A DNA stretch of 64,000 nt, from contig JALDZX010000061.1 in NCBI GenBank assembly GCA_022813865.1, forward strand, positions 1 to 64,000, given 5' to 3'. Both the position numbers and the translations under genes were made by a program. Positions 1-64,000 of the stretch are shown piece after piece. Each line of letters begins with the position of its first letter. Positions within the stretch are counted from its first letter, which is position 1. Under the pieces are notes generated by a model, which saw only the letters and a program-made list of their open reading frames with translations, was not told the origin of the DNA and did no database searches. The DNA is from Xylographa opegraphella. Its lineage: Eukaryota.

Positions 1-596
1 CGAGCTCTCGCTTAGCAGCTCTCGCTATCCTGCAGGCAGGCCGGGACTCTATTTCTAACAATTTTTACAATATCATTACGTTTTTTATGCATTGTATTAT
101 ACTGATTAGTCATCTGCAATTATGACATAATATTACCTAATCTAACACATTGTAAGAGCAGGAATACGACAATAATAGCTAGCTTGCTAGCTACCTTACC
201 TTCGCTGCCAAGGAGAATGTGCTTTGTCGGCCTCTCGGCACGTGTTTGCCCTGTTTGCCCTGTTTGTTCAAGACCCTCCACCCGTCGAGGAAAGCTGAAC
301 CCTCCTGCCTGACCTTCCGACGTCAAACCCACCAGCGATGATTAGTCTACCTAACGCAATGCCGATGGACTCAGTCATGCATAGCATCGCTCTGTCGCAC
401 ACGGGAATCGTTTGACGCCATACCAAGGCCGATTGTCCATCTTATACTGCCAAACCCTCGCGCCGACTACGGACGATTGGCATTGCAATATCCTGGACAG
501 ATCGGAAACAGAGTCGATCTCACTACACCACAACGATTACACATCCTGGAAAGATCGGAAACAGAGCATTTTTAGTTCTGAGGATACGGTACCGCA

Positions 597-2213
597 ATGC
601 CGCTCGAGCTGCACGTCTGGGGCCCCGCATTCACCCTCCCGTCCATCGATCCGGAGTGCCTCGCCGCCGCTGCTTATCTCGCGCGAGCGGTGCCAAGGGG
701 GCGATGGGTGCTGATGGCGGGCGTGGAGGGGGGCGCGAGTGATGCACGTTCGTAAGGCTCCGGTTCCGGTTGCGGTAACTGTGGATTGGGCGGCGGGTGC
801 GGATGGCGCGCTGCTGAGAAGGGAGGGAGGGAGGGAGGGGAGCTCACTGTGCTGATACACGTGCGTGCCTTAGGTCGCCTGCCCGCGCTGCATGATGACG
901 CGGAGGTTGTGTGTGGTTTTCGGGATATAGTCGCGTATCTGAGGACTGTGTCTCATGGGCACTGGGACCTCGACGCGGCGCTGACGCCGGTGCAGAGAGC
1001 GGACTGCGTTGCGTACGTCTACCGGAATCTGCTCCTCTGCCCCATCTCAGAGACTCGCGCCCTTTGAACCTCCTGATCAATAGCGCTGACTCTTATATTT
1101 CCCCCCAGATTCTCCACCTTCCTCGGCGCGCACGCTCTGCCGCTGCTGGATCTATCCCTCTACGTCTCCAGCCAGAACTACGCCACCACCACGCGCCCGG
1201 CCTATGCCTCGCTTCTCGCTTTCCCTTCCTCGTGGGTGATACCCACCCAGCGCCGCGCCGCGGCCAAGCAGCGAAGCGCGCACCTCGGCCTCTCCGCGCT
1301 CGACCTCAGCACCTCCGCTGCGGCCGAGACAGCCAGCGAGCCCTCGGCCAAGGCGTCCCTCTCCATCCCTGAGTCTCTCCGCAAAGCAAGCGCTTCCGTC
1401 TCGGCTGCCATCAAGAGCCCCGAAACGGCGTCTCGCATCCGCTTGGCGGTGCTGACGGAGAAGGTCTTGGATCCGCTCGCCGCTCTGCTCGGCGAGGTTT
1501 CGAATGCGAGCGCGGTTGGGGGGGGGGAGGACTCGTATCTTTTGAGCTCGCACGGACCGTCTAGTCTGGACTGTCTCGCTCTGGGCTACCTCGCGCTGTT
1601 CCTGGTGCCCGCTGTGCCGCATGCGTTCCTCGCGACGACGCTGAAGGAGAAATATCCCAGGTTGGTGGGTTATGTCCGACGGGGTATACAGCAATGCTAT
1701 TGCGGGATCGTGAAAGTGGAAGATGCGCGGCCGGGACTGAAAGGCCCACGAGTCATGAAAAAGCACGAAGACGAAGACGTCGATCTGTCACCCTACAACA
1801 ACATGGCCAATGGCAGCAAAGCCGCCCCTCTACCCTGGCTCGACGCCCCGCCACCGTCTCCTCTCCAAAACATTGGTACTGTCCTCCGAGAAGCTGCTGA
1901 TGGCATACCGGGCCTGGGCCCACTCCTGAAACCAGACCCGCTGCAGCATGCTGCCTCTACTGCAGACTCCTCAGCTCCCAACACCGCATCACTCACTGCG
2001 CCGCCACCCTTACTGTCCACTCTCCTCGCCGTTGGTACCGGCGTCGTCGCTATCGGCGGCGCTGTGCTGTACACTGCCGGCTTTGGCTTAGGTGGAGCGG
2101 AGGATGGAAGGCACAAAGGGACGGCGCAGAAGACCCGTCTGGCGGATATGGGCGAGGCGGGGGAGGTGTTGGCTATGGGCTCGTTTGGGCGCTTGGATTC
2201 AAGCCAGCAGTAG
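597..2213 (+). CDS. SAM37: Mitochondrial SAM complex subunit Sam37/Tom37 (metaxin family), 3 exons
   Basis: ATG 597 reads MPLELHVWGPAFTLPSIDPECLAAAAYL, the typical metaxin/Tom37 N-terminus. Introns at ~748-873 and ~1013-1109. GST-like C-domain motif PSSLDCLALGYLAL and a C-terminal hydrophobic anchor. Confidence 0.88.
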
Positions 2214-3431
2214 CAATTGGCATGCGGGGGTTAGAGTGAGTTAGCATATGGTGAGTGCTGTTTGCACTCTTTGCGTGTTCCTCGGTGAATCGAGCGGGGC
2301 ATTTGGAACTCTATCTAAAACCCCCCTTGGCAGTTTGTCCAGCGAGAATGCACTCAGTTCGGTCCGGAGCAAAAACTCGTGAAGGCTAGCTCCTCCGCTG
2401 CGTGAGCTGCTGCCCATTCACCAAACATTTGCTTCCCCTCGAGGTCGTGTTCGGGCGTTCAAAGTGGCAACCCACATCACTTTGAGGAGTTCCACCCCAC
2501 TCCCTCAACCCCAGAACGAGAAACATGTGACTTTTCCAGGCGGAAAGTCGGCTGTCAGAGACGCTTCTCCCTCTGCTTCACACTTCCGCTGACCCACATG
2601 CTGGGGTTCGGCTGCTGATCATCTAGGCTATCTGCTTTTTGTTTGGGAGAGAGCAATCACGGCCGTGACAGGCTGTGGGGGTTCGTGCTGGGCTTCGGTT
2701 GAGAATTTGCGTGGAGTCTTGCAGTGATGGTGGTGTTTGATGTGACTGTGGTGCTGTGGAGGGACCCGCTGGAGAGCATTACATTTGAGAACACACTTGC
2801 TTACTGCCTTCTTTCGTATCTGTGACGCATGGCTTGAGTCTCTTTTTTCAGAATGCTATCTTTACTGGTCCGATCCAAGCCTTTTTCCTTGACCAATATG
2901 AGGGCACGCCCTGTCCTGTCCTGCTTTTAATGCTTTGAGTTTTGGGCATTAGATACCTCTTTCCTCATCCTCGTGACCTTGGATTTTACCAATGCTCGTC
3001 TTACACCTCAAGGTCATCTCTCATACAGCTGTGCTTGTATTTGCTTTACATTGCATGATATCAGAATGTCCGCCGTGACTCTAAAGTCCGCGGACACGAC
3101 TTCTCGATCAGCTTTGCATGCCTCATGACTCAAGCGGCTTGTCCTCTGGCTATGGTGTTATGGCGGGATTTTCATCACAACCCCCGCCGGCCTTTGACAC
3201 CGTCGATGGGATTAAGAGCGGTTGGCTATGATGCGCCGGTGTGTCAAGCACAGTCTTGCACCGGGTGGGACGTTTGAGAGTCCATCGCCATAGAGAAGGC
3301 GTTCACTGCGTTCCATCCCACAAACGTCCTACTCCGTGATTGATCTTCTTCGACGAGCATGAACGGAGACTTCGATCGTTAACCTTGTCTGACAACAGCA
3401 CCGAACTACTTATTCTGCATACTCTCGAAAG

Positions 3432-5007
3432 ATGGACTGTATTTCCGAAGAACCGCTGGTCCCGTCCGACTCTTTGCTCCATCTTGACACGGGGGTGTCC
3501 TTGATACGTGCTTCGACCCAAGTATTACTTCCCTGTTCAGTAGTCTCTTTTAAGCTGAACCAGTGAAAGTCCAGGCCCCATACCAAGATCTGGCCGATTG
3601 GAGCTCCAGATCTAGTCGATGCTAACGTTGTGGTCAATGATCCGCAATTATTGAAGGCGTTGTGTCTGGACTGGGATACCGCCAAATCTGAAGCTTTCAT
3701 TGCTAAGATTCCACGATACGGGTTCAAAGCCTTGAGCGAAGAGAACATGTCGCCACCCAAGAACACTTGGGCACTTGAAGAAGGAACATCGGAGCTTGTT
3801 GAGCGGTATTTGGCCACCAAACCGCCTGCGGATATCAGAGACAAGAGATACACAGTTCGCTATATTGCATCCTTGGCATGGCGCAAGGTCATCGGCCCCG
3901 AGGAGAGTGTGGTTCTCGTTGACTACCACACGCGTGATATTTTCGCCGTCGTACTGCGTGACTTCATCGAGCTTCCGTCTGTGCTTAGCAGATTCGACAA
4001 GGCTTCCGCTCAACACATAGCCATTGGAAGGAACGTCCGTGTGAGTATCGATCGCCGTTGAATCTCCCCATCTCAAGCATCGCTGAAACGGTTACGTAGA
4101 AGGGCGATCCTGGCCACATGGCCCAGTACGGGTACACGGCCGGTGCGCGGTCAGCACCGAACTTCGCTTGGGCCCGGAACCTGGACAGGAAGTATTCCTA
4201 CGACTTCCTCGCATCCCATAACCACGAGATGATGAGCGCGCACACGCTCGTTTGGAATATCGCGACCAAGAAGGTTCCTGCGTCCGTCATAGCTGGGTTC
4301 CGGGCCGCGTGTGCGGATATGCCCAAGGGAGACTGGAACACGCATGGGGTGTTGACGGAAGGCCGGGTCTCGGTGGATGCGTTCGCCGCTCAGCACGAGA
4401 TCTCCGGGCTGGAACTCGGTCCGTCGAGCGGTGTTTGCGCCGGCGTCTATTCGCGGTGAGTTCTTCATGTGCTGTGGGGCAGTTTTCGTTTGTGGCAAAA
4501 AAAAATTTAACGTTACAGCGCCAGGGCCTGCCACTTCGAGGATGCACCGGCCGACTGTCCGTGGGTGATGTCGCTGACGACTAATTACGACCATCTGGGG
4601 CTGGGTGGATCGTTCTACGCTGCCAAATACGGCATCTTGATCAAGCAGGCGCGCAATACTTTGATCGTGCACAGGGCTACGGAGTGGCATGGCACCACGG
4701 TCCATGATGTTGACTGGTTCGATCGCGCGCTTGTGGTGCGGCATCGGGGCTTCAGTCTGCTCGTGCAGAATAAGCTGCAGTCGACTTGGAAGAAGACGAG
4801 GCTGGGTAGAGTTTGCGAGGATGACGTTGGGGTAGAGGGCGACGCGGAGGGGTTGAGCACCAAGGAGCAGCAGTCAGTGGTCCGTATCCCTTTCAAACTC
4901 TGTCTGACCTTCTGCTGACAAAAAACTGGCCAGGGAAGCGCCCTGCACAAACTACGACCGAAGTCCACAAAGCGGCAGCGAGTCGAGCGCGTCTCGAAGA
5001 CTAAGTA
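3432..5007 (+). CDS. Putative TET/JBP-like 2OG-Fe(II) dioxygenase, ~5 exons
   Basis: ORFs 3630-4061, 4118-4459 and 4565-4918 join through GT-AG introns (4041-4099; 4456-4518/4524; ~4880/4884-4933). The spliced product has GHMAQYGYTAGARSAPNFAWARNL, YSRACHFED (HxE), GGSFYAAKYGILI and WHGTT (distal His). The start at 3432 is tentative. Confidence 0.6.
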
Positions 5008-5625
5008 GCGCTCTACAACTTGCCCCTTTCTCGATGTGGAGGATCGACCTTGATTCGCTCTAAACTGCTTCCCTTTGGTCATTTCAGCTCATCATAGATA
5101 CATTCAATAGCACTCCATCTCTCCGCTCCTGCACCTTCCGCAAAGATAGACCTTTAACTAGCACATTTAAACACTGCATAATACTACTCTCCTCCCTCGC
5201 TCCCAAGCACGCTTCTCGCCCGTTCCAACACCCCCAGCCGCTAGGCAACCGTTCGTCCCGGCCCGCCACGCGGCACTGATTGATTCGTGTATATGGGTAA
5301 GGTAAGGTAGGGTATCAGACATTAGGTAGGTATCTTACATTACCTCAACGCCTAAGCTACCTTAAGCTACGAAGCGCACTAGTAGCTCCGCCGTTAGCAT
5401 CAGGTAAGGTAAGGTACGAGCTCGATATGGCGCTGCTGGTGGTGGCTTAGCTGGAAGATAAGATACCTTCCCTTACCCGTTATATATGAGATGAGGCGAG
5501 TCGAATCCCGTCATGCACGTATCCGCTCCATCTGTCCCACAAGGGGATCAAAACGGACTGTCCTCCGCCTGAGGCACTACCTTATTCACCACGGGGACTC
5601 GCCCCCTACCTTATACAGCAGCGGC

Positions 5626-5657
5626 CTGGTCTGGTCTGGTCTGGTCTGATCTGGTCT
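5626..5657. repeat. (CTGGT)n pentanucleotide microsatellite
   Basis: ctggtctggtctggtctggtctgatctggtct read directly. Confidence 0.85.
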
Positions 5658-5862
5658 ACTCCAGCGCAGACGGCTTTTGGTTATCGGTGCGGGCTGTTTA
5701 TAGTATCTCGTTATGTTTTGTGGCGATTTTTTGAAACGCCGTCAAACGTAAGGGCGGGACCTTGCTCTCGTCGCTCGGCCGCTCGTGGGATGGAGTCGCA
5801 GGTCCGGCGTTCGGGGGGGGGTCGGATGTTCTTGAGGTGGTTTTTTGAGGAGGTCGAGGTTT

Positions 5863-5897
5863 GGATGGGTGGATGGGTGGATGGGTGGGTGGGTGGG
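5863..5897 (+). repeat. G-rich (GGATGGGT/GGGT)n simple repeat with G-quadruplex potential
   Basis: ggatgggtggatgggtggatgggtgggtgggtggg contains six GGG runs. Confidence 0.75.
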
Positions 5898-7570
5898 TCG
5901 GTAGGCGAAGGATCAAACGGTGCTCAACGAATCATCCTGTGGGTGGTGTATACTTCGAATTAACTCGACTTGGCTGTTCGCGGCGCCCCTTCTCTGGTGA
6001 CCACACACAAGTCTTTATCGAAACATCCAAGTCGATTTTATATCATCCTCTTTCTTTTGCTGCAACCTTGCCCCCTTCTCTGGACTTTTATATCACAGAT
6101 ATTTTATATTTTCCTTTCACATCGCTTCGAGTGATTATCGTGGTCTGGTCCTCGACCCCAGCTGGTGCTTCTCGTTCTGCTATATCGGATTTCTCAATCG
6201 AGGAATTCCAAGTTCCGACGCACCTAACGCAACCATGCATCTGGACGACAACAGACGCCGCGACAGTGCTTTCGTACTATAATTTGAAAGCGCACTTTCT
6301 ATTGCTATCCCCGCCCAGGATATCAAGAGAGAAAATCGATGAACATGACGTTTGCCGGTGTTGCGGTCTGGTCGTCGAGACCTCCCCATATGAGGTTTCT
6401 GGACACTGGCCAGCTGGCCTACCGGCTACTTGATTGGTTGCGCATGCTGCGAACTTTTGGACTTCTTCGTCGATTGATTTAGGGTATGACCCGCTTGCTT
6501 AAGTATATCTTGACTACTGTGGATGAACCGTGGTTTTCACTCCTTGGCCGAGTGTGTCATACTGTGTCACAGTAACCTACGGAACCGGACGTTCTATTTA
6601 AATATTGTGGCTGTTGCCACGGTTTGAGTAGGTTTCGTTCCTCTGATTTATGTTAGGTCACATATACTTTTCGGGTTACTATAATTTATAGAGAATAATC
6701 ATTGTAAAAATTAATGTTTCATATCGCCGCGCTTTAACAGCGTCGAAGGAAACTTGGAAGAAATAAAAGACCATTCTTTTACTTCGCCAGGGGGGATATG
6801 GCACACTGTTTTTGGTGCCATTGGTGCCTAAGATCACTTGGCTACTTATCTCACGGACCGGAGGGAGCAATGGTCTTTTCTATGTGGTATACACCCTACT
6901 GCATGCTGTGAACCTTCTATGAACTGCTGGATTCAGATCTCTCACGAACTCGCCTCTTCGCTCTCTGGCGGTACATAATTCAGAGCATACGAGGCAGGGC
7001 TGGAACTATCAAATGACCCGGTGGCCCAGGGCGGTGGAAGTTCAGCATGAGATATGGTAGTACTTGCTTGGTCTCGTCGAAAATGAGTAGAACTTCTAAA
7101 CTTCGATTGGCGCCTGTGATTGGATATGTTACTGGCCTGGAATGCCGAGGATGACCTCGTTTATGCAGCCAAAAATTCCTAGACTCAGAAGCTAGCGGGA
7201 ACGCGGATTTGGTTGAATGATCTTAACGTCTAAGCCAGAACTTGTAGGTGAATGAGTATGATATAAGACAAAGTATTGAAGCTATCCCCATCAGTCGCAA
7301 ACTTTATGCAAGTTTCACCTTGATTGAATTGAAGAATTAGTATGCCATCCGTACAAGGTGCTCGGAGCAGATAGCCATTTGGATTATTATATTGCTTTTA
7401 ATGTACGCGAGTGCAAGATCAAATAAGGTAATCAAGGTACTCTGTAACAAGCATGGCATCAGGGTTCGTACCCTAATCAGCCCTAAGTAAAGATTACGTC
7501 ATTGGAGGATACTATTGTTGGCTGACATCCATACCGCGACGAGCGAAAGCAGCTCTGGAACTACTCAACA

Positions 7571-8763
7571 ATGGCCCACAAAACTGCCGATCAATACTTG
7601 CTGCGCGTTACTGCTGGCCCTGACTATGATCCATCTACACACGCTCTCGTCGCCGTGAATGGCCCGACATCAGTTCCCGTCTTCTCGAATCATTGCACCG
7701 CCAATATTAAAGTACGGGTCCAGAACTACCGCGGTGAGTCGCTTGCGCAGATTCTCCTTGCCGTACTACCCCTGCTGACTTTGCGATTACAGGTCTCCCT
7801 CATGGATCGCCCGCAACATCGGCGTACTTTTCTACAGCCCCTCATACCCACGATCAGTACTCCATTGCTTTTTCTATGATACCCCATACCACTGTTTCCG
7901 GCAACGAGCTCCTCTTCGGAAACGATTTCGATCGTCCGATCAGAGACAGGCTACCACCTGGAACCGAAACAGCCTTCAAGATCGTCAAGTGGGCGATCGA
8001 CCCGGGTCTGGAAGGTGATTTCTACTCCGATACGCCGCATCTGTATGGGCCACTATTGAGCTCTATCAATGTCCTACGAGTGGGACCAAAGGCGACGAAA
8101 CGGGATGGGAAGTACGAAATTCCAGCTCATCTGCATGAAGATGGCATTACGGAAGGAGCTGAGGGCGAGGAGGCGGAATTGCGCAAGGAGAAGCAAATAC
8201 CTGAGGATGCTGCGGCAAGGAAGAAGCACTTCCTCAACGAGAAGCATCGGAAGGACTGGGAGTTTGAGGAGGGAAGAGTTTATCAAGGGGATTTCTTCAA
8301 CCCTTACATCGACTTCAATGGTGCGTATCCACAGTCCGAGTATGTATACAGAGCGGCAATGACCTGACCGAGGCTTTATTATTCTATAGAATTTGCCCTG
8401 AAGCTCCCTGGTTTCTCGTTGAGCGTGCTCGGTTATATTGATGCGAAGCAAGACAATCTACGGTAAGCTACCCCTTTCTTAATGTTTCGTTGTTGGGAAG
8501 GAAGATTAGATATTTTGGGATTTTGTGGCTTACTGGATATCACCTGCGGCGCTCGCTGATACAGACGGTCCCATGAGTTTAGATATGTGATGAAGAACAA
8601 GAGCACAGGCGACGTGTTCTTCGTCGTCGTTTTTACATTGGTACCAAAAGAGGACGCGGAGAACGAAAGCGCAAGCATCACTGCCGCGGCCAGTGACGAG
8701 GTGAAGCAGCAGGACGGCGAGAAGAAGGATGAATATGAGCCTAAGGACGATGACTTAGATTAG
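7571..8763 (+). CDS. DUF1769 (UPF0590) family protein, 4 exons
   Basis: YLLRVTAGPDYDP...VRVQNYRG, LLFGNDFDRPIRDRLPPG, IDPGLEGDFYSDTPHLYGPLLSS and DFFNPYIDFN. The last exon, ...ELRYVMKNKSTGDVFFVVVFTLV..., ends at TAG 8761-8763. Confidence 0.85.
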
Positions 8764-9057
8764 ATGCTAGAGAGGTAATCAATCGTACCGAATAGAAATA
8801 GGTCCAGATCAATAATTCTCCATACAGTGTGAGAGATCGCAGCACGTAGTAGCAGGGTCAAAGCCATCGGACCATCCACATTTGGATATCTGAAGGCCAT
8901 GCACGACTGTACCTGTAACCAAATGCATAGCCCGAACATTGAAATTGACCACCTATGCTCCAGTCCACGTCGGCCAAAGGGTCTTAACACCTCTTACCTG
9001 CACGGACCCCCAGAAATTACCTTTAAGTAACAGAAAAGAGCACCACACTTCACCAAT

Positions 9058-9142
9058 CCACGAAGCTTAGCTTCGTGGGTTAAGCGTGGCTGCTACTAGC
9101 ACCGCGACGACTAGGTCCTGGGTTCGAAACACTCGACCGTGG
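9058..9142 (+). ncRNA. Degenerate tRNA-like element (pseudo-tRNA or SINE head)
   Basis: A-box/D-arm-like TAGCTTCGTGGGTTAAGCG (GCTT/AAGC stem) and B-box GGTTCGAAAC at tRNA-like spacing. The anticodon and T stems do not pair well. Confidence 0.35.
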
Positions 9143-9205
9143 TCAAAATCCCCGTAGTTCGTAGACATTTCGCAAAACCGCTCATAGTACAGTGGTTTTC
9201 ATAGG

Positions 9206-10020
9206 TTACCCTTGGGGATCCGAACTTTTTTCATCCGGGGCCTTTGGCTTTGGGTAGACTTTGGACCTGAGACCAAATCTTTGAACTCCTGGGTCGTAAT
9301 AAACACAGATTCTTTTTGACGCAACCTGACACCCGTAAGATATCACGCTAGCATAAGGAGCACCAAAAATAAGAGATAGGCCACACGTATTCATTTGAGC
9401 AACCAGCTGATTGACATTCAACTTGTGAAGCCTTTGTAAGTAGAGTTCGAGCGCCTGACTCCTTCCGCTTACCACTGACGCGAATCCCGTCAGAACAAAA
9501 GATTCTCCAACGATACTCCAGCTCCGACCGAAAACGTTCATGTCGAACATGCCAGGGCCATCCATCACTACCTTTTCAAGACTTGATTCAACATGACTCA
9601 TCGCTTTCTCTCGAACCACGAGCTGGCTCCCAGTATCGCAACGCTTTGATCCATCACCCACTCGCCCATCCCCAGGTAGTTATCCACCCATTTCTTTAGC
9701 TCTTTGCTTTCCGATATCTTGTCTGCGTTGACGCTGGGACTATGGTCCCAAGGTGATGGGGATGCGTTAGCTTGAGTACTTAAAGCCTTAATAGCTTCAT
9801 ACATCCATTCTAGAAGCAAGAACGATTCAAATGGATGGAGCGGGGAAGCGGAGAGATATACGTAAGACCGGTGGATCTCTTCACGCCGGCCAAGAATGCA
9901 GAGACTGGCAGACATGTCAGCTTACATAGAGAAAGATCATGACAAGCTCTTACTCAGGACCGCATCGAAGGCGTAATGGGTTAGTCGTCCAAGCTTGATG
10001 TTCAAGTAAGCATGTGACCT
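9206..10020 (-). pseudogene. Hypothetical gene, apparently frameshifted near 9610
   Basis: Protein-like ORFs 9598-9915 and 9206-9661 switch frame at a GAGAGA run (..SSWFE / EKAMSH..). An intron-like GTAAGA...GCTGAC...CAG lies at ~9905-9953. Confidence 0.3.
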
Positions 10021-10651
10021 CTATTAACTGTGGAATCATAACCTTACCACCATAGCGAAGCGATCGAAGTCAACGGCAATGCAGTCGTTTGCAAACAGCA
10101 GCAATTCGGGGCAACGATAAACTTCTGGGAAGGAAACCCTCGGTGTTGTCCTCGTATTCCTGCACGGTTGAGTACCTCGTGGTCAAACGCGCGGGCAGCT
10201 GGTCACCAGCCAAGCCGCACTGATCCATATCGCGTTAGAGACACTTTCCTCAACCTCCGGCCGGAGACTCGTTTCGCCGCGATAAGCCATTATCGATGTG
10301 TTTCTCTGAAGCTATCGTCCCAACAACTGAATCAGAAATCTTTCCATTCTCTGATCCAGTATACCTAGTTTCACTCACTTGCTACCACGAGGATCGTACT
10401 CGTGGGCATACATCCTCCTATATTAGACAATAGCTTCTTTAACGGCGCACTGAGCTTCCGTTCGTGAGCACCTATCGTCCTCTGCTGCCCCACTCCGAAG
10501 AATATTTACTCCCCGACGTCCGGCACGCAGCAGCTGTCTTTCGTTCCATCCAAACAAACTACTATCAGACTGTCCGATTGGTTCTGCTCTTCCAGTTTAA
10601 TCAATATCATCACTTGAACTCCCTCGTCGGGCAATTGCACCCATTTCCAAA

Positions 10652-12627
10652 ATGGCAAGCTCTCTTGATCATTTGACTACAAGGACGCGTATCGAATGGC
10701 TTTCTGGCCTGAACACCGAATACCATCCTGCTAAGAACTATCGACGTACTTCAATCATCGGAACAATTGGTGAGTTGACGTGCTCATACATCATATATAT
10801 GATGACTATCTAGCTCAGATACTAATGTTACGTTGCATTTTTTTAGGCCCGAAGACAAATTCTACAGAGAATATAAATGTTCTTCGCAAAGGTTGTTGTA
10901 CCCGGTCACTATGTAATCGATACTGACTATACTAGCTGGCCTCAATGTCGTTCGAATGAACTTCTCTCATGGCTCGTATGAGGTAAATTGGCTTTCCGCA
11001 CAACTCTTGCTTCCGAAAATTATACTGATTGTTGGTAATCTAGTACCATCAATCAGTCGTGGATCATGCCAAGGAAGCTGAGCGTGTACAACCCGGGCGT
11101 CCTCTGGCCGTTGCCCTAGACACGGTAAGTGGTCCTCTCGTCATGTGCAGAGAAAAACCGCTGAAGTGCTATAACCTTCCAGAAAGGTCCGGAGATCCGC
11201 ACCGGCAACACGGTGGGCGATGCAGACATTCCTATCAGTGAGGGTAGCGAAATAAACATCACCACGGACGATAAATATGCTACCAAATGTGACGATAAGA
11301 ATATGTAAGCAGATCTTTGGGTAAATGTCTCACGTATGGCGTTCATACTCACAAAAATATAGGTATGTTGACTACAAAAACATAACAAAAGTCATTGAAC
11401 CCGGCAGAATCATCTACGTCGATGATGGAGTACTTGCGTTTGAGGTTCTAAAGGTTGTGGATGACAAGACTTTGCACTGTCGTTGCATCAACAATGGCAA
11501 GATATCCTCCAAAAAGGGCGTCAATCTTCCGAAGACCGACGTGGACCTTCCAGCTCTATCAGAAAAAGACAAGGCTGATCTTCGATTCGGCGTCAAGAAT
11601 AAAGTTGATATGGTTTTTGCATCCTTTATTCGTCGCGCAGAAGATGTCAAGGCAATCCGTGAAGTTTTGGGCGAGGAAGGTAAGGATATCCAGATCATCT
11701 CGAAGATCGAAAATCAGCAAGGTGTCAACAACTTCGATGAGATTCTCAAGGAAACCGATGGAGTCATGGTTGCCCGTGGTGATCTTGGTATCGAAATTCC
11801 TCCTGCGCAAGTTTTCATCGCTCAGAAAATGATGATCAGCAAGTGCAACATCGCTGGAAAACCTGTCATCTGCGCTACGCAAATGCTAGAATCGATGACA
11901 TACAATCCCCGTCCCACTCGTGCTGAAGTCTCTGATGTCGGAAATGCTGTTCTTGACGGAGCAGATTGTGTCATGTTGTCTGGTGAGACTGCCAAGGGCA
12001 ACTATGCCAAGGAGTCTGTGGCAATGATGCACGAGACTTGCTTGCTGGCCGAGCAAGCTATTCCTTACGTCGCCCATTTCGACGAGCTTCGTAGCATCGC
12101 ACCTAGACCTTGTGACACCATCGAATCATGCGCTACCGCAGCTGTGAGCTCCAGTCTGGAGCTTAATGCAGGTGCCATCCTGGTCCTTACAACTAGGTAA
12201 GCGGTCGAATTCTTAAACAATGAAAAATAATCACTAACATATCCATTAGCGGCAAATCTGCTCGCTTGATATCAAAATACCGCCCTGTATGCCCTATCAT
12301 TATGGTCACTCGCAACGCACGCGCTTCCCGAGTAAGTGGATCTGATGTGACATCCATGAGCTCATACTAATTGTGTAGTACTCTCATCTTTATCGTGGTG
12401 TCTATCCTTTCCTTTTCCCGGAAAGGAAGCCTGATTTCAACAAGGAGAACTGGCAGGAGGACGTTGACAATCGTCTGAAGTGGGGTATCGAGCAGGCTAT
12501 CAAGCTAAAAGTCCTGAGCAAAGGCGATCCGGTGGTATGTGTCCAAGGGTGGCGTGGCGGAATGGGTCATACGAACACAATTCGTATTGTCCCAGCTGAG
12601 GACGACCTGGGACTTGCTGCTGCTTAG
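10652..12627 (+). CDS. pkiA: Pyruvate kinase, multi-exon
   Basis: [67 protein letters not shown] and [12 protein letters not shown] motifs. Stop TAG at 12625-12627. Confidence 0.98.
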
Positions 12628-12911
12628 ATGATGTCTGATTGCAATTCATGCGTTTACGCTAGGTACATGATAAGACGGACAAGATGGGCAAAACTCATGA
12701 GGTTCATAAAGTGATGGGGGCAACACTAGTGATGACAAGCAGAGTCCAAAATCGAAATAGAATTCAAGACGCATTCTGTAATTATCATCATCCAATTGCT
12801 GAACGTGACAGACAACACGACATATAATAAGTATACTGGTGTGCTTGTTCACCTAATCTCTGTACCATTTCGTCCTATATTCAGATACGATCTTCCTGTT
12901 AACTAGAGCCA

Positions 12912-14892
12912 TCATCTCCCATATCCTATCATCCTCCCCACCACTCCTCTCACACCGTCCCATATCGTCTCCCTCCTCCTCAACCCTACTCCCACAGCGC
13001 CTACCCCGGCCACCATACCCACCCCCAGAACCACCCCTCTCAGCAGCGTGCCCTGCCACTCGCTCCTCTCCTTCACGGCGCTGTAGCGCTGATTCCCAAA
13101 GCTCACCCGGCTATACTGCGTGCTCCAGCCCAGGCGCGGGAAGTACTTGTACAGGAACTCCTCGACGTGCTTGCGGAACAGGTACAGCGGCGAGGTGACG
13201 CTCGAGCGCATCTCAAGATAGTTGTGCAGCGCGAGGTCGTTGATGGTGTGCGCGTCCGGGGTGCGGTAGGCGGTGTAGGCCGCTAGCGCGGTGGCGAGGT
13301 TGGAGGACGGGCCGATCTTGGAGACGGGTTGCGCAGGCGTAGAGGAGAGGGAGGGCGAGGGCATGGGAGGCGGGGTCCCCGTGGCGGAGTCCGTGTCGGT
13401 GGAGAACGAGGGCTGCGGCGATGGAGGTGGGGGAGCTGCAGGCGCTCGGTAGACGCCGTGCGTGTCTAGGAAGTCGAATAGCACGCGCACGTCCTCCAGG
13501 CCGGCGTTCATGCCTTGCCCGTAGAAGGGCACCATCGCGTGCGCGGCGTCGCCGACGATGACTGCGCTGCTGCCGTAGTGGTACGGCGTGCACTTGATGC
13601 TGATGAGCGGTAGGTGCGGGTTGTCGGAGAACTGGGCGACCAGGTCCGAGGTCGTGATGAGGTCGGGGCACAGGCCTGGGAAGTTCTCGTCGAAGAAGGG
13701 CGGGAGCGAGGTCTCGGGCGAGGCGGATAGAGAGGCGAAGGTGGCGGAGGGTGCGAATAGCGTGCATGTGAAGGAGCGGTCGAGCGACGGGATTGCGATG
13801 AACATGAAGGACGTGCCAGGCCAGATGTGTAAATGGTTGGGGGAGATGGCGAATGAATTGTCGGCGGGGCGTGGTGGGATGTGGAACTCGCACCAGAGCG
13901 TGTCGATGTACTCTTGCTGGTAGTTGACGCGGGCGAATTTCATGAGGTGGTAGCGCGCGGCGGAGTGGGCGCCGTCCGCACCGATGAGGAGGTCGAAGTG
14001 GACTTCCTTCTCGGGGTTACGCTGGTGCTCGGCTGGAGAGGCGGAGGGCTGTGTGGGGTTTTGGGCGTGGTCGGTCTTGGAAGCGTGTGCGCGGTGCTCG
14101 AACCAGGCGGTGTTATGGTTGAAGTCCGCGCCGGTGAGCTTGTGGTTGAAGAAGAAGGTGACGCTGGGCATCGCTTCGAGGGAGTCAAGGAGGCGTTTAT
14201 TGAGCCCCGCACGGTCGACAGCATGGATCGACTGTAATAAGGGGTTAGGAAGAGAATTCGGAGTGAAGGAGTAAACGTACTCGGCCATGGACGTCGTAGT
14301 ATTGGGAGTCTTGGTAGAGCTCGCCAAGCTTGCTGCGGCCGTGGATCATACGGGCGTGCATGGGGATTGTCTCTTTGAGTATATCGTCGACGAGGGAGGG
14401 GACTCCAGCATGTCTCATAGAGTTGATGCCACGCTCTGAGAGGGCGAGGTTGATGGACTTGGTGAAATTCAGGGGGGTCGTGGAGGGATCTCGCAGATCT
14501 AGTGTTCGTCTCTGGATTCAGCACACTCTTCTTGAACGAAAAGATTTTCAAAGTAATTTGGAAAAATCTCGGCCAGGAGAGCCATGTCCCAGTTCTTTAT
14601 AGAGCTTCGGCCTGGTAGATATCAAGGAAGATTCGAAACGATATAACGCTAACGTAGTACATGACCCATCAAAGAAACAAGAATATATGAACGGGTACCC
14701 ATTCGACCTCGGAATTTCCATAAACAGAGAATCTAAGCAATCGACAAGGGAAAAGAAATGCTGTAGCATACCTCCCCTGAGCTCATATACCTCGACATCG
14801 TCGCCTCGAACAGCCGCATAGAGGGCTGCAAGAGCTCCAACCGGGCCTGCACCGATTACAACAACTTTCCGCGGGTTAGTATTCTCAGTCAT
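12912..14892 (-). CDS. BNA4: Kynurenine 3-monooxygenase (FAD-dependent), 3 exons
   Basis: [37 protein letters not shown] and [22 protein letters not shown], plus a C-terminal TM anchor. Introns at 14499-14771 and ~14231-14280. Confidence 0.95.
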
Positions 14893-15328
14893 TATTCTGA
14901 AAGAGTTGGGAGAGTATACCGAGTGGGAGGAGTGATCTATGCTGCTTTGCTTTATTAATCGCCTTCGATAGTTTCGCTTAATGATGACATTGACATGAGA
15001 GAAGGCTGAGCTAGGAACCTTCCGGATAATGGCTTGGCCGTCTCCGATGTAGGACATACCTCGGCCGTGGGGTTTTTGTGCGGTCTGAAGCTCGTTGATT
15101 TTTCATGCACAGCTGCTCAAGCTTATCAATCTAAAGCAATATATTAAAATATCCTGCACTGCAATCTAGAAAGCAATATATTGTCATATCCGGCACTGAA
15201 ATCTAAAAAGAAATATATTGACATCTCCTGCACTGCGCATACGGCAATACCCATAGAGCCCACCCAAAGAAGTGATATATTGCCTATACTTGCGAACGTT
15301 CTTTCAGGTCCGCATCCTCACTATCATC

Positions 15329-16647
15329 ATGGACCAAGCACCGGCCACCGTCAAAAGACAGTGTGTCGGAGTGGATTGTGAGAACGAAGTCGGAACTCTC
15401 CAATGTCCCAAATGCTTGGAATTGGAAAAAGAAAGCTTCTTCTGCTCTCAAGACTGTTTCAAAAGGAGTTGGGTAGGCTTCCTTGTGCCTTCGTATGGTA
15501 CACGGTATCTGAGGGGATATATAGCAAGATACTGAGCAGACAATAGGCTACTCACAAAGTGATGCATAAAACTAATGGTATGTTTTCCTATATGTGATAC
15601 CGGAAAGACTGAGTCTGAACTACTACAGCGAACGGGCACTACAATCCATTTCCAAATTTTTCATTTACCGGACCGCTACGGCCAGTATATCCTCTCTCGC
15701 CGAAGCGGATAGTACCCGCACATATACCTCGCCCGGATTACTCTGAAGATGGAAATCCGAAATCTGAGCGGAAATTCATTGGTCGTAACAACATCAAGGC
15801 TTTAGATAAGAAAGAGCAGGAGGGTATGCGAAAGGCTTGCCGGATAGGGAGAGAAGTCCTTGATATTGTGGCACGAGAAGTTCGACCGGGTGTCACAACA
15901 GACTATCTGGACGAAGTTACTCACAACGCAACCATAGCAAGAAACGTCAGTGGAATCTCCAAGAATAAGAAATTGCCTCTAATTAAATTGCAGGCATACC
16001 CATCGCCGCTAAACTACGTCCACTTCCCAAAGTCTGTCTGCACCTCTGTCAACGAAGTTATCTGCCACGGCATACCAGATCAACGCGTATTGGTCGACGG
16101 AGATATATTAAACATCGACGTTACCGTGTATCATGGCGGCTTCCATGGTGATCTGAACGAAACTTACTATGTAGGCGCAAAAGCATCGGCAGATCCAGAT
16201 ATTGTCCGCCTGGTAGAAACGACCCGAGAATGCTTAGACCAGGCGATACTGCTTGTAAAGCCGGGTATGCTATTCAGAGACATTGGTGGGGTGATTGAAA
16301 AACATGCCAAATCACGAGGATGCGGTGTGGTAAAAACATACTGTGGGCATGGCATCAATCAGCTGTTTCACACCGTGCCAAACGTTCCACATTATGCCAA
16401 GAATAAGGCCGTAGGTATCGCGAAGCCTGGCATGTGCTTCACGATCGAGCCTATGATCACTCTTGGAACTTATAAGGACAAGACATGGCCGGATGATTGG
16501 ACAAGCGTTACTCAAGACGGCTCGAAAACCGCGCAGTTTGAGCATACGTTGATGGTGACAGAGACAAGGGTGGAGGTCTTGACGGCACGATTACCAGATT
16601 CTCCTGGAGGCCCTATACCTATACCAGAAACGAGAGTTGAGGGATAG
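15329..16647 (+). CDS. MAP1: Methionine aminopeptidase 1 with N-terminal zinc finger
   Basis: LQCPKC...FFCSQDCFKRSW zinc finger; YPSPLNY, SVCTSVNEVICHGIPD, GFHGDLNET, FTIEPMI and AQFEHT. Confidence 0.96.
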
Positions 16648-17099
16648 ACGGATGTGCGTGTTGAAAAGTGTTCGACGACTCAATGTTTGGAATAATCATG
16701 TGCAGCATTCAATCGTGCTCCGATTCAATGAAAAGTGTCGTCTGTCCCGCCCATGCGCATGTACCCGTAAACACTCCTTATCAACGAGGAAACACAAAAA
16801 GTCGTATGTGGAACACGACAAGGCATAACAGTGGGCGAATAGCGGCTTGGTTATAGAGGTATCCGGACCGCACGTAATGCTGTCTCTCTGGCAACGAGAT
16901 CAACAAAGGATGCAAAATACATACACCTCTCCGGAGTCCTCGAGAGCTATCTAGCTACAGCAGCCGATCATACCAAATCCTTGAGAAACCAATTCGTATC
17001 CTCCAAAATTAAGAGTATAGACTCTAAAGTCGCAATATACCACATAAATCAGACTATTACACCAAACCTTCTCCCAGTCCAACCTCATCCATCACCATC

Positions 17100-17447
17100 A
17101 TGTCCCTGTCCAACGACATGGGCTTCGTCATGCGCTCCCACCTCCTCGCCGCCTCCATCATCGCCCGCCACGCTACGCCAGAGAACCAAATCCTCGACGA
17201 TAGCGAACTAGGTATACTTCAAGAATACTGTGCCGACCCGTCAAAGAAGGACGAGATTTTGATGAAGCACGGTATGAGCAAGCCCGGATCTACAGCCGGC
17301 AACAGAGTACAAGATAGCGGAAGTCTAGCAGGGCACTGCATCGCGAGACATGGCACGAGTGACCCGGCGCTCAATGCAGAGGAGATTGAGATGCTGAGGA
17401 ATTGGTTTGAGAGAGATGGAGTGAGGGGTGGGGATGCGATGCTGTGA
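17100..17447 (+). CDS. Small hypothetical protein (115 aa) with an internal duplication
   Basis: Single-exon ORF in a good ATG context (ccatcATG). Two related segments: LLAASIIARHAT.. and SLAGHCIARHGT.. Confidence 0.7.
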   Translation: MSLSNDMGFVMRSHLLAASIIARHATPENQILDDSELGILQEYCADPSKKDEILMKHGMSKPGSTAGNRVQDSGSLAGHCIARHGTSDPALNAEEIEMLRNWFERDGVRGGDAML

Positions 17448-18021
17448 GAGATGTTCAAAAGGAGCTCTGAGTATGTTGATAGGATGGAAACTCGCTGATG
17501 ATCGTAACGACGTGAGAATACAAAAGTATGGCACTCTGAGAAAGGGGTGAGAGCGATGGTAACTTGATTCTGCGTTACGACATGAGGCTTTGGGCAGGCG
17601 TTGCTATCGGGGATTGGAAGTGAGCACACGGAGGATCAGTAGCTATTCTATTTGAACATGTACACAATTGGAGAGGCCTTGTCTGCACTGTCCTTCCTTT
17701 GCAGGATGATTTTGATATCCACTAGATACATTTGATCAGACGGTACTCTTTATGAGATGGTGTGATGATCAGTCTCGATGAGAAGTCCGTGAGCTAAACG
17801 CCGGAACGTGTGGAACGTGCCCGCTTTGGGAGCTGGACGGCGCCAAACCGAGCCAACTACGTCACCGAGATCTTGCTCTAGATTCCTGTAATGTGTATTG
17901 ACTACGCCTTCGACGTCGCGGTTCTATCAATAATTCGTCCAGATCGTTACTTTCGAGCTTGAGAAAGTATCACTACGAGGCATTTATAGGCTCCAGCGCT
18001 TGCTGACTGGAAGTTTGCAAT

Positions 18022-21000
18022 ATGGAGGACGTTGGAACCCAGACTCAGGCTGTCAAGGGTCATCATAAAACTGCGTCCCAGAGCCTTCAAGGCCAGGGTA
18101 AGCACAAAAGTCAACTCACAGTCTTGAAGTTTCTGCTGATTAGTCGAAGCTGCAACAGCTGCTCTTTATGCGACGAATAGCGACAAGAGACTCAAAGCAG
18201 CCAAGTCACCTCTCGATGCCGATGGCAAGCTGTCTTCTGCCAGTAAGCTCTATCATGCTCAATGCATGCTCGATGACTGCTGTCTCTAATCTATAAATCA
18301 GGCGCAGCCACGTCTTTGAAGTATGCTCAAACCCAGGATCTACCGTGGTTCCCCACTGTAGGCATTTCCGACCCCGATTCTTCGGCTGGCGCAGCTGCAA
18401 GTATGGCGAACACAAATCAAAAGTCGTTTGAGTACTGGAAGCCCGATTACTCCGAACCTGCGAATAAGTCGGCACATCTAGCTTGGGACTACAAAGCTGC
18501 ACCTCTATGGCAACCAGAAATGAGCGCTGCAGGGTCCAAAGCAGCAACGCTGGCAGCGAAGCATGGCGGAGATGTGAATATCTGGAGGCCTGAGGCCACT
18601 GCAGAGGGAAATTCTGCTGCTGGACAGGCTATGCGAATGAAGAATCTCAGTCCTGCAGTTGATTATGGTTATACCGCAGATGGTCATCGCAAAGCTCTGA
18701 TGGCAGCAACAGGCGCCATGTCTGGTAGAAATAGGTCTGGGTCTTCGCCAATCGTGACGGGCACATATCCAGACCGAGCGAATTCTGCTGCTAATGCACT
18801 GAACGCGGCGACTGTTGCGAATCGGCCTTCTACCAACAACAAGCCACGAGGCGGTCCCACAGACCTACCAGGCCTTTCTGAAGCCGATGCCACCCGTATC
18901 CACGACGCTGCAATTACCAATCTTGGTCGAGAAATGTACACATCACATCCACCTGTGGCGCCTGAGGTGGAAGAGAAGAATCGACAAGCTGGCATAAGAG
19001 CGGCTGCCATTTCTATGGCGAAGCAAATGTACGCTGTTCAACAAAAAGCTATCGAAAACGCAGCAGCAGTACCCAAGTCGGATGGCCACTATGCCGCAAA
19101 CAGCGCCCATGGACGTAAGTCATCGTTTTCTTCGAGTACAGATGAATCTGTACGAGAGTATCCTCAATACGCGAATCTTGAGGAAGCAGCTCGGAAATTG
19201 GCTGCAGAGCGATTGGCTAAGATTGGCGACCCAAATGCTGCGAATATCGCATATAGAGACTATTACGGAGCCAATGCCCCGGTGCAATCACGTCTGTCCA
19301 TACGGGGTCGTATGCGACGGAGGGCTTCCAGCGACGGACAACTTCAAGATTCTGACGTACTTCGTTCACAAGCAATTCGGTCTCAGATGTCAATTTTCAA
19401 TAATAATCTGGCGCAAGTTGACGCAAAGAAACGTCAGACAGACCGTGATTCGTTAATGGCAGCTGCACAGCGGAATGTTGCCCAAAGAATGCATGGAATT
19501 GACGAGAAGGTTTTTGCTGAAACCGGCAAAGTCTCTCCAGCAATGATGGTAGAGTGGGAGGCGAAGGCTAGAGCCAAAGCGGAAGCTGATAGCACCGCGA
19601 GGATGGTTAACCATGGGAAAGTTAGCATCGGTGGAGGAAAGTTCATGGACCAGTCTGAAGTTGATGCTATTGCTAAAGCTAAAGTACAACCTACTCTGGA
19701 TGAGATCACGGAAAACGCAGAAGCTCGTCGGGCACGGGATGAGGAAATACGCCTGGCAGCGGAGGAGCGAAAGAGACTTGCCGAAGAGAAGGCTCGTAGT
19801 GAAAGAGAGCGGGAGGCAAACACCAAGGATGAATGGCGACGTTTCAAAGGTTTGGATATAAGATTCTCATTGGTAAGACACGCTAATCGTTTCCTAGAGG
19901 AAGAAAAGCGTGACGAACGTGCTAGAAAGGAGCAAGAGAAGACGAGGAAGTTGGAGGAAAAGCGACTGAAAGATGAAGAGAAGCGTAAATCCAGGGGAGG
20001 TCCAGTCGGAGCGGCCATAGTCTCCGCAGAAAAGATCAAACCGACACCAGACAACGGGTCCGCTCCTGTGCTGGATCCGATTCCTACGGTCGCGCCCATC
20101 AACACAGAGGAGATCTCTGCTTCAGCTGCTACTGAGTCCATTCCAACGACAGAAGAAGCAATTGTACCAGAGACTAAGGATGATGATGTTGTTCCGGCAA
20201 ATACACAGGAGGTCGTCCCCGAAGCCAAAGGGAAATCAAAATCAGAAGTAGCAGAAGAGCCCACTTCAATGGCCAAAGAAGAAACCGAGTCGATACCAAC
20301 AGCTTCTGATGAAATCAAGGAGACAACAACAACTACCGACGAAACTAAAGCGATTGCTTCAGAAGAGATCATACCCGAGAACGTTGACAGCGATGAAGCT
20401 GCCGCTATTGCTGCAAGAGTTTTCTCGGCACCTGTCGTTACCTCGTCTGAGGATATAGTGGTACCTCCTGTAATAGCTGATGACCCAGCCGTGACTCCTC
20501 GTGATACAGAGAGCAGCACTGCGGCACCAGTCACAAGTTTTACATCGCCATCTGCTCAGAAAGATCCTGTGGTTGCCTCTTCCGTCCCCACCGTCACATC
20601 TACTGTATCAGGTCCACAGACCATGCCTACGTCGCCAAAATCTGAGGGACCGAGGATCACTTCTTGGTTAAAGAGTAAGTTTTCTCGTACCGGGAAAGCC
20701 GCCAAGACGTCTGAAGAATCGACTCAAGCAACACCTCAGCCATCCGCTGGCAATGCGGTGTCCAGCTCGGAAGCGCCTCCGCACGCCGGGACCTCTGTTG
20801 GTGGAGCTACATTGGCCCCTCAAGAGTCGACGACTTCAGCTTCTCACCCAACCCGTTCGCGATCTACATCAATCTCTTCGCTTTCGAGTGACATGCCTAC
20901 CGCTACAAATGCGCACAGTGGCTCTGAAGCGGATGAACCGATGCGCGGCCGCGCCCGCAATGAACTGCGTAAGGAGGACACTGCCGATTCGAACGAAGCC

Positions 21001-21135
21001 TCTACTCCAGAAGAGTTCGAGGAAGCCAGGGATCAATTTGACAGCGACAAGCTGCCATTACCGTCCTTCCCGGCCGGTCAAGGCCGCCCTGCAGAGAGTC
21101 CCGTTAGGGATAGTCGATTCGTCGAGAACCTGTAG
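18022..21135 (+). CDS. Eisosome assembly protein (Eis1-like)
   Basis: AATAALYA and LSSASAATSLKYA in the 5' exons; LEEAARKLAAERLAK, LMAAAQRNV and GKVSIGGGKFMDQSEVDAIAKAKVQPTLDEI; C-terminal RDSRFVENL. An in-frame intron lies at 19850-19897. Confidence 0.82.
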
Positions 21136-22574
21136 ATGCTTATCAGCTAGCGTCACTTGAAAGTTTGTCACGACTGTAACTGCGGTCCATGTGTGGAAGC
21201 ACATGATCAGTCTCATTGCAGTATTCCAGAGCTTTGGACTTGACTTGGGCAATGCAATTTTTGAGTTTCACGATTGCGTTACTGGCTATTGCTTGAGCGT
21301 CGAATTAGTCTGCACCAAGTATAATCAGCGGAAGCTTTGTTGCGAGCGCAAGATATCCTTCTGTTGGTTCAGGATACTAGTCCATCTCATTGTGTTTATT
21401 CATCTCCAATGAATTTAGGTCTTACTCCCTGTTGGGCCTATCCCAGTGTAATTGGCAGCTGACTCCATGCGAAATAATACCACACTTCCAGTGCCAGGGC
21501 TATCGTGATATCCTCTTACTACCACAGCATCGTCATCCGCTCAGAAAGCACTCACATTCGTTCACTACGGGTACTCTACGTTGTACCGCCTCCCATTGTA
21601 GCTATCGCTATGCTATGTGCTTGGCCTTTCGATCCTCTGGATCATCCAATGATCATCTGTGTTTCCGTGCCCGCTCCAGTAACACTTGTGCGACGTGAAT
21701 TTCCCCTACGGCTCAACTCTCGAGAGTCTGTTGTGCTTTTCGTGCTCATATAACTGTTGACAATTCTACGCTATTGCCATTTGTGCCCCGCGGATCCCCC
21801 AATCGGAGAATTGGTTTGATAAACCCCATTCTCTCCTGCGACTTCATTTTTGTTTCTGGTTGGTTGTTTCAAGAGCTTTCTACTTGTGGCAGTTGAATGG
21901 ATACCATACAATCCTCTTGCTACAATAACAAAATCATGAATACCTACACCAGTAGTAGTACGTATTAATGTTACAGGGTGCAAGACACGGAGCTATCTCT
22001 CAAGGTGTTGTGAAAGTAAATTTCCATGAACCACAAGCACCATAACGGGAGGTCTGAGGAAGGTGAAATGGCTGCCGATGATATTTAATCCTGCAGTACG
22101 GGTCAAGGTTCGGCCTGGATGGAAAGAGCATGAAGTTACCCCATATATGCTTCTCCAGTAAATGTCCAAAGGATCCGGTATTTGAAATTTGTTTGTCGGG
22201 GGCGATAGCAATACCAGGTGATCCAGCGCGAGGGGACCTCTCGCTCAATATGCAGCGTTGTGGAAAGCCAAGACCCCCTGGAGCTAAACCTAAAGAGGGA
22301 ATATTGTACTGATCGGAGCGGAAATACTGCCCCACTAGCGCCGATGTTCGATTTGGACCCCCTCTCATCCTTAGAGCAGCTGCGCTGCAATGATGTCACG
22401 TGATGGGACTACACTTGTCTTGGCACCAACGCTAGTCTCGGCAAGTCCCGCCTAAAGGAACTGCCTTTATTGAACATAATTGCTGTCATATAATTTCACA
22501 GTAATTCTGCCTTTAATCGTTCCGGACCTCATGCCGATAACCCTACAACGAAGAGGCGCAATACATTCCTAGTC

Positions 22575-23900
22575 ATGCCATCTGCTCATCCCTCTGATGA
22601 ATCATCAACGGCTATAAACAGTTCTTCGAAACCCTTCTCGATCTCGCTCTCCTCAAAAGTCAAGCCAATCTCCTCCTCTGCCCCAGTTGCCAATCCTAGG
22701 AAGCGACCTCGCTCATCCCTTGCGGAAGAGTCCGATTCTGAAGGACATGAGCGTCTGGGACATGCGCCGCAGCTGGTCTCTGCGTTCGACCATAGCGCTG
22801 GGGGGGCGATTGGTGAAAGCAACCTGAAAGAACCAAAGGCACCACTCGTGATTCAAAGACAAAGCAATAGGAATTGGAGAGAGGAAGGCCGACGGAAAAG
22901 AGGGAGGAATCTTTTGCCGGCTGAGGAACGAGCTGCTAGGGAAGGGAGAATTATCGATGGGGACGATACGGGTAGTGGCGAACGAGAAACGTTTGGGCTT
23001 ACGATCGTAAAACGAAACGGTGACGCGGAAACTCAAACAATACAAATACTGGAAGGAGGTCAACTGGAAGGAAAGGCGAAGACAGCCGACGAAGAAGCGC
23101 TGGAAGCTCTACTGGAGGGAAAAAAGAAGTCGAACCTTGTACTCCCAGCTATCGGCAGCGGTGATTTAGGCAATGAAAGATTTGAGGGACGAACTAATGA
23201 AGAAGATTCCTTTAAGTCCGATATTGCCTCGCGGCCAGACTCTGCCAGCATGGACGACTACAATGCTGTGCCTATCGAAGAGTTTGGAGCCGCATTGCTA
23301 CGGGGCATGGGGTGGAAAGAAGGCGACGTTGTTGGGAAGAGGAAGAACCAGATTATCAAGGCCCGCATAGTTGAGAGGCGGCCTGCTCTGCTGGGTATCG
23401 GCGCTAAGGAGGTACCGGATGGTTTAGAAGAGCTTGGTGCTTGGGGAAAGGGTGCAAAGGGAAAGAAAATGTATACGAAAGGAGCTGCGCCCGTGCTGCT
23501 CAAGAATTCCGTCACCGGCGAGACGCTCACTGAGGAAGAGATGAAGAAGAAAACGGGGAAACAGCAGAAGGATGAGGAGGACTGGAGACAAAGGAGAGAT
23601 CGCAACTTGGCAATTGATGATGGCAAGAAAGCCGATAAGGGGTACCGTGACGAAGGGCGGTCCCATGGCAGTAGTCGACATAGCTCGTCGAGGAGAGACC
23701 GAAGTAGGTCAAGAGACAGGGACGAACGGCGGAGGGATAGGCAACGAGGTAGAGACGATTACAAAGAAGAATCTCGGTCCTCCAAGCATCGACACAGGGA
23801 TCGGGCGGATAACAAGGCACATTCCTCATCCAGGCACAGGCGGCAGGAGGTTGACGACTATCAAGACTCACGATCGAGGAAGCGAACAGAGGTGTACTAG
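22575..23900 (+). CDS. SPP2: Pre-mRNA splicing factor Spp2 (G-patch)
   Basis: DYNAVPIEEFGAALLRGMGWKEG...ERRPALLGIGAK G-patch motif; RS/RD-rich tail. Confidence 0.9.
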   Translation: MPSAHPSDESSTAINSSSKPFSISLSSKVKPISSSAPVANPRKRPRSSLAEESDSEGHERLGHAPQLVSAFDHSAGGAIGESNLKEPKAPLVIQRQSNRNWREEGRRKRGRNLLPAEERAAREGRIIDGDDTGSGERETFGLTIVKRNGDAETQTIQILEGGQLEGKAKTADEEALEALLEGKKKSNLVLPAIGSGDLGNERFEGRTNEEDSFKSDIASRPDSASMDDYNAVPIEEFGAALLRGMGWKEGDVVGKRKNQIIKARIVERRPALLGIGAKEVPDGLEELGAWGKGAKGKKMYTKGAAPVLLKNSVTGETLTEEEMKKKTGKQQKDEEDWRQRRDRNLAIDDGKKADKGYRDEGRSHGSSRHSSSRRDRSRSRDRDERRRDRQRGRDDYKEESRSSKHRHRDRADNKAHSSSRHRRQEVDDYQDSRSRKRTEVY

Positions 23901-24135
23901 CTTGCGGATCTTTAAGATATATCACGCCTATAGAAAGTATTTGCAAATACCAATACACAGAACACAAAATCTCACCGCACCTGCCTGTGCGTCTTTTTGA
24001 ACTACGATCCATGCATCTCACAGACCTGATACAGAATCCCGGGCAACTCGCTGCCACCACGAGTAGAAATCCATCACACAATCGCGCGGCTATGAGGGTC
24101 AAAGAATACGGGAGCAGTACTCCGGTGGTAGATTC

Positions 24136-24639
24136 AATGGCTCCACGACCAAGACTCTATACGCGCGCCACACCCAAATATTTTCATCGATCTGTTAATC
24201 TCATGCCCAGCGCCCTCCGCCCTCCGATACTCCCTATCTAGTACGTGCTCAGCACTCCTCACTTTATTTTCCCGTTGCACCCCTGCTTTTTCATTCCCCA
24301 TTGCCATTCTATCCACTCACCATCGATTTCTCGTCCGCCACCACCTTTCCCTCTAGCCCGCATCCTACCACTTCCCCCCCCCCCTCCCCCGCCGCGCTCT
24401 GAACAAAACCCCTCGTGCTTGTTACTCCAAGCCTCACTCCTCTTACGCTCTTAATCCCCTTCCGCCCGCGCGCGGGCGCCCTCAATCGGCGCTCCGAAGC
24501 GCAGCACCCTGTTCACGAGCCTCTTTCGATGCGTAGGTGCGGCAGCGTCTACTGCGCGCGACGCACGATGTATACCGGGCAGGCTGGCTGCGGTGTGGAC
24601 TGTGGCCTGGAGGCGGCTCTGGAGGTGGGAAGGAGTTGA
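24136..24639 (+). CDS. Possible small two-exon hypothetical protein with Cys-rich end
   Basis: A GTACGT donor at 24241 interrupts the TAG. An acceptor at 24431 joins in frame to ORF 24415-24639 (CGSVYC..CGVDC). No recognisable family. Confidence 0.25.
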
Positions 24640-24928
24640 GACGCTATGCATGCGGACTCGGTGGGCTTTTCCTGCGTTTGGATATTGGTTGAGAGGGTAT
24701 GTGAGGGTTTGCGGGATCGGGAAGGGGGTGGTGGACTTAGGGGGGAGGTAGTAAGGGGATGCGGCTGGGCGATGCTGAGTGCCTTGGTGGGCGCCACTGG
24801 TGGGGATGGATAAGTGGCGGGCCAGTCTGGTCTGGGGGTGTGAAAGAAAATATTCAGAAAGCGTGTCGAAAACAAGGTGAGTAGCAACGTCAATCTGGAA
24901 CGTAGCCTGCGAAAAGAAGTCCATTGCC

Positions 24929-27782
24929 TCAGACAACCACACCCGTCATCGCTATGTCCTCGTCCACGAACCCCACGGCCTCCATCTCCCGCAGGGTATA
25001 GTCCACCAGGTAGCTCTCGTCCACCAGCTCCTCCATCCGCTTGTAGTGCCTCTCCGTATACGCGCGGAGGCCATCCAGCACGTCCTTCAGCCCGCTGCCT
25101 TTCCCCTTCCCCTTCAGCCCCGCCAGTCGGGTCGCTGGGTAGCTCTTCGCTAGCACCCACAGTATGCGCTGCGCCACCGGAGCGGTCCGGGCATTCGTAT
25201 TCCAGTCCCGGAGGCGTAGGAGCAGGGTGAAGAGCTGCTCGTCCGCCAGGTGCTGGAGCACGTCGTCGACGGCTTTGAGGCCCGAGAGGGACGTTGGGTC
25301 CGGGGGGTTGGTGTTCACGACGGTGGTGAGGAGAGCGAGCAGTCGGGCGGGGTGGTTGAGCTGCAGGGCGAGGGTGATGGCTTCGCGGTAGCTGCCGTGG
25401 TGGATGTAATTCTGCAGCTGCTGCTCCTGTTCGACGCGGGCGGTCGAGGCCGCGGCGCTGGCAGCGATGGTGGAGGATGTGGTGTCTTTCCAGAAGGTGA
25501 CGACGCTGTCGCCGCTGCCGGAGATGACGGTGCCGTCCGAGGGGTTGACAGCCAGGGCCCAGACGCGGTCAGTGTGGTTATCTAATGTGCAGTCGCACTC
25601 TCCGCTGTTGGCGTCCCAGATCTTGACGAGGCCGTCGCCGCCAGCGCTTGCGATTTGGACCCCGCGGTGTCTACTTGGTTCGGAAACCTCGTTTTCGCTG
25701 ATGTGCTGCGGAAGAGGCACCCAGATAACCTTCAAGACACTGTTCGTGTGGCCTTCTAGAGTTCTCAAACAACTGTAATCCGAAAGACTCCAGATCTTGA
25801 CCGTCTTGTCACCGCTTCCGGTGAGAACTAAGCCCCGGCTGCTACTAGCAGGTCCACCGTCTCCGATTATCGGTGGTGTTTCTTTGGCTGCGAACTTTAC
25901 TGACCAAACCCCTCGTCGGTGTCCTCGTAAGACGCCCTGAACTTCGCCCTCTTCAACTGACCATATCTTCACAGTACGATCTTGTGAAGCGGATGCAAAC
26001 AGGGTCGAGTTGTGGTTCGTGGCAATAGCATTGATGTCTTTATCATGTGCTTTGCGCGTATATATTGCGCGAGGATTTGGTTTGTCTCCTTTGACTATGC
26101 TTCTGGGCACGACCTCCCATCTCTTGACGGTCCGGTCTTGAGAACCCGTCAGCACGAACGAGGGAGGGTTGTCCAATGGATTTGAATGTGCCGCCGAGCC
26201 TACCGGCGGTGGTTGACTCGGTAGTGATATAGCTCCCAACGACTCGGCGTGACCTGTGAAGACCGAGAAGCATTCGTAAGAGTGGTTTATATGATCGATT
26301 CGCCACAACCTCGCTGTGTTATCTTTGGCACCAGTCGCAAGCCAGCAACCGGACCAGTCCACGTCAAGACATATGATGATATCCTCGTGGCCCTGCAGTA
26401 ATGCGACATCGGCGCCGAAATACTGGCCTGTTGCAGACGGGCTGTTATCTGTGGTTTTTGCGGCTAAAGAGACCAGTCGAATATCTTCGGAATTGGTAGC
26501 TAGTGCTAGTAGCTCTCGATCTTGAGTCACGTATGAAAGATCGATAATCTCGTCATGTGTTCCTGATAGGTGTCTTAAAATTGGTAGAGGGTCAAGTTTG
26601 CCTCCAATTTGAAGCGTACGTAAGGGAACGAGCGAATGTAGTACCAAAGTTTGATTCGTATGGACAGTGACTAAGAAGTCTAATGACGAGTTGTATAATA
26701 TATGAAGAATTCCAGAATCTTCACTTCCAACCACTTGCTCTTTCGTAACTTCTCGACCTGTCTCTGTTTCCCAAATCCTCAAGATGTCACTCTCGCCGCC
26801 GGTATAGAAGAATGCACCTGTACTTAAAAAACCCGCTGTTTCCAGCCCTTCGAGAACAGGGACAACCTTACTGGCTTTCCACGTTCTAGCCTCCCAGATG
26901 ATGGCAGTCTTGTCGCGACTGGCGGATAGAAGCGCATTTTGCTCACGCGAGAAGGAGAGGCTTCGAACAACAGATACATGCGAATCCAGTGTAGTTATAG
27001 CTTTGCGCTTTATCAGATCCCAAATCTTTATTTTACCATCCTCACTTCCTGAAGCGAGATAGAATACGAGCACACTATCTTCCGGCTCCTCAGCACAAGC
27101 GACGTAGATATCCTCGTCAGCTTCTTGTGATCCTCGTGGTTTTCGTTTCAGTCTGGCAGATAATGTCGACTGTACTACGCTCACGTGTGCTTCAAAGAAA
27201 TGCAATGCTGAAATAACTCCAGCATGTCCTCGGAACGTATGCGAGACATAACCCCCGTTGATGTCCCATACTTTTATGACACCATCGGCACCACCTGTAG
27301 CGAGAAGTGTGCCGGTACGATCGGTAGCCGCAGTAATGACAGGAGTTGTATGTGGTTTTAAGGTTCTCTGCAAAACGGCGTGAAGCAATTCTGGCGAATC
27401 ATTGGATGTTTCCAGGGAATATATTCTCATCGAGAGAGACCGGGAGCATGTGATAAGATGCGACACCGAGGGCGTCACTACTTCCATATAAGCATCTCAT
27501 CGTTCCATAAAGTGTGCATTTTAGATACCGAGTAGAGTAGTCAAGACCTCTCCATCCTGTCATCAATGTCAGCATACAATTCACATGCCAAGGAAAATCA
27601 CGTACTCCTTCGATTCGAGCGAGCAGTTGCCCGGTATCCAAGTTTGTCAATAAGGCCTCTTCGCCCAGACAGGTAACCAGAACCTGCCCATTCCTACTTA
27701 GACCTGCATCGCCGCCAGTGTATATAGGCTGTATACTCCGGTCAACTTCAAAAGTCGTAATAACCTTGGTCCTAGAGGTCAT
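24929..27782 (-). CDS. UTP13: U3 snoRNA-associated protein 13 (WD40 + Utp13 domain)
   Basis: N-terminal TTFEVDRSIQPIYTGG, many WD40 repeats, and the C-terminal EQEQQLQNY...LRDWNTNARTAPVAQRIL...YTERHY..LVDESYLVDYTL Utp13 domain. Confidence 0.95.
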
Positions 27783-28158
27783 TGTGGGATACGACAAAGA
27801 TTGACTCAAAAACCACAAACAACTGTAAAAAGTTACACCTGTACCGAGCCGAGCGAGCCTACCTTAGTGCCTATCTGAAGTAAGGCAGGGCTACGCTAAG
27901 TCTCGCGTATCGTTGAAGCTTATCTGAGGGTGCATTAGTACCCGTTCGGGCCGATGAGGGCCGCTCTCCTCATGCTCAGGGCCATTGTTGACATGATGAC
28001 CGTAACGTAATTTTGTTCTTTCTTGAGGTATCACATGTGTATATATTTTTTAATCAAAGTACAGAACGGACTTCGAAACATATGTCTACAGCTTACTATC
28101 AAGTGAGACACCAAGGCATTGAGCTTGCATGAGCTCTGAGCCTAGGCATAAATAAATC

Positions 28159-30512
28159 ATGGTCCGTCAACCGTACATGACACGTCTTGTGCTAGTAAGT
28201 CTCCTAGTTCTTAATGATGAGTTCATGTCATGGCGTGGGCTAGTATCTTCGTCCTTAGAGTTCCTTCTTGGGTTCAGCTTTATTTGTGTGACTAGAAATC
28301 GTATAATAATTCCATAATATTGTCCGATGTTCGCGGTACTTTGGTAGGAGCTAATCACAGCTGACAGGGAAGATCAGCATATGAGCCTCCACAGTGGCAA
28401 GATGGCGAGAGACTGCAAGACGAGGAGTCAACTAAAATTCAGGAAGACGTGGATGAACTAGGACGGACGAATCTTACGAGCCCGGAAGAGTATGTGCAGC
28501 ATTATGATACGCGTGGGCATCCGGAAAACCGTTTATCGAGGTCTCTTGCACGCCGGGCGAGGAGAGCCCAGAATGATATTCTTACCACTGTCGGTGTTTG
28601 CGTGTTCGTCGACAAGAATGGCCGAAGGATTCCTCTTCCTTCTGAGGACCCCAAGAATAACCAGATAAGGAAAAATGAGATCTTGTCCGTGATTAGTGAG
28701 AGCGAGTTCGGATTCTGGCTAGGGGCTGCCGAAGGCTCGTTGTGGCCGTTGCTCATGAATGGATTTGGCGCTCTGCGACTAAGACTCGAGGTAGGACTTC
28801 ATATTCACGTGAAGAGCTTCAAGTGTTGACGAGGTGCTTGAGACTTTCGGCATATACTCTGGAGTATCGCTTGTTGACATCTTACGAATTGAGTGGCACA
28901 CTTTCGGTGCTCTCAAATGGTTATTCACCGGCATTGTAGCTGATTTCAGTTACGAATTGCTTGATGCTGGCCGAAGCGTCTTGATTGAGGAAGCTCGGGA
29001 GGCACTGTTGAAGCATTTCGCTTCTGCTGAAGTACCAGAAAACCGGCGTAAGCGGGTAACGTCTGCAATCGTTTTATTCTCATATTTGTGGGTCATAGTC
29101 TTTCTCCATTCAAGCATCGTTGACCTGTATATTACTAGACTTGACATTACAAGCTTCATCATTATTTCACCACTGGAAATATTGAAAGTCCTTCAGCACC
29201 TCGATCTTATACCGGCTGGGCCTTTATTTCGAACTCTTCGGATCATCAACGCTGCTTCGCTATCGCCGATGCTGTGTCCTGCTCTTCCTTCACAATGGAG
29301 CTTGCGCACTTTTGTTGGTTTTGCCATTGGCACCTGTATCTCTCCGCTTCCACTATTGCTTGGTATTCACTATTTCGATAGACGACTTGATACTCTCTTC
29401 TTAAGGTACGCACGGATTGTCGTGCCAAGACCTGATTTTCCGGATGAGATTTCAAAGAGTGCTTATGACGCGCATCCGACCAATCTGGATGCGTGGTCCA
29501 TAGAGCTCAACAACGGCCAAAAATCTCTTCTAGGTGAAATAAAGAGCGATCTTGGAGTTGCGATAGATCATGTCGAGAGATTGAGAGCTCGCTTCGGGTT
29601 AACCCAGGTAATCGGAGACATCCGCCGTTTCTTTTCGGTTTCCCGGGAAGAGCAATGTTGTACTACCGATATGGGCTGTGACAACATACCTGGGGCTACT
29701 ACGGTGGGTGGATCCCCCGTAAGTAGGATCACTACAGCAGATCGTGGCTCAGATCATCAGCAAAGCCAAGGCTCGAGTAGTCTTCCCTTGACTGGAGATG
29801 ATGCGACTGGTACAAGCAACACTGCTGGTCGGAGAGAAAGCAGATCCACAGCTACGCCGTCTCCTCAGCTTACTGCATCAACTGATGAAGAAGAGCTTAT
29901 GATGCGGGCACTGGAACAAGATAATCCGGTACAGATTACTACGAGCGCGGGATCAACAGATACTCTGCACATGAACGTCGAAGTCAATGGTGCGTCTCCA
30001 GGAGAGCCTGTCTTCACCAGTAGCTTTTCTGCGTCTCCTAGGCCAACTATTGTGGAAACTGTAGTGGTACAGCATGTCGAAGGTAATTGTATCCGATCTT
30101 CTTTCAGTATTGCCGAACTGACTGTGGAGTAGAACAACGTCACCGTGTGACCGCTCTCAGTCTGCAAGCTTCGGAGTCGATTTCGCTTCGTATCGTCTAT
30201 GACCTCAGCCTGATCTTCCGCCTCCCGCTCGAAGCCCTGCTGGTCAGGACTATAGCTCAAAACTTTCTAGCCAGTGCCAGCTCGTCCTCTGGAAATGCTT
30301 CGTTAGCGAGGCTAAGATCGAGTGTCTACCCAAGGAACACCTGGTTCGGTGCAGGCCTAACAGCTGGGGGTTTGAGCGGCGTTTGTGATTACGCTTCCAA
30401 GATGATACTATGTCTGGGCATGGAATCAGCTGTAGGGCTTTATGTTTGGCAAGTTGCTGTGGCGGTGGCCTGGTGCACTGGGAAAAGGTGGTATCGGTGG
30501 GGAACTCTATAA
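28159..30512 (+). CDS. Hypothetical fungal membrane protein, multi-exon
   Basis: ORFs 28449-28829, 28834-30132 and 30087-30512 are linked by GT-AG introns and carry hydrophobic segments. The first exon, ATG GTC CGT CAA CC|GT, is tentative. Confidence 0.7.
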
Positions 30513-31553
30513 CGTGGCATTATGTGCCGTGCGTGGTTATTATTCCGAACCCGGCACTGCGTGAACTTTTAAAGCGAACGATACCCAATAGAGTGGTCTT
30601 TAGCATTACCACTGTGGCTAGAATTTCTTTGCTGAATCTCCAAATCCCGATATACGTAACTTTCAATGTGAAGCTCCGCCATGAACGCCATGATAAAGAC
30701 TGTCCTTAGGGATCGCAAACGGAGTAGTCTAGGAACCATCTTGCGGAGCCTGATTGCAGAACTTATCACATTGCTTGGTCCTGCTCCGTCCCCACAACCG
30801 CAAGTGCTCAGGCTTCGATTGTCAAGCTCCTCACTGCTCCAGCTTGTGAAGCTCTGGACTCTCTCCGCTCGTAATTGTGATGCTCTATAATACCTCCAAG
30901 CTCACCTTGCGCCATTTCGTATTTTTGGAGAAATTATAGTACCGCATGGCGTCAATCCAGCTGTTCCGTTCCTGACCACTGGAGTATAGCTTCTATAGCA
31001 ACAAGTGTGCCCAATAATTTTGCTAGTGGGATGAACAGATGTTGTTTATTGTTCCAACGGCTCAATAGCAGTGAAGAGGGTGGATGTACTTATATACAAG
31101 GCGACTGCTGTCACCATGTTACCTGGTCCTACGCAGCTTGATATAGAGAACGTTATCATCGAGTACATAGATTGGGCTGGAAGTACGGAAGAGGATGAAG
31201 TCCAAAGAGCTTGGAAATTTTCAGGGAACCATTTATTGAACAATGATATGCAGTAAGCCCTTTTACATGCCGTGGTAAGAAGCTTTCAGTGGGAACATAT
31301 TATTGTAAAGAAGCGAGGTGGTATCAAACGCGAAAACGAGAAATGAAGAGCAAACCTCTGGGCACCCGTTGACAGTTGGACCAATGAGAGTCATTTCAGT
31401 GCAATTTTTGCAGTGAACCTCAAAATTCAGTATGGTCCGAGACGTGATGACATCACGTCAAGGAAATAGTCGACAATACGTCGGAGATAGCCATATCAAT
31501 TCATCCCAAAAAGCGCTCCCGGAAGTCTCTCCGCAAAATCACAGAGCGGCCGA

Positions 31554-33364
31554 TCATCCCCCTGTCTTCCGTTTGGTATCCTTCCGCCTTTCCCAAACCA
31601 TCAAGTAGCTTTCTTTTGTGAACAACGTCTCAGTAGCTACCCTTTCGACGAAGAGATCCTGTATCTCAAGCCATTCATCTCTGGCTCTATCCCGCACCTG
31701 TACACGCCATACTTTCTTCTCCGCCTCACCTTCCACACTATCGTCTCTTGTCCTTACAGCTTCATGTGTGACGTTTGCCACAAGGTCATACCATATGGGC
31801 TCCCCTGGAGAATGCAACGACGGATTTGGCTCCACATATGGAGACATATCGAGCGAACGAACAGGAAAAGTCACGATGGTGGGATTTCGCTCCGAGACGA
31901 ATTTATTTTTCGAAAATCGCTTGATGTGAAAAAACAGATATGGAGGTAATGGGTGGAGTAGCCGATATCGCTTCCGCGTGTTCAAATGTTCTTGAGCTTT
32001 CACACCATCGTATTTCGCAAGGATCAAGGTCAGAGGTACCTACAGAATGATTAGTAGGTGCGCCACAAGCTAGTAGGAGAACAGTCTACTTGTGGAATGA
32101 TGTTCTTATCCAGTTCATCTTGAAACAATGGTGCTGCAGGAAGGTCAAGTGTAAGCATCAGGTAGCGGTTTGTATCAACCAAGACCTCTGCAGCTTCTTC
32201 GAAGCGTAGGCGATCTCCAGCATCGGCCTTGGCCGTAATTTGTTGGCTCTCAACCTTCAATCTCCCTTGGAATATCTTGTGGATGATGCTTGTGCCTGGC
32301 TTTGTCTTGCTGCCTCCTAAAGCAAGATGCACATTATTCATAAACCAATTGAGAAAATCCACAGGATCGGACTGGTGGAGAAGATCGAACCTTTTCTGAG
32401 ACTGGCGAGAGACCTGTTGCAGCAGCTCATGTGGAGAAACGTGAGACTTGAATGCTCGGGTATTCCATATCTTCCGCACAAGTACTGAGAACCGTTGAAT
32501 TAATTCAGGCTTCGCAGAAAGGTCTTCCAGCATGAGGAAGTTGCGAAGAGGCGGAATATGACCTAATGCTTGTATAATAACGTTGAAGTAGTCATTCGCC
32601 TTTATATTGTTCATACCCACGAATCCTGAGAAGGATTGTCAGCCAGGAGTGACGCGATTTAAACGGACGATATACAAACCCGGCCGGTAATTCCTCCCGC
32701 CCAGATCAAATGCCTCCTTCACCTCTTTGTCAAGCCTCCCAACCTCCTCGTTTGATAATCTTGGATCTACCACAAACTTGATGTCATCTAAGCTTGTGCT
32801 TTTCACCTCATAACCCTCCGGTAGCACATACACCCTCTTCGTCTGCATATTGACGTAAACGTGATGTCCAATCTCTAAGGCATGGAAGTACGCTTGCGAT
32901 TTGGGTCCCCGCCCTTGAAAGTATTTGCCGCATACAAGGCAGGCGTAGACATTAATATTCGATAGTGTGACAGAACAAAGCTTCTCGAAGTCAAAGTCCA
33001 GCACAGATCGATTGACGGTGTCGAGGTACAGATCCGTATAGCCCTCCACAGGCGCATTTTGTCTAGAGTGGGTAACGAACGCCGAGCGGGCTCCTTCATC
33101 GTCAAGTTCCGAGGGTGAAGGGCTTGGTGCAGCCTCCTGGAGCTCCTCCTCCAACTGATCTGCTGGAGCTAGTATATCTTTGCCATTCCTCTCGTCTTCC
33201 TCAAACTCATGGCCGTTGATTGGAATTGGTGCTGTGCTTGAGGTGCTGAAGCCGTTGGATCGTGTGCTCTTGTCGGGTACGAATTCTACACGTACCTTTT
33301 TAGAAGACGGCGAGGCTCTATATGCCAGCTCCTCCAGAGGCTCCTCCGCTCGCCTCTTCGCCAT
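31554..33364 (-). CDS. SAD1: U4/U6.U5 tri-snRNP protein Sad1/USP39 (inactive UCH)
   Basis: LYLDTVNRSVLDFDFEKLCSVTLSNINVYACLVCGKYFQGRG ZnF-UBP; GMNNIKANDY; HVSPHELLQ; NPTIVTFP. Introns at ~32627-32679 and ~32041-32089. Confidence 0.96.
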
Positions 33365-33732
33365 ATTTGTTGTTCAATTTGAACGCGAACGAGACTTTGG
33401 CCAATGCATCTTCTTGGCAAAAATCTCCAGCCCTACGATGCACTAGCTTCAGGGCGACTATCACTATCTCGACTATCCAGAGCAATAATCTATCGTCTAC
33501 ATAGGTCTGCCACCTCGTTGTCTACCCAGCGATTCGATTAGGAAGGCTAATATCAAATACTTGAAAATTCAACTCAGAGCAGTGAACTACAAAAGCTCTT
33601 AGATGGCCTACTAATGGTCCACAGGAGATTATAGACATTCCGATGTTGTGATGCAGCCGAAGCCTTAGACTCTCATGATCCTAATACTTCTCGCGCCTTG
33701 ATGATTGTCGCAGACCTATGTCTGACTATGAT

Positions 33733-35281
33733 CTATATCCTATTCTCTTTATCCCATGTAACACTGCTTCTGACCAAAATCCGACCTGGTGGCGGGCTAT
33801 TATAGTAGACCGTGTTTTGCTCTCGCATCTCAAAGCACTCCCACTTTGGGTCGCTTAGTCGTTTCGCACCAATGATATGAGTATGTGAAGTCGCAGATAG
33901 ATTTGGATGTGTGAGGTATATCTTACTGGCGAAAGCCCTGGAGGTCTGTGAGCCAATCGATCGGAAACTGAAGATATTTCTCATCTTGTCAAACACGCAA
34001 TCTAACGAAAGGTCTTTGAAGAGGAAACACAATATCGGCAGACAAGTTGCGAGAAGACCTAGGCCGACCTCGACCATTGTCAAGCAAAGTACTTCGGTAA
34101 TCATTACTTGGTAAACTGTCAGCGATATATCGCGGAAGGTGCCTGTACGCTACCCACGATCTTCATCTGAAGACGGATCGAAGCCGTCTAAGATGGTTTT
34201 AGCTACACAAGAGTAACAATAGGTATGGAGTCTTACCAAGGTAATTTCTGGTCACAATTACCAACCTTGTGACTGAAGCCACTACCGCACTGATAATGAA
34301 TTCGCATTTAGTTCACATCGTGGGTTTAGAACGAATTTCTTTCACGCTTCTCAGATCAGAAGTGCTACTTACACGAAGCTCAATAGGAAGACACAACTAA
34401 CACCTATTTTTCGGCCGGAATGGAGCTGAAGCCGCCAGATTTAGAACGAACTAGGTAAATATACATTCATTCTTCGGCATAATATTGCTCAAATCTGGAA
34501 TACTCACCATTGGCAGAGGAAGCAGGAGAACGATGACATCCGAGATGACATCAAAGACCGTAGGGGCGTATAGCAACATGAGTGTATCAACGCACTCGGT
34601 AATGAAAACTTCAAGAGAGCCCCACCATGCGGCAGAGTTACCTTTGCAGGCAAACAAGAAGGCGAAGAAAAAAGCTATTGTCCAGGCTCCAACAGCGAAA
34701 ATTATTATTGTTATAGCGATATATTTAAGGCCTTTCGTGTTAACACCAAAGAGACGCCGGTAAAAGAAGAGGAAGCTCGATTTGGTCAGCCCAAATGCTG
34801 GTATCGACAATAGCTGAACAGCCCATTCAATCTATAGCATTACATGGTCAGCATCAAGCAACACTATATTTCCAATTCGTTCTTACCTGACTTGTAATGG
34901 TAATCATAGGACTAGTTTCTGTGAGTGCGCTGCGGTCATTTAGAATACTTTTTCTTGCGAGAATCGGTGTAGGATATCCAAGGGCTTGAACATGGACACC
35001 TTGGTGATTTCAGTACCGCTCGTTTGCGGGCTATATCACAGAGCAGCTTACCAGCAACAAGGGAAACACCAATTCCAATAGAAAGAATCTAATACGCTTA
35101 GGTCATTGCAGTATACAACAGTGAGGTGACTCACAAGAGCCGGGATAGTAAGCCAATCGTCAGCGAGAAGCGGCAAACGCTGAAGCCGTCTTGTATAGAA
35201 GCGAAGGGTCACTGCTAAAACATCAATGACTGGTAGTATGATACCCACCAATAGTACAGCAGATGGAGAATTATAGAACAT
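33733..35281 (-). CDS. Pth11-like (fungal rhodopsin-domain) integral membrane protein, many short exons
   Basis: AVTLRFYTRR..LLADDWLTIPAL, TKSSFLFFYRRLF, DVISDVIVLLLPLPM-IWRLQL and VEVGLGLLATCLP. Confidence 0.85.
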
Positions 35282-36767
35282 GGTCGAGGCTGTTACAACA
35301 ATCCATCTGCCCTCGAGAATTCTTTAAATATAGATATAAAGTAAATGAGAGTATGTTGGAACTGGTATTGACAATACAGCAAGCCGATCAGTGTAAATGT
35401 GGGGACCCGCAGCGCCGTGACATATACATAAACAAACACTAAAAATGAAGAGTTGAAGAGCCCCTTCAGTACAGTATGCATCAAAAATAAGACTGCGCTT
35501 CAGTATAGGACCACGCCATACCATACTGATGGTGGCAAAGCAACAACACGCCATACTTTCCTGATGAGTATTACGAATTCCTCCACACCCGTCCATGATG
35601 ACAACGGGGATGGTCCACACACAAACTCGGTGGAAGTGCATAGGGTCGTAGCAGATCGATAGCTGTGCAGAACTTGCGTTGCATTACGTGGATAACAGAA
35701 GCATCCCCTTCACAGCGATAATAATGGGGACTTCTGCTTATCTCCCCTCCACATCTGAAGCACCAAATGTCTCATCGTCAATTTTTAGTGACCTGCCAAA
35801 AGCCTTTGGCATACCATCCGATATTCAAAGTAACTAAGACACTAGCAAAATAGTGATTGCGATCTATACATTAACGCATGAGTAATGCAATCTCTAGCGC
35901 TACTGAAGTGCATGGATGTGGTATCAGAAGACCTAACAATAGATGTTTCCTATCAAATTAGTATCAGCAACTCACATTGTCGTATACAATCAAAATTCGC
36001 TGTTCACTAGAATTTCAGAAGGCGTACAGACAATTTTGTTGGTTGCCAGTGATGTGATTTCTGCAAATTGGCCACGTACTGACCGAGTCTGCGCATTACC
36101 AACTTGATCCCAGTGAAAATAGGGAAGTACGAACCAGTACCTTGTTTGATCTGAGAAAGAGAGCATGAGAATTGCCGGGTCATGGATCCGTATGGTCTGA
36201 TTGACACTCGGAGATGAAGCTTCAAATAGGAAACAAGGTCCGATGACCTGATGGGCAACAACCTAGAAGGCTACAATTTAATTGCATACACTTTAACCGG
36301 AGGAGCTTCGCAATAACCTCAAATTGTCAAGCACACCCCTGCTTACACATATCAATGGCAATCGGCAACAAAACTGCTGCAAGATAAATCCTCTGAACAC
36401 GGTAGTGCAATGTGGTTGCGACATTATAGCTGACAACGTACATGTGCGGCGCAACAGCAATTCGTAACTCGGCTCTTCTTGCAAGTCTTTGGTGTGCAAG
36501 ACCACACTCCAAAGGAACTTTGCAACCTCAACATTGCAAAGTGTCTTCTTCAAACGTACTGTAATAGATTCTCAATCGATGTTAGTTAACCAGCCATCTC
36601 TCATTATTGTCTCTACAGGAAAGCTGTAGAAGCCTCGTGGCAGTCATTTCAATCGAGTTTAAATGACGGCAGAGAGAAACCACGTAAGACTTGGATTCCT
36701 AAAACATGTCGATTTGGTTGCTCCAACACCAAGGTATCATGCAAACAGAGTAGACCTATACGCCGCA

Positions 36768-37591
36768 TTACGCACTCTTGACCACTTTATCGTCGTCGTA
36801 CTCTATTTCTCGTATGCCGGTTTTGTCGATGACTTTAACCAACATCTGGACATTATTGTCAGTTACTGCTGGACATAGCTCGTTCTCGTTGGCACTTGTC
36901 ATACCCCTTTGAAGTCTATCGGCAGTCTCCGCTTAAGTTCATCTGTGCACATCCGCAGTATCTTCATTCCTTGCTCATAATCGATATCTGGATGGTGGTG
37001 TTTGTCAAGAATCGATAAGCAATAGTACCTGAAGCTGTAGTGAGTATTTACTCTTCGGTACGGGTCTCAGTCCGGAACTCACTGTGCGTATCCATGAGCA
37101 GCATATGGAACAGGAGCCAGCGCCGCTAGGTAGTCGAGCCAGTATAGACTAGGTTTTTCCGTGATCGGATCCATTCCTCCGAGCAGCAGGTTGACAGTGT
37201 AAGGCTTCCTTGACCTTAAGCTTTTAGCCAGCTCTCCCCGCACAAAACTCGCAACAGCTGCAGGCCCTAAGTGTGTATCATTCCGCATAGAGTAGAGTTT
37301 AATGTTGGCTTGTATATATTCAGCGAACTGGACTATTGGCCTTCGTCAGTGTAGATCCATCAGACTTATTCCATCAGCATACCTACCAGTATCACCAGCT
37401 TCACCAGTAAAGGCCATAAGAGTGTGGTTATTCAGCTCTCGTGTCTTGTCGTCAGACGCTTTGAGAATGGTAGCACCCCTCATGGCAGCCTTTGAAGCTG
37501 CCACGATGGTGAAATCCTTGCCAGTCAAACCCAGTAGTACCTCCCTGAGCCTCGTTAGCGAATTCTAGACCGGTAAGATTGTTCCTCACAT
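36768..37591 (-). CDS. PRE1: 20S proteasome subunit beta-4
   Basis: [55 protein letters not shown] and [10 protein letters not shown]. The start codon is split AT|G by the first intron. Confidence 0.95.
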
Positions 37592-37628
37592 TTTGTTTGT
37601 GAGTTGAAGACAATCTGAGGGAATGCGT

Positions 37629-37666
37629 GGAGCTCAAGCCTGAAGGTACGAATACGCGTTGGAGCT
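37629..37666. promoter_or_regulatory. Two GGAGCT elements (euascomycete Rpn4-type proteasome element) in the PRE1/RRP9 divergent promoter
   Basis: GGAGCT at 37629-37634 and 37661-37666, 40-75 bp upstream of the PRE1 start. This hexamer is the recalled proteasome-gene element of filamentous ascomycetes. Confidence 0.5.
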
Positions 37667-37814
37667 TGATGCCTTGTGCGGCTAAAGTCCTCAGGCTAGG
37701 ATTTCCGACAGGGATCTGAAGTGCCAAGATTTCGCCGGTCACCATGAATTTCATGATCACTTTTTTTTTGGATAGCCATCGAGACAAGATCTGAGCGGGG
37801 GAAATTTCACCGCC

Positions 37815-39548
37815 ATGTCTTCCTCCTTCTTTACTCTCCCAGCCTCCCAGAGGAAGCGGAAACGTACTGATACTGGGGCTACATCATCTTCAAGAAAACG
37901 TGCAACTACTGCGACTGAAATTAGTGTCGCCAAAGCTGGGTCGTCAAAAAAGCCCCGGAGAGATGAGTCCATCTCTGGCAGTGACTCCGACGAAGACGAA
38001 GCGCTGAAGAAGAATGACACAGGCGAAGAGGAAGGAGAAGCGACAAGCAGCGAATCCGACCATGAAGGTGAAACTGGTGCTGAGAGGCGTCTGCGACTGG
38101 CGGAACGCTATCTCGCAAATATAAAGGGGGAAGTTGACGAGATTGGGTTCAATGCTGAAGAAATTGATAAGGACTTGATTGCAGAGAGGCTAAAAGAGGA
38201 TGTTGCTGAAACGAAAGGCCGCTTATATCGACACATCGCTTCTGATTTCGATTTCAAAAGCACGATGAAGACGCACTTCCGAGCAGACACGTTAAGCACG
38301 ACCTCTATCGCTACATGTCCCCCCTACGCATACACCGTCTCTAAAGACCTCTACATAATCAAATGGCAACTCCCCGAAACTACTTTACCACCCGCCCTTC
38401 AGCCAAAGACGAAAAAATCCCCACCCCCTCGCCGCCGACCTATCAAACTCCTCACCAGCCGCGGCAACGCTCACAAGGCCAACGATCCCACCTACAAACA
38501 TCACACCGGTCATATCCTCACAGTAGCAGCCTCTTCCGATGGCCGCTTCGTAGCCACAGGGGGTGCAGACAAGCGCCTCATTATCTGGTCCGCCGTGGAC
38601 CTTACTCCCCTTCGCGTCTTCGCCCAACATCGCGACGCCATCACGGGTCTCGCTTTTCGCCGAGGTACCAACCAGCTGTACTCGAGCTCAAAAGACCGCA
38701 CCATCAAAACATGGAGTCTGAACGAGCTCGCCTATGTCGAAACGCTCTTCGGCCACCAAGACGAAGTCGTCGACGTGGCCGCTCTCGCCCAAGAACGCTG
38801 TCTCAGCGTAGGGGCGCGCGACCGGACCGTGCGGTTATGGAAAGTGGTTGAGGAAACACAGCTCGTCTTCCGCGGCGGCGGCGGGGAGAAGAAATCGCGG
38901 AACCACGGCAAGGAAGGGGGACCGTCGTTCGCGGAAGGCAGCATCGACCGGGTTGCGATGATAGACGAAGAGATGTTTGTCACAGGGGCCGATAATGGAT
39001 CGCTGTCGCTGTGGACGATGCACAAGAAGAAGCCAGTCTTCACGTTGCCTCTCGCGCACGGACTCGATCCGGCATTGAAGCCGGAGGAGGCGTACGCGGA
39101 GCAGAATCCGGACCCGAAGGTACCGAGCCCCCCTCAGCCGCGGTGGATAACCGCGCTGGCGACCGTTCCGTACAGTGATCTGATTGTGAGTGGGAGCTGG
39201 GATGGATGGATTCGGGTGTGGAAAGTTAGTGCGGACAAGAGAAGAATAGAAGCGGTGGGAACTGTTGGAAGAGCTCAAGGATCTGGGAGCGGGTCAGATG
39301 TGATGATGGAGGATGCGACTGGCAAGGAACAACAAGCAGGTATCGATGGAGGTGATGGACCTTTGAAGGAAGAGCAGGTTGTCAGGGGTGTGATCAATGA
39401 CATCTCAATATTCGAGCGCGGAGAGAAAGGAAAGGACGGGCTGTGTATAGTAGCTGCTGTTGGGACAGAACACCGCTTTGGTCGGTGGAAAAGAGTTCAA
39501 GGGAAGAATGGGGCTGCCGTGTTCGAGATACGCAAGATAATACCCTGA
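37815..39548 (+). CDS. RRP9: U3 snoRNP protein Rrp9 (WD40)
   Basis: ETGAERRLRLAERYL, DLIAERLKEDV, LAYVETLFGHQD, ERCLSVGARDRT and VGTEHRFGRW. Confidence 0.95.
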   Translation: MSSSFFTLPASQRKRKRTDTGATSSSRKRATTATEISVAKAGSSKKPRRDESISGSDSDEDEALKKNDTGEEEGEATSSESDHEGETGAERRLRLAERYLANIKGEVDEIGFNAEEIDKDLIAERLKEDVAETKGRLYRHIASDFDFKSTMKTHFRADTLSTTSIATCPPYAYTVSKDLYIIKWQLPETTLPPALQPKTKKSPPPRRRPIKLLTSRGNAHKANDPTYKHHTGHILTVAASSDGRFVATGGADKRLIIWSAVDLTPLRVFAQHRDAITGLAFRRGTNQLYSSSKDRTIKTWSLNELAYVETLFGHQDEVVDVAALAQERCLSVGARDRTVRLWKVVEETQLVFRGGGGEKKSRNHGKEGGPSFAEGSIDRVAMIDEEMFVTGADNGSLSLWTMHKKKPVFTLPLAHGLDPALKPEEAYAEQNPDPKVPSPPQPRWITALATVPYSDLIVSGSWDGWIRVWKVSADKRRIEAVGTVGRAQGSGSGSDVMMEDATGKEQQAGIDGGDGPLKEEQVVRGVINDISIFERGEKGKDGLCIVAAVGTEHRFGRWKRVQGKNGAAVFEIRKIIP

Positions 39549-39854
39549 ATAGCCGACACTCGGTTATGCGAAATAGGAGTCTCAAATCAAATGATCATGC
39601 AATAGCCATCTATTGATATAGTTGTATATAAATTTGCCAATGCTGTATCAGTAAAGCACTTCGATACGGCCGCAAAGAGTCGCCCGCAGCTAAGCTGTAT
39701 GAGACATGCATGTTGAAATCCTACCAGCGACCATGCCGGTGAGCGCCATAGCTATCCATATAAGTGACAATTCTAGCAGCCCGTGCGGAGTATTTGCTTA
39801 GAAAGCTACATGAAAGATACCAACTTGGTGTCCTCCAGATTTAAAACTTGTTCT

Positions 39855-41705
39855 TCATGATTCGTGGTCCAGGTTCTGTCGCGATTGACCACGCCGCCAC
39901 AGTCGTCGATAATTGGAGTAACCTGCTGCACGATCTAGCAACGTGGTCGGGGCAGGTATTGGTGGGGGTTGAATTGCTTGGTTTCCAGACCTATTGCTAT
40001 TCGAATAAGAGTTCAAACGTTGCTGTTGCTGTTGCTGTTGCTGTTGATGAGGCCGAGGTCGTGCTAACGAATGATTTGCCATGGTCATTCTTGAGCGTAA
40101 TCTAGGTTGATTCACTCGTGGCCGCCTTCTTCTATTGACTGGGGATTGTGGTGGAAGATCGGAGTCAGAATCCGAAGAAATAGGCATAATAGGTGCTTCT
40201 GCTCTTCGGCGCAGCCTATTAGGAACAGGTCGTTCGGGAATGAATCGAGAGGAGCCTAGCACAGGAGAGTGTCTACCTACTGTGGCGGATCCACTGCTGC
40301 TTATTCTTCTTCGTGGCCTTGACCTCTCCGATGCGCTTTCTGAATCACTCTCCTCTCCTGACGAGTCCTCTAAGACAATGCGGCGTCGTTTGCGGGACTG
40401 CGCAATAGGAAGCGGAGTCTCTGGCTCGCTAGATTCGTCTGAGGAATTTGATGAACTTTCCGAAGCAGCTTCGTGGTCAGTTTGGTTATGGACATCAGAT
40501 GACAATGCGCTATCATCCACCCAATACGATTCGCTAGGATGCTCGATAGGGAAATTGTCGTCTTGATCGATTATGCCGTTATCTTGACCATCTCCAAACA
40601 ATGAGTCCCTAGAAGAACCAAGGACCGAGCCCTCTTGGAAGACACGGACTTCGCCATCCTCGTCATCTACAAGGAATCCGTCAAGTGAGCCGCCATCTTC
40701 TTCGTCCACTTCGTCGGTGTCGCTGAAGTCGCCTACAGAGCCTTGGTGTGTTGCAGCAACATCTGAGAGCATACTCGGAGCATACCTGCGTCGATGTTGA
40801 CCTGTTGGGGGGCTTCTGCCTCTGTTGATAGTCCTTCCTATCAACCCTTGAGCACCTGCTCGACCAAACGCAAAATTATCGTCATAGCGTGGAGTATGTA
40901 TGCCCAGACCATCGCCGTCAAGAGATATATCATCCGGGTGTTCAGGTGGCACCATCCAATCCGCTTCAGGGCCATGCGCGTTGTATCCATCAGAAACTGT
41001 CATTTCGGTTTCTGATATGCCGATTTCTGAATCATCCGAATGATCGTAGAAGTCGTCGCCCTCAAAATCTGAGTCAATGTTCTGCTGGCAAGAGTTACAG
41101 AATCCAGCCTCAAGTTCCCAGGCACAATAAGGACATCTGTCCACGCCATCCTCTACATCTCTGAGAATGCGATGAAAATTAGTAAGCACGTATCCTCTAA
41201 AACAGCCTCGGAAGAGGCCACCAGTTTTTGAATCTGTATTTGATCTATCACGTTCCACCATGCCTGCTTCCTCCTGTTGTGCTATCAAATGCTCCTCGGT
41301 AGTTTCTCCAACCGGCATTAGTTCGGCGCGAGCAATGAAGATTTGGGCCATCTCGCGTACCTATATGAATAGTTACAACTTGCTTACAAAGTGATATGAG
41401 CACGTACTCACGAGATAGGCTGGGGCTGGCTGTTGCTTGACCGAGGCACGACAGTCCGGACATGTCTTGTTTGATTTGTGGTTTTGAAACCACTGAGCAA
41501 GGCAGCTATAACAGAATGTATGTCCGCAAGAGATGGTGTATGGTTCGTACATTGGGCGAACGCACACACGGCATGAGACAAGACCTCTTAAGTCTTCCAC
41601 TGTATTCTCGAGTATCTGTAGTAGTCCTCCCACCAAATCGCTCCTTGCGGGAGTCAGGGCGTTCCCTTGGTCTCCTGACCCGTCTTCCCCATACTGTCCT
41701 GGCAT
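39855..41705 (-). CDS. RING-finger E3 ubiquitin ligase, Psh1-like, 2 exons
   Basis: C3HC4 RING CRVC..EPYTISCGHTFCYSC..KTCPDCR; second Cys cluster DGVDRCPYCAWEL..FCNSC; acidic region and poly-Q. Confidence 0.85.
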
Positions 41706-42513
41706 TTTGATAGCAAGGTTGATTAAGCGTGGAATCTCGTGCTTTTTCGTGCGTCGTAATAGTAGTATTTATCTTCGAGTACAGAATAGAGATCAAACTC
41801 TAGACCTGATAGCTAACAATGAAATATTTGGTTTAGTATATGGTCGTAACAACCAACGCGTGAAGTAGAATGTGCTGGGTGGGTAATTTACCTGATTAAG
41901 AGGATTCAAGTGGAGAGTGATCTTGCTAAGGAACTGGTAGGTTGGCCCTCAAGCCGAGATCATAGTATCAGCATCTAGTAGTGAGCCGCGAGATCGTTCG
42001 ATCCCTTGGAAGTAGACCCAAGTACGAATGGAAAGCTGCTCATGGTAGGTTGGACGTGTCTGTTGCGGGCAATCGTGTAAGTTGCAGCTAGGAGAGATCA
42101 AACACGACAAACATTCAGCCCTACATGACACTTCAACTCTCCATTCAATCTTCCGCATCAGCTTCGTGAAATTGAGTCCGAAGGTCCTATATCCACAACA
42201 TGCTCGAAAGGTCCCCTAGGCTTGCAATGATCTAAAGGAATCGTTTATCCTAACACCAAAGTAGCACTGCTATTTACTACCTGGTCGGCATAAGATTATA
42301 GCGTGCAGAGTCTGTGGCACTGGATTCTGGAAATTGTGAAAAGTTATGTATAATTGGAGCATGCTAGTGAATTATCTACTAAATTTACACCGAGATAAGA
42401 CGCTAGGTTTGGGAACCGACCGAAACTCGCCTACAAAAGTACCTCAGTATCATATCAAGTGCATGCTAATTTCCCGGGAAACCGCTGTTAACGCCATCAC
42501 ACTCGGGTCTCCT

Positions 42514-43746
42514 TCAACAAGCGATAGGACTGACCCTCCGACGCTTTATAGAACGCTCACCAAGCAGATGACTGTCGTCGATTTCTCCCATCTTCACGTC
42601 TTCGACCATTTCTTTGTTCATGTGTGCAAGAAATCTCTCTTGCTCGTGAAGAAATCGTTTCAACTTCTGCGTATCTACTTTCTTTCCGCTGCGCTTTGTC
42701 TCGCGTAATAGTCTGAGCTGGTTCCGAATTCTTTCTTCAAGGATCTCGAGACGATACTCGCTGAATTGAAAGTAGAGTTCAGGTAGGTTCGATATAGCTC
42801 GTACGGTGGTGAGAACAGTATCATCTCTTTGATCTGGACAACGCGGTCTAAACGAGGTAACCATAGTGATCCTTTCCGCTGTACCGAGAGCTCGCAATGC
42901 CTGGTGCTCGATATATCGTCCTTGCAGGACAACAGCACATCCCTATGTACGGTTAATGAGCGCTCTATATGCTACCAAGGAGTTGCTCTACCATCTGGGG
43001 TCCTCGAACTTTGAGGATGTCGCCAGTTCCAGTTCGTAGAGCCGTCTCGCCGCCAATCATGTTCGTACAGTCGCTAAGCATCGTAACGCACACAAAGGGA
43101 TAGCTATCCGTGTGCCAATCCACAATTGGTTTGTCATCTTCCCAAGGACAGCCGCCAATTCCTTCGTCAGCATCGGCCGAAGCTTTCTCTGCATATGCTC
43201 TTAGCTCTTCTTCTTTCTGCTTCTCGGACTTGACCGATATGTTGATGTGGCCGATCTCAAAATCCATTTCTGTCACTAGATCTATGCCGGCAATCTTTGA
43301 AACGATTGCGAGCGTTTCTGGGTTCTTCCATGTATCGTATATGAACGGGGCAAGCCTGTCTATGTTAGCTGTATTGAACCTTCTCCGTAACGGACGATAG
43401 ACGGTACATACCGCGGAGCAAACCCCCTAAGCTGGCATTGAGCAAGGTTGCTTGAATACTGGCAAGATTCCCAGACATCCTTTGACAGGACCTCAGCACG
43501 CATTCGATGAATTGCTTCAGCAGTGAACAAGTGGAAAGGCTCCGAAACAGCGAAAGGTGAGACTCCAGTATCTTCGGGCAAGCTCAGATCACCCATTGTG
43601 TAGGTCTTTGTGGGGGGAGTGAAGTCGATGTGCTTCTTTGGATCGAACTCATCGTTGGATAGGACAGCGGCATTTGGTCGATCAATGAGCGGTTCGAAAC
43701 CCGGCTTCATGACTTTGGGAGGTAAAGATGTTTTCAATGTCTCCAT
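42514..43746 (-). CDS. Fungal Fe(II)/2OG dioxygenase-domain protein, 3 exons
   Basis: IVDWHTDSYPFVCVTMLSD (HxD), GGETA, LQGRYIEHQALRA (distal His) and ERITMVTSFRP (2OG-binding Arg). Confidence 0.8.
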
Positions 43747-46269
43747 TGCGGCGGAGGTCGCTTTATAGTCGAACCGGTAAGCGGTTTCTCACGTAATAAC
43801 TTTAAGCTGATATGTTTCGTCAGTTGCTATGATTGGAGACAGGAACTGGACAGGAAGAGGTACCAAAAACCAAAGTCTGTTGGTGGTAATAGGTTGACTT
43901 GACCTCTTTCGGGAAGTCTCTCCAGATGCACTGTGCTGGATCCTTAGTGAGTAAAGCAACTGTGACACACCTGAACCGCCTTAATGATACTTTTTGGTGC
44001 AATAAACAGATTCAAGGAAGCTTGGAGACAGATGTGTACTCGAAACTTCAGTACGGGAATTTTCGGAGATTCTTCCAAAAGGCTCCTCACTTTCTGTTTT
44101 CTGGACTATTACGTGCTCGAGCGTACAAGCTTCCAGTCCACTGGGCGTCACCAGAATATATGTCGATCTCTTGCGCGCTTCAACTTCGCGGACACTTAGC
44201 CTCCACTGACTCGTAACAAGCATCAGTTAGCAACAAGCCTGTCAAGCTATACAACGATCCGATGAGCTTCTCAACTCAGCTCTGGCCCAAGCAATAAGCA
44301 GCAATCAATTCAGGTTCATGAGCCAAGGGCCCGTGATATATGATGGATATCATTGCTCTGTTTGGTCCGGTATTGAAACCCAAGCAAGAGACTGATCATA
44401 CGTCTACTTTAGCAGCAACGTTCTTTTCCTGCAGTTCCCTCAATCCTTGTTTCCCCATGGACGACCATCGAGCAAAGTTGCAAGTCATGAGTCCCCGAAG
44501 CGCACATACCTAGTCCCGATAACGTTCCGCCCACTGAAAGTGTCAGGGCCCAGCCAATATCACAATGCCTATGCTTCAGATGGTTGCGTTTCACATAGGT
44601 GCAATCTGGGCGGAGCGAGCGATATGCATGTAGCATTGGAGTGTGGCTCGGTCAGAGTGTGGAGGGCTACCGTAGAGGATGGAAGTTCGCCATGGCAAAG
44701 TGGAGATATCAGAAAATCCCCGGATACTATTTCCCGATGGAGATAGAGCTTCAGCTTCACACTCTGTGATCCCTGGCTCAAGAGTACCTTAGAGTCGGTG
44801 CTTCACGCTTCAGCTTCGAAAGGCTAACAAGCTCGTTACCAAAATATGCTTTCCTGCCATGCTTATCAGGTTCTAGGAGCTAAGGTAGCAACAATGTTGA
44901 CAGGTGCAATACGTCGTGGCTGATGCTCACAAACACGTCGTATTCGCGCCGGCATTTAGGCACTCAGAACCAGCCAATAAGGTAAGCCAGCGTAGGTTCC
45001 CCTCTCTGGATGCTCCCGGATGCTCTTCGCGCGAAGATAGTGCAACTGGAGGCACCCAATGATCATCACGATCCGAAGCCAAGCTGGGGAAGCGAACAAC
45101 TGCTGCGAGCATCAAACCAAACTCTCCAGATCCGAATGACATCGAATGAGACACAGCGGCAAAAGAGCGCCGGGGTCCTTATCGATACCGAGCGGGCGCT
45201 AGGTATCTAGCGCACGTTAGGATACCTTAGTCCTAAAGGCTAGCACTGAGGTCTGAGTAACGCAACTCTACCTTACTGTTCCCCCCGAACTCGGTGAGGC
45301 AAATCGGATCCACACTGCGTGAAAGTGATCGCAACCGCAATGTCAGGGAAGCAAGGGGAGGCCACACCGTGGGAAAAGGCAGAATCTTCATTCATTGGGT
45401 GAGGAGAGAGAGCCGACCCGTTCTGGTCAGATTCGGCGGCTGACCAATCATTCGTCCAGGAAGAGAAATAGCGAGTACTTTGATCCCTGCCAAGAAGCAG
45501 CCTCACGCAGTATGAAATGTCTTCACAGAAATGGTGGGGACAGAGAACTTTGCACGGATTACTTCCAGTGAGTAATTCACCGCACGAGGCGTGGGCTGTG
45601 TGTGGGGGAGCCCCATCGATCTGCTTTCTGACCTTCCTTGTTTTACAGAGCTTACAGAGATTGCAAAAAGCAATGGGTACGTCGACATCGATGGTATAGC
45701 CTGGCTTTTTTCTTTCGGTAAACTGATGATGTACAGATGACAGAGCGTAAGGAGGCCAAGAAGAAATCGGGCGGCTCGTTCTTCTGAGTAAACAAAAACA
45801 TTTCGATCAGTGAGAGATCTACATGGAAAGGATGCCCCATCTCGTATTAGTCTATCCAAAGTGCGTGACACGAGCAGAATGATCTATGTACTAGTCGGAA
45901 GGAGGACGCTTGTTCAACAAGCACTTGCGCCAGATAGTGCAGCACGCATGAACAACCCAGTGTCCCCAGCATTTGGAGACTTGTGAGAAGAGACAGATAG
46001 CGGCGGGAGATCAACGAAGAAGGAAACGACTATGAAAAGTATTCAGCATTGGTTCTGCGTCGTGTCTTAATCGTCCCTATCATATTCCCAAGCGGGCGAT
46101 GCTCAAGATCACATACCTAAGCTACTAAGATCATATGACAAAGCCACACCCTTTACGACCTTAGAGAGCTTTGGCCATGCTCCGTCATACCAGGCAACTA
46201 CCTTATCTTCCCTTGGCTTGCACTATTGCTCCATGTTTTCTTGTAGTTCTATGATTATGTGTCTTGTTC

Positions 46270-46353
46270 GTGACTTCCGGGTCTTCCCGCCATGTATAGC
46301 ACGTTTTTGTCCGCGACTTCCGGTTTTCCCCGCCAGTATAGCACGCTTTTGTC
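46270..46353. repeat. Imperfect ~43-bp direct tandem duplication upstream of MDM20
   Basis: gtgacttccgggtcttcccgccatgtatagcacgtttttgtc followed by gcgacttccggttttccccgccagtatagcacgcttttgtc. Confidence 0.85.
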
Positions 46354-46606
46354 AGTCACGTGGCTTCATCGGGCCGTCCCTTAAGCCTAAATTTACAGAC
46401 CTTGAGACCTTTAAGCGCATGTTGAAGGTTCGGAGCTGGTAGCGAGTTTGTAGTAGTGTTGATAACAATGTTGTGATTTTGCACCTTCCAGATAATTTCA
46501 TTCGCCTCCTAATGTATTTTCTCTACGACTGTTTTTGATTCGCTCCATCTCTTCCATGGCTGAATCTTGCTTCATTTCCTAAGGGATGTACTTAAGAAGT
46601 AGCAAT

Positions 46607-49600
46607 ATGAGTATACGTGTTGCTACGGTCAATGGACGAAGAGACAAGAACGATGTTATTCTCGAGGAGCTTATGGCTACTGGAAATTGGAAGCAAGCTC
46701 TAATCTTGGTCGAAAAAAGGCTCAAGAAAAATGACAAGAGTATTGAGCTTATAGTTAGTGCTAATCCTTATGGCTACTCGCCAACTCAAGTCTTGATGCG
46801 TGTATAGGTCAACAAAATCTCAATACTTCTAGCTTCATGTGAAACTGACCGTCAAGCCCAAGCTATTGCTGAGGTTCGAGAACTTCTAGGACGAAAGCCA
46901 CCAATATCAGACTTTGACATTCTGGTGGCCATCGAAACGCTCGCTGAAAAATGGCCAGGATGGTATCGAGAATCAAAGGACGTAATAAACCAGATGTGGG
47001 AACGTGCCGCTGTCGCAAAGCCCAAGGATGAGAAGCTCTTCGATCTATGGTTCAAAACGAAGTTCGCGAGCCAGAACTACAAAGCTGCCCAGAAAGTACG
47101 TTACTCTGGGTACCCACAACTTCGAATAGATGCTAAGAGTTTTCTACAAGGCTGCCATGTTGTATTCAAAGAACTTTCCGAAGGATAGACGGCCTTACTA
47201 TAGGTTGATTCTTTCCAGTCATCTTGCCTCAGAGTCTCCTGAGCTTCCTGATTCGGAGCGATCAATGTTCAAAGAAATGGCCTACAGACTTCTCACCAAG
47301 GCTCTTTCTTCAATTCCAGATGATAATATGAGCTCGCAACTAGGCAACTTGAGTTTAGAGTCCGGAAAGTCAAACGTTAACCAAGGACTGGTTGACGCTT
47401 CTCGAGCTCTGAAGAACCCTGGCGACTTACTGTTTCTCTTACGAATTTATCAATCTCAGGGGCGCGATAAGGAAGCGTTGGACATTTTGAACAACCCCAG
47501 AACTGGTCTCACTTCTTCTATCGGACATTCTTCATGGGAACTCGTTCTCGCCAAGGTAGCTTTAAATGAGTCCTGCGGACTCTGGGAAGCACAGTGGAGG
47601 GATTGCGAGGACCTCCTTCGAGGAGCACGTCCCTCGTACCAGAAAGATCCAGAGTATTCCGGCTCTGTTAAAGTCGGTACTTTTGGGAACGACTGGACAA
47701 TTTGGGCGGCTTTCTTAAAGGCATCATCAAAACTCGCCTCAATGGAGTGAGTAACGACACCGCGGAGGTTTCAAGCGAGAGGTATGTGCTAATTAAAAAT
47801 TAGTATATCCACAAGAACGAAAGAGATGATTGACTCCTACCTTGCCAATGGCAAGAAGTCTCTCAACGCTCAAAAAGCTATGGTAGAGTTCTACGCTGCA
47901 GATCCTGTACGGACAGGCAACGATTGCGGCAATCTCCTTTCTGCACTACTGGCTTTCTACTACGAATATTCAGCTAGTCCTGTTTGCTTCGATGGTCTAC
48001 GACATGCTCAACGCTTGGCATTGGATCAAAAGCGCGAATTTCTCATCATGATAGAGAAACACACGAACCCCGACAAAATTAGGAAATTCTCTGGAGAGGT
48101 AATTCTATAGCTCCTGCATACCGCAGGTCTGAACTCTTGAAATCTAACATAATTTAGAAAGAGCGCCGCGACTGGGTTTTATCAGAGATCAATTATCAGA
48201 AACAAGCATATACCCTTGTAATATCTGTCCAAGCAGGCCTGGACAACACGAAGCTACTTGAATCCTTTGTCGCGGTTTGCTTACATTTGTACAAGATATC
48301 ATTGCCCTTGAGTGGTGACCTCCCAGTCAGCGAACGGCAGCCAGGCGACGACGCAGCGATATTAGCTGCAATGGGATGCATCCATCTATTCAACAATGGA
48401 GATGAACGAGGCTTGATTCGCGCCGCGGCGATTCTTGAATTGTTGTTGTCGTATTCCGCTCATAACTATGATGCTCAGCTCATCATCATACGTGTGTATA
48501 TCTATCTGGGCCTTGGAGCACAGGCTATGAGCCACTACGCGCGACTTGACATCAAACATCTCCAATACCTCACGAACTCTTGGATTCTCTTCACGCGCAT
48601 CTCGACCATACATCCGCATCCTTTCCCGGTCATCTCAAATAATAAGATCGAACAAACAAGCCCGGCAACTATGCTGAAATATGCATTGAGCTGGGGCTAT
48701 CGTCAGAATAGGCAAGTTGAACAGGGAATTGCTAGTTTCTTCGAACACGATTCTCTTTATGAACTTCTTCAACATCTTGAATTTCAGAAGACAACTGAGG
48801 TTGCCGCTTTGGTCAAGGCGTCGCTGATGGTCGAAGCCAAGAGAATCACTCGACTCGGCCATGGTTTCTATGGCCTGGATTACAATGTTGTAATCGGTGG
48901 TAAGATAATCTCGTGGCAAAAGTATAAATACTATGAATTAACCTTAATCCAGACCCTTCACGCTTTGTATTCGATGATGTTCGAAACACAACCTCCTTTC
49001 CCAGTTATGAAGCACATGGCCAAGCCTCGTTTGAGCACTATTTGCGACCAGGCCCCATGACGGAGGTATGCCGAGAGGCGTGAAATCAACTGGGTAATAT
49101 TCTTGGCTAATCTGAATGCAGAAAGCATGGCTTCTAGCGCAATTACGTCTCAACGATTTAGTCCATGCTATTATGGGCGTTGACACGGATCAATCTCACC
49201 TCTTCCGCTTACCGGACACGGGAGATATGACATTGCCAGAGAAAGCTGCTGCTGAGTGGACAACTGTGATGACGTCTCTTCAAGGTGGAGCGATGCAGTG
49301 TTCGAAATCGATTCAAAAGGAATTTTCAAGCTGCTTGGAAGGTGCATTAAGCCGTCTGGATCATTTTATAAACCCGTGGACAACGCTCGCGAAGGAGCTG
49401 GACGAAGATCCAACACAAGCAATGGTGAGCCTGAGCCCGGACTTGGCTGTCCCCAATTGGTACACCTTCCATCGGATCTTCATGGTCATGGACCAGTGCG
49501 CCATCACGACCGCCTTCCTCCAAGGCCTCGCAACCCTCAACCGGAAAAGCCACTACTACGAAGACCAGAGTGCCCTGGACACCACGGCTGCAAGCATGAA

Positions 49601-49883
49601 AGAAACGGGTTTGCTCATCTTCCGCGCTATCAACCGGGCGGCTAAGGGAATGCAAGCCAAGTTGATGCAGACGACGAAGAAACTGTATCTGCAAGAGGTG
49701 TGCTTTGGGAAGGAAGGCGATGAATCGGATGTGGTCGGAATGGAGATGCGGACCCTTGTGGAGAGTGAGCAGTGGATTACGGATTACTGTAAGGGGATGA
49801 TGGGCGGCTGGTCGGAGAGCCTCCAGGGCGTCATTTCGACCAAGTACCGGACTGTGAAGCAGCCTCCAACGAGTGGCACATAG
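46607..49883 (+). CDS. MDM20: N-acetyltransferase B auxiliary subunit (Naa25/Mdm20), multi-exon
   Basis: GNWKQALILVEKRLKK, MWERAAVAKPKDE, GNDWTIW, QPGDDAAILA, LELLLSYSAHNYDAQLIIIRVYIYLG and LDIKHLQ..RISTIHP. An alternative ATG lies at 46586. Confidence 0.88.
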
Positions 49884-50235
49884 GGGGTTTCGTGATCCGC
49901 CTTGGTGTTCGGCATCGGAGGCTTAAGGCAATGTGCTGTGCCGAGGTCTTCCGTGAGCTCGAGGCCTCTTTACATGTGTACGATAAAGTACATAGTGCGA
50001 GGCCAATGCCAGAAATGTAGACGATGAGAATTGGTGTCTGGTCCTAATCAGTTCGATGACACATTGGTGACCCGAGTCGCTATATTGCAACATAACCAGT
50101 AACTTCGGAGCACTCGAGAATTAGGACTATGTGAATGTATACGGTGTCTTCAGACCAGCCACTAAGAGTGCGGTATGTAATAAAATCTAAGCAATCTATC
50201 ATACCTATTCCCCACCACCACCACGAAGCCTCAGT

Positions 50236-51321
<1,086 letters not shown>

Positions 51322-51682
51322 AGGAGTGTGGTTTCGTGATCTTTGACGTCAGGCCAGCTAGCGCGCTAAACGGATTAGCGCGGTGTATCGACGCGAACCC
51401 GTAGAACCTAGTCTACCTTACATAGTACTCTGTTGAAGACGATGGCAAGTTCGTCCTCTTCACCAATATGGTGCGGTGGTCCTCCAGCTTGTACCCTATC
51501 GCTATCGGGTTTCGAGTTCTGCTGTGCGCAGAGCATGGACGTCTTGAAGATACGCTTGAAGATAAGTGCCCTGACACCAGTGGGTCACAACTAGCGGATT
51601 CTGCGCACGTCACAGCACATCTATGCTGTCCACTGCGCCCACATTTGCAATCCGAACTCCATCATTCATCCATCAAGCCCAG

Positions 51683-52130
51683 ATGTCTAACTCACCCTTT
51701 ACCGGCGGCTGCTACTGTGGTGGCTGCCACTATATAATAGATCCTCAGACTAACGTCGACACCATTTGCTTCTGCCACTGCCACACCTGCCAACGTCTTT
51801 CCGGCAGCGCTTCCCTTCCCTTTTTCAAAATCCCCAAGTCGTCTTTCAAATGGGATTGTTCTGACTCTCTGACGGAGGTCCACGCCAGTGACACAGCAAC
51901 AAGGACGTTTTGCAACCGCTGCGGCTCTCCGCTGTCGGTGACTTTTGTGGACCAGCCCGATAAGGTGCATCTTACATGTGGGTCTTTGGATCCCAATCTG
52001 GGAACAAGGCTAAAGGAGAGGAATAAAGAGGGGAAGGAGAATAATGGAGAGCTGGGGCGTATCTTCACGTCAGAGTAGGCACTTTGGGAAGCGGCGTAGG
52101 GGACAAGATTGATGTCTACACCCTGATTTG
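51683..52130 (+). pseudogene. GFA/CENP-V (Mss4-like) zinc protein with a truncated or degenerate C-terminus
   Basis: FTGGCYCGGCHY, CHCHTCQRLSG and RTFCNRCGS motifs. The ORF stops inside the family's terminal motif: RIFTSE*ALWE. Confidence 0.65.
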
Positions 52131-52265
52131 ACTGTGCTACGCCAATCAAGAAAGTCCGACACGAAAAGAACCTTTTAGTCAAACGATGGTAGTTGAGACT
52201 TCATGTGCCATGTCGTTCTACTCTCGGTGACATTAGCTATTGCTTGAGCACGAGCTGCCCAGCCC

Positions 52266-52430
52266 ATAATGTCTGCAATGATAATGTCTGCAATGATAAT
52301 GTCTGCAATGATAATGTCTGCAATGATAATGTCTGCAATGATAATGTCTGCAATGATAATGTCTGCAATGATAATGTCTGCAATGATAATGTCTGCAATG
52401 ATAATGTCTGCAATGATAATGTCTGCAATG
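52266..52430. repeat. Perfect 15-bp minisatellite (ATAATGTCTGCAATG) x11
   Basis: 11 identical units counted, no spacers. Confidence 0.97.
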
Positions 52431-55048
52431 ACTGACGAACTCTGAATGTTCAATGATTCAAGTGGTATTCCATCGCGGGATCGTTTCTGAGCCCCTTCAG
52501 ACCTTCTGAAAGGACTGCTCTTGCGCCTAGTTCATACGGGATAACATGATCATCTCATCAGTACCGGCATGTGGCCCTAATTCTCTTCTACAATAAGTTA
52601 AGAAGCTATTGTGTGTGGCATTCCACTAATTGAAGTATTTTTTGCTATTTATTTTACTCTTATTGACGTTACTTTTCATTCCCAATTTGTACAACCTTGC
52701 TCGTAAGTAATCGTTTTCGATGGACTTGGTCGTGCGATTCTCTTTCAAACAAAATTTACAACGTCACCTGTTGCCCTTAACTTGCTACGAACCAGGACGG
52801 TGCCTGGTAATACAACGGTACCGCACGGACTTTCTCCTCGTTCAGCTACTGTTCTCACATCCTGGTGTGCCAATTGTTGATTCCATGCGATTTTGCCTGG
52901 CGTCATACATTAGATGATAATTGTTCAGGCCTTCTATATAATGCTATCGAGAAATAGCCGATTACTGTGCGTCTGGTCTTTTGTACTACATTGATAGAAG
53001 TGAAAAAGAGAGGTTGGTATTGTTTCCAAAGTGACAGGTTGGCGGAAGAGGCACAGGAACAACCAAGGGAATGTGAGGTAGAGATCAGGCTGCCTTTCCT
53101 GTTCTCTGATCAGAGATCATGTCTACTGTGAGTGACTATTTACATGCCAGGCGCATAACGGCTTGTCCGCTTGAATCGCTGCAACGTGTTTACAAAGCCT
53201 GGATATTCATTGTTTCTCTCGATTTTATTCCTCGAAGAATATCGGAGCCCGCAATATGGCGGAGCCCGAATGTCACTTCTACAATGACCTGCCCAAGCAG
53301 CCAGCAGCGAGTGAGACCACTGGATGTCAGCGCTCCAGCCTCACTCCGCCTTTGCGCATCTAACGCAAATTAGCTACACCCAGCCTGCACCTACCGTGCA
53401 ATCACATATCTGTGATGTGAGAAAACTAGGCGCTGCCGCTGGAAGTCTAGAAAATGATGGTCACTAGTAGTAGCAGGAATTACAGAGAGATTGTGCGGCC
53501 GGGTGGCCCGCCGTTCCTAGGCATGCCCGAGGCGATGCTGAAGAGGCAAAACAAGATACCCGCGTCATACTTTCAGAAAAGATGGTCATGCTCGTACGTG
53601 TTTCAGGCAGGTCTGGCTTTAGTTTAAAGCCGTAGTTTGGATGCACCTTCTTTCGCGGTTACTGGAGTCGATTCCTTGCTTACATAGGAGGGAAGATTTC
53701 GTTGAATATCCAGATGTGATCAAAGTACCGAAATAAATTTGAATCAGTTTCCTTTATTTACAGACTACAACATCCAGAACTGAAATCCATTGCAGAAAGA
53801 TCTACGTTGAAACTCTGTCTGCTAGTGTGTTGACATTATCATATTATGTGATTGCTGGGAACTGAGGCCTATACTTCCGAAGCTGCTCGTGGCCCATCAA
53901 GCTTGAAGATGTACGCTCAGTTCCTATCCTCTACCGATGTCTGCCGCCTTCCAATCATTGATCTAGCACATAGCCTTTAAAAAAGGATAATCGTATGTGC
54001 ATCTTTAGGTATCTATATCTTGCCCTTGAGAGCTGTAGTCAAGAAGCTACACTAAGAGATCACGCCTCTACTTCTTTTCGTTCATGTGAGCGGTGACTGA
54101 AGCTAAGGGAGAGATAGCGCTGACGACAAGAACCTGATCCTATCACACAACAGGGAGAAGGCATTCATCGTCGCGATATTTGTGTATGTTAAACAGTAGT
54201 ACGGAGTAGAGCAGACCACTAAGATACCTGTACTAGATTTGCCTAATTCGGACTAGTGTAATATACAACAACCAAACTAGCGCCGGATGTTCTCCTCTCC
54301 ATTGTGGCAGTCATCACCTTGATGGCTTTTCTGCAGGCAGTCTACAACATTTCATTCACAACCAGCACAGACTCCCCAAGCTGCGACCTTTTTGGTAGAG
54401 GCCTGGGCATGCAATAAGATACTAAACCACATGAATGGTTCTGTCCTTGAGTCCTTAGTGTGTGAATGGCTGTCCACGCACAGCACATTGTTGTAGCTCA
54501 CCTGATTTCTTTTAGTTGATGACTATCTTTTCAGTGCTGGTGATTATACTTATAGGTATCGGTGCTCTCACTCTAGGTCTCTTCCGACGTCTTGAGACCG
54601 CTTCACACCGGCGTATCCTTCTCCTATGTCCAAGTCAAATCCTTTCTGTTAGCATGTCGCTAAGCTCATGACATTAAGCGACAGTCTAAGTCCAAAGGAA
54701 TTAAGCTCTTTGCACTCTCTCTTCCACTCAGCACAATCAAAGCATTCGGTCGATACTTCTGTAAAAATCTCATCACATTGGGTATCTCCTGCCTGATCAG
54801 GAACTAACGAAAAACGTGAAACTTATTCTGGCCTCGACATCGAAACTCCTCAACCTGTGCAGGAATGTCAACTCAAGGTGTCTGACAAGGATTTCCTCTC
54901 CGGGGAATTGCAACCAAGCTCATAGCTGGGGATCATTAAAAGCACGAACGTGAAGTTTTCAAAGTCGTACCACCAGGATTTTTCGAAGCTTGTAGCAAAG
55001 TTTACCACGGTCTCTTGTTGCTGTGCCATCTGCAGAATTCGATACACG

Positions 55049-55904
55049 ATGAACTCTGTTGCTGCTCCTTGTGGATTTCTTGCCTTGCCTGGTGTAAGTT
55101 TTGAGAAATTGATCTTCAAACCGTCAGCCCAATGCCTAATCCCTTCAGGAACTTCGGAACAAAATATACAAACTGGTCTTCGAGTTTTGTCATTACGAAA
55201 TCAAGCGACCCAGACAGGGTAAAGGCCTTACTCATACAATCTACCGAATGGATCGCCCCGGATCAGTGCTCTGGTACGAGGGCCGAAAGATTTACTCACC
55301 ACTTACCAGCATCAGTTTCATATGCCGTGACGAGATTGCGGTCAACCTGCTTCGAACGTGCCGCAAGATACACGACGAAGCGCTATCACTTTGCTATGCG
55401 TCTGCATCCTTCGGGTTCTGGAGTAGACGGCTCCTGGAGAAGTTTCTTTCCACAATCAATCCCATAGCAAAGACATCGATCGAGAGACTCCTTATTCAGC
55501 ATGAGACCTATGGCGATCCTTACCATACGGAGGATGTTCGTTGGAAGTCGGTTCATGATCTTAAATGGGAAACTTGCTGTGAGATGGTCAGCCAAGAGCT
55601 TGTGGGTCTTCGTAACCTCACGATACTATTAAAAATCAACGATCGGCCTCTAAAGCTGAACTTGACCGCGGACTGGGCACAACCTTTGTTGACATTTCAC
55701 GGTCTAGGTCTCAAGCATTTCAGGTTGGAAATATTAGCAAACGGTATCGATTCACACACCACTCCTAGACTAAGCAGTTGTGCTCGATTTCTCGAAAGGG
55801 CCATTCTTGGTGCTGAGTACAAAGAGGAAGACAGACACAGAGTCCGGAACTTTTGGTCCCAGCCTCTCCCGAAGGCAATCAGATGCTTAGTCATCAAATA
55901 TTAG
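55049..55904 (+). CDS. F-box-like fungal hypothetical protein (LPxExRxxIY ... LLxTCRxxxxE family), 2 exons
   Basis: MNSVAAPCGFLALPG, then intron 55094-55148, then ELRNKIYKLVF in frame with ORF 55248-55904 (LLRTCRKIHDEALSLCYASASF). Confidence 0.8.
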
Positions 55905-56171
55905 AGAGGTGCAGACGTCTGCATCCTAATACAAGCACCAATCTTGTCGCAGAAAATCATGTAATACTTGCAAGCCTTGTGGAAGCAGACACCTAGATAA
56001 TGGTCTGAGCTTGGGACGTGTGACACAAGACTAGGGCATCACAAAAATCAGACTCAGAACCTCAAAAAAGCGTCATTCGATCCATATTTTTGAATCTCTT
56101 CCGAACTCTGTGCTTCGTGTGCGGGAATACCGCGTCGAAAAAGACATCGTGACTCTTTGGGGGTGCGCGCA

Positions 56172-57761
56172 CTATAGTAACAAACTGATCGGCGCAGATG
56201 GCAGAAGGTTCACGAATGCTGGCGGGTTCTGTACTGTATCCGGAGCTGTCCACATTATTCCAAACTCTCCACCGAAGTATAGTGTTGTCCACCAAAATTT
56301 CTCCACCCCAGGCTTATCCTGGCCAAGCATTACTTGACAACAAAGACCTTGTGGGGTGGTCATCAAGTAGCCGTCTGTCCAGAGCTGCCCTTCATTTACA
56401 GCGACATACTTAGCACTGAACATAATGCTGGTGAGATTCTTGAAAAGGCAACTTCGTTGCAGGATTCCTGAAACCCACTGGGTAAGTCTCTCATTTAGCC
56501 TACACCGATCCACACTGGCCACAACTTTGACACTTCGGATAGCGCTGATCTGATCTGGTGACCGAGTCCTCAAGAAGTCCAGTAAGTCGCTCTCAGTAAA
56601 CTCAAAGTTATTGAGACGATAAGGCATGAGTCGCGCATCCTCATAGACCATACGGCACGTTCTGAGCGAGGCTAGGCTTAAGGTCGATTTATTGCGAGCA
56701 AGGTCATGGCATTTACCACCACATTCATATGTGGGATATTTGTTGTTCGCCCTCTGACAAATGCGGTGATGGAGATCATCGACCGGCCAATATCCGTGAT
56801 GGAAATTTGCGCGCTCGGAGACGAGTCCTAGTTCTGCTGCCTGTAAATGGAACCTCAAGCTTTCAACCAAAAGTCCATTCATTGACTCCATGTGGAATGA
56901 ATTGGTCCTGCCGTTTAAGATTTTTACGTGGATGTGATATACGCCGAATATGTTTTGATAAATCTTATCACGAACCTCTCGAGGCATATCCATGAAATTG
57001 ATAGAGATTCGTTCTTCGGAAGGCTTAGCTGACACGATCGAAGGTTCTCCACAATCGAGACCAACACTGAGGTTGGTTTGGGCTCCTTTTTTAAGCTGAC
57101 AACGATGTTAGACAACCTTTTGTTCCGGGGGCAAGCACGTACATATTCAATCTCGGCGTTGGCTTTAGACACACTCTCCCGAGCGATAATTATAGCCTCT
57201 ATTGCAGAAGTTTTCTGCTATTGACAAGGATGTTAGTTAAACTTATAGCTCAAGGAGTAAGTACGTACAAGGTCAAGTTTGATACAGGCTTCAGTCACTT
57301 TGATCCTGGCGGTATCGATGTGAGTTCTGACATTCAGTCTTTGTGCAGGAGTAAAAGGGATCTGACGGTTATGTTAGATATCTTGTCACTTCAGGGTTAC
57401 TTACGTACCGATTCAAGCTTGGCCCTGGCCTTGATCAGACGCTCGATGGCAGCAGTCAGGTGGTTATTGATGTTGTCCTCTTCTGCAGGAGCCATATGAA
57501 GCTAACGACCATGTTAGATAGCCCTGTATTGCAAGGTAAACTACGTACAACGTCAGGCTCAGCAGTGGCATCGGTCAGATTATCCATGACGGACATTATT
57601 GGCGTCGTTACTGCTCGTCGTTGGGCGAGCGTAGGATTACTCAAGGTGCGTAAGTTGCGTAAGTTGCGCAAGGTCTTAGCATTATAGAGAGGACAAAAAT
57701 TATCAACACCAAGTTTCGCTTTTCTAGACCTACCTAGCGTCGTTCGCTTGGTGTGTATCAT
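56172..57761 (-). CDS. F-box-like hypothetical protein with four exon-encoded helical repeats at its N-terminus
   Basis: Phase-0 introns 57502-57548, 57362-57408, 57218-57268 and 57096-57142 splice in frame to ORF 56172-57035 (FMDMPREVRDKIY; SLRTCRMVYEDARLMPYRLNNFEF). The start and the extreme C-terminus are uncertain. Confidence 0.75.
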
Positions 57762-58225
57762 ATCACGCTTGGGGGGCAATTTCCGCACTTTGGGAAGTTT
57801 AGTATGACACACTGACAGAGCTGGAAATCTAGTAAACCTTCGCAAATCGAATAGCTTTGCTGCCACTACTTCTTCCTAAGTTCAATTGACACAGTCTCTA
57901 AGCTTACCGATCAAGCACTGCATTCAGGAATTCGATAGCTGAAACTACACATCTTCCTCCTATTCTGTCAGTTGAATCCCACTTGAGGCCCAAACAAAGA
58001 CCTGATCCAGTGTGAAGCACAGATTTCTCAGTCTTCCATCCTGAAAAGCACTTATTCAACCCCCTGGTGTCTTTTTGTGTGCTTGTCTTCCCCACTCATA
58101 AAGCACATTCGTTCATACAACTACTTTCTGTGTCTTCTGATCCAGAAATTACCATACCAAGGCTTTCAACGACATTCCGCACACCTTAATCTACTATGTT
58201 ACCTGTATTTGCACTCGAGATCATC

Positions 58226-59275
58226 ATGTCAACTAAATCCGACGCGTCTTGCCTCCAGTTTTATGACTCGGATGTAAAGATGCTATCAAACTCGGAACAA
58301 TTCTCAGAGAGCCAATCTGGGGAGCATAAGCAATCTGGGGAGCATAAGCAATCTGGGGAGCATGAGCAATCTGGGGAGCATAACCAATTCGAAGACGCCA
58401 AAGAGCCTTCAAGCGATCCAGAAGAGTCGGTGACTACTATACCAGGCCTCTTCAGCCTTCCTCTGGAGATCCGGCTTCAAATCTACCTCCTCGTCGTTGG
58501 CAACCTCACAATCATACTGCTCCCCAACAAACCCATGGTCAAATTCGCGCCCAGGCTCTTTAAGTTTTACCCCAACTGGCCTCACACGTCCCTTACGCAC
58601 CGGCTCGCCCACGCTACACGTTACACGGCTACTGCCATCAGCGCGGAGCCATTTTGCCTCAGTAAGCGCGACAAACGACCCACGACCTCCGCTATGCGCT
58701 GCTTCCTCTCCTACCGCACCCCCCCGCACCTCTCCCTCCTCCTCTCTTTCTCCCTCCTCACCACATGCCGCCAACTCTACGCCGAAACGGTCTCGATCCT
58801 TTACAGCACCGCCACCTTCCGCGTGCAAATCCAGTACCTCTTCAACTTCCTAAAGAACCGCACTACCGCCCAGCTGCACCAGCTGCGCCGCCTCGCTATC
58901 GGGGGCGCCCTTCGCAGCAAGCTGGAGGCGCGCACGTTCCGGCACGTCATGGTCGCCGCGGCGTGGGCGTGTCCCCCGATCCAGAATTTGCACGTGGAGT
59001 TGGGGTTGGGGGAGGATCTGTGGAGACTCACGTGCGTGAAGGGGGCCAATATCGGGTGGCTGCAGGGGGTGAGGGCTTGGGGTGGAAGGGGCCTGCAAGA
59101 GGGGAAGGTGAGGTTACGGCCGGGGGACGGGGTGAAGGTCGGTGAGGGGGCTAAGAAGGGGATGGTGACGCTGGCGGGGTTGTTGGAGGCAGAGTTGCTG
59201 GCGGTGGCGGCGGTGCCGGTGGCTGTTGCGGCTGAGGAAAAAGAGGAAGACTTGGTCAAGGAGGGAGGAGCATGA
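58226..59275 (+). CDS. F-box-like fungal hypothetical protein (same family)
   Basis: LFSLPLEIRLQIYLLVVG and LLTTCRQLYAETVSILYSTATF motifs; QSGEHK repeats near the N-terminus. Confidence 0.8.
   Translation: MSTKSDASCLQFYDSDVKMLSNSEQFSESQSGEHKQSGEHKQSGEHEQSGEHNQFEDAKEPSSDPEESVTTIPGLFSLPLEIRLQIYLLVVGNLTIILLPNKPMVKFAPRLFKFYPNWPHTSLTHRLAHATRYTATAISAEPFCLSKRDKRPTTSAMRCFLSYRTPPHLSLLLSFSLLTTCRQLYAETVSILYSTATFRVQIQYLFNFLKNRTTAQLHQLRRLAIGGALRSKLEARTFRHVMVAAAWACPPIQNLHVELGLGEDLWRLTCVKGANIGWLQGVRAWGGRGLQEGKVRLRPGDGVKVGEGAKKGMVTLAGLLEAELLAVAAVPVAVAAEEKEEDLVKEGGA
58313..58389 (+). repeat. 18-bp coding tandem repeat (CAATCTGGGGAGCATAAG) x4
   Basis: Encodes QSGEHK QSGEHK QSGEHE QSGEHN. Confidence 0.9.
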
Positions 59276-59435
59276 GAGCGGCTTCTTGTGGAGGGCTCAT
59301 GACCCGGCGATCGGAGTTGCTAGCGGTGGCGGCGGTAGCGGCGATTGTTCGGGGCGAAGACAAAGAGGAAGGCTTGGTCAAGGAGGGAGGAGCATGAGGG
59401 CGGCTTCTTGTGTAGGGCTTATGACCCGGCGATCG
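59192..59435 (+). repeat. ~122-bp imperfect tandem duplication spanning the stop codon
   Basis: gagttgct..gcggtggcggcggt...aaagaggaag.cttggtcaaggagggaggagcatgag.gcggcttcttgtg.agggct.atgacccggcgatcgg occurs twice (59192-59313 and 59314-59435). Confidence 0.9.
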
Positions 59436-60477
59436 GGCGGGATACGATCAACCCTTGTGATTTTTGCGTGGAGATGTCACGCTTCATGCCTGTATTCTAG
59501 TTAGACTAGAATGCTCCATGTTGCCCCTGCTCTAGCGTTCTCGCGCGACCCCAATCATGAACACCAACCAGCGAGTTTCTCTCCAATGTACTCGCTCGCC
59601 GATCCATCCCGCTACCATCCAACCGTCCCTCTTCCCCTCTCCCTTGCTCGTCAGCTACCAACACACCTATCCAAGTAGGATGCTCGTCCCTCATCCCTCG
59701 CCACCATACAGCATACCCCCGCCCCCATCGCGGAGCAACCTCTTAGCCTAGTGGACGTACACACCCTCTCCCAGAGCCCGCGATCGTCCCTCTCCCCCCC
59801 TCGTTCTCGGGATGAAGTCCACCCTTGGGCCGGGAACTTATCAGCACCTCAACTGTGTCCTGGAATCAAGTTAGCGGACTCGTGTTGGATTGCGGGCTAG
59901 GGAGGAAGGATGTGTTTAGAAGGGCGAGAACGTTGGAGGCGAGTGGGGAATGTCAGGGTGAGATAGGGGCGGAGACGGGGTTGTGGGAAGGGGAAAAGGG
60001 GGACGGAGCGGTCATGGACGTTATGGAGCGGAGGATGAGAGCGAGGAAGATGGAACATAGAACACTTTTGTTGTCGGATGGATAGGGAGCAGAAGCAGTG
60101 GGCTATATTGGCCCTGTTCAGCGCACGGGATTCGCATGATTGAGGCTCGTGAGAAAAGTGCTCCGGGCGTTGAGCGAGCAATGGCTCCGGGTTATAAACA
60201 CGTCACCGGCAGCAGCACGAACATGAATTAGATGTTTCTGCAATGATTGGTAGACCGACAGCCAAGATTACATCTCATGCGACCGCTCCTCCACGCCGCG
60301 AGCACCCAGCACCAAAAGGAAAATAGTCCGATAAAGTAAGTGGGAATATAAACGATTGACAAAAGAAAAGAAGAAAAGCCCTGCCACGGCATACCGGCGT
60401 CCAGTCCAGTCCGGTCCATTTCAATATACACATAGCTCCGTTCCAACATCCCTATCCCCCTCCGTAGAAAATCACAT

Positions 60478-62147
60478 TCAGTACAGATCCCGCTTCCTCA
60501 AGCCCGGACTCGCCGGTGGGGTCCCTGACCTCCCGTTCGTACTGTACGCCATCCCGGACCCCGCCCCACCGAAATGCAAGCTCTGCGGCTGGAAGCTGGG
60601 ACTTGCGAGTGGACTCGAGTAAGCGCCGGGGATCGGCACGGCATCGTATGTCTGCTCGCCTGGCGCAGCTCCCACGTGCTCTTGCACCGTCGGGCCAGGC
60701 TGAAAGCCGTTCTGCTCGAGGATAGGTGTCGCCTGAGTGACCCGTACCGGTGGTGGTTGAAGTGCGAAAGGTTTCGGTTGCGAGAAGGATTGATGCTTAC
60801 TGATGTATTGAGCCTCGTCGTCCGAGCCAAAATACTCGCCCTTTTCGGCAACGTCAATCTCGTCGTCGTCATGCAGATGAGCACCAAAGGTGGTACCCGT
60901 TGGGGTTTTCATGAAGCCGGGCGTGTTGGGTGCCGATTGGGTGCGCAGTTGCGCAAGGTAAAGGTCGGAGCGGGCGCGGTCACGGACGTTCATGGATTTG
61001 TGAAGCTTGCGTTTAGAGCGCAGCCGGTAGAAGACTATGCCGTAGAGGGTAATGGTGATGACTTCGACGATGATCTCAATGAGGGCACAGATCAAGGACC
61101 AATTCTGCGGGTGGAGATTAGTGAGGTTCGAAAGATAGGGACTTGAGGAAGCAATGTACCTGGAGGCGACAGACGAGGTCGTAGTGGACTTCGTCTTGGA
61201 ACAGGGTACGACGTCTGTTATCATTGCAAGCCCAGCCCCACATGTCTTGACCATTACCATTGGCTTTACTCGCATGGAGGACAGCGGCTCCCATGATCCA
61301 CATGACGGTGCTGAAGATGAAGAAGCCGATAGAGAAGGTGGTGTAGTAAATAGCGGTCTTCTGCGCCCGATTATGACCGCCTCTCCAGTATGAGTAGAAA
61401 ACGGTAAGGCAGATTGCTAGCGAGACGCAGGAGATACAGAGAAGAGTGATTTGTGGCCATGTTTGCTGTCCTTGAGCCCATACAGGAAGACTGTTTCGAG
61501 GTGGTAGTGCTTTTGTCGCATTAAATATCTGGAAGGTTGTTGAGAGCATGGAGAGGACAATGAGACTGCAGCTGAAGTTGACGCCACGCAGGAAAAATTT
61601 GGCCATCCGTACTCGGACTTTGACTTTCTACCGCACTGATTAGTGATTTATAGTGGCATCCTACTCATGAACAACTCACAAGATCTGCAGCATTTTGTTT
61701 CTCAGTCTTCAGCTCCTCCTTCTCTAGAACGACTTCCTCTTGGAAAGTTGGACTCCGGGGATCAATGAAACGACCGGGAGTCCCAGGAGGCTTCAGAGCA
61801 CTCCTCATTGGAGAGCGGGGTGTGAGGGGTACTTCAATACTGGTATGCTTGAGCCTGTCACTCTGCGACATGTAGCCAAAGCCAATATCGGATGGTTGTG
61901 GTTGTGGGGCGAGATGAGTTGTTATGATAGGAGGTCCAGCGAACGGATTCCTGCTGTTGAGTGTAGGTCCAATGGGAGAATTCACTGAGGTGGCCTCAGC
62001 AAACCGGGCTGTTCGTGGAGTCTTTATCGAGAGAGTCGAGGAGCTCGAGGAAGTTCGCGGTCGAACGGTGACCTGCGGACCTTTCTTCTCTTCCGAGACT
62101 GTTTGCGAGGAGGCTTGCTTCGGGACATCGCCATCTGGACCCGACAT
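60478..62147 (-). CDS. Hyphal anastomosis HAM-8-like multi-pass membrane protein, 3 exons
   Basis: KTPRTARFAEATSVNSP, KVRVRMAKFFLRGVNFSCSLIVLSML, DMWGWAC, LVCRLQ|NWSLICALIE and RDRARSDLYLAQLRTQSAPNTPGF. Confidence 0.75.
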
Positions 62148-64000
62148 CTTCGCAATCGGCTGACGTGAGACTGTAGAGACCTGATTCACCTCACTGGGAG
62201 GAAAGAGTGCCCCGTCGCAAGAGCTCTCTGGAAGACTCTTGGGAGACTGCACTCGCAACGACGAGATCTATTCACAGACGGGTGATGGAAAGAGTGAAGT
62301 GGTACGAGAACAGAGGAAGTGACCGGCAGGTCCACGGTTTTTGTCTTGGGCGCCTATTTTCCGCTGGTGTTCCAGTCAGGTACGACAAGCACCAAATTGG
62401 GAGCTCGATATCACAAAGACAATGAAGACTTGCGACAGCGAGGAATGATCCATCGAGATGGAGGGATCCCCCATATCTAAGACTCGGCGCGAACGGCCGC
62501 TGGGCGTCAAGCTGGTGGAGGGGTGAGAGTGATAGGCTGGAAGGAGGAGAGCCCGAAATAGCTTAAGGACGTGGATGTGCCTGCGATTGGTGGTCCGTTC
62601 GTCGCAGATGCGACCAAGTGCCCGATCAAGCGCATTGATTGGCCCGAGTCTGACCACTGGAACTCCTCCACTGCATCTGCAAGCTGGATGATGCCGCCCG
62701 CTTCCTGCAGGTGTGCACACACTAATCCGGGAGCTCAGCGCTTAGAATGAAGCCACGACATTCCAGCCCACTGTCGGTCCAACACAAGCAACAGGTGTAG
62801 AAACCGATCGTGTTTCCGTAACAGTGCTTGTGACGATGGGATGCTGAATGAAGCATGAGATGCTTCAGAGCAGGAGACTGCACCGACCGCATTCACGATA
62901 CAAGACTGGCACTGCCCACAAGCATCATGGAAGAAGTGCGGAGAAGTTTGCGACAAGCGTGCCAAGCATTTCCACCCTGGAATGGTCCATAATTAGTAGC
63001 TATTCTGCCGTCGACGGCCCGCTACGGCGTAATTTGGTACTATTTATCGGTCCTCTCTCGCTGATGATCACGTGATGTGAATCACTGGCCACCAAAAATA
63101 CCTATTCAAACTTTTCCATTTCTGCATAACATCCGTCCTTACTCCCCAGACCCATGACACCGGCAGTCCATCTACCGACTGAGGCTCAGGGAGCTACGTG
63201 AGAGACGATGCCACGGTGCCTAAGGGCTTACAGTAAGCTGTCCAAAAGAAGCTGGACCAGGTCTTCCAAAAAGGCTTCGTGTAGAGCGAGTCTCTCAGGG
63301 AGGAGCAGAGCTCGCAGGAATAGCTTTAGGATGCTTGAGGAATTTGGGGAACTCGGTCCAGGCCATTGTCTCTTTCGAGGGAAAGGGCAAACCGAGTTCC
63401 TGAAATAATAGGTATGCAATCTAATTGGAAGCATCTTGATCTAATGTTGAGGTTGTAAATCCTTGGCTGTATCTCTTGTTGCCCGCCTTGCACACACAAG
63501 TTGACTTTGCGCATAGTGAACCCTCTGAAGTTGTCCTTGCCGTCACTTGATTTCCTTTGGACTTGATCTGATACTATTCATCGGTCAGCATCGTCTCTCT
63601 CATATCGGCACCTGAAATAGCTTCCCTCGCCCCGAGTCCAGGGTCCAATGGCATGCCTTCGAGCTCGATGTTGTCTCCTCGGCCTCTGATAGTAGAGTTA
63701 TCTTCAACTATGTATTCGCAACCCATCTGATCAGCTCAATGAGCCCCTCTTTGGGTATCAACTCTGGCAGCCAGATGACGAATGACTGCTCTAGCTTCAC
63801 AATCGGTTGGGCTCGTCATAAGGTAGGTAAGATAGGTCACGGAGCAGGGTTCAGCAATGCGTGAAACAGCTATCTAGGATCTCAAGGTTTAGCAAACATG
63901 GAACAGTAACCTTGTTTGAGAATAGTCGATAGTAGCAAAAGAATTATATTAGATGACATCGCTACGGACTACTCCGTAGCCGGAGTTCAAGTGATGCAGT

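Follow-up and report, generated by a model that had tools for sequence, protein, structure and literature searches.

The gene at 3432–5008 (+) in the 64-kb window (the whole stretch of DNA analysed) is real, and its product appears from its motifs and homology to belong to the HxE-bearing PE-type branch of TET/JBP enzymes, in which the glutamate is the branch hallmark. The reading favoured here, at a probability of roughly 60%, is that of a resident nuclear gene of the host, single-copy in the window, for a non-haem Fe(II) dioxygenase of the TET/JBP superfamily. An earlier note, made from the letters alone, had supposed the host to be an ascomycete, and it is indeed the lichen-forming Xylographa opegraphella (Lecanoromycetes).

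Gene structure, genomic setting and relatives in lichen fungi

The coding sequence of 1347 nt is distributed over five exons separated by four introns (Table 1), and specifies a product of 448 aa. As the earlier note proposed, the exons splice into a single protein, which is letter for letter the same as the NCBI entry 'hypothetical protein MMC26_006521 [Xylographa opegraphella]' (P0001) and contains all of the landmarks picked out beforehand (ACHFED, GGSFYAAKYGILIKQARNTLIVH..EWHGTT, RHRGFS and a basic tail). The end of the gene had been placed at 5007, one base short of the last base of the stop codon. A phmmer search of 1.84 billion representatives places the protein in a family of at least 338 relatives (E ≤ 1e-3), of which 150 score E ≤ 1e-10, so the reading frame is not a product of chance.

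Table 1. Coordinates of the dioxygenase gene and its flanking features in the window.
Feature	Position	Strand	Details
Tom37/SAM37-type gene, upstream neighbour	1077–2213	+	Pfam Tom37 2.4e-12, GST_C_6 7.5e-7
Exon 1	3432–3521	+	residues 1–30; start ATG 3432–3434
Exon 2	3570–4040	+	residues 31–187; N-terminal part, catalytic domain
Exon 3	4100–4455	+	residues 188–305 and 2 nt of codon 306
Exon 4	4525–4879	+	last base of codon 306 to residue 424; predicted double-stranded beta-helix core with putative metal triad
Exon 5	4934–5008	+	residues 425–448; basic Lys/Arg-rich tail; stop TAG 5006–5008
Spacer, 2.5 kb	5009–7525	.	no recognisable gene, RNA or repeat
Duc1 (DUF1769) gene, downstream neighbour	7526–8367, likely start near 7571	+	Pfam Duc1 1.2e-49

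Introns 2 to 4 have the donors GTGAGT, GTGAGT and GTCCGT and YAG acceptors (TAG in the case of intron 2, 4041–4099). Intron 1 (3522–3569, 48 nt) is non-canonical, with donor GTATTA and acceptor AAG. Exon 1 is the least secure element of the gene model because this intron borders a disordered and poorly conserved N-terminus; residues 1–41 have pLDDT values below 50 and show little conservation in the Trapelia homologue. The codons for H309 (4532–4534) and E311 (4538–4540) lie entirely within exon 4, as does that for H361 (4688–4690), and the HFE motif is not created by a splice junction, as had been supposed. The junction of 4455 with 4525 does set the spacing of residues in Y304-x-R306-x-x-H309-x-E311, in agreement with the family consensus NYxRxxHxE. 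If splicing used another in-frame acceptor, 6 nt upstream with the exon starting at 4519, two extra residues would disrupt this spacing.

The main unusual feature of the gene is its setting among ordinary host genes, outside a transposon. Its neighbours were correctly named beforehand as SAM37 and DUF1769 genes (Pfam Tom37 and Duc1, Table 1). No intact transposase had been seen nearby, and a Pfam search of the window agrees: all 83 ORFs of at least 130 aa in the 64 kb were without a transposase or Rep-helicase family, in a scan that a heavily decayed or intron-rich transposase would escape. Nor did the window hold a second copy of the dioxygenase gene. A search for transposon ends found only five inverted pairs (14–28 nt, 71–93% complementarity), none of which convincingly bracket the gene, and self-BLAST of 2200–7600 against the window produced no off-diagonal match. 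The GC3 value of 0.68 is within the range of 11 neighbouring ORFs (0.41–0.82), and the TpA/ApT index of repeat-induced point mutation (RIP) is lower in the gene (0.65) than in the window (0.74). In the downstream spacer, the ORFs at 5490–5960 and 5849–6433 have no Pfam match, and searches revealed no tRNA, no Rfam match and no similarity elsewhere in the window, only short simple repeats.

X. opegraphella, X. bjoerkii, X. pallens and Trapelia coarctata each contributed a single named protein to the homologues recovered. These four proteins fall within one clade of 8 rows (SH-aLRT 97), and the Trapelia homologue is 42% identical to the X. opegraphella protein. The X. opegraphella and X. bjoerkii proteins are 85% identical across the folded core and 60% and 44% identical in the tails, with 29 of 38 family-conserved columns kept. 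The X. pallens protein has a tail identity of 55%, against 90% in the core, and its basic stretch is only partly conserved. Judged by these homologues, the gene appears to have persisted in Trapelia as well as in three or more Xylographa species.

These data bear on an explanation that is unlikely, but the best placed of those competing with a resident gene, namely that the dioxygenase is a stranded passenger: the intact surviving cargo of a decayed PE-type transposon (e.g., a Helitron), useless to the host, with old or repeated insertions accounting for the copies in related species. Every PE-type gene described so far is transposon cargo (Kojima 2025, PMC12730594), and the featureless spacer directly after the gene would suit a decayed element. 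However, the frame is intact over four introns, the metal ligands are kept throughout the 8-row clade, the core is better conserved between species than the tails, and the window shows no repeat, terminal inverted repeat, second copy or RIP signature around it. The single named protein per lichen genome also differs from transposon-borne TET genes, which are typically multi-copy; Coprinopsis, for example, has 46 AG-type genes (cited by Kojima 2025, PMC12730594, section 4.2). A resident host gene, the preferred reading, would be either domesticated or ancestrally free-standing, unlike the published, transposon-borne PE-type genes.

Predicted fold and placement in the PE-type branch

The protein is modelled with confidence as a double-stranded beta-helix, and its closest solved structures are TET enzymes without exception. 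The AF2 model has a pLDDT of 84.7 and a pTM of 0.81, with most core residues (50–405) above 90; the part encoded by exon 2 reaches about 97 from residue 50, while the C-terminal residues 409–448 are below 50. Strands are predicted at residues 297–302, 319–327, 336–338, 343–345, 351–356, 361–363 and 379–385.

A TET/JBP fold, rather than that of a small-molecule 2OG oxygenase or no beta-helix at all, had been anticipated, and this is what Foldseek returned: among the PDB matches listed, ranks 1–26 are all CcTET, CMD1, NgTET1 or human TET2 (E 6.4e-8 to 6.7e-5). OsALKBH1 is the first non-TET protein among the matches listed (1.3e-4), followed by other non-TET 2OG oxygenases of the AlkB, PHD and small-molecule kinds (5e-4 to 1e-3), including SptF and KanJ at about 8e-4. 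These latter three kinds are 3–4 orders of magnitude weaker in E-value than the TET-type matches, and align over about 260 columns compared to 340–460. The alignments with CcTET cover 366–406 columns, about as long as the entire folded core. Structural similarity is moderate, with TM-scores of 0.34–0.58 and rmsd values of about 9–11 Å. An AlkB, PHD or small-molecule 2OG oxygenase was rejected as closest kin, the first such match coming behind 26 TET-type ranks. In BFVD, a viral library, the best five Foldseek matches had E-values of 7e-11 to 3e-9; phage proteins named as JBP1/TET oxygenase domain proteins account for two of them, and the other three are nameless. The search was replicated with a divergent family member from the basidiomycete Amylocystis (P0027; Polyporales, 26–29% identical), and the listed ranks 1–21 were again all TET-type.

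CcTET of Coprinopsis cinerea (PDB 7VPN, 7W5P, 8JKK) is the best structural neighbour (E 6.4e-8). Like the X. opegraphella protein, it comes from a fungus and is a catalytic domain standing alone, of comparable size (347–383 residues resolved), but the two are only about 10% identical, and CcTET is of AG-type, HxD-bearing and Kyakuja-associated. NgTET1 (4LT5, 5CG8/9), human TET2 (4NM6 and others) and Chlamydomonas CMD1 (7CY4-8) are of the same fold class, matching at E 6e-6 to 7e-5 with a TM-score of up to 0.58 on the NgTET1 length. They carry HxD where the X. opegraphella protein carries HxE, and have no sequence-level similarity to it. TET2 has a Cys-rich domain, which the X. opegraphella protein is without.

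Sequence profiles, by comparison, are silent. Searches of Pfam with the full proteins P0001 and P0003 gave no family at E ≤ 10, PF12851 and PF20515 included, and the three large exons taken one by one gave nothing useful. The match to Tet_JBP (PF12851) that might have been looked for on the basis of the earlier note is consequently absent by sequence. HMMER searches of PDB sequences, with the single sequence or a 69-row profile, found no TET, only chance matches at E ≥ 0.4. Because PF12851 has no sequence match, it is structure, together with homology to PE-type proteins, that supports membership of TET/JBP. Word-index homology searches gave 4, 5 and 11 proteins, and organism names for six relatives. 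PF20515 (2OG-FeII_Oxy_6, 'Tet-like 2OG-Fe(II) oxygenase superfamily') is touched weakly, below the cut-off, in 2 of 69 relatives. The ESM Atlas neighbours are basidiomycete clusters, and in some of these 13–15% of the members carry PF20515 or PF12851, neither of which is matched by the X. opegraphella protein. The Lentinula (P0140; Agaricales) and Amylocystis (Polyporales) proteins fall within the same HMMER family. Among 19 relatives searched for fused domains, only a sub-threshold Myb-like match was seen (P0009, E 0.047). There is one Chromo match (5e-7) among the 69 relatives, too little to argue from.

An HxE motif is the hallmark of PE-type TET/JBP proteins (Kojima 2025, PMC12730594, section 3.4), and is common to the X. 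opegraphella protein and to those of Helitron-1_MoIm, Helitron-1_AsIm and Agaricus bisporus. The order of motifs also agrees, by eye, with the Helitron-1_MoIm and Helitron-1_AsIm domains (Kojima 2025, Table S1), beginning with R-x-ED-x-G...GYSAG-x-RS...F-x-W-x-RN and continuing with APPSG...NY-x-R-x-x-H-x-E; GG-x-F...YGI...N...HGT. Published PE-type genes are carried by Helitron, IS3EU, Zisupton, EnSpm and Plavaka elements in Pezizomycetes and Agaricales, and are reported to give HHpred E-values of 1.4–19 but AlphaFold DB similarities below 1e-5 (Kojima 2025, PMC12730594). They share with the X. opegraphella protein the property of being invisible to ordinary sequence profiles while TET-like by structure. 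In contrast to them, the X. opegraphella gene lies outside any recognisable transposon, is present in one copy in the window and has four introns. Its host and Trapelia are Lecanoromycetes (Ostropomycetidae) rather than Pezizomycetes or Agaricales, and the proteins of the two form a separate, well-supported clade in which several family-conserved residues are changed. Lecanoromycetes have no occurrence in Kojima 2025 (PMC12730594), and no literature was found on JBP dioxygenases in this class, on TET/5-methylcytosine dioxygenases in lichen-forming fungi, or on 2OG-FeII_Oxy_6 under its name.

Metal site, clade-specific residues and proposed activity

Residue conservation was counted over 69 relatives. 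The HxE...H triad described in the earlier note is present and near-invariant, with H309 kept in 67 relatives, E311 in 64 and H361 in 68. Replacement of the usual Asp by Glu was also confirmed, but it is not peculiar to X. opegraphella, being found in those same 64 of 69 proteins; three have Asp at this position. The placement of the triad relative to the predicted strands is compatible with a double-stranded beta-helix, and the three residues probably constitute a 2-His-1-carboxylate metal site. G333 and F336 are invariant (69/69). Exon 3 bears the motif D190-x-G192...G198-x-x-x-G202-x-R204, as well as Y304, and D190, G192, G198, G202 and Y304 are all near-invariant columns. R187 is present in 58 of the 69.

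Xylographa departs from several family-conserved columns, having Y for R327, H for W355 and K for R389. R327 occurs in 55 of the 69 relatives compared to one of the 8 members of the Xylographa–Trapelia clade, and R389 in 47 of 69. No member of this clade has lost any of the three metal ligands, and the clade has an arginine of its own, R380, on the last strand; this residue belongs to an R-G-(F/M)-S motif, and most members have H-R-G there. Candidate anchors for the C5-carboxylate of 2OG are R204 (58/69), R306 (59 Arg and 7 Lys among 69) and the clade-specific R380.

By analogy with its structural neighbours, the enzyme probably acts on DNA or RNA bases. The triad H309/E311/H361 would bind Fe(II), oxidative decarboxylation of 2-oxoglutarate would generate an Fe(IV)-oxo species, and this would hydroxylate the methyl group of a flipped-out base. 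The most likely substrate would be 5-methylcytosine in DNA (5mC to 5hmC and further), as for CcTET, NgTET1 and TET2. Nuclear import may be a role of the C-terminal tail, which is disordered and basic.

A TET-fold enzyme could have a different chemistry or target: it might hydroxylate thymine as JBP does, demethylate 6mA, act on RNA bases or, like CMD1, use a co-substrate other than 2OG. The vitamin C-dependent CMD1, whose product is 5gmC (Kojima 2025, PMC12730594), is among the best structural matches (6e-6). The top match, CcTET, acts on 6mA as well, with G331 and D337 determining its 5mC/6mA specificity (Kojima 2025, PMC12730594). No PE-type enzyme has been assayed so far (section 4.2 of that paper), and Kojima regards other activities as possible. 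The Xylographa–Trapelia clade mostly lacks the two family-wide arginines R327 and R389, and retains R380. Nothing speaks positively for any one alternative substrate, however; the ranking of folds does not discriminate among the possibilities, and Pfam detected no glycosyltransferase, other modification gene or biosynthetic gene cluster among the ORFs around the dioxygenase in the window. A departure of this kind seems rather improbable. Less probable again, and speculative, is a more specific scenario of a transposon-derived PE-type TET, domesticated in Lecanoromycetes and vertically inherited since before the Xylographa–Trapelia split. Its pocket would have been remodelled by the loss, in most members, of R327 and R389 and the gain of the R-G-(F/M)-S arginine, and its host epigenetic role may not be canonical 5mC oxidation but, for example, CMD1-like, 6mA-directed or T-directed. 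An oxygenase whose targets are not nucleic acids (a small-molecule or protein hydroxylase, TET-like only through the shared beta-helix) is very improbable: it would fit the missing Tet_JBP sequence match, the modest TM-scores and the presence of PHD2, SptF, KanJ and PolD among the matches at about 1e-3, but TET-type proteins lead in E-value and alignment length, in two libraries and with two divergent family members, and the gene is not set in a biosynthetic cluster.

Significance for the PE-type branch

The HxE-bearing PE-type kind was already known, and the gene extends its known range to Lecanoromycetes. The described members are all multi-copy transposon cargo, making genetics and attribution hard. 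An intact, probably host-resident member, single-copy in the window and with orthologues in related species, offers a cleaner entry point to the function of the branch. The gene could reveal whether replacement of Asp by Glu alters the chemistry, and could show whether ascomycetes outside Pezizomycetes actively oxidise DNA methylation. Should synteny bear out its residence in the host, the gene would illustrate how a host takes over an enzyme with which transposons counteract silencing.

Gene structure and intron 3

Reading of the sequence together with stop-to-stop frames placed a + strand gene with four short introns within 2800–5800. The exon 4 translation, used as a query, recovered the 448 aa NCBI entry 'hypothetical protein MMC26_006521 [Xylographa opegraphella]' (P0001), to which the five joined exons correspond exactly, so that the window stems from X. 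opegraphella or from a genome that does not differ from it at this gene; all the peptides quoted in the earlier note are found in this product. Xylographa belongs to the Lecanoromycetes (Ostropomycetidae, Baeomycetales). Introns 2–4 have good fungal splice signals. Intron 1 (GTATTA...AAG, 48 nt) has none and borders a disordered, poorly conserved N-terminus.

Exons of the P0001 gene and DUF7730 ORFs in the window
Feature	Position	Strand	Basis
Exon 1	3432–3521	+	splice model matching P0001
Exon 2	3570–4040	+	splice model matching P0001
Exon 3	4100–4455	+	splice model matching P0001
Exon 4	4525–4879	+	splice model matching P0001
Exon 5	4934–5008	+	splice model matching P0001
DUF7730 ORF	55140–55901	+	Pfam
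DUF7730 ORF	56175–57107	−	Pfam
DUF7730 ORF	58190–59272	+	Pfam

The HFE motif is not, as the earlier note assumed, created by a splice junction, its codons lying wholly within exon 4; the 4455|4525 junction instead sets the spacing Y304-x-R306-x-x-H309-x-E311, equivalent to the family consensus NYxRxxHxE. Two in-frame acceptors, 6 nt apart, are present at the end of intron 3 (4512–4525), with exon starts at 4519 or 4525. The upstream one would insert Ala-Arg right before the predicted metal-binding His and disrupt the spacing. Since Y-x-R-x-x-H-x-E is kept only with the downstream acceptor, the annotated junction has comparative support. An antisense stop-free frame of 240 aa (4151–4873, − strand) overlies exons 3–4; no Pfam match was found for it, and the high GC content of the coding strand probably accounts for it.

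Family membership and predicted fold

Sequence-profile methods are blind to P0001. No Pfam match was obtained with separate exons or with whole proteins at E ≤ 10, and HMMER searches of PDB sequences, using the single sequence or a 69-row profile, gave chance matches only. P0001 is nevertheless no orphan: phmmer against 1.84 billion representatives gave 338 relatives at E ≤ 1e-3, of which 150 reach E ≤ 1e-10 and 14 reach E ≤ 1e-30. The alignment took in 67 representatives, picked by length and coverage from the 150 listed, together with P0001 and the X. bjoerkii orthologue. Across these 69 proteins the triad is strongly conserved (H309 in 67, E311 in 64 with Asp in three, H361 in 68), as are G333 and F336 (69 each), R187 and R204 (58 each) and R306 (59, with Lys in seven more). 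A match to Pfam PF20515 ('Tet-like 2OG-Fe(II) oxygenase superfamily') was seen in just two of these proteins, below threshold in both (the relative P0032 scores 13.5 bits, cut-off 27). In the ESM Atlas the neighbours are clusters of basidiomycete hypothetical proteins, with PF20515 in 15% and PF12851 (Tet_JBP) in 13% of members.

Some relatives show additional features. The 589 aa protein P0009 has a sub-threshold Myb-like N-terminal segment (residues 16–45, E 0.047) and one of the 69 aligned relatives a Chromo domain (5e-7), possibly representing chromatin- or DNA-targeting fusions within the family. Two ENA-only fragments, P0004 and P0155, each from a contig of 8244 bp, match separate parts of P0001 at 75% and 66% identity; the C-terminus of P0004 is intron read-through, and the pair look like one intron-split orthologue called twice by a prokaryote-style gene finder.

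With the 69-row alignment as input, AlphaFold2 gave a P0001 model with mean pLDDT 84.7 and pTM 0.81, in which pLDDT exceeds 90 over most of the core (about residues 50–405) and the two tails are disordered. Among the PDB matches listed by Foldseek, ranks 1–26 are all TET-type enzymes, namely CcTET (best, E 6.4e-8), CMD1 (6.1e-6), NgTET1 and human TET2 (both 1.4e-5), with alignments covering 340–460 columns. The first non-TET match is OsALKBH1 (1.3e-4), followed by PHD2, SptF, KanJ and AlkB (5e-4 to 2e-3, about 260 columns). The best five BFVD matches have E-values of 7.2e-11 to 2.9e-9 and TM-scores up to 0.68 on target length, two of the five being named JBP1/TET oxygenase domain proteins and the other three having no name. 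As a robustness control, the Amylocystis lapponica member P0027 (26–29% identical) was folded separately (pLDDT 88.4), and ranks 1–21 among its listed matches were again CcTET, CMD1, TET2 and NgTET1. TM-scores of the P0001 model are moderate (0.34–0.58) with high rmsd, which marks the family as a branch that has diverged within the TET fold and is no close copy of it.

The available text of Kojima 2025 (PMC12730594) sorts the TET/JBP genes carried by fungal transposons into three types. The PE type is there described as 'very distantly related' to known TETs (HHpred E 1.4–19), structurally similar to CMD1, NgTET and CcTET, and marked by HxE in place of HxD; its carriers are Helitron and IS3EU elements in Pezizales and Zisupton, EnSpm and Plavaka elements in Agaricales. 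Compared by eye, the PE-type domains of Helitron-1_MoIm and Helitron-1_AsIm (Table S1) share motif order and many residues with P0001. P0001 is assigned with high confidence to the TET/JBP superfamily as a PE-type dioxygenase. The observation in the earlier note is confirmed and its TET/JBP-clade interpretation supported, TET-type structural neighbours being in the lead, with one correction: HxE is present, but as the hallmark of an already published branch (Kojima 2025, PMC12730594) the Glu is a family rule and no peculiarity of this gene.

Putative active site and substrate

All three triad residues are in place on the TET-like beta-helix of the model. In 2OG oxygenases, decarboxylation of 2OG gives a ferryl species, which hydroxylates. 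P0001 would bind Fe(II) through H309, E311 and H361, judging from the family (Kojima 2025, section 3.4), and the ferryl species would hydroxylate the methyl group of a flipped-out base. The likeliest substrate would be 5mC in DNA, given that each of the four nearest solved enzymes acts on 5mC-DNA; confidence in 5mC specifically, by this analogy, is moderate to low. CMD1, a close structural match, takes vitamin C, according to the available text of Kojima 2025 (PMC12730594). R327 (55/69) and R389 (47/69) of the wider family are replaced by Tyr and Lys in P0001 and vary within the lichen clade. What that clade retains instead is an arginine on the last strand, R380, as part of an R-G-(F/M)-S motif (in most members H-R-G), so that the pocket for co-substrate or substrate could have shifted. 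The disordered, Lys/Arg-rich tail (residues 425–448) is compatible with nuclear import and only partly conserved.

Genomic setting and probable host residence

The earlier note saw no intact transposase nearby, and a Pfam scan of all 83 ORFs of at least 130 aa in the 64 kb window agrees, with no transposase, integrase or Helitron Rep/helicase family among them. Identified neighbours are Tom37/SAM37, Duc1, Mitofissin, pyruvate kinase, FAD monooxygenase, methionine aminopeptidase-type M24, Eisosome1, G-patch protein, Utp13, UBP, WD40 and RING proteins, NatB subunit, adenylate kinase, GFA and three DUF7730 genes. No second copy was found in the window by tblastn, the flanks (2200–7600) have no similarity to the rest of it, nearby inverted repeats are short and imperfect, and no tRNA or Rfam RNA was found. 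GC3 of the gene is 0.68 (0.41–0.82 in 11 neighbouring ORFs) and its RIP indices are unremarkable.

Three other features of the window were recorded. The DUF7730 trio (Pfam E 4e-12 to 3e-10), on both strands, forms a small local paralogue cluster. The FAD-binding monooxygenase ORF (12915–14345, − strand) has a GC3 of 0.82, against 0.41–0.70 in its neighbours. A simple-repeat patch just 3′ of the gene (5260–5900), with no match in the rest of the window, contains GGTAAGGTAAGGTA at 5296 and 5403, a 28 nt imperfect inverted pair (5325–5352/5444–5471), and runs of TGGTC (about 5629–5655) and GGATGGGTG (about 5864–5895).

One named homologue was found in each of X. bjoerkii (82% identity), X. pallens (84%, an N-terminally truncated model) and Trapelia coarctata (42%). 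These, P0001 and four further proteins form a clade in a 60-row tree (SH-aLRT 97); both named basidiomycete rows fall in the opposite half. The X. opegraphella and X. bjoerkii proteins share 85% identity over the folded core, against 60% over the N-tail and 44% over the C-tail, and 29 of 38 family-conserved columns are kept. A functional, host-resident gene is favoured, and that it is host-maintained is held with moderate confidence.

Unlike the transposon-borne PE-type genes of Kojima 2025, in the text available, this gene has no recognised transposon in the window. Lecanoromycetes do not occur in that text (PMC12730594), and no literature on TET-like genes in lichen fungi was found. As far as that source goes, the PE branch is without any measured activity, which makes P0001 of interest as a member. 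Its value is as an apparently free-standing, conserved, single-copy PE-type member, and it would extend the range of the branch to a class, the Lecanoromycetes, in which it was previously unreported.
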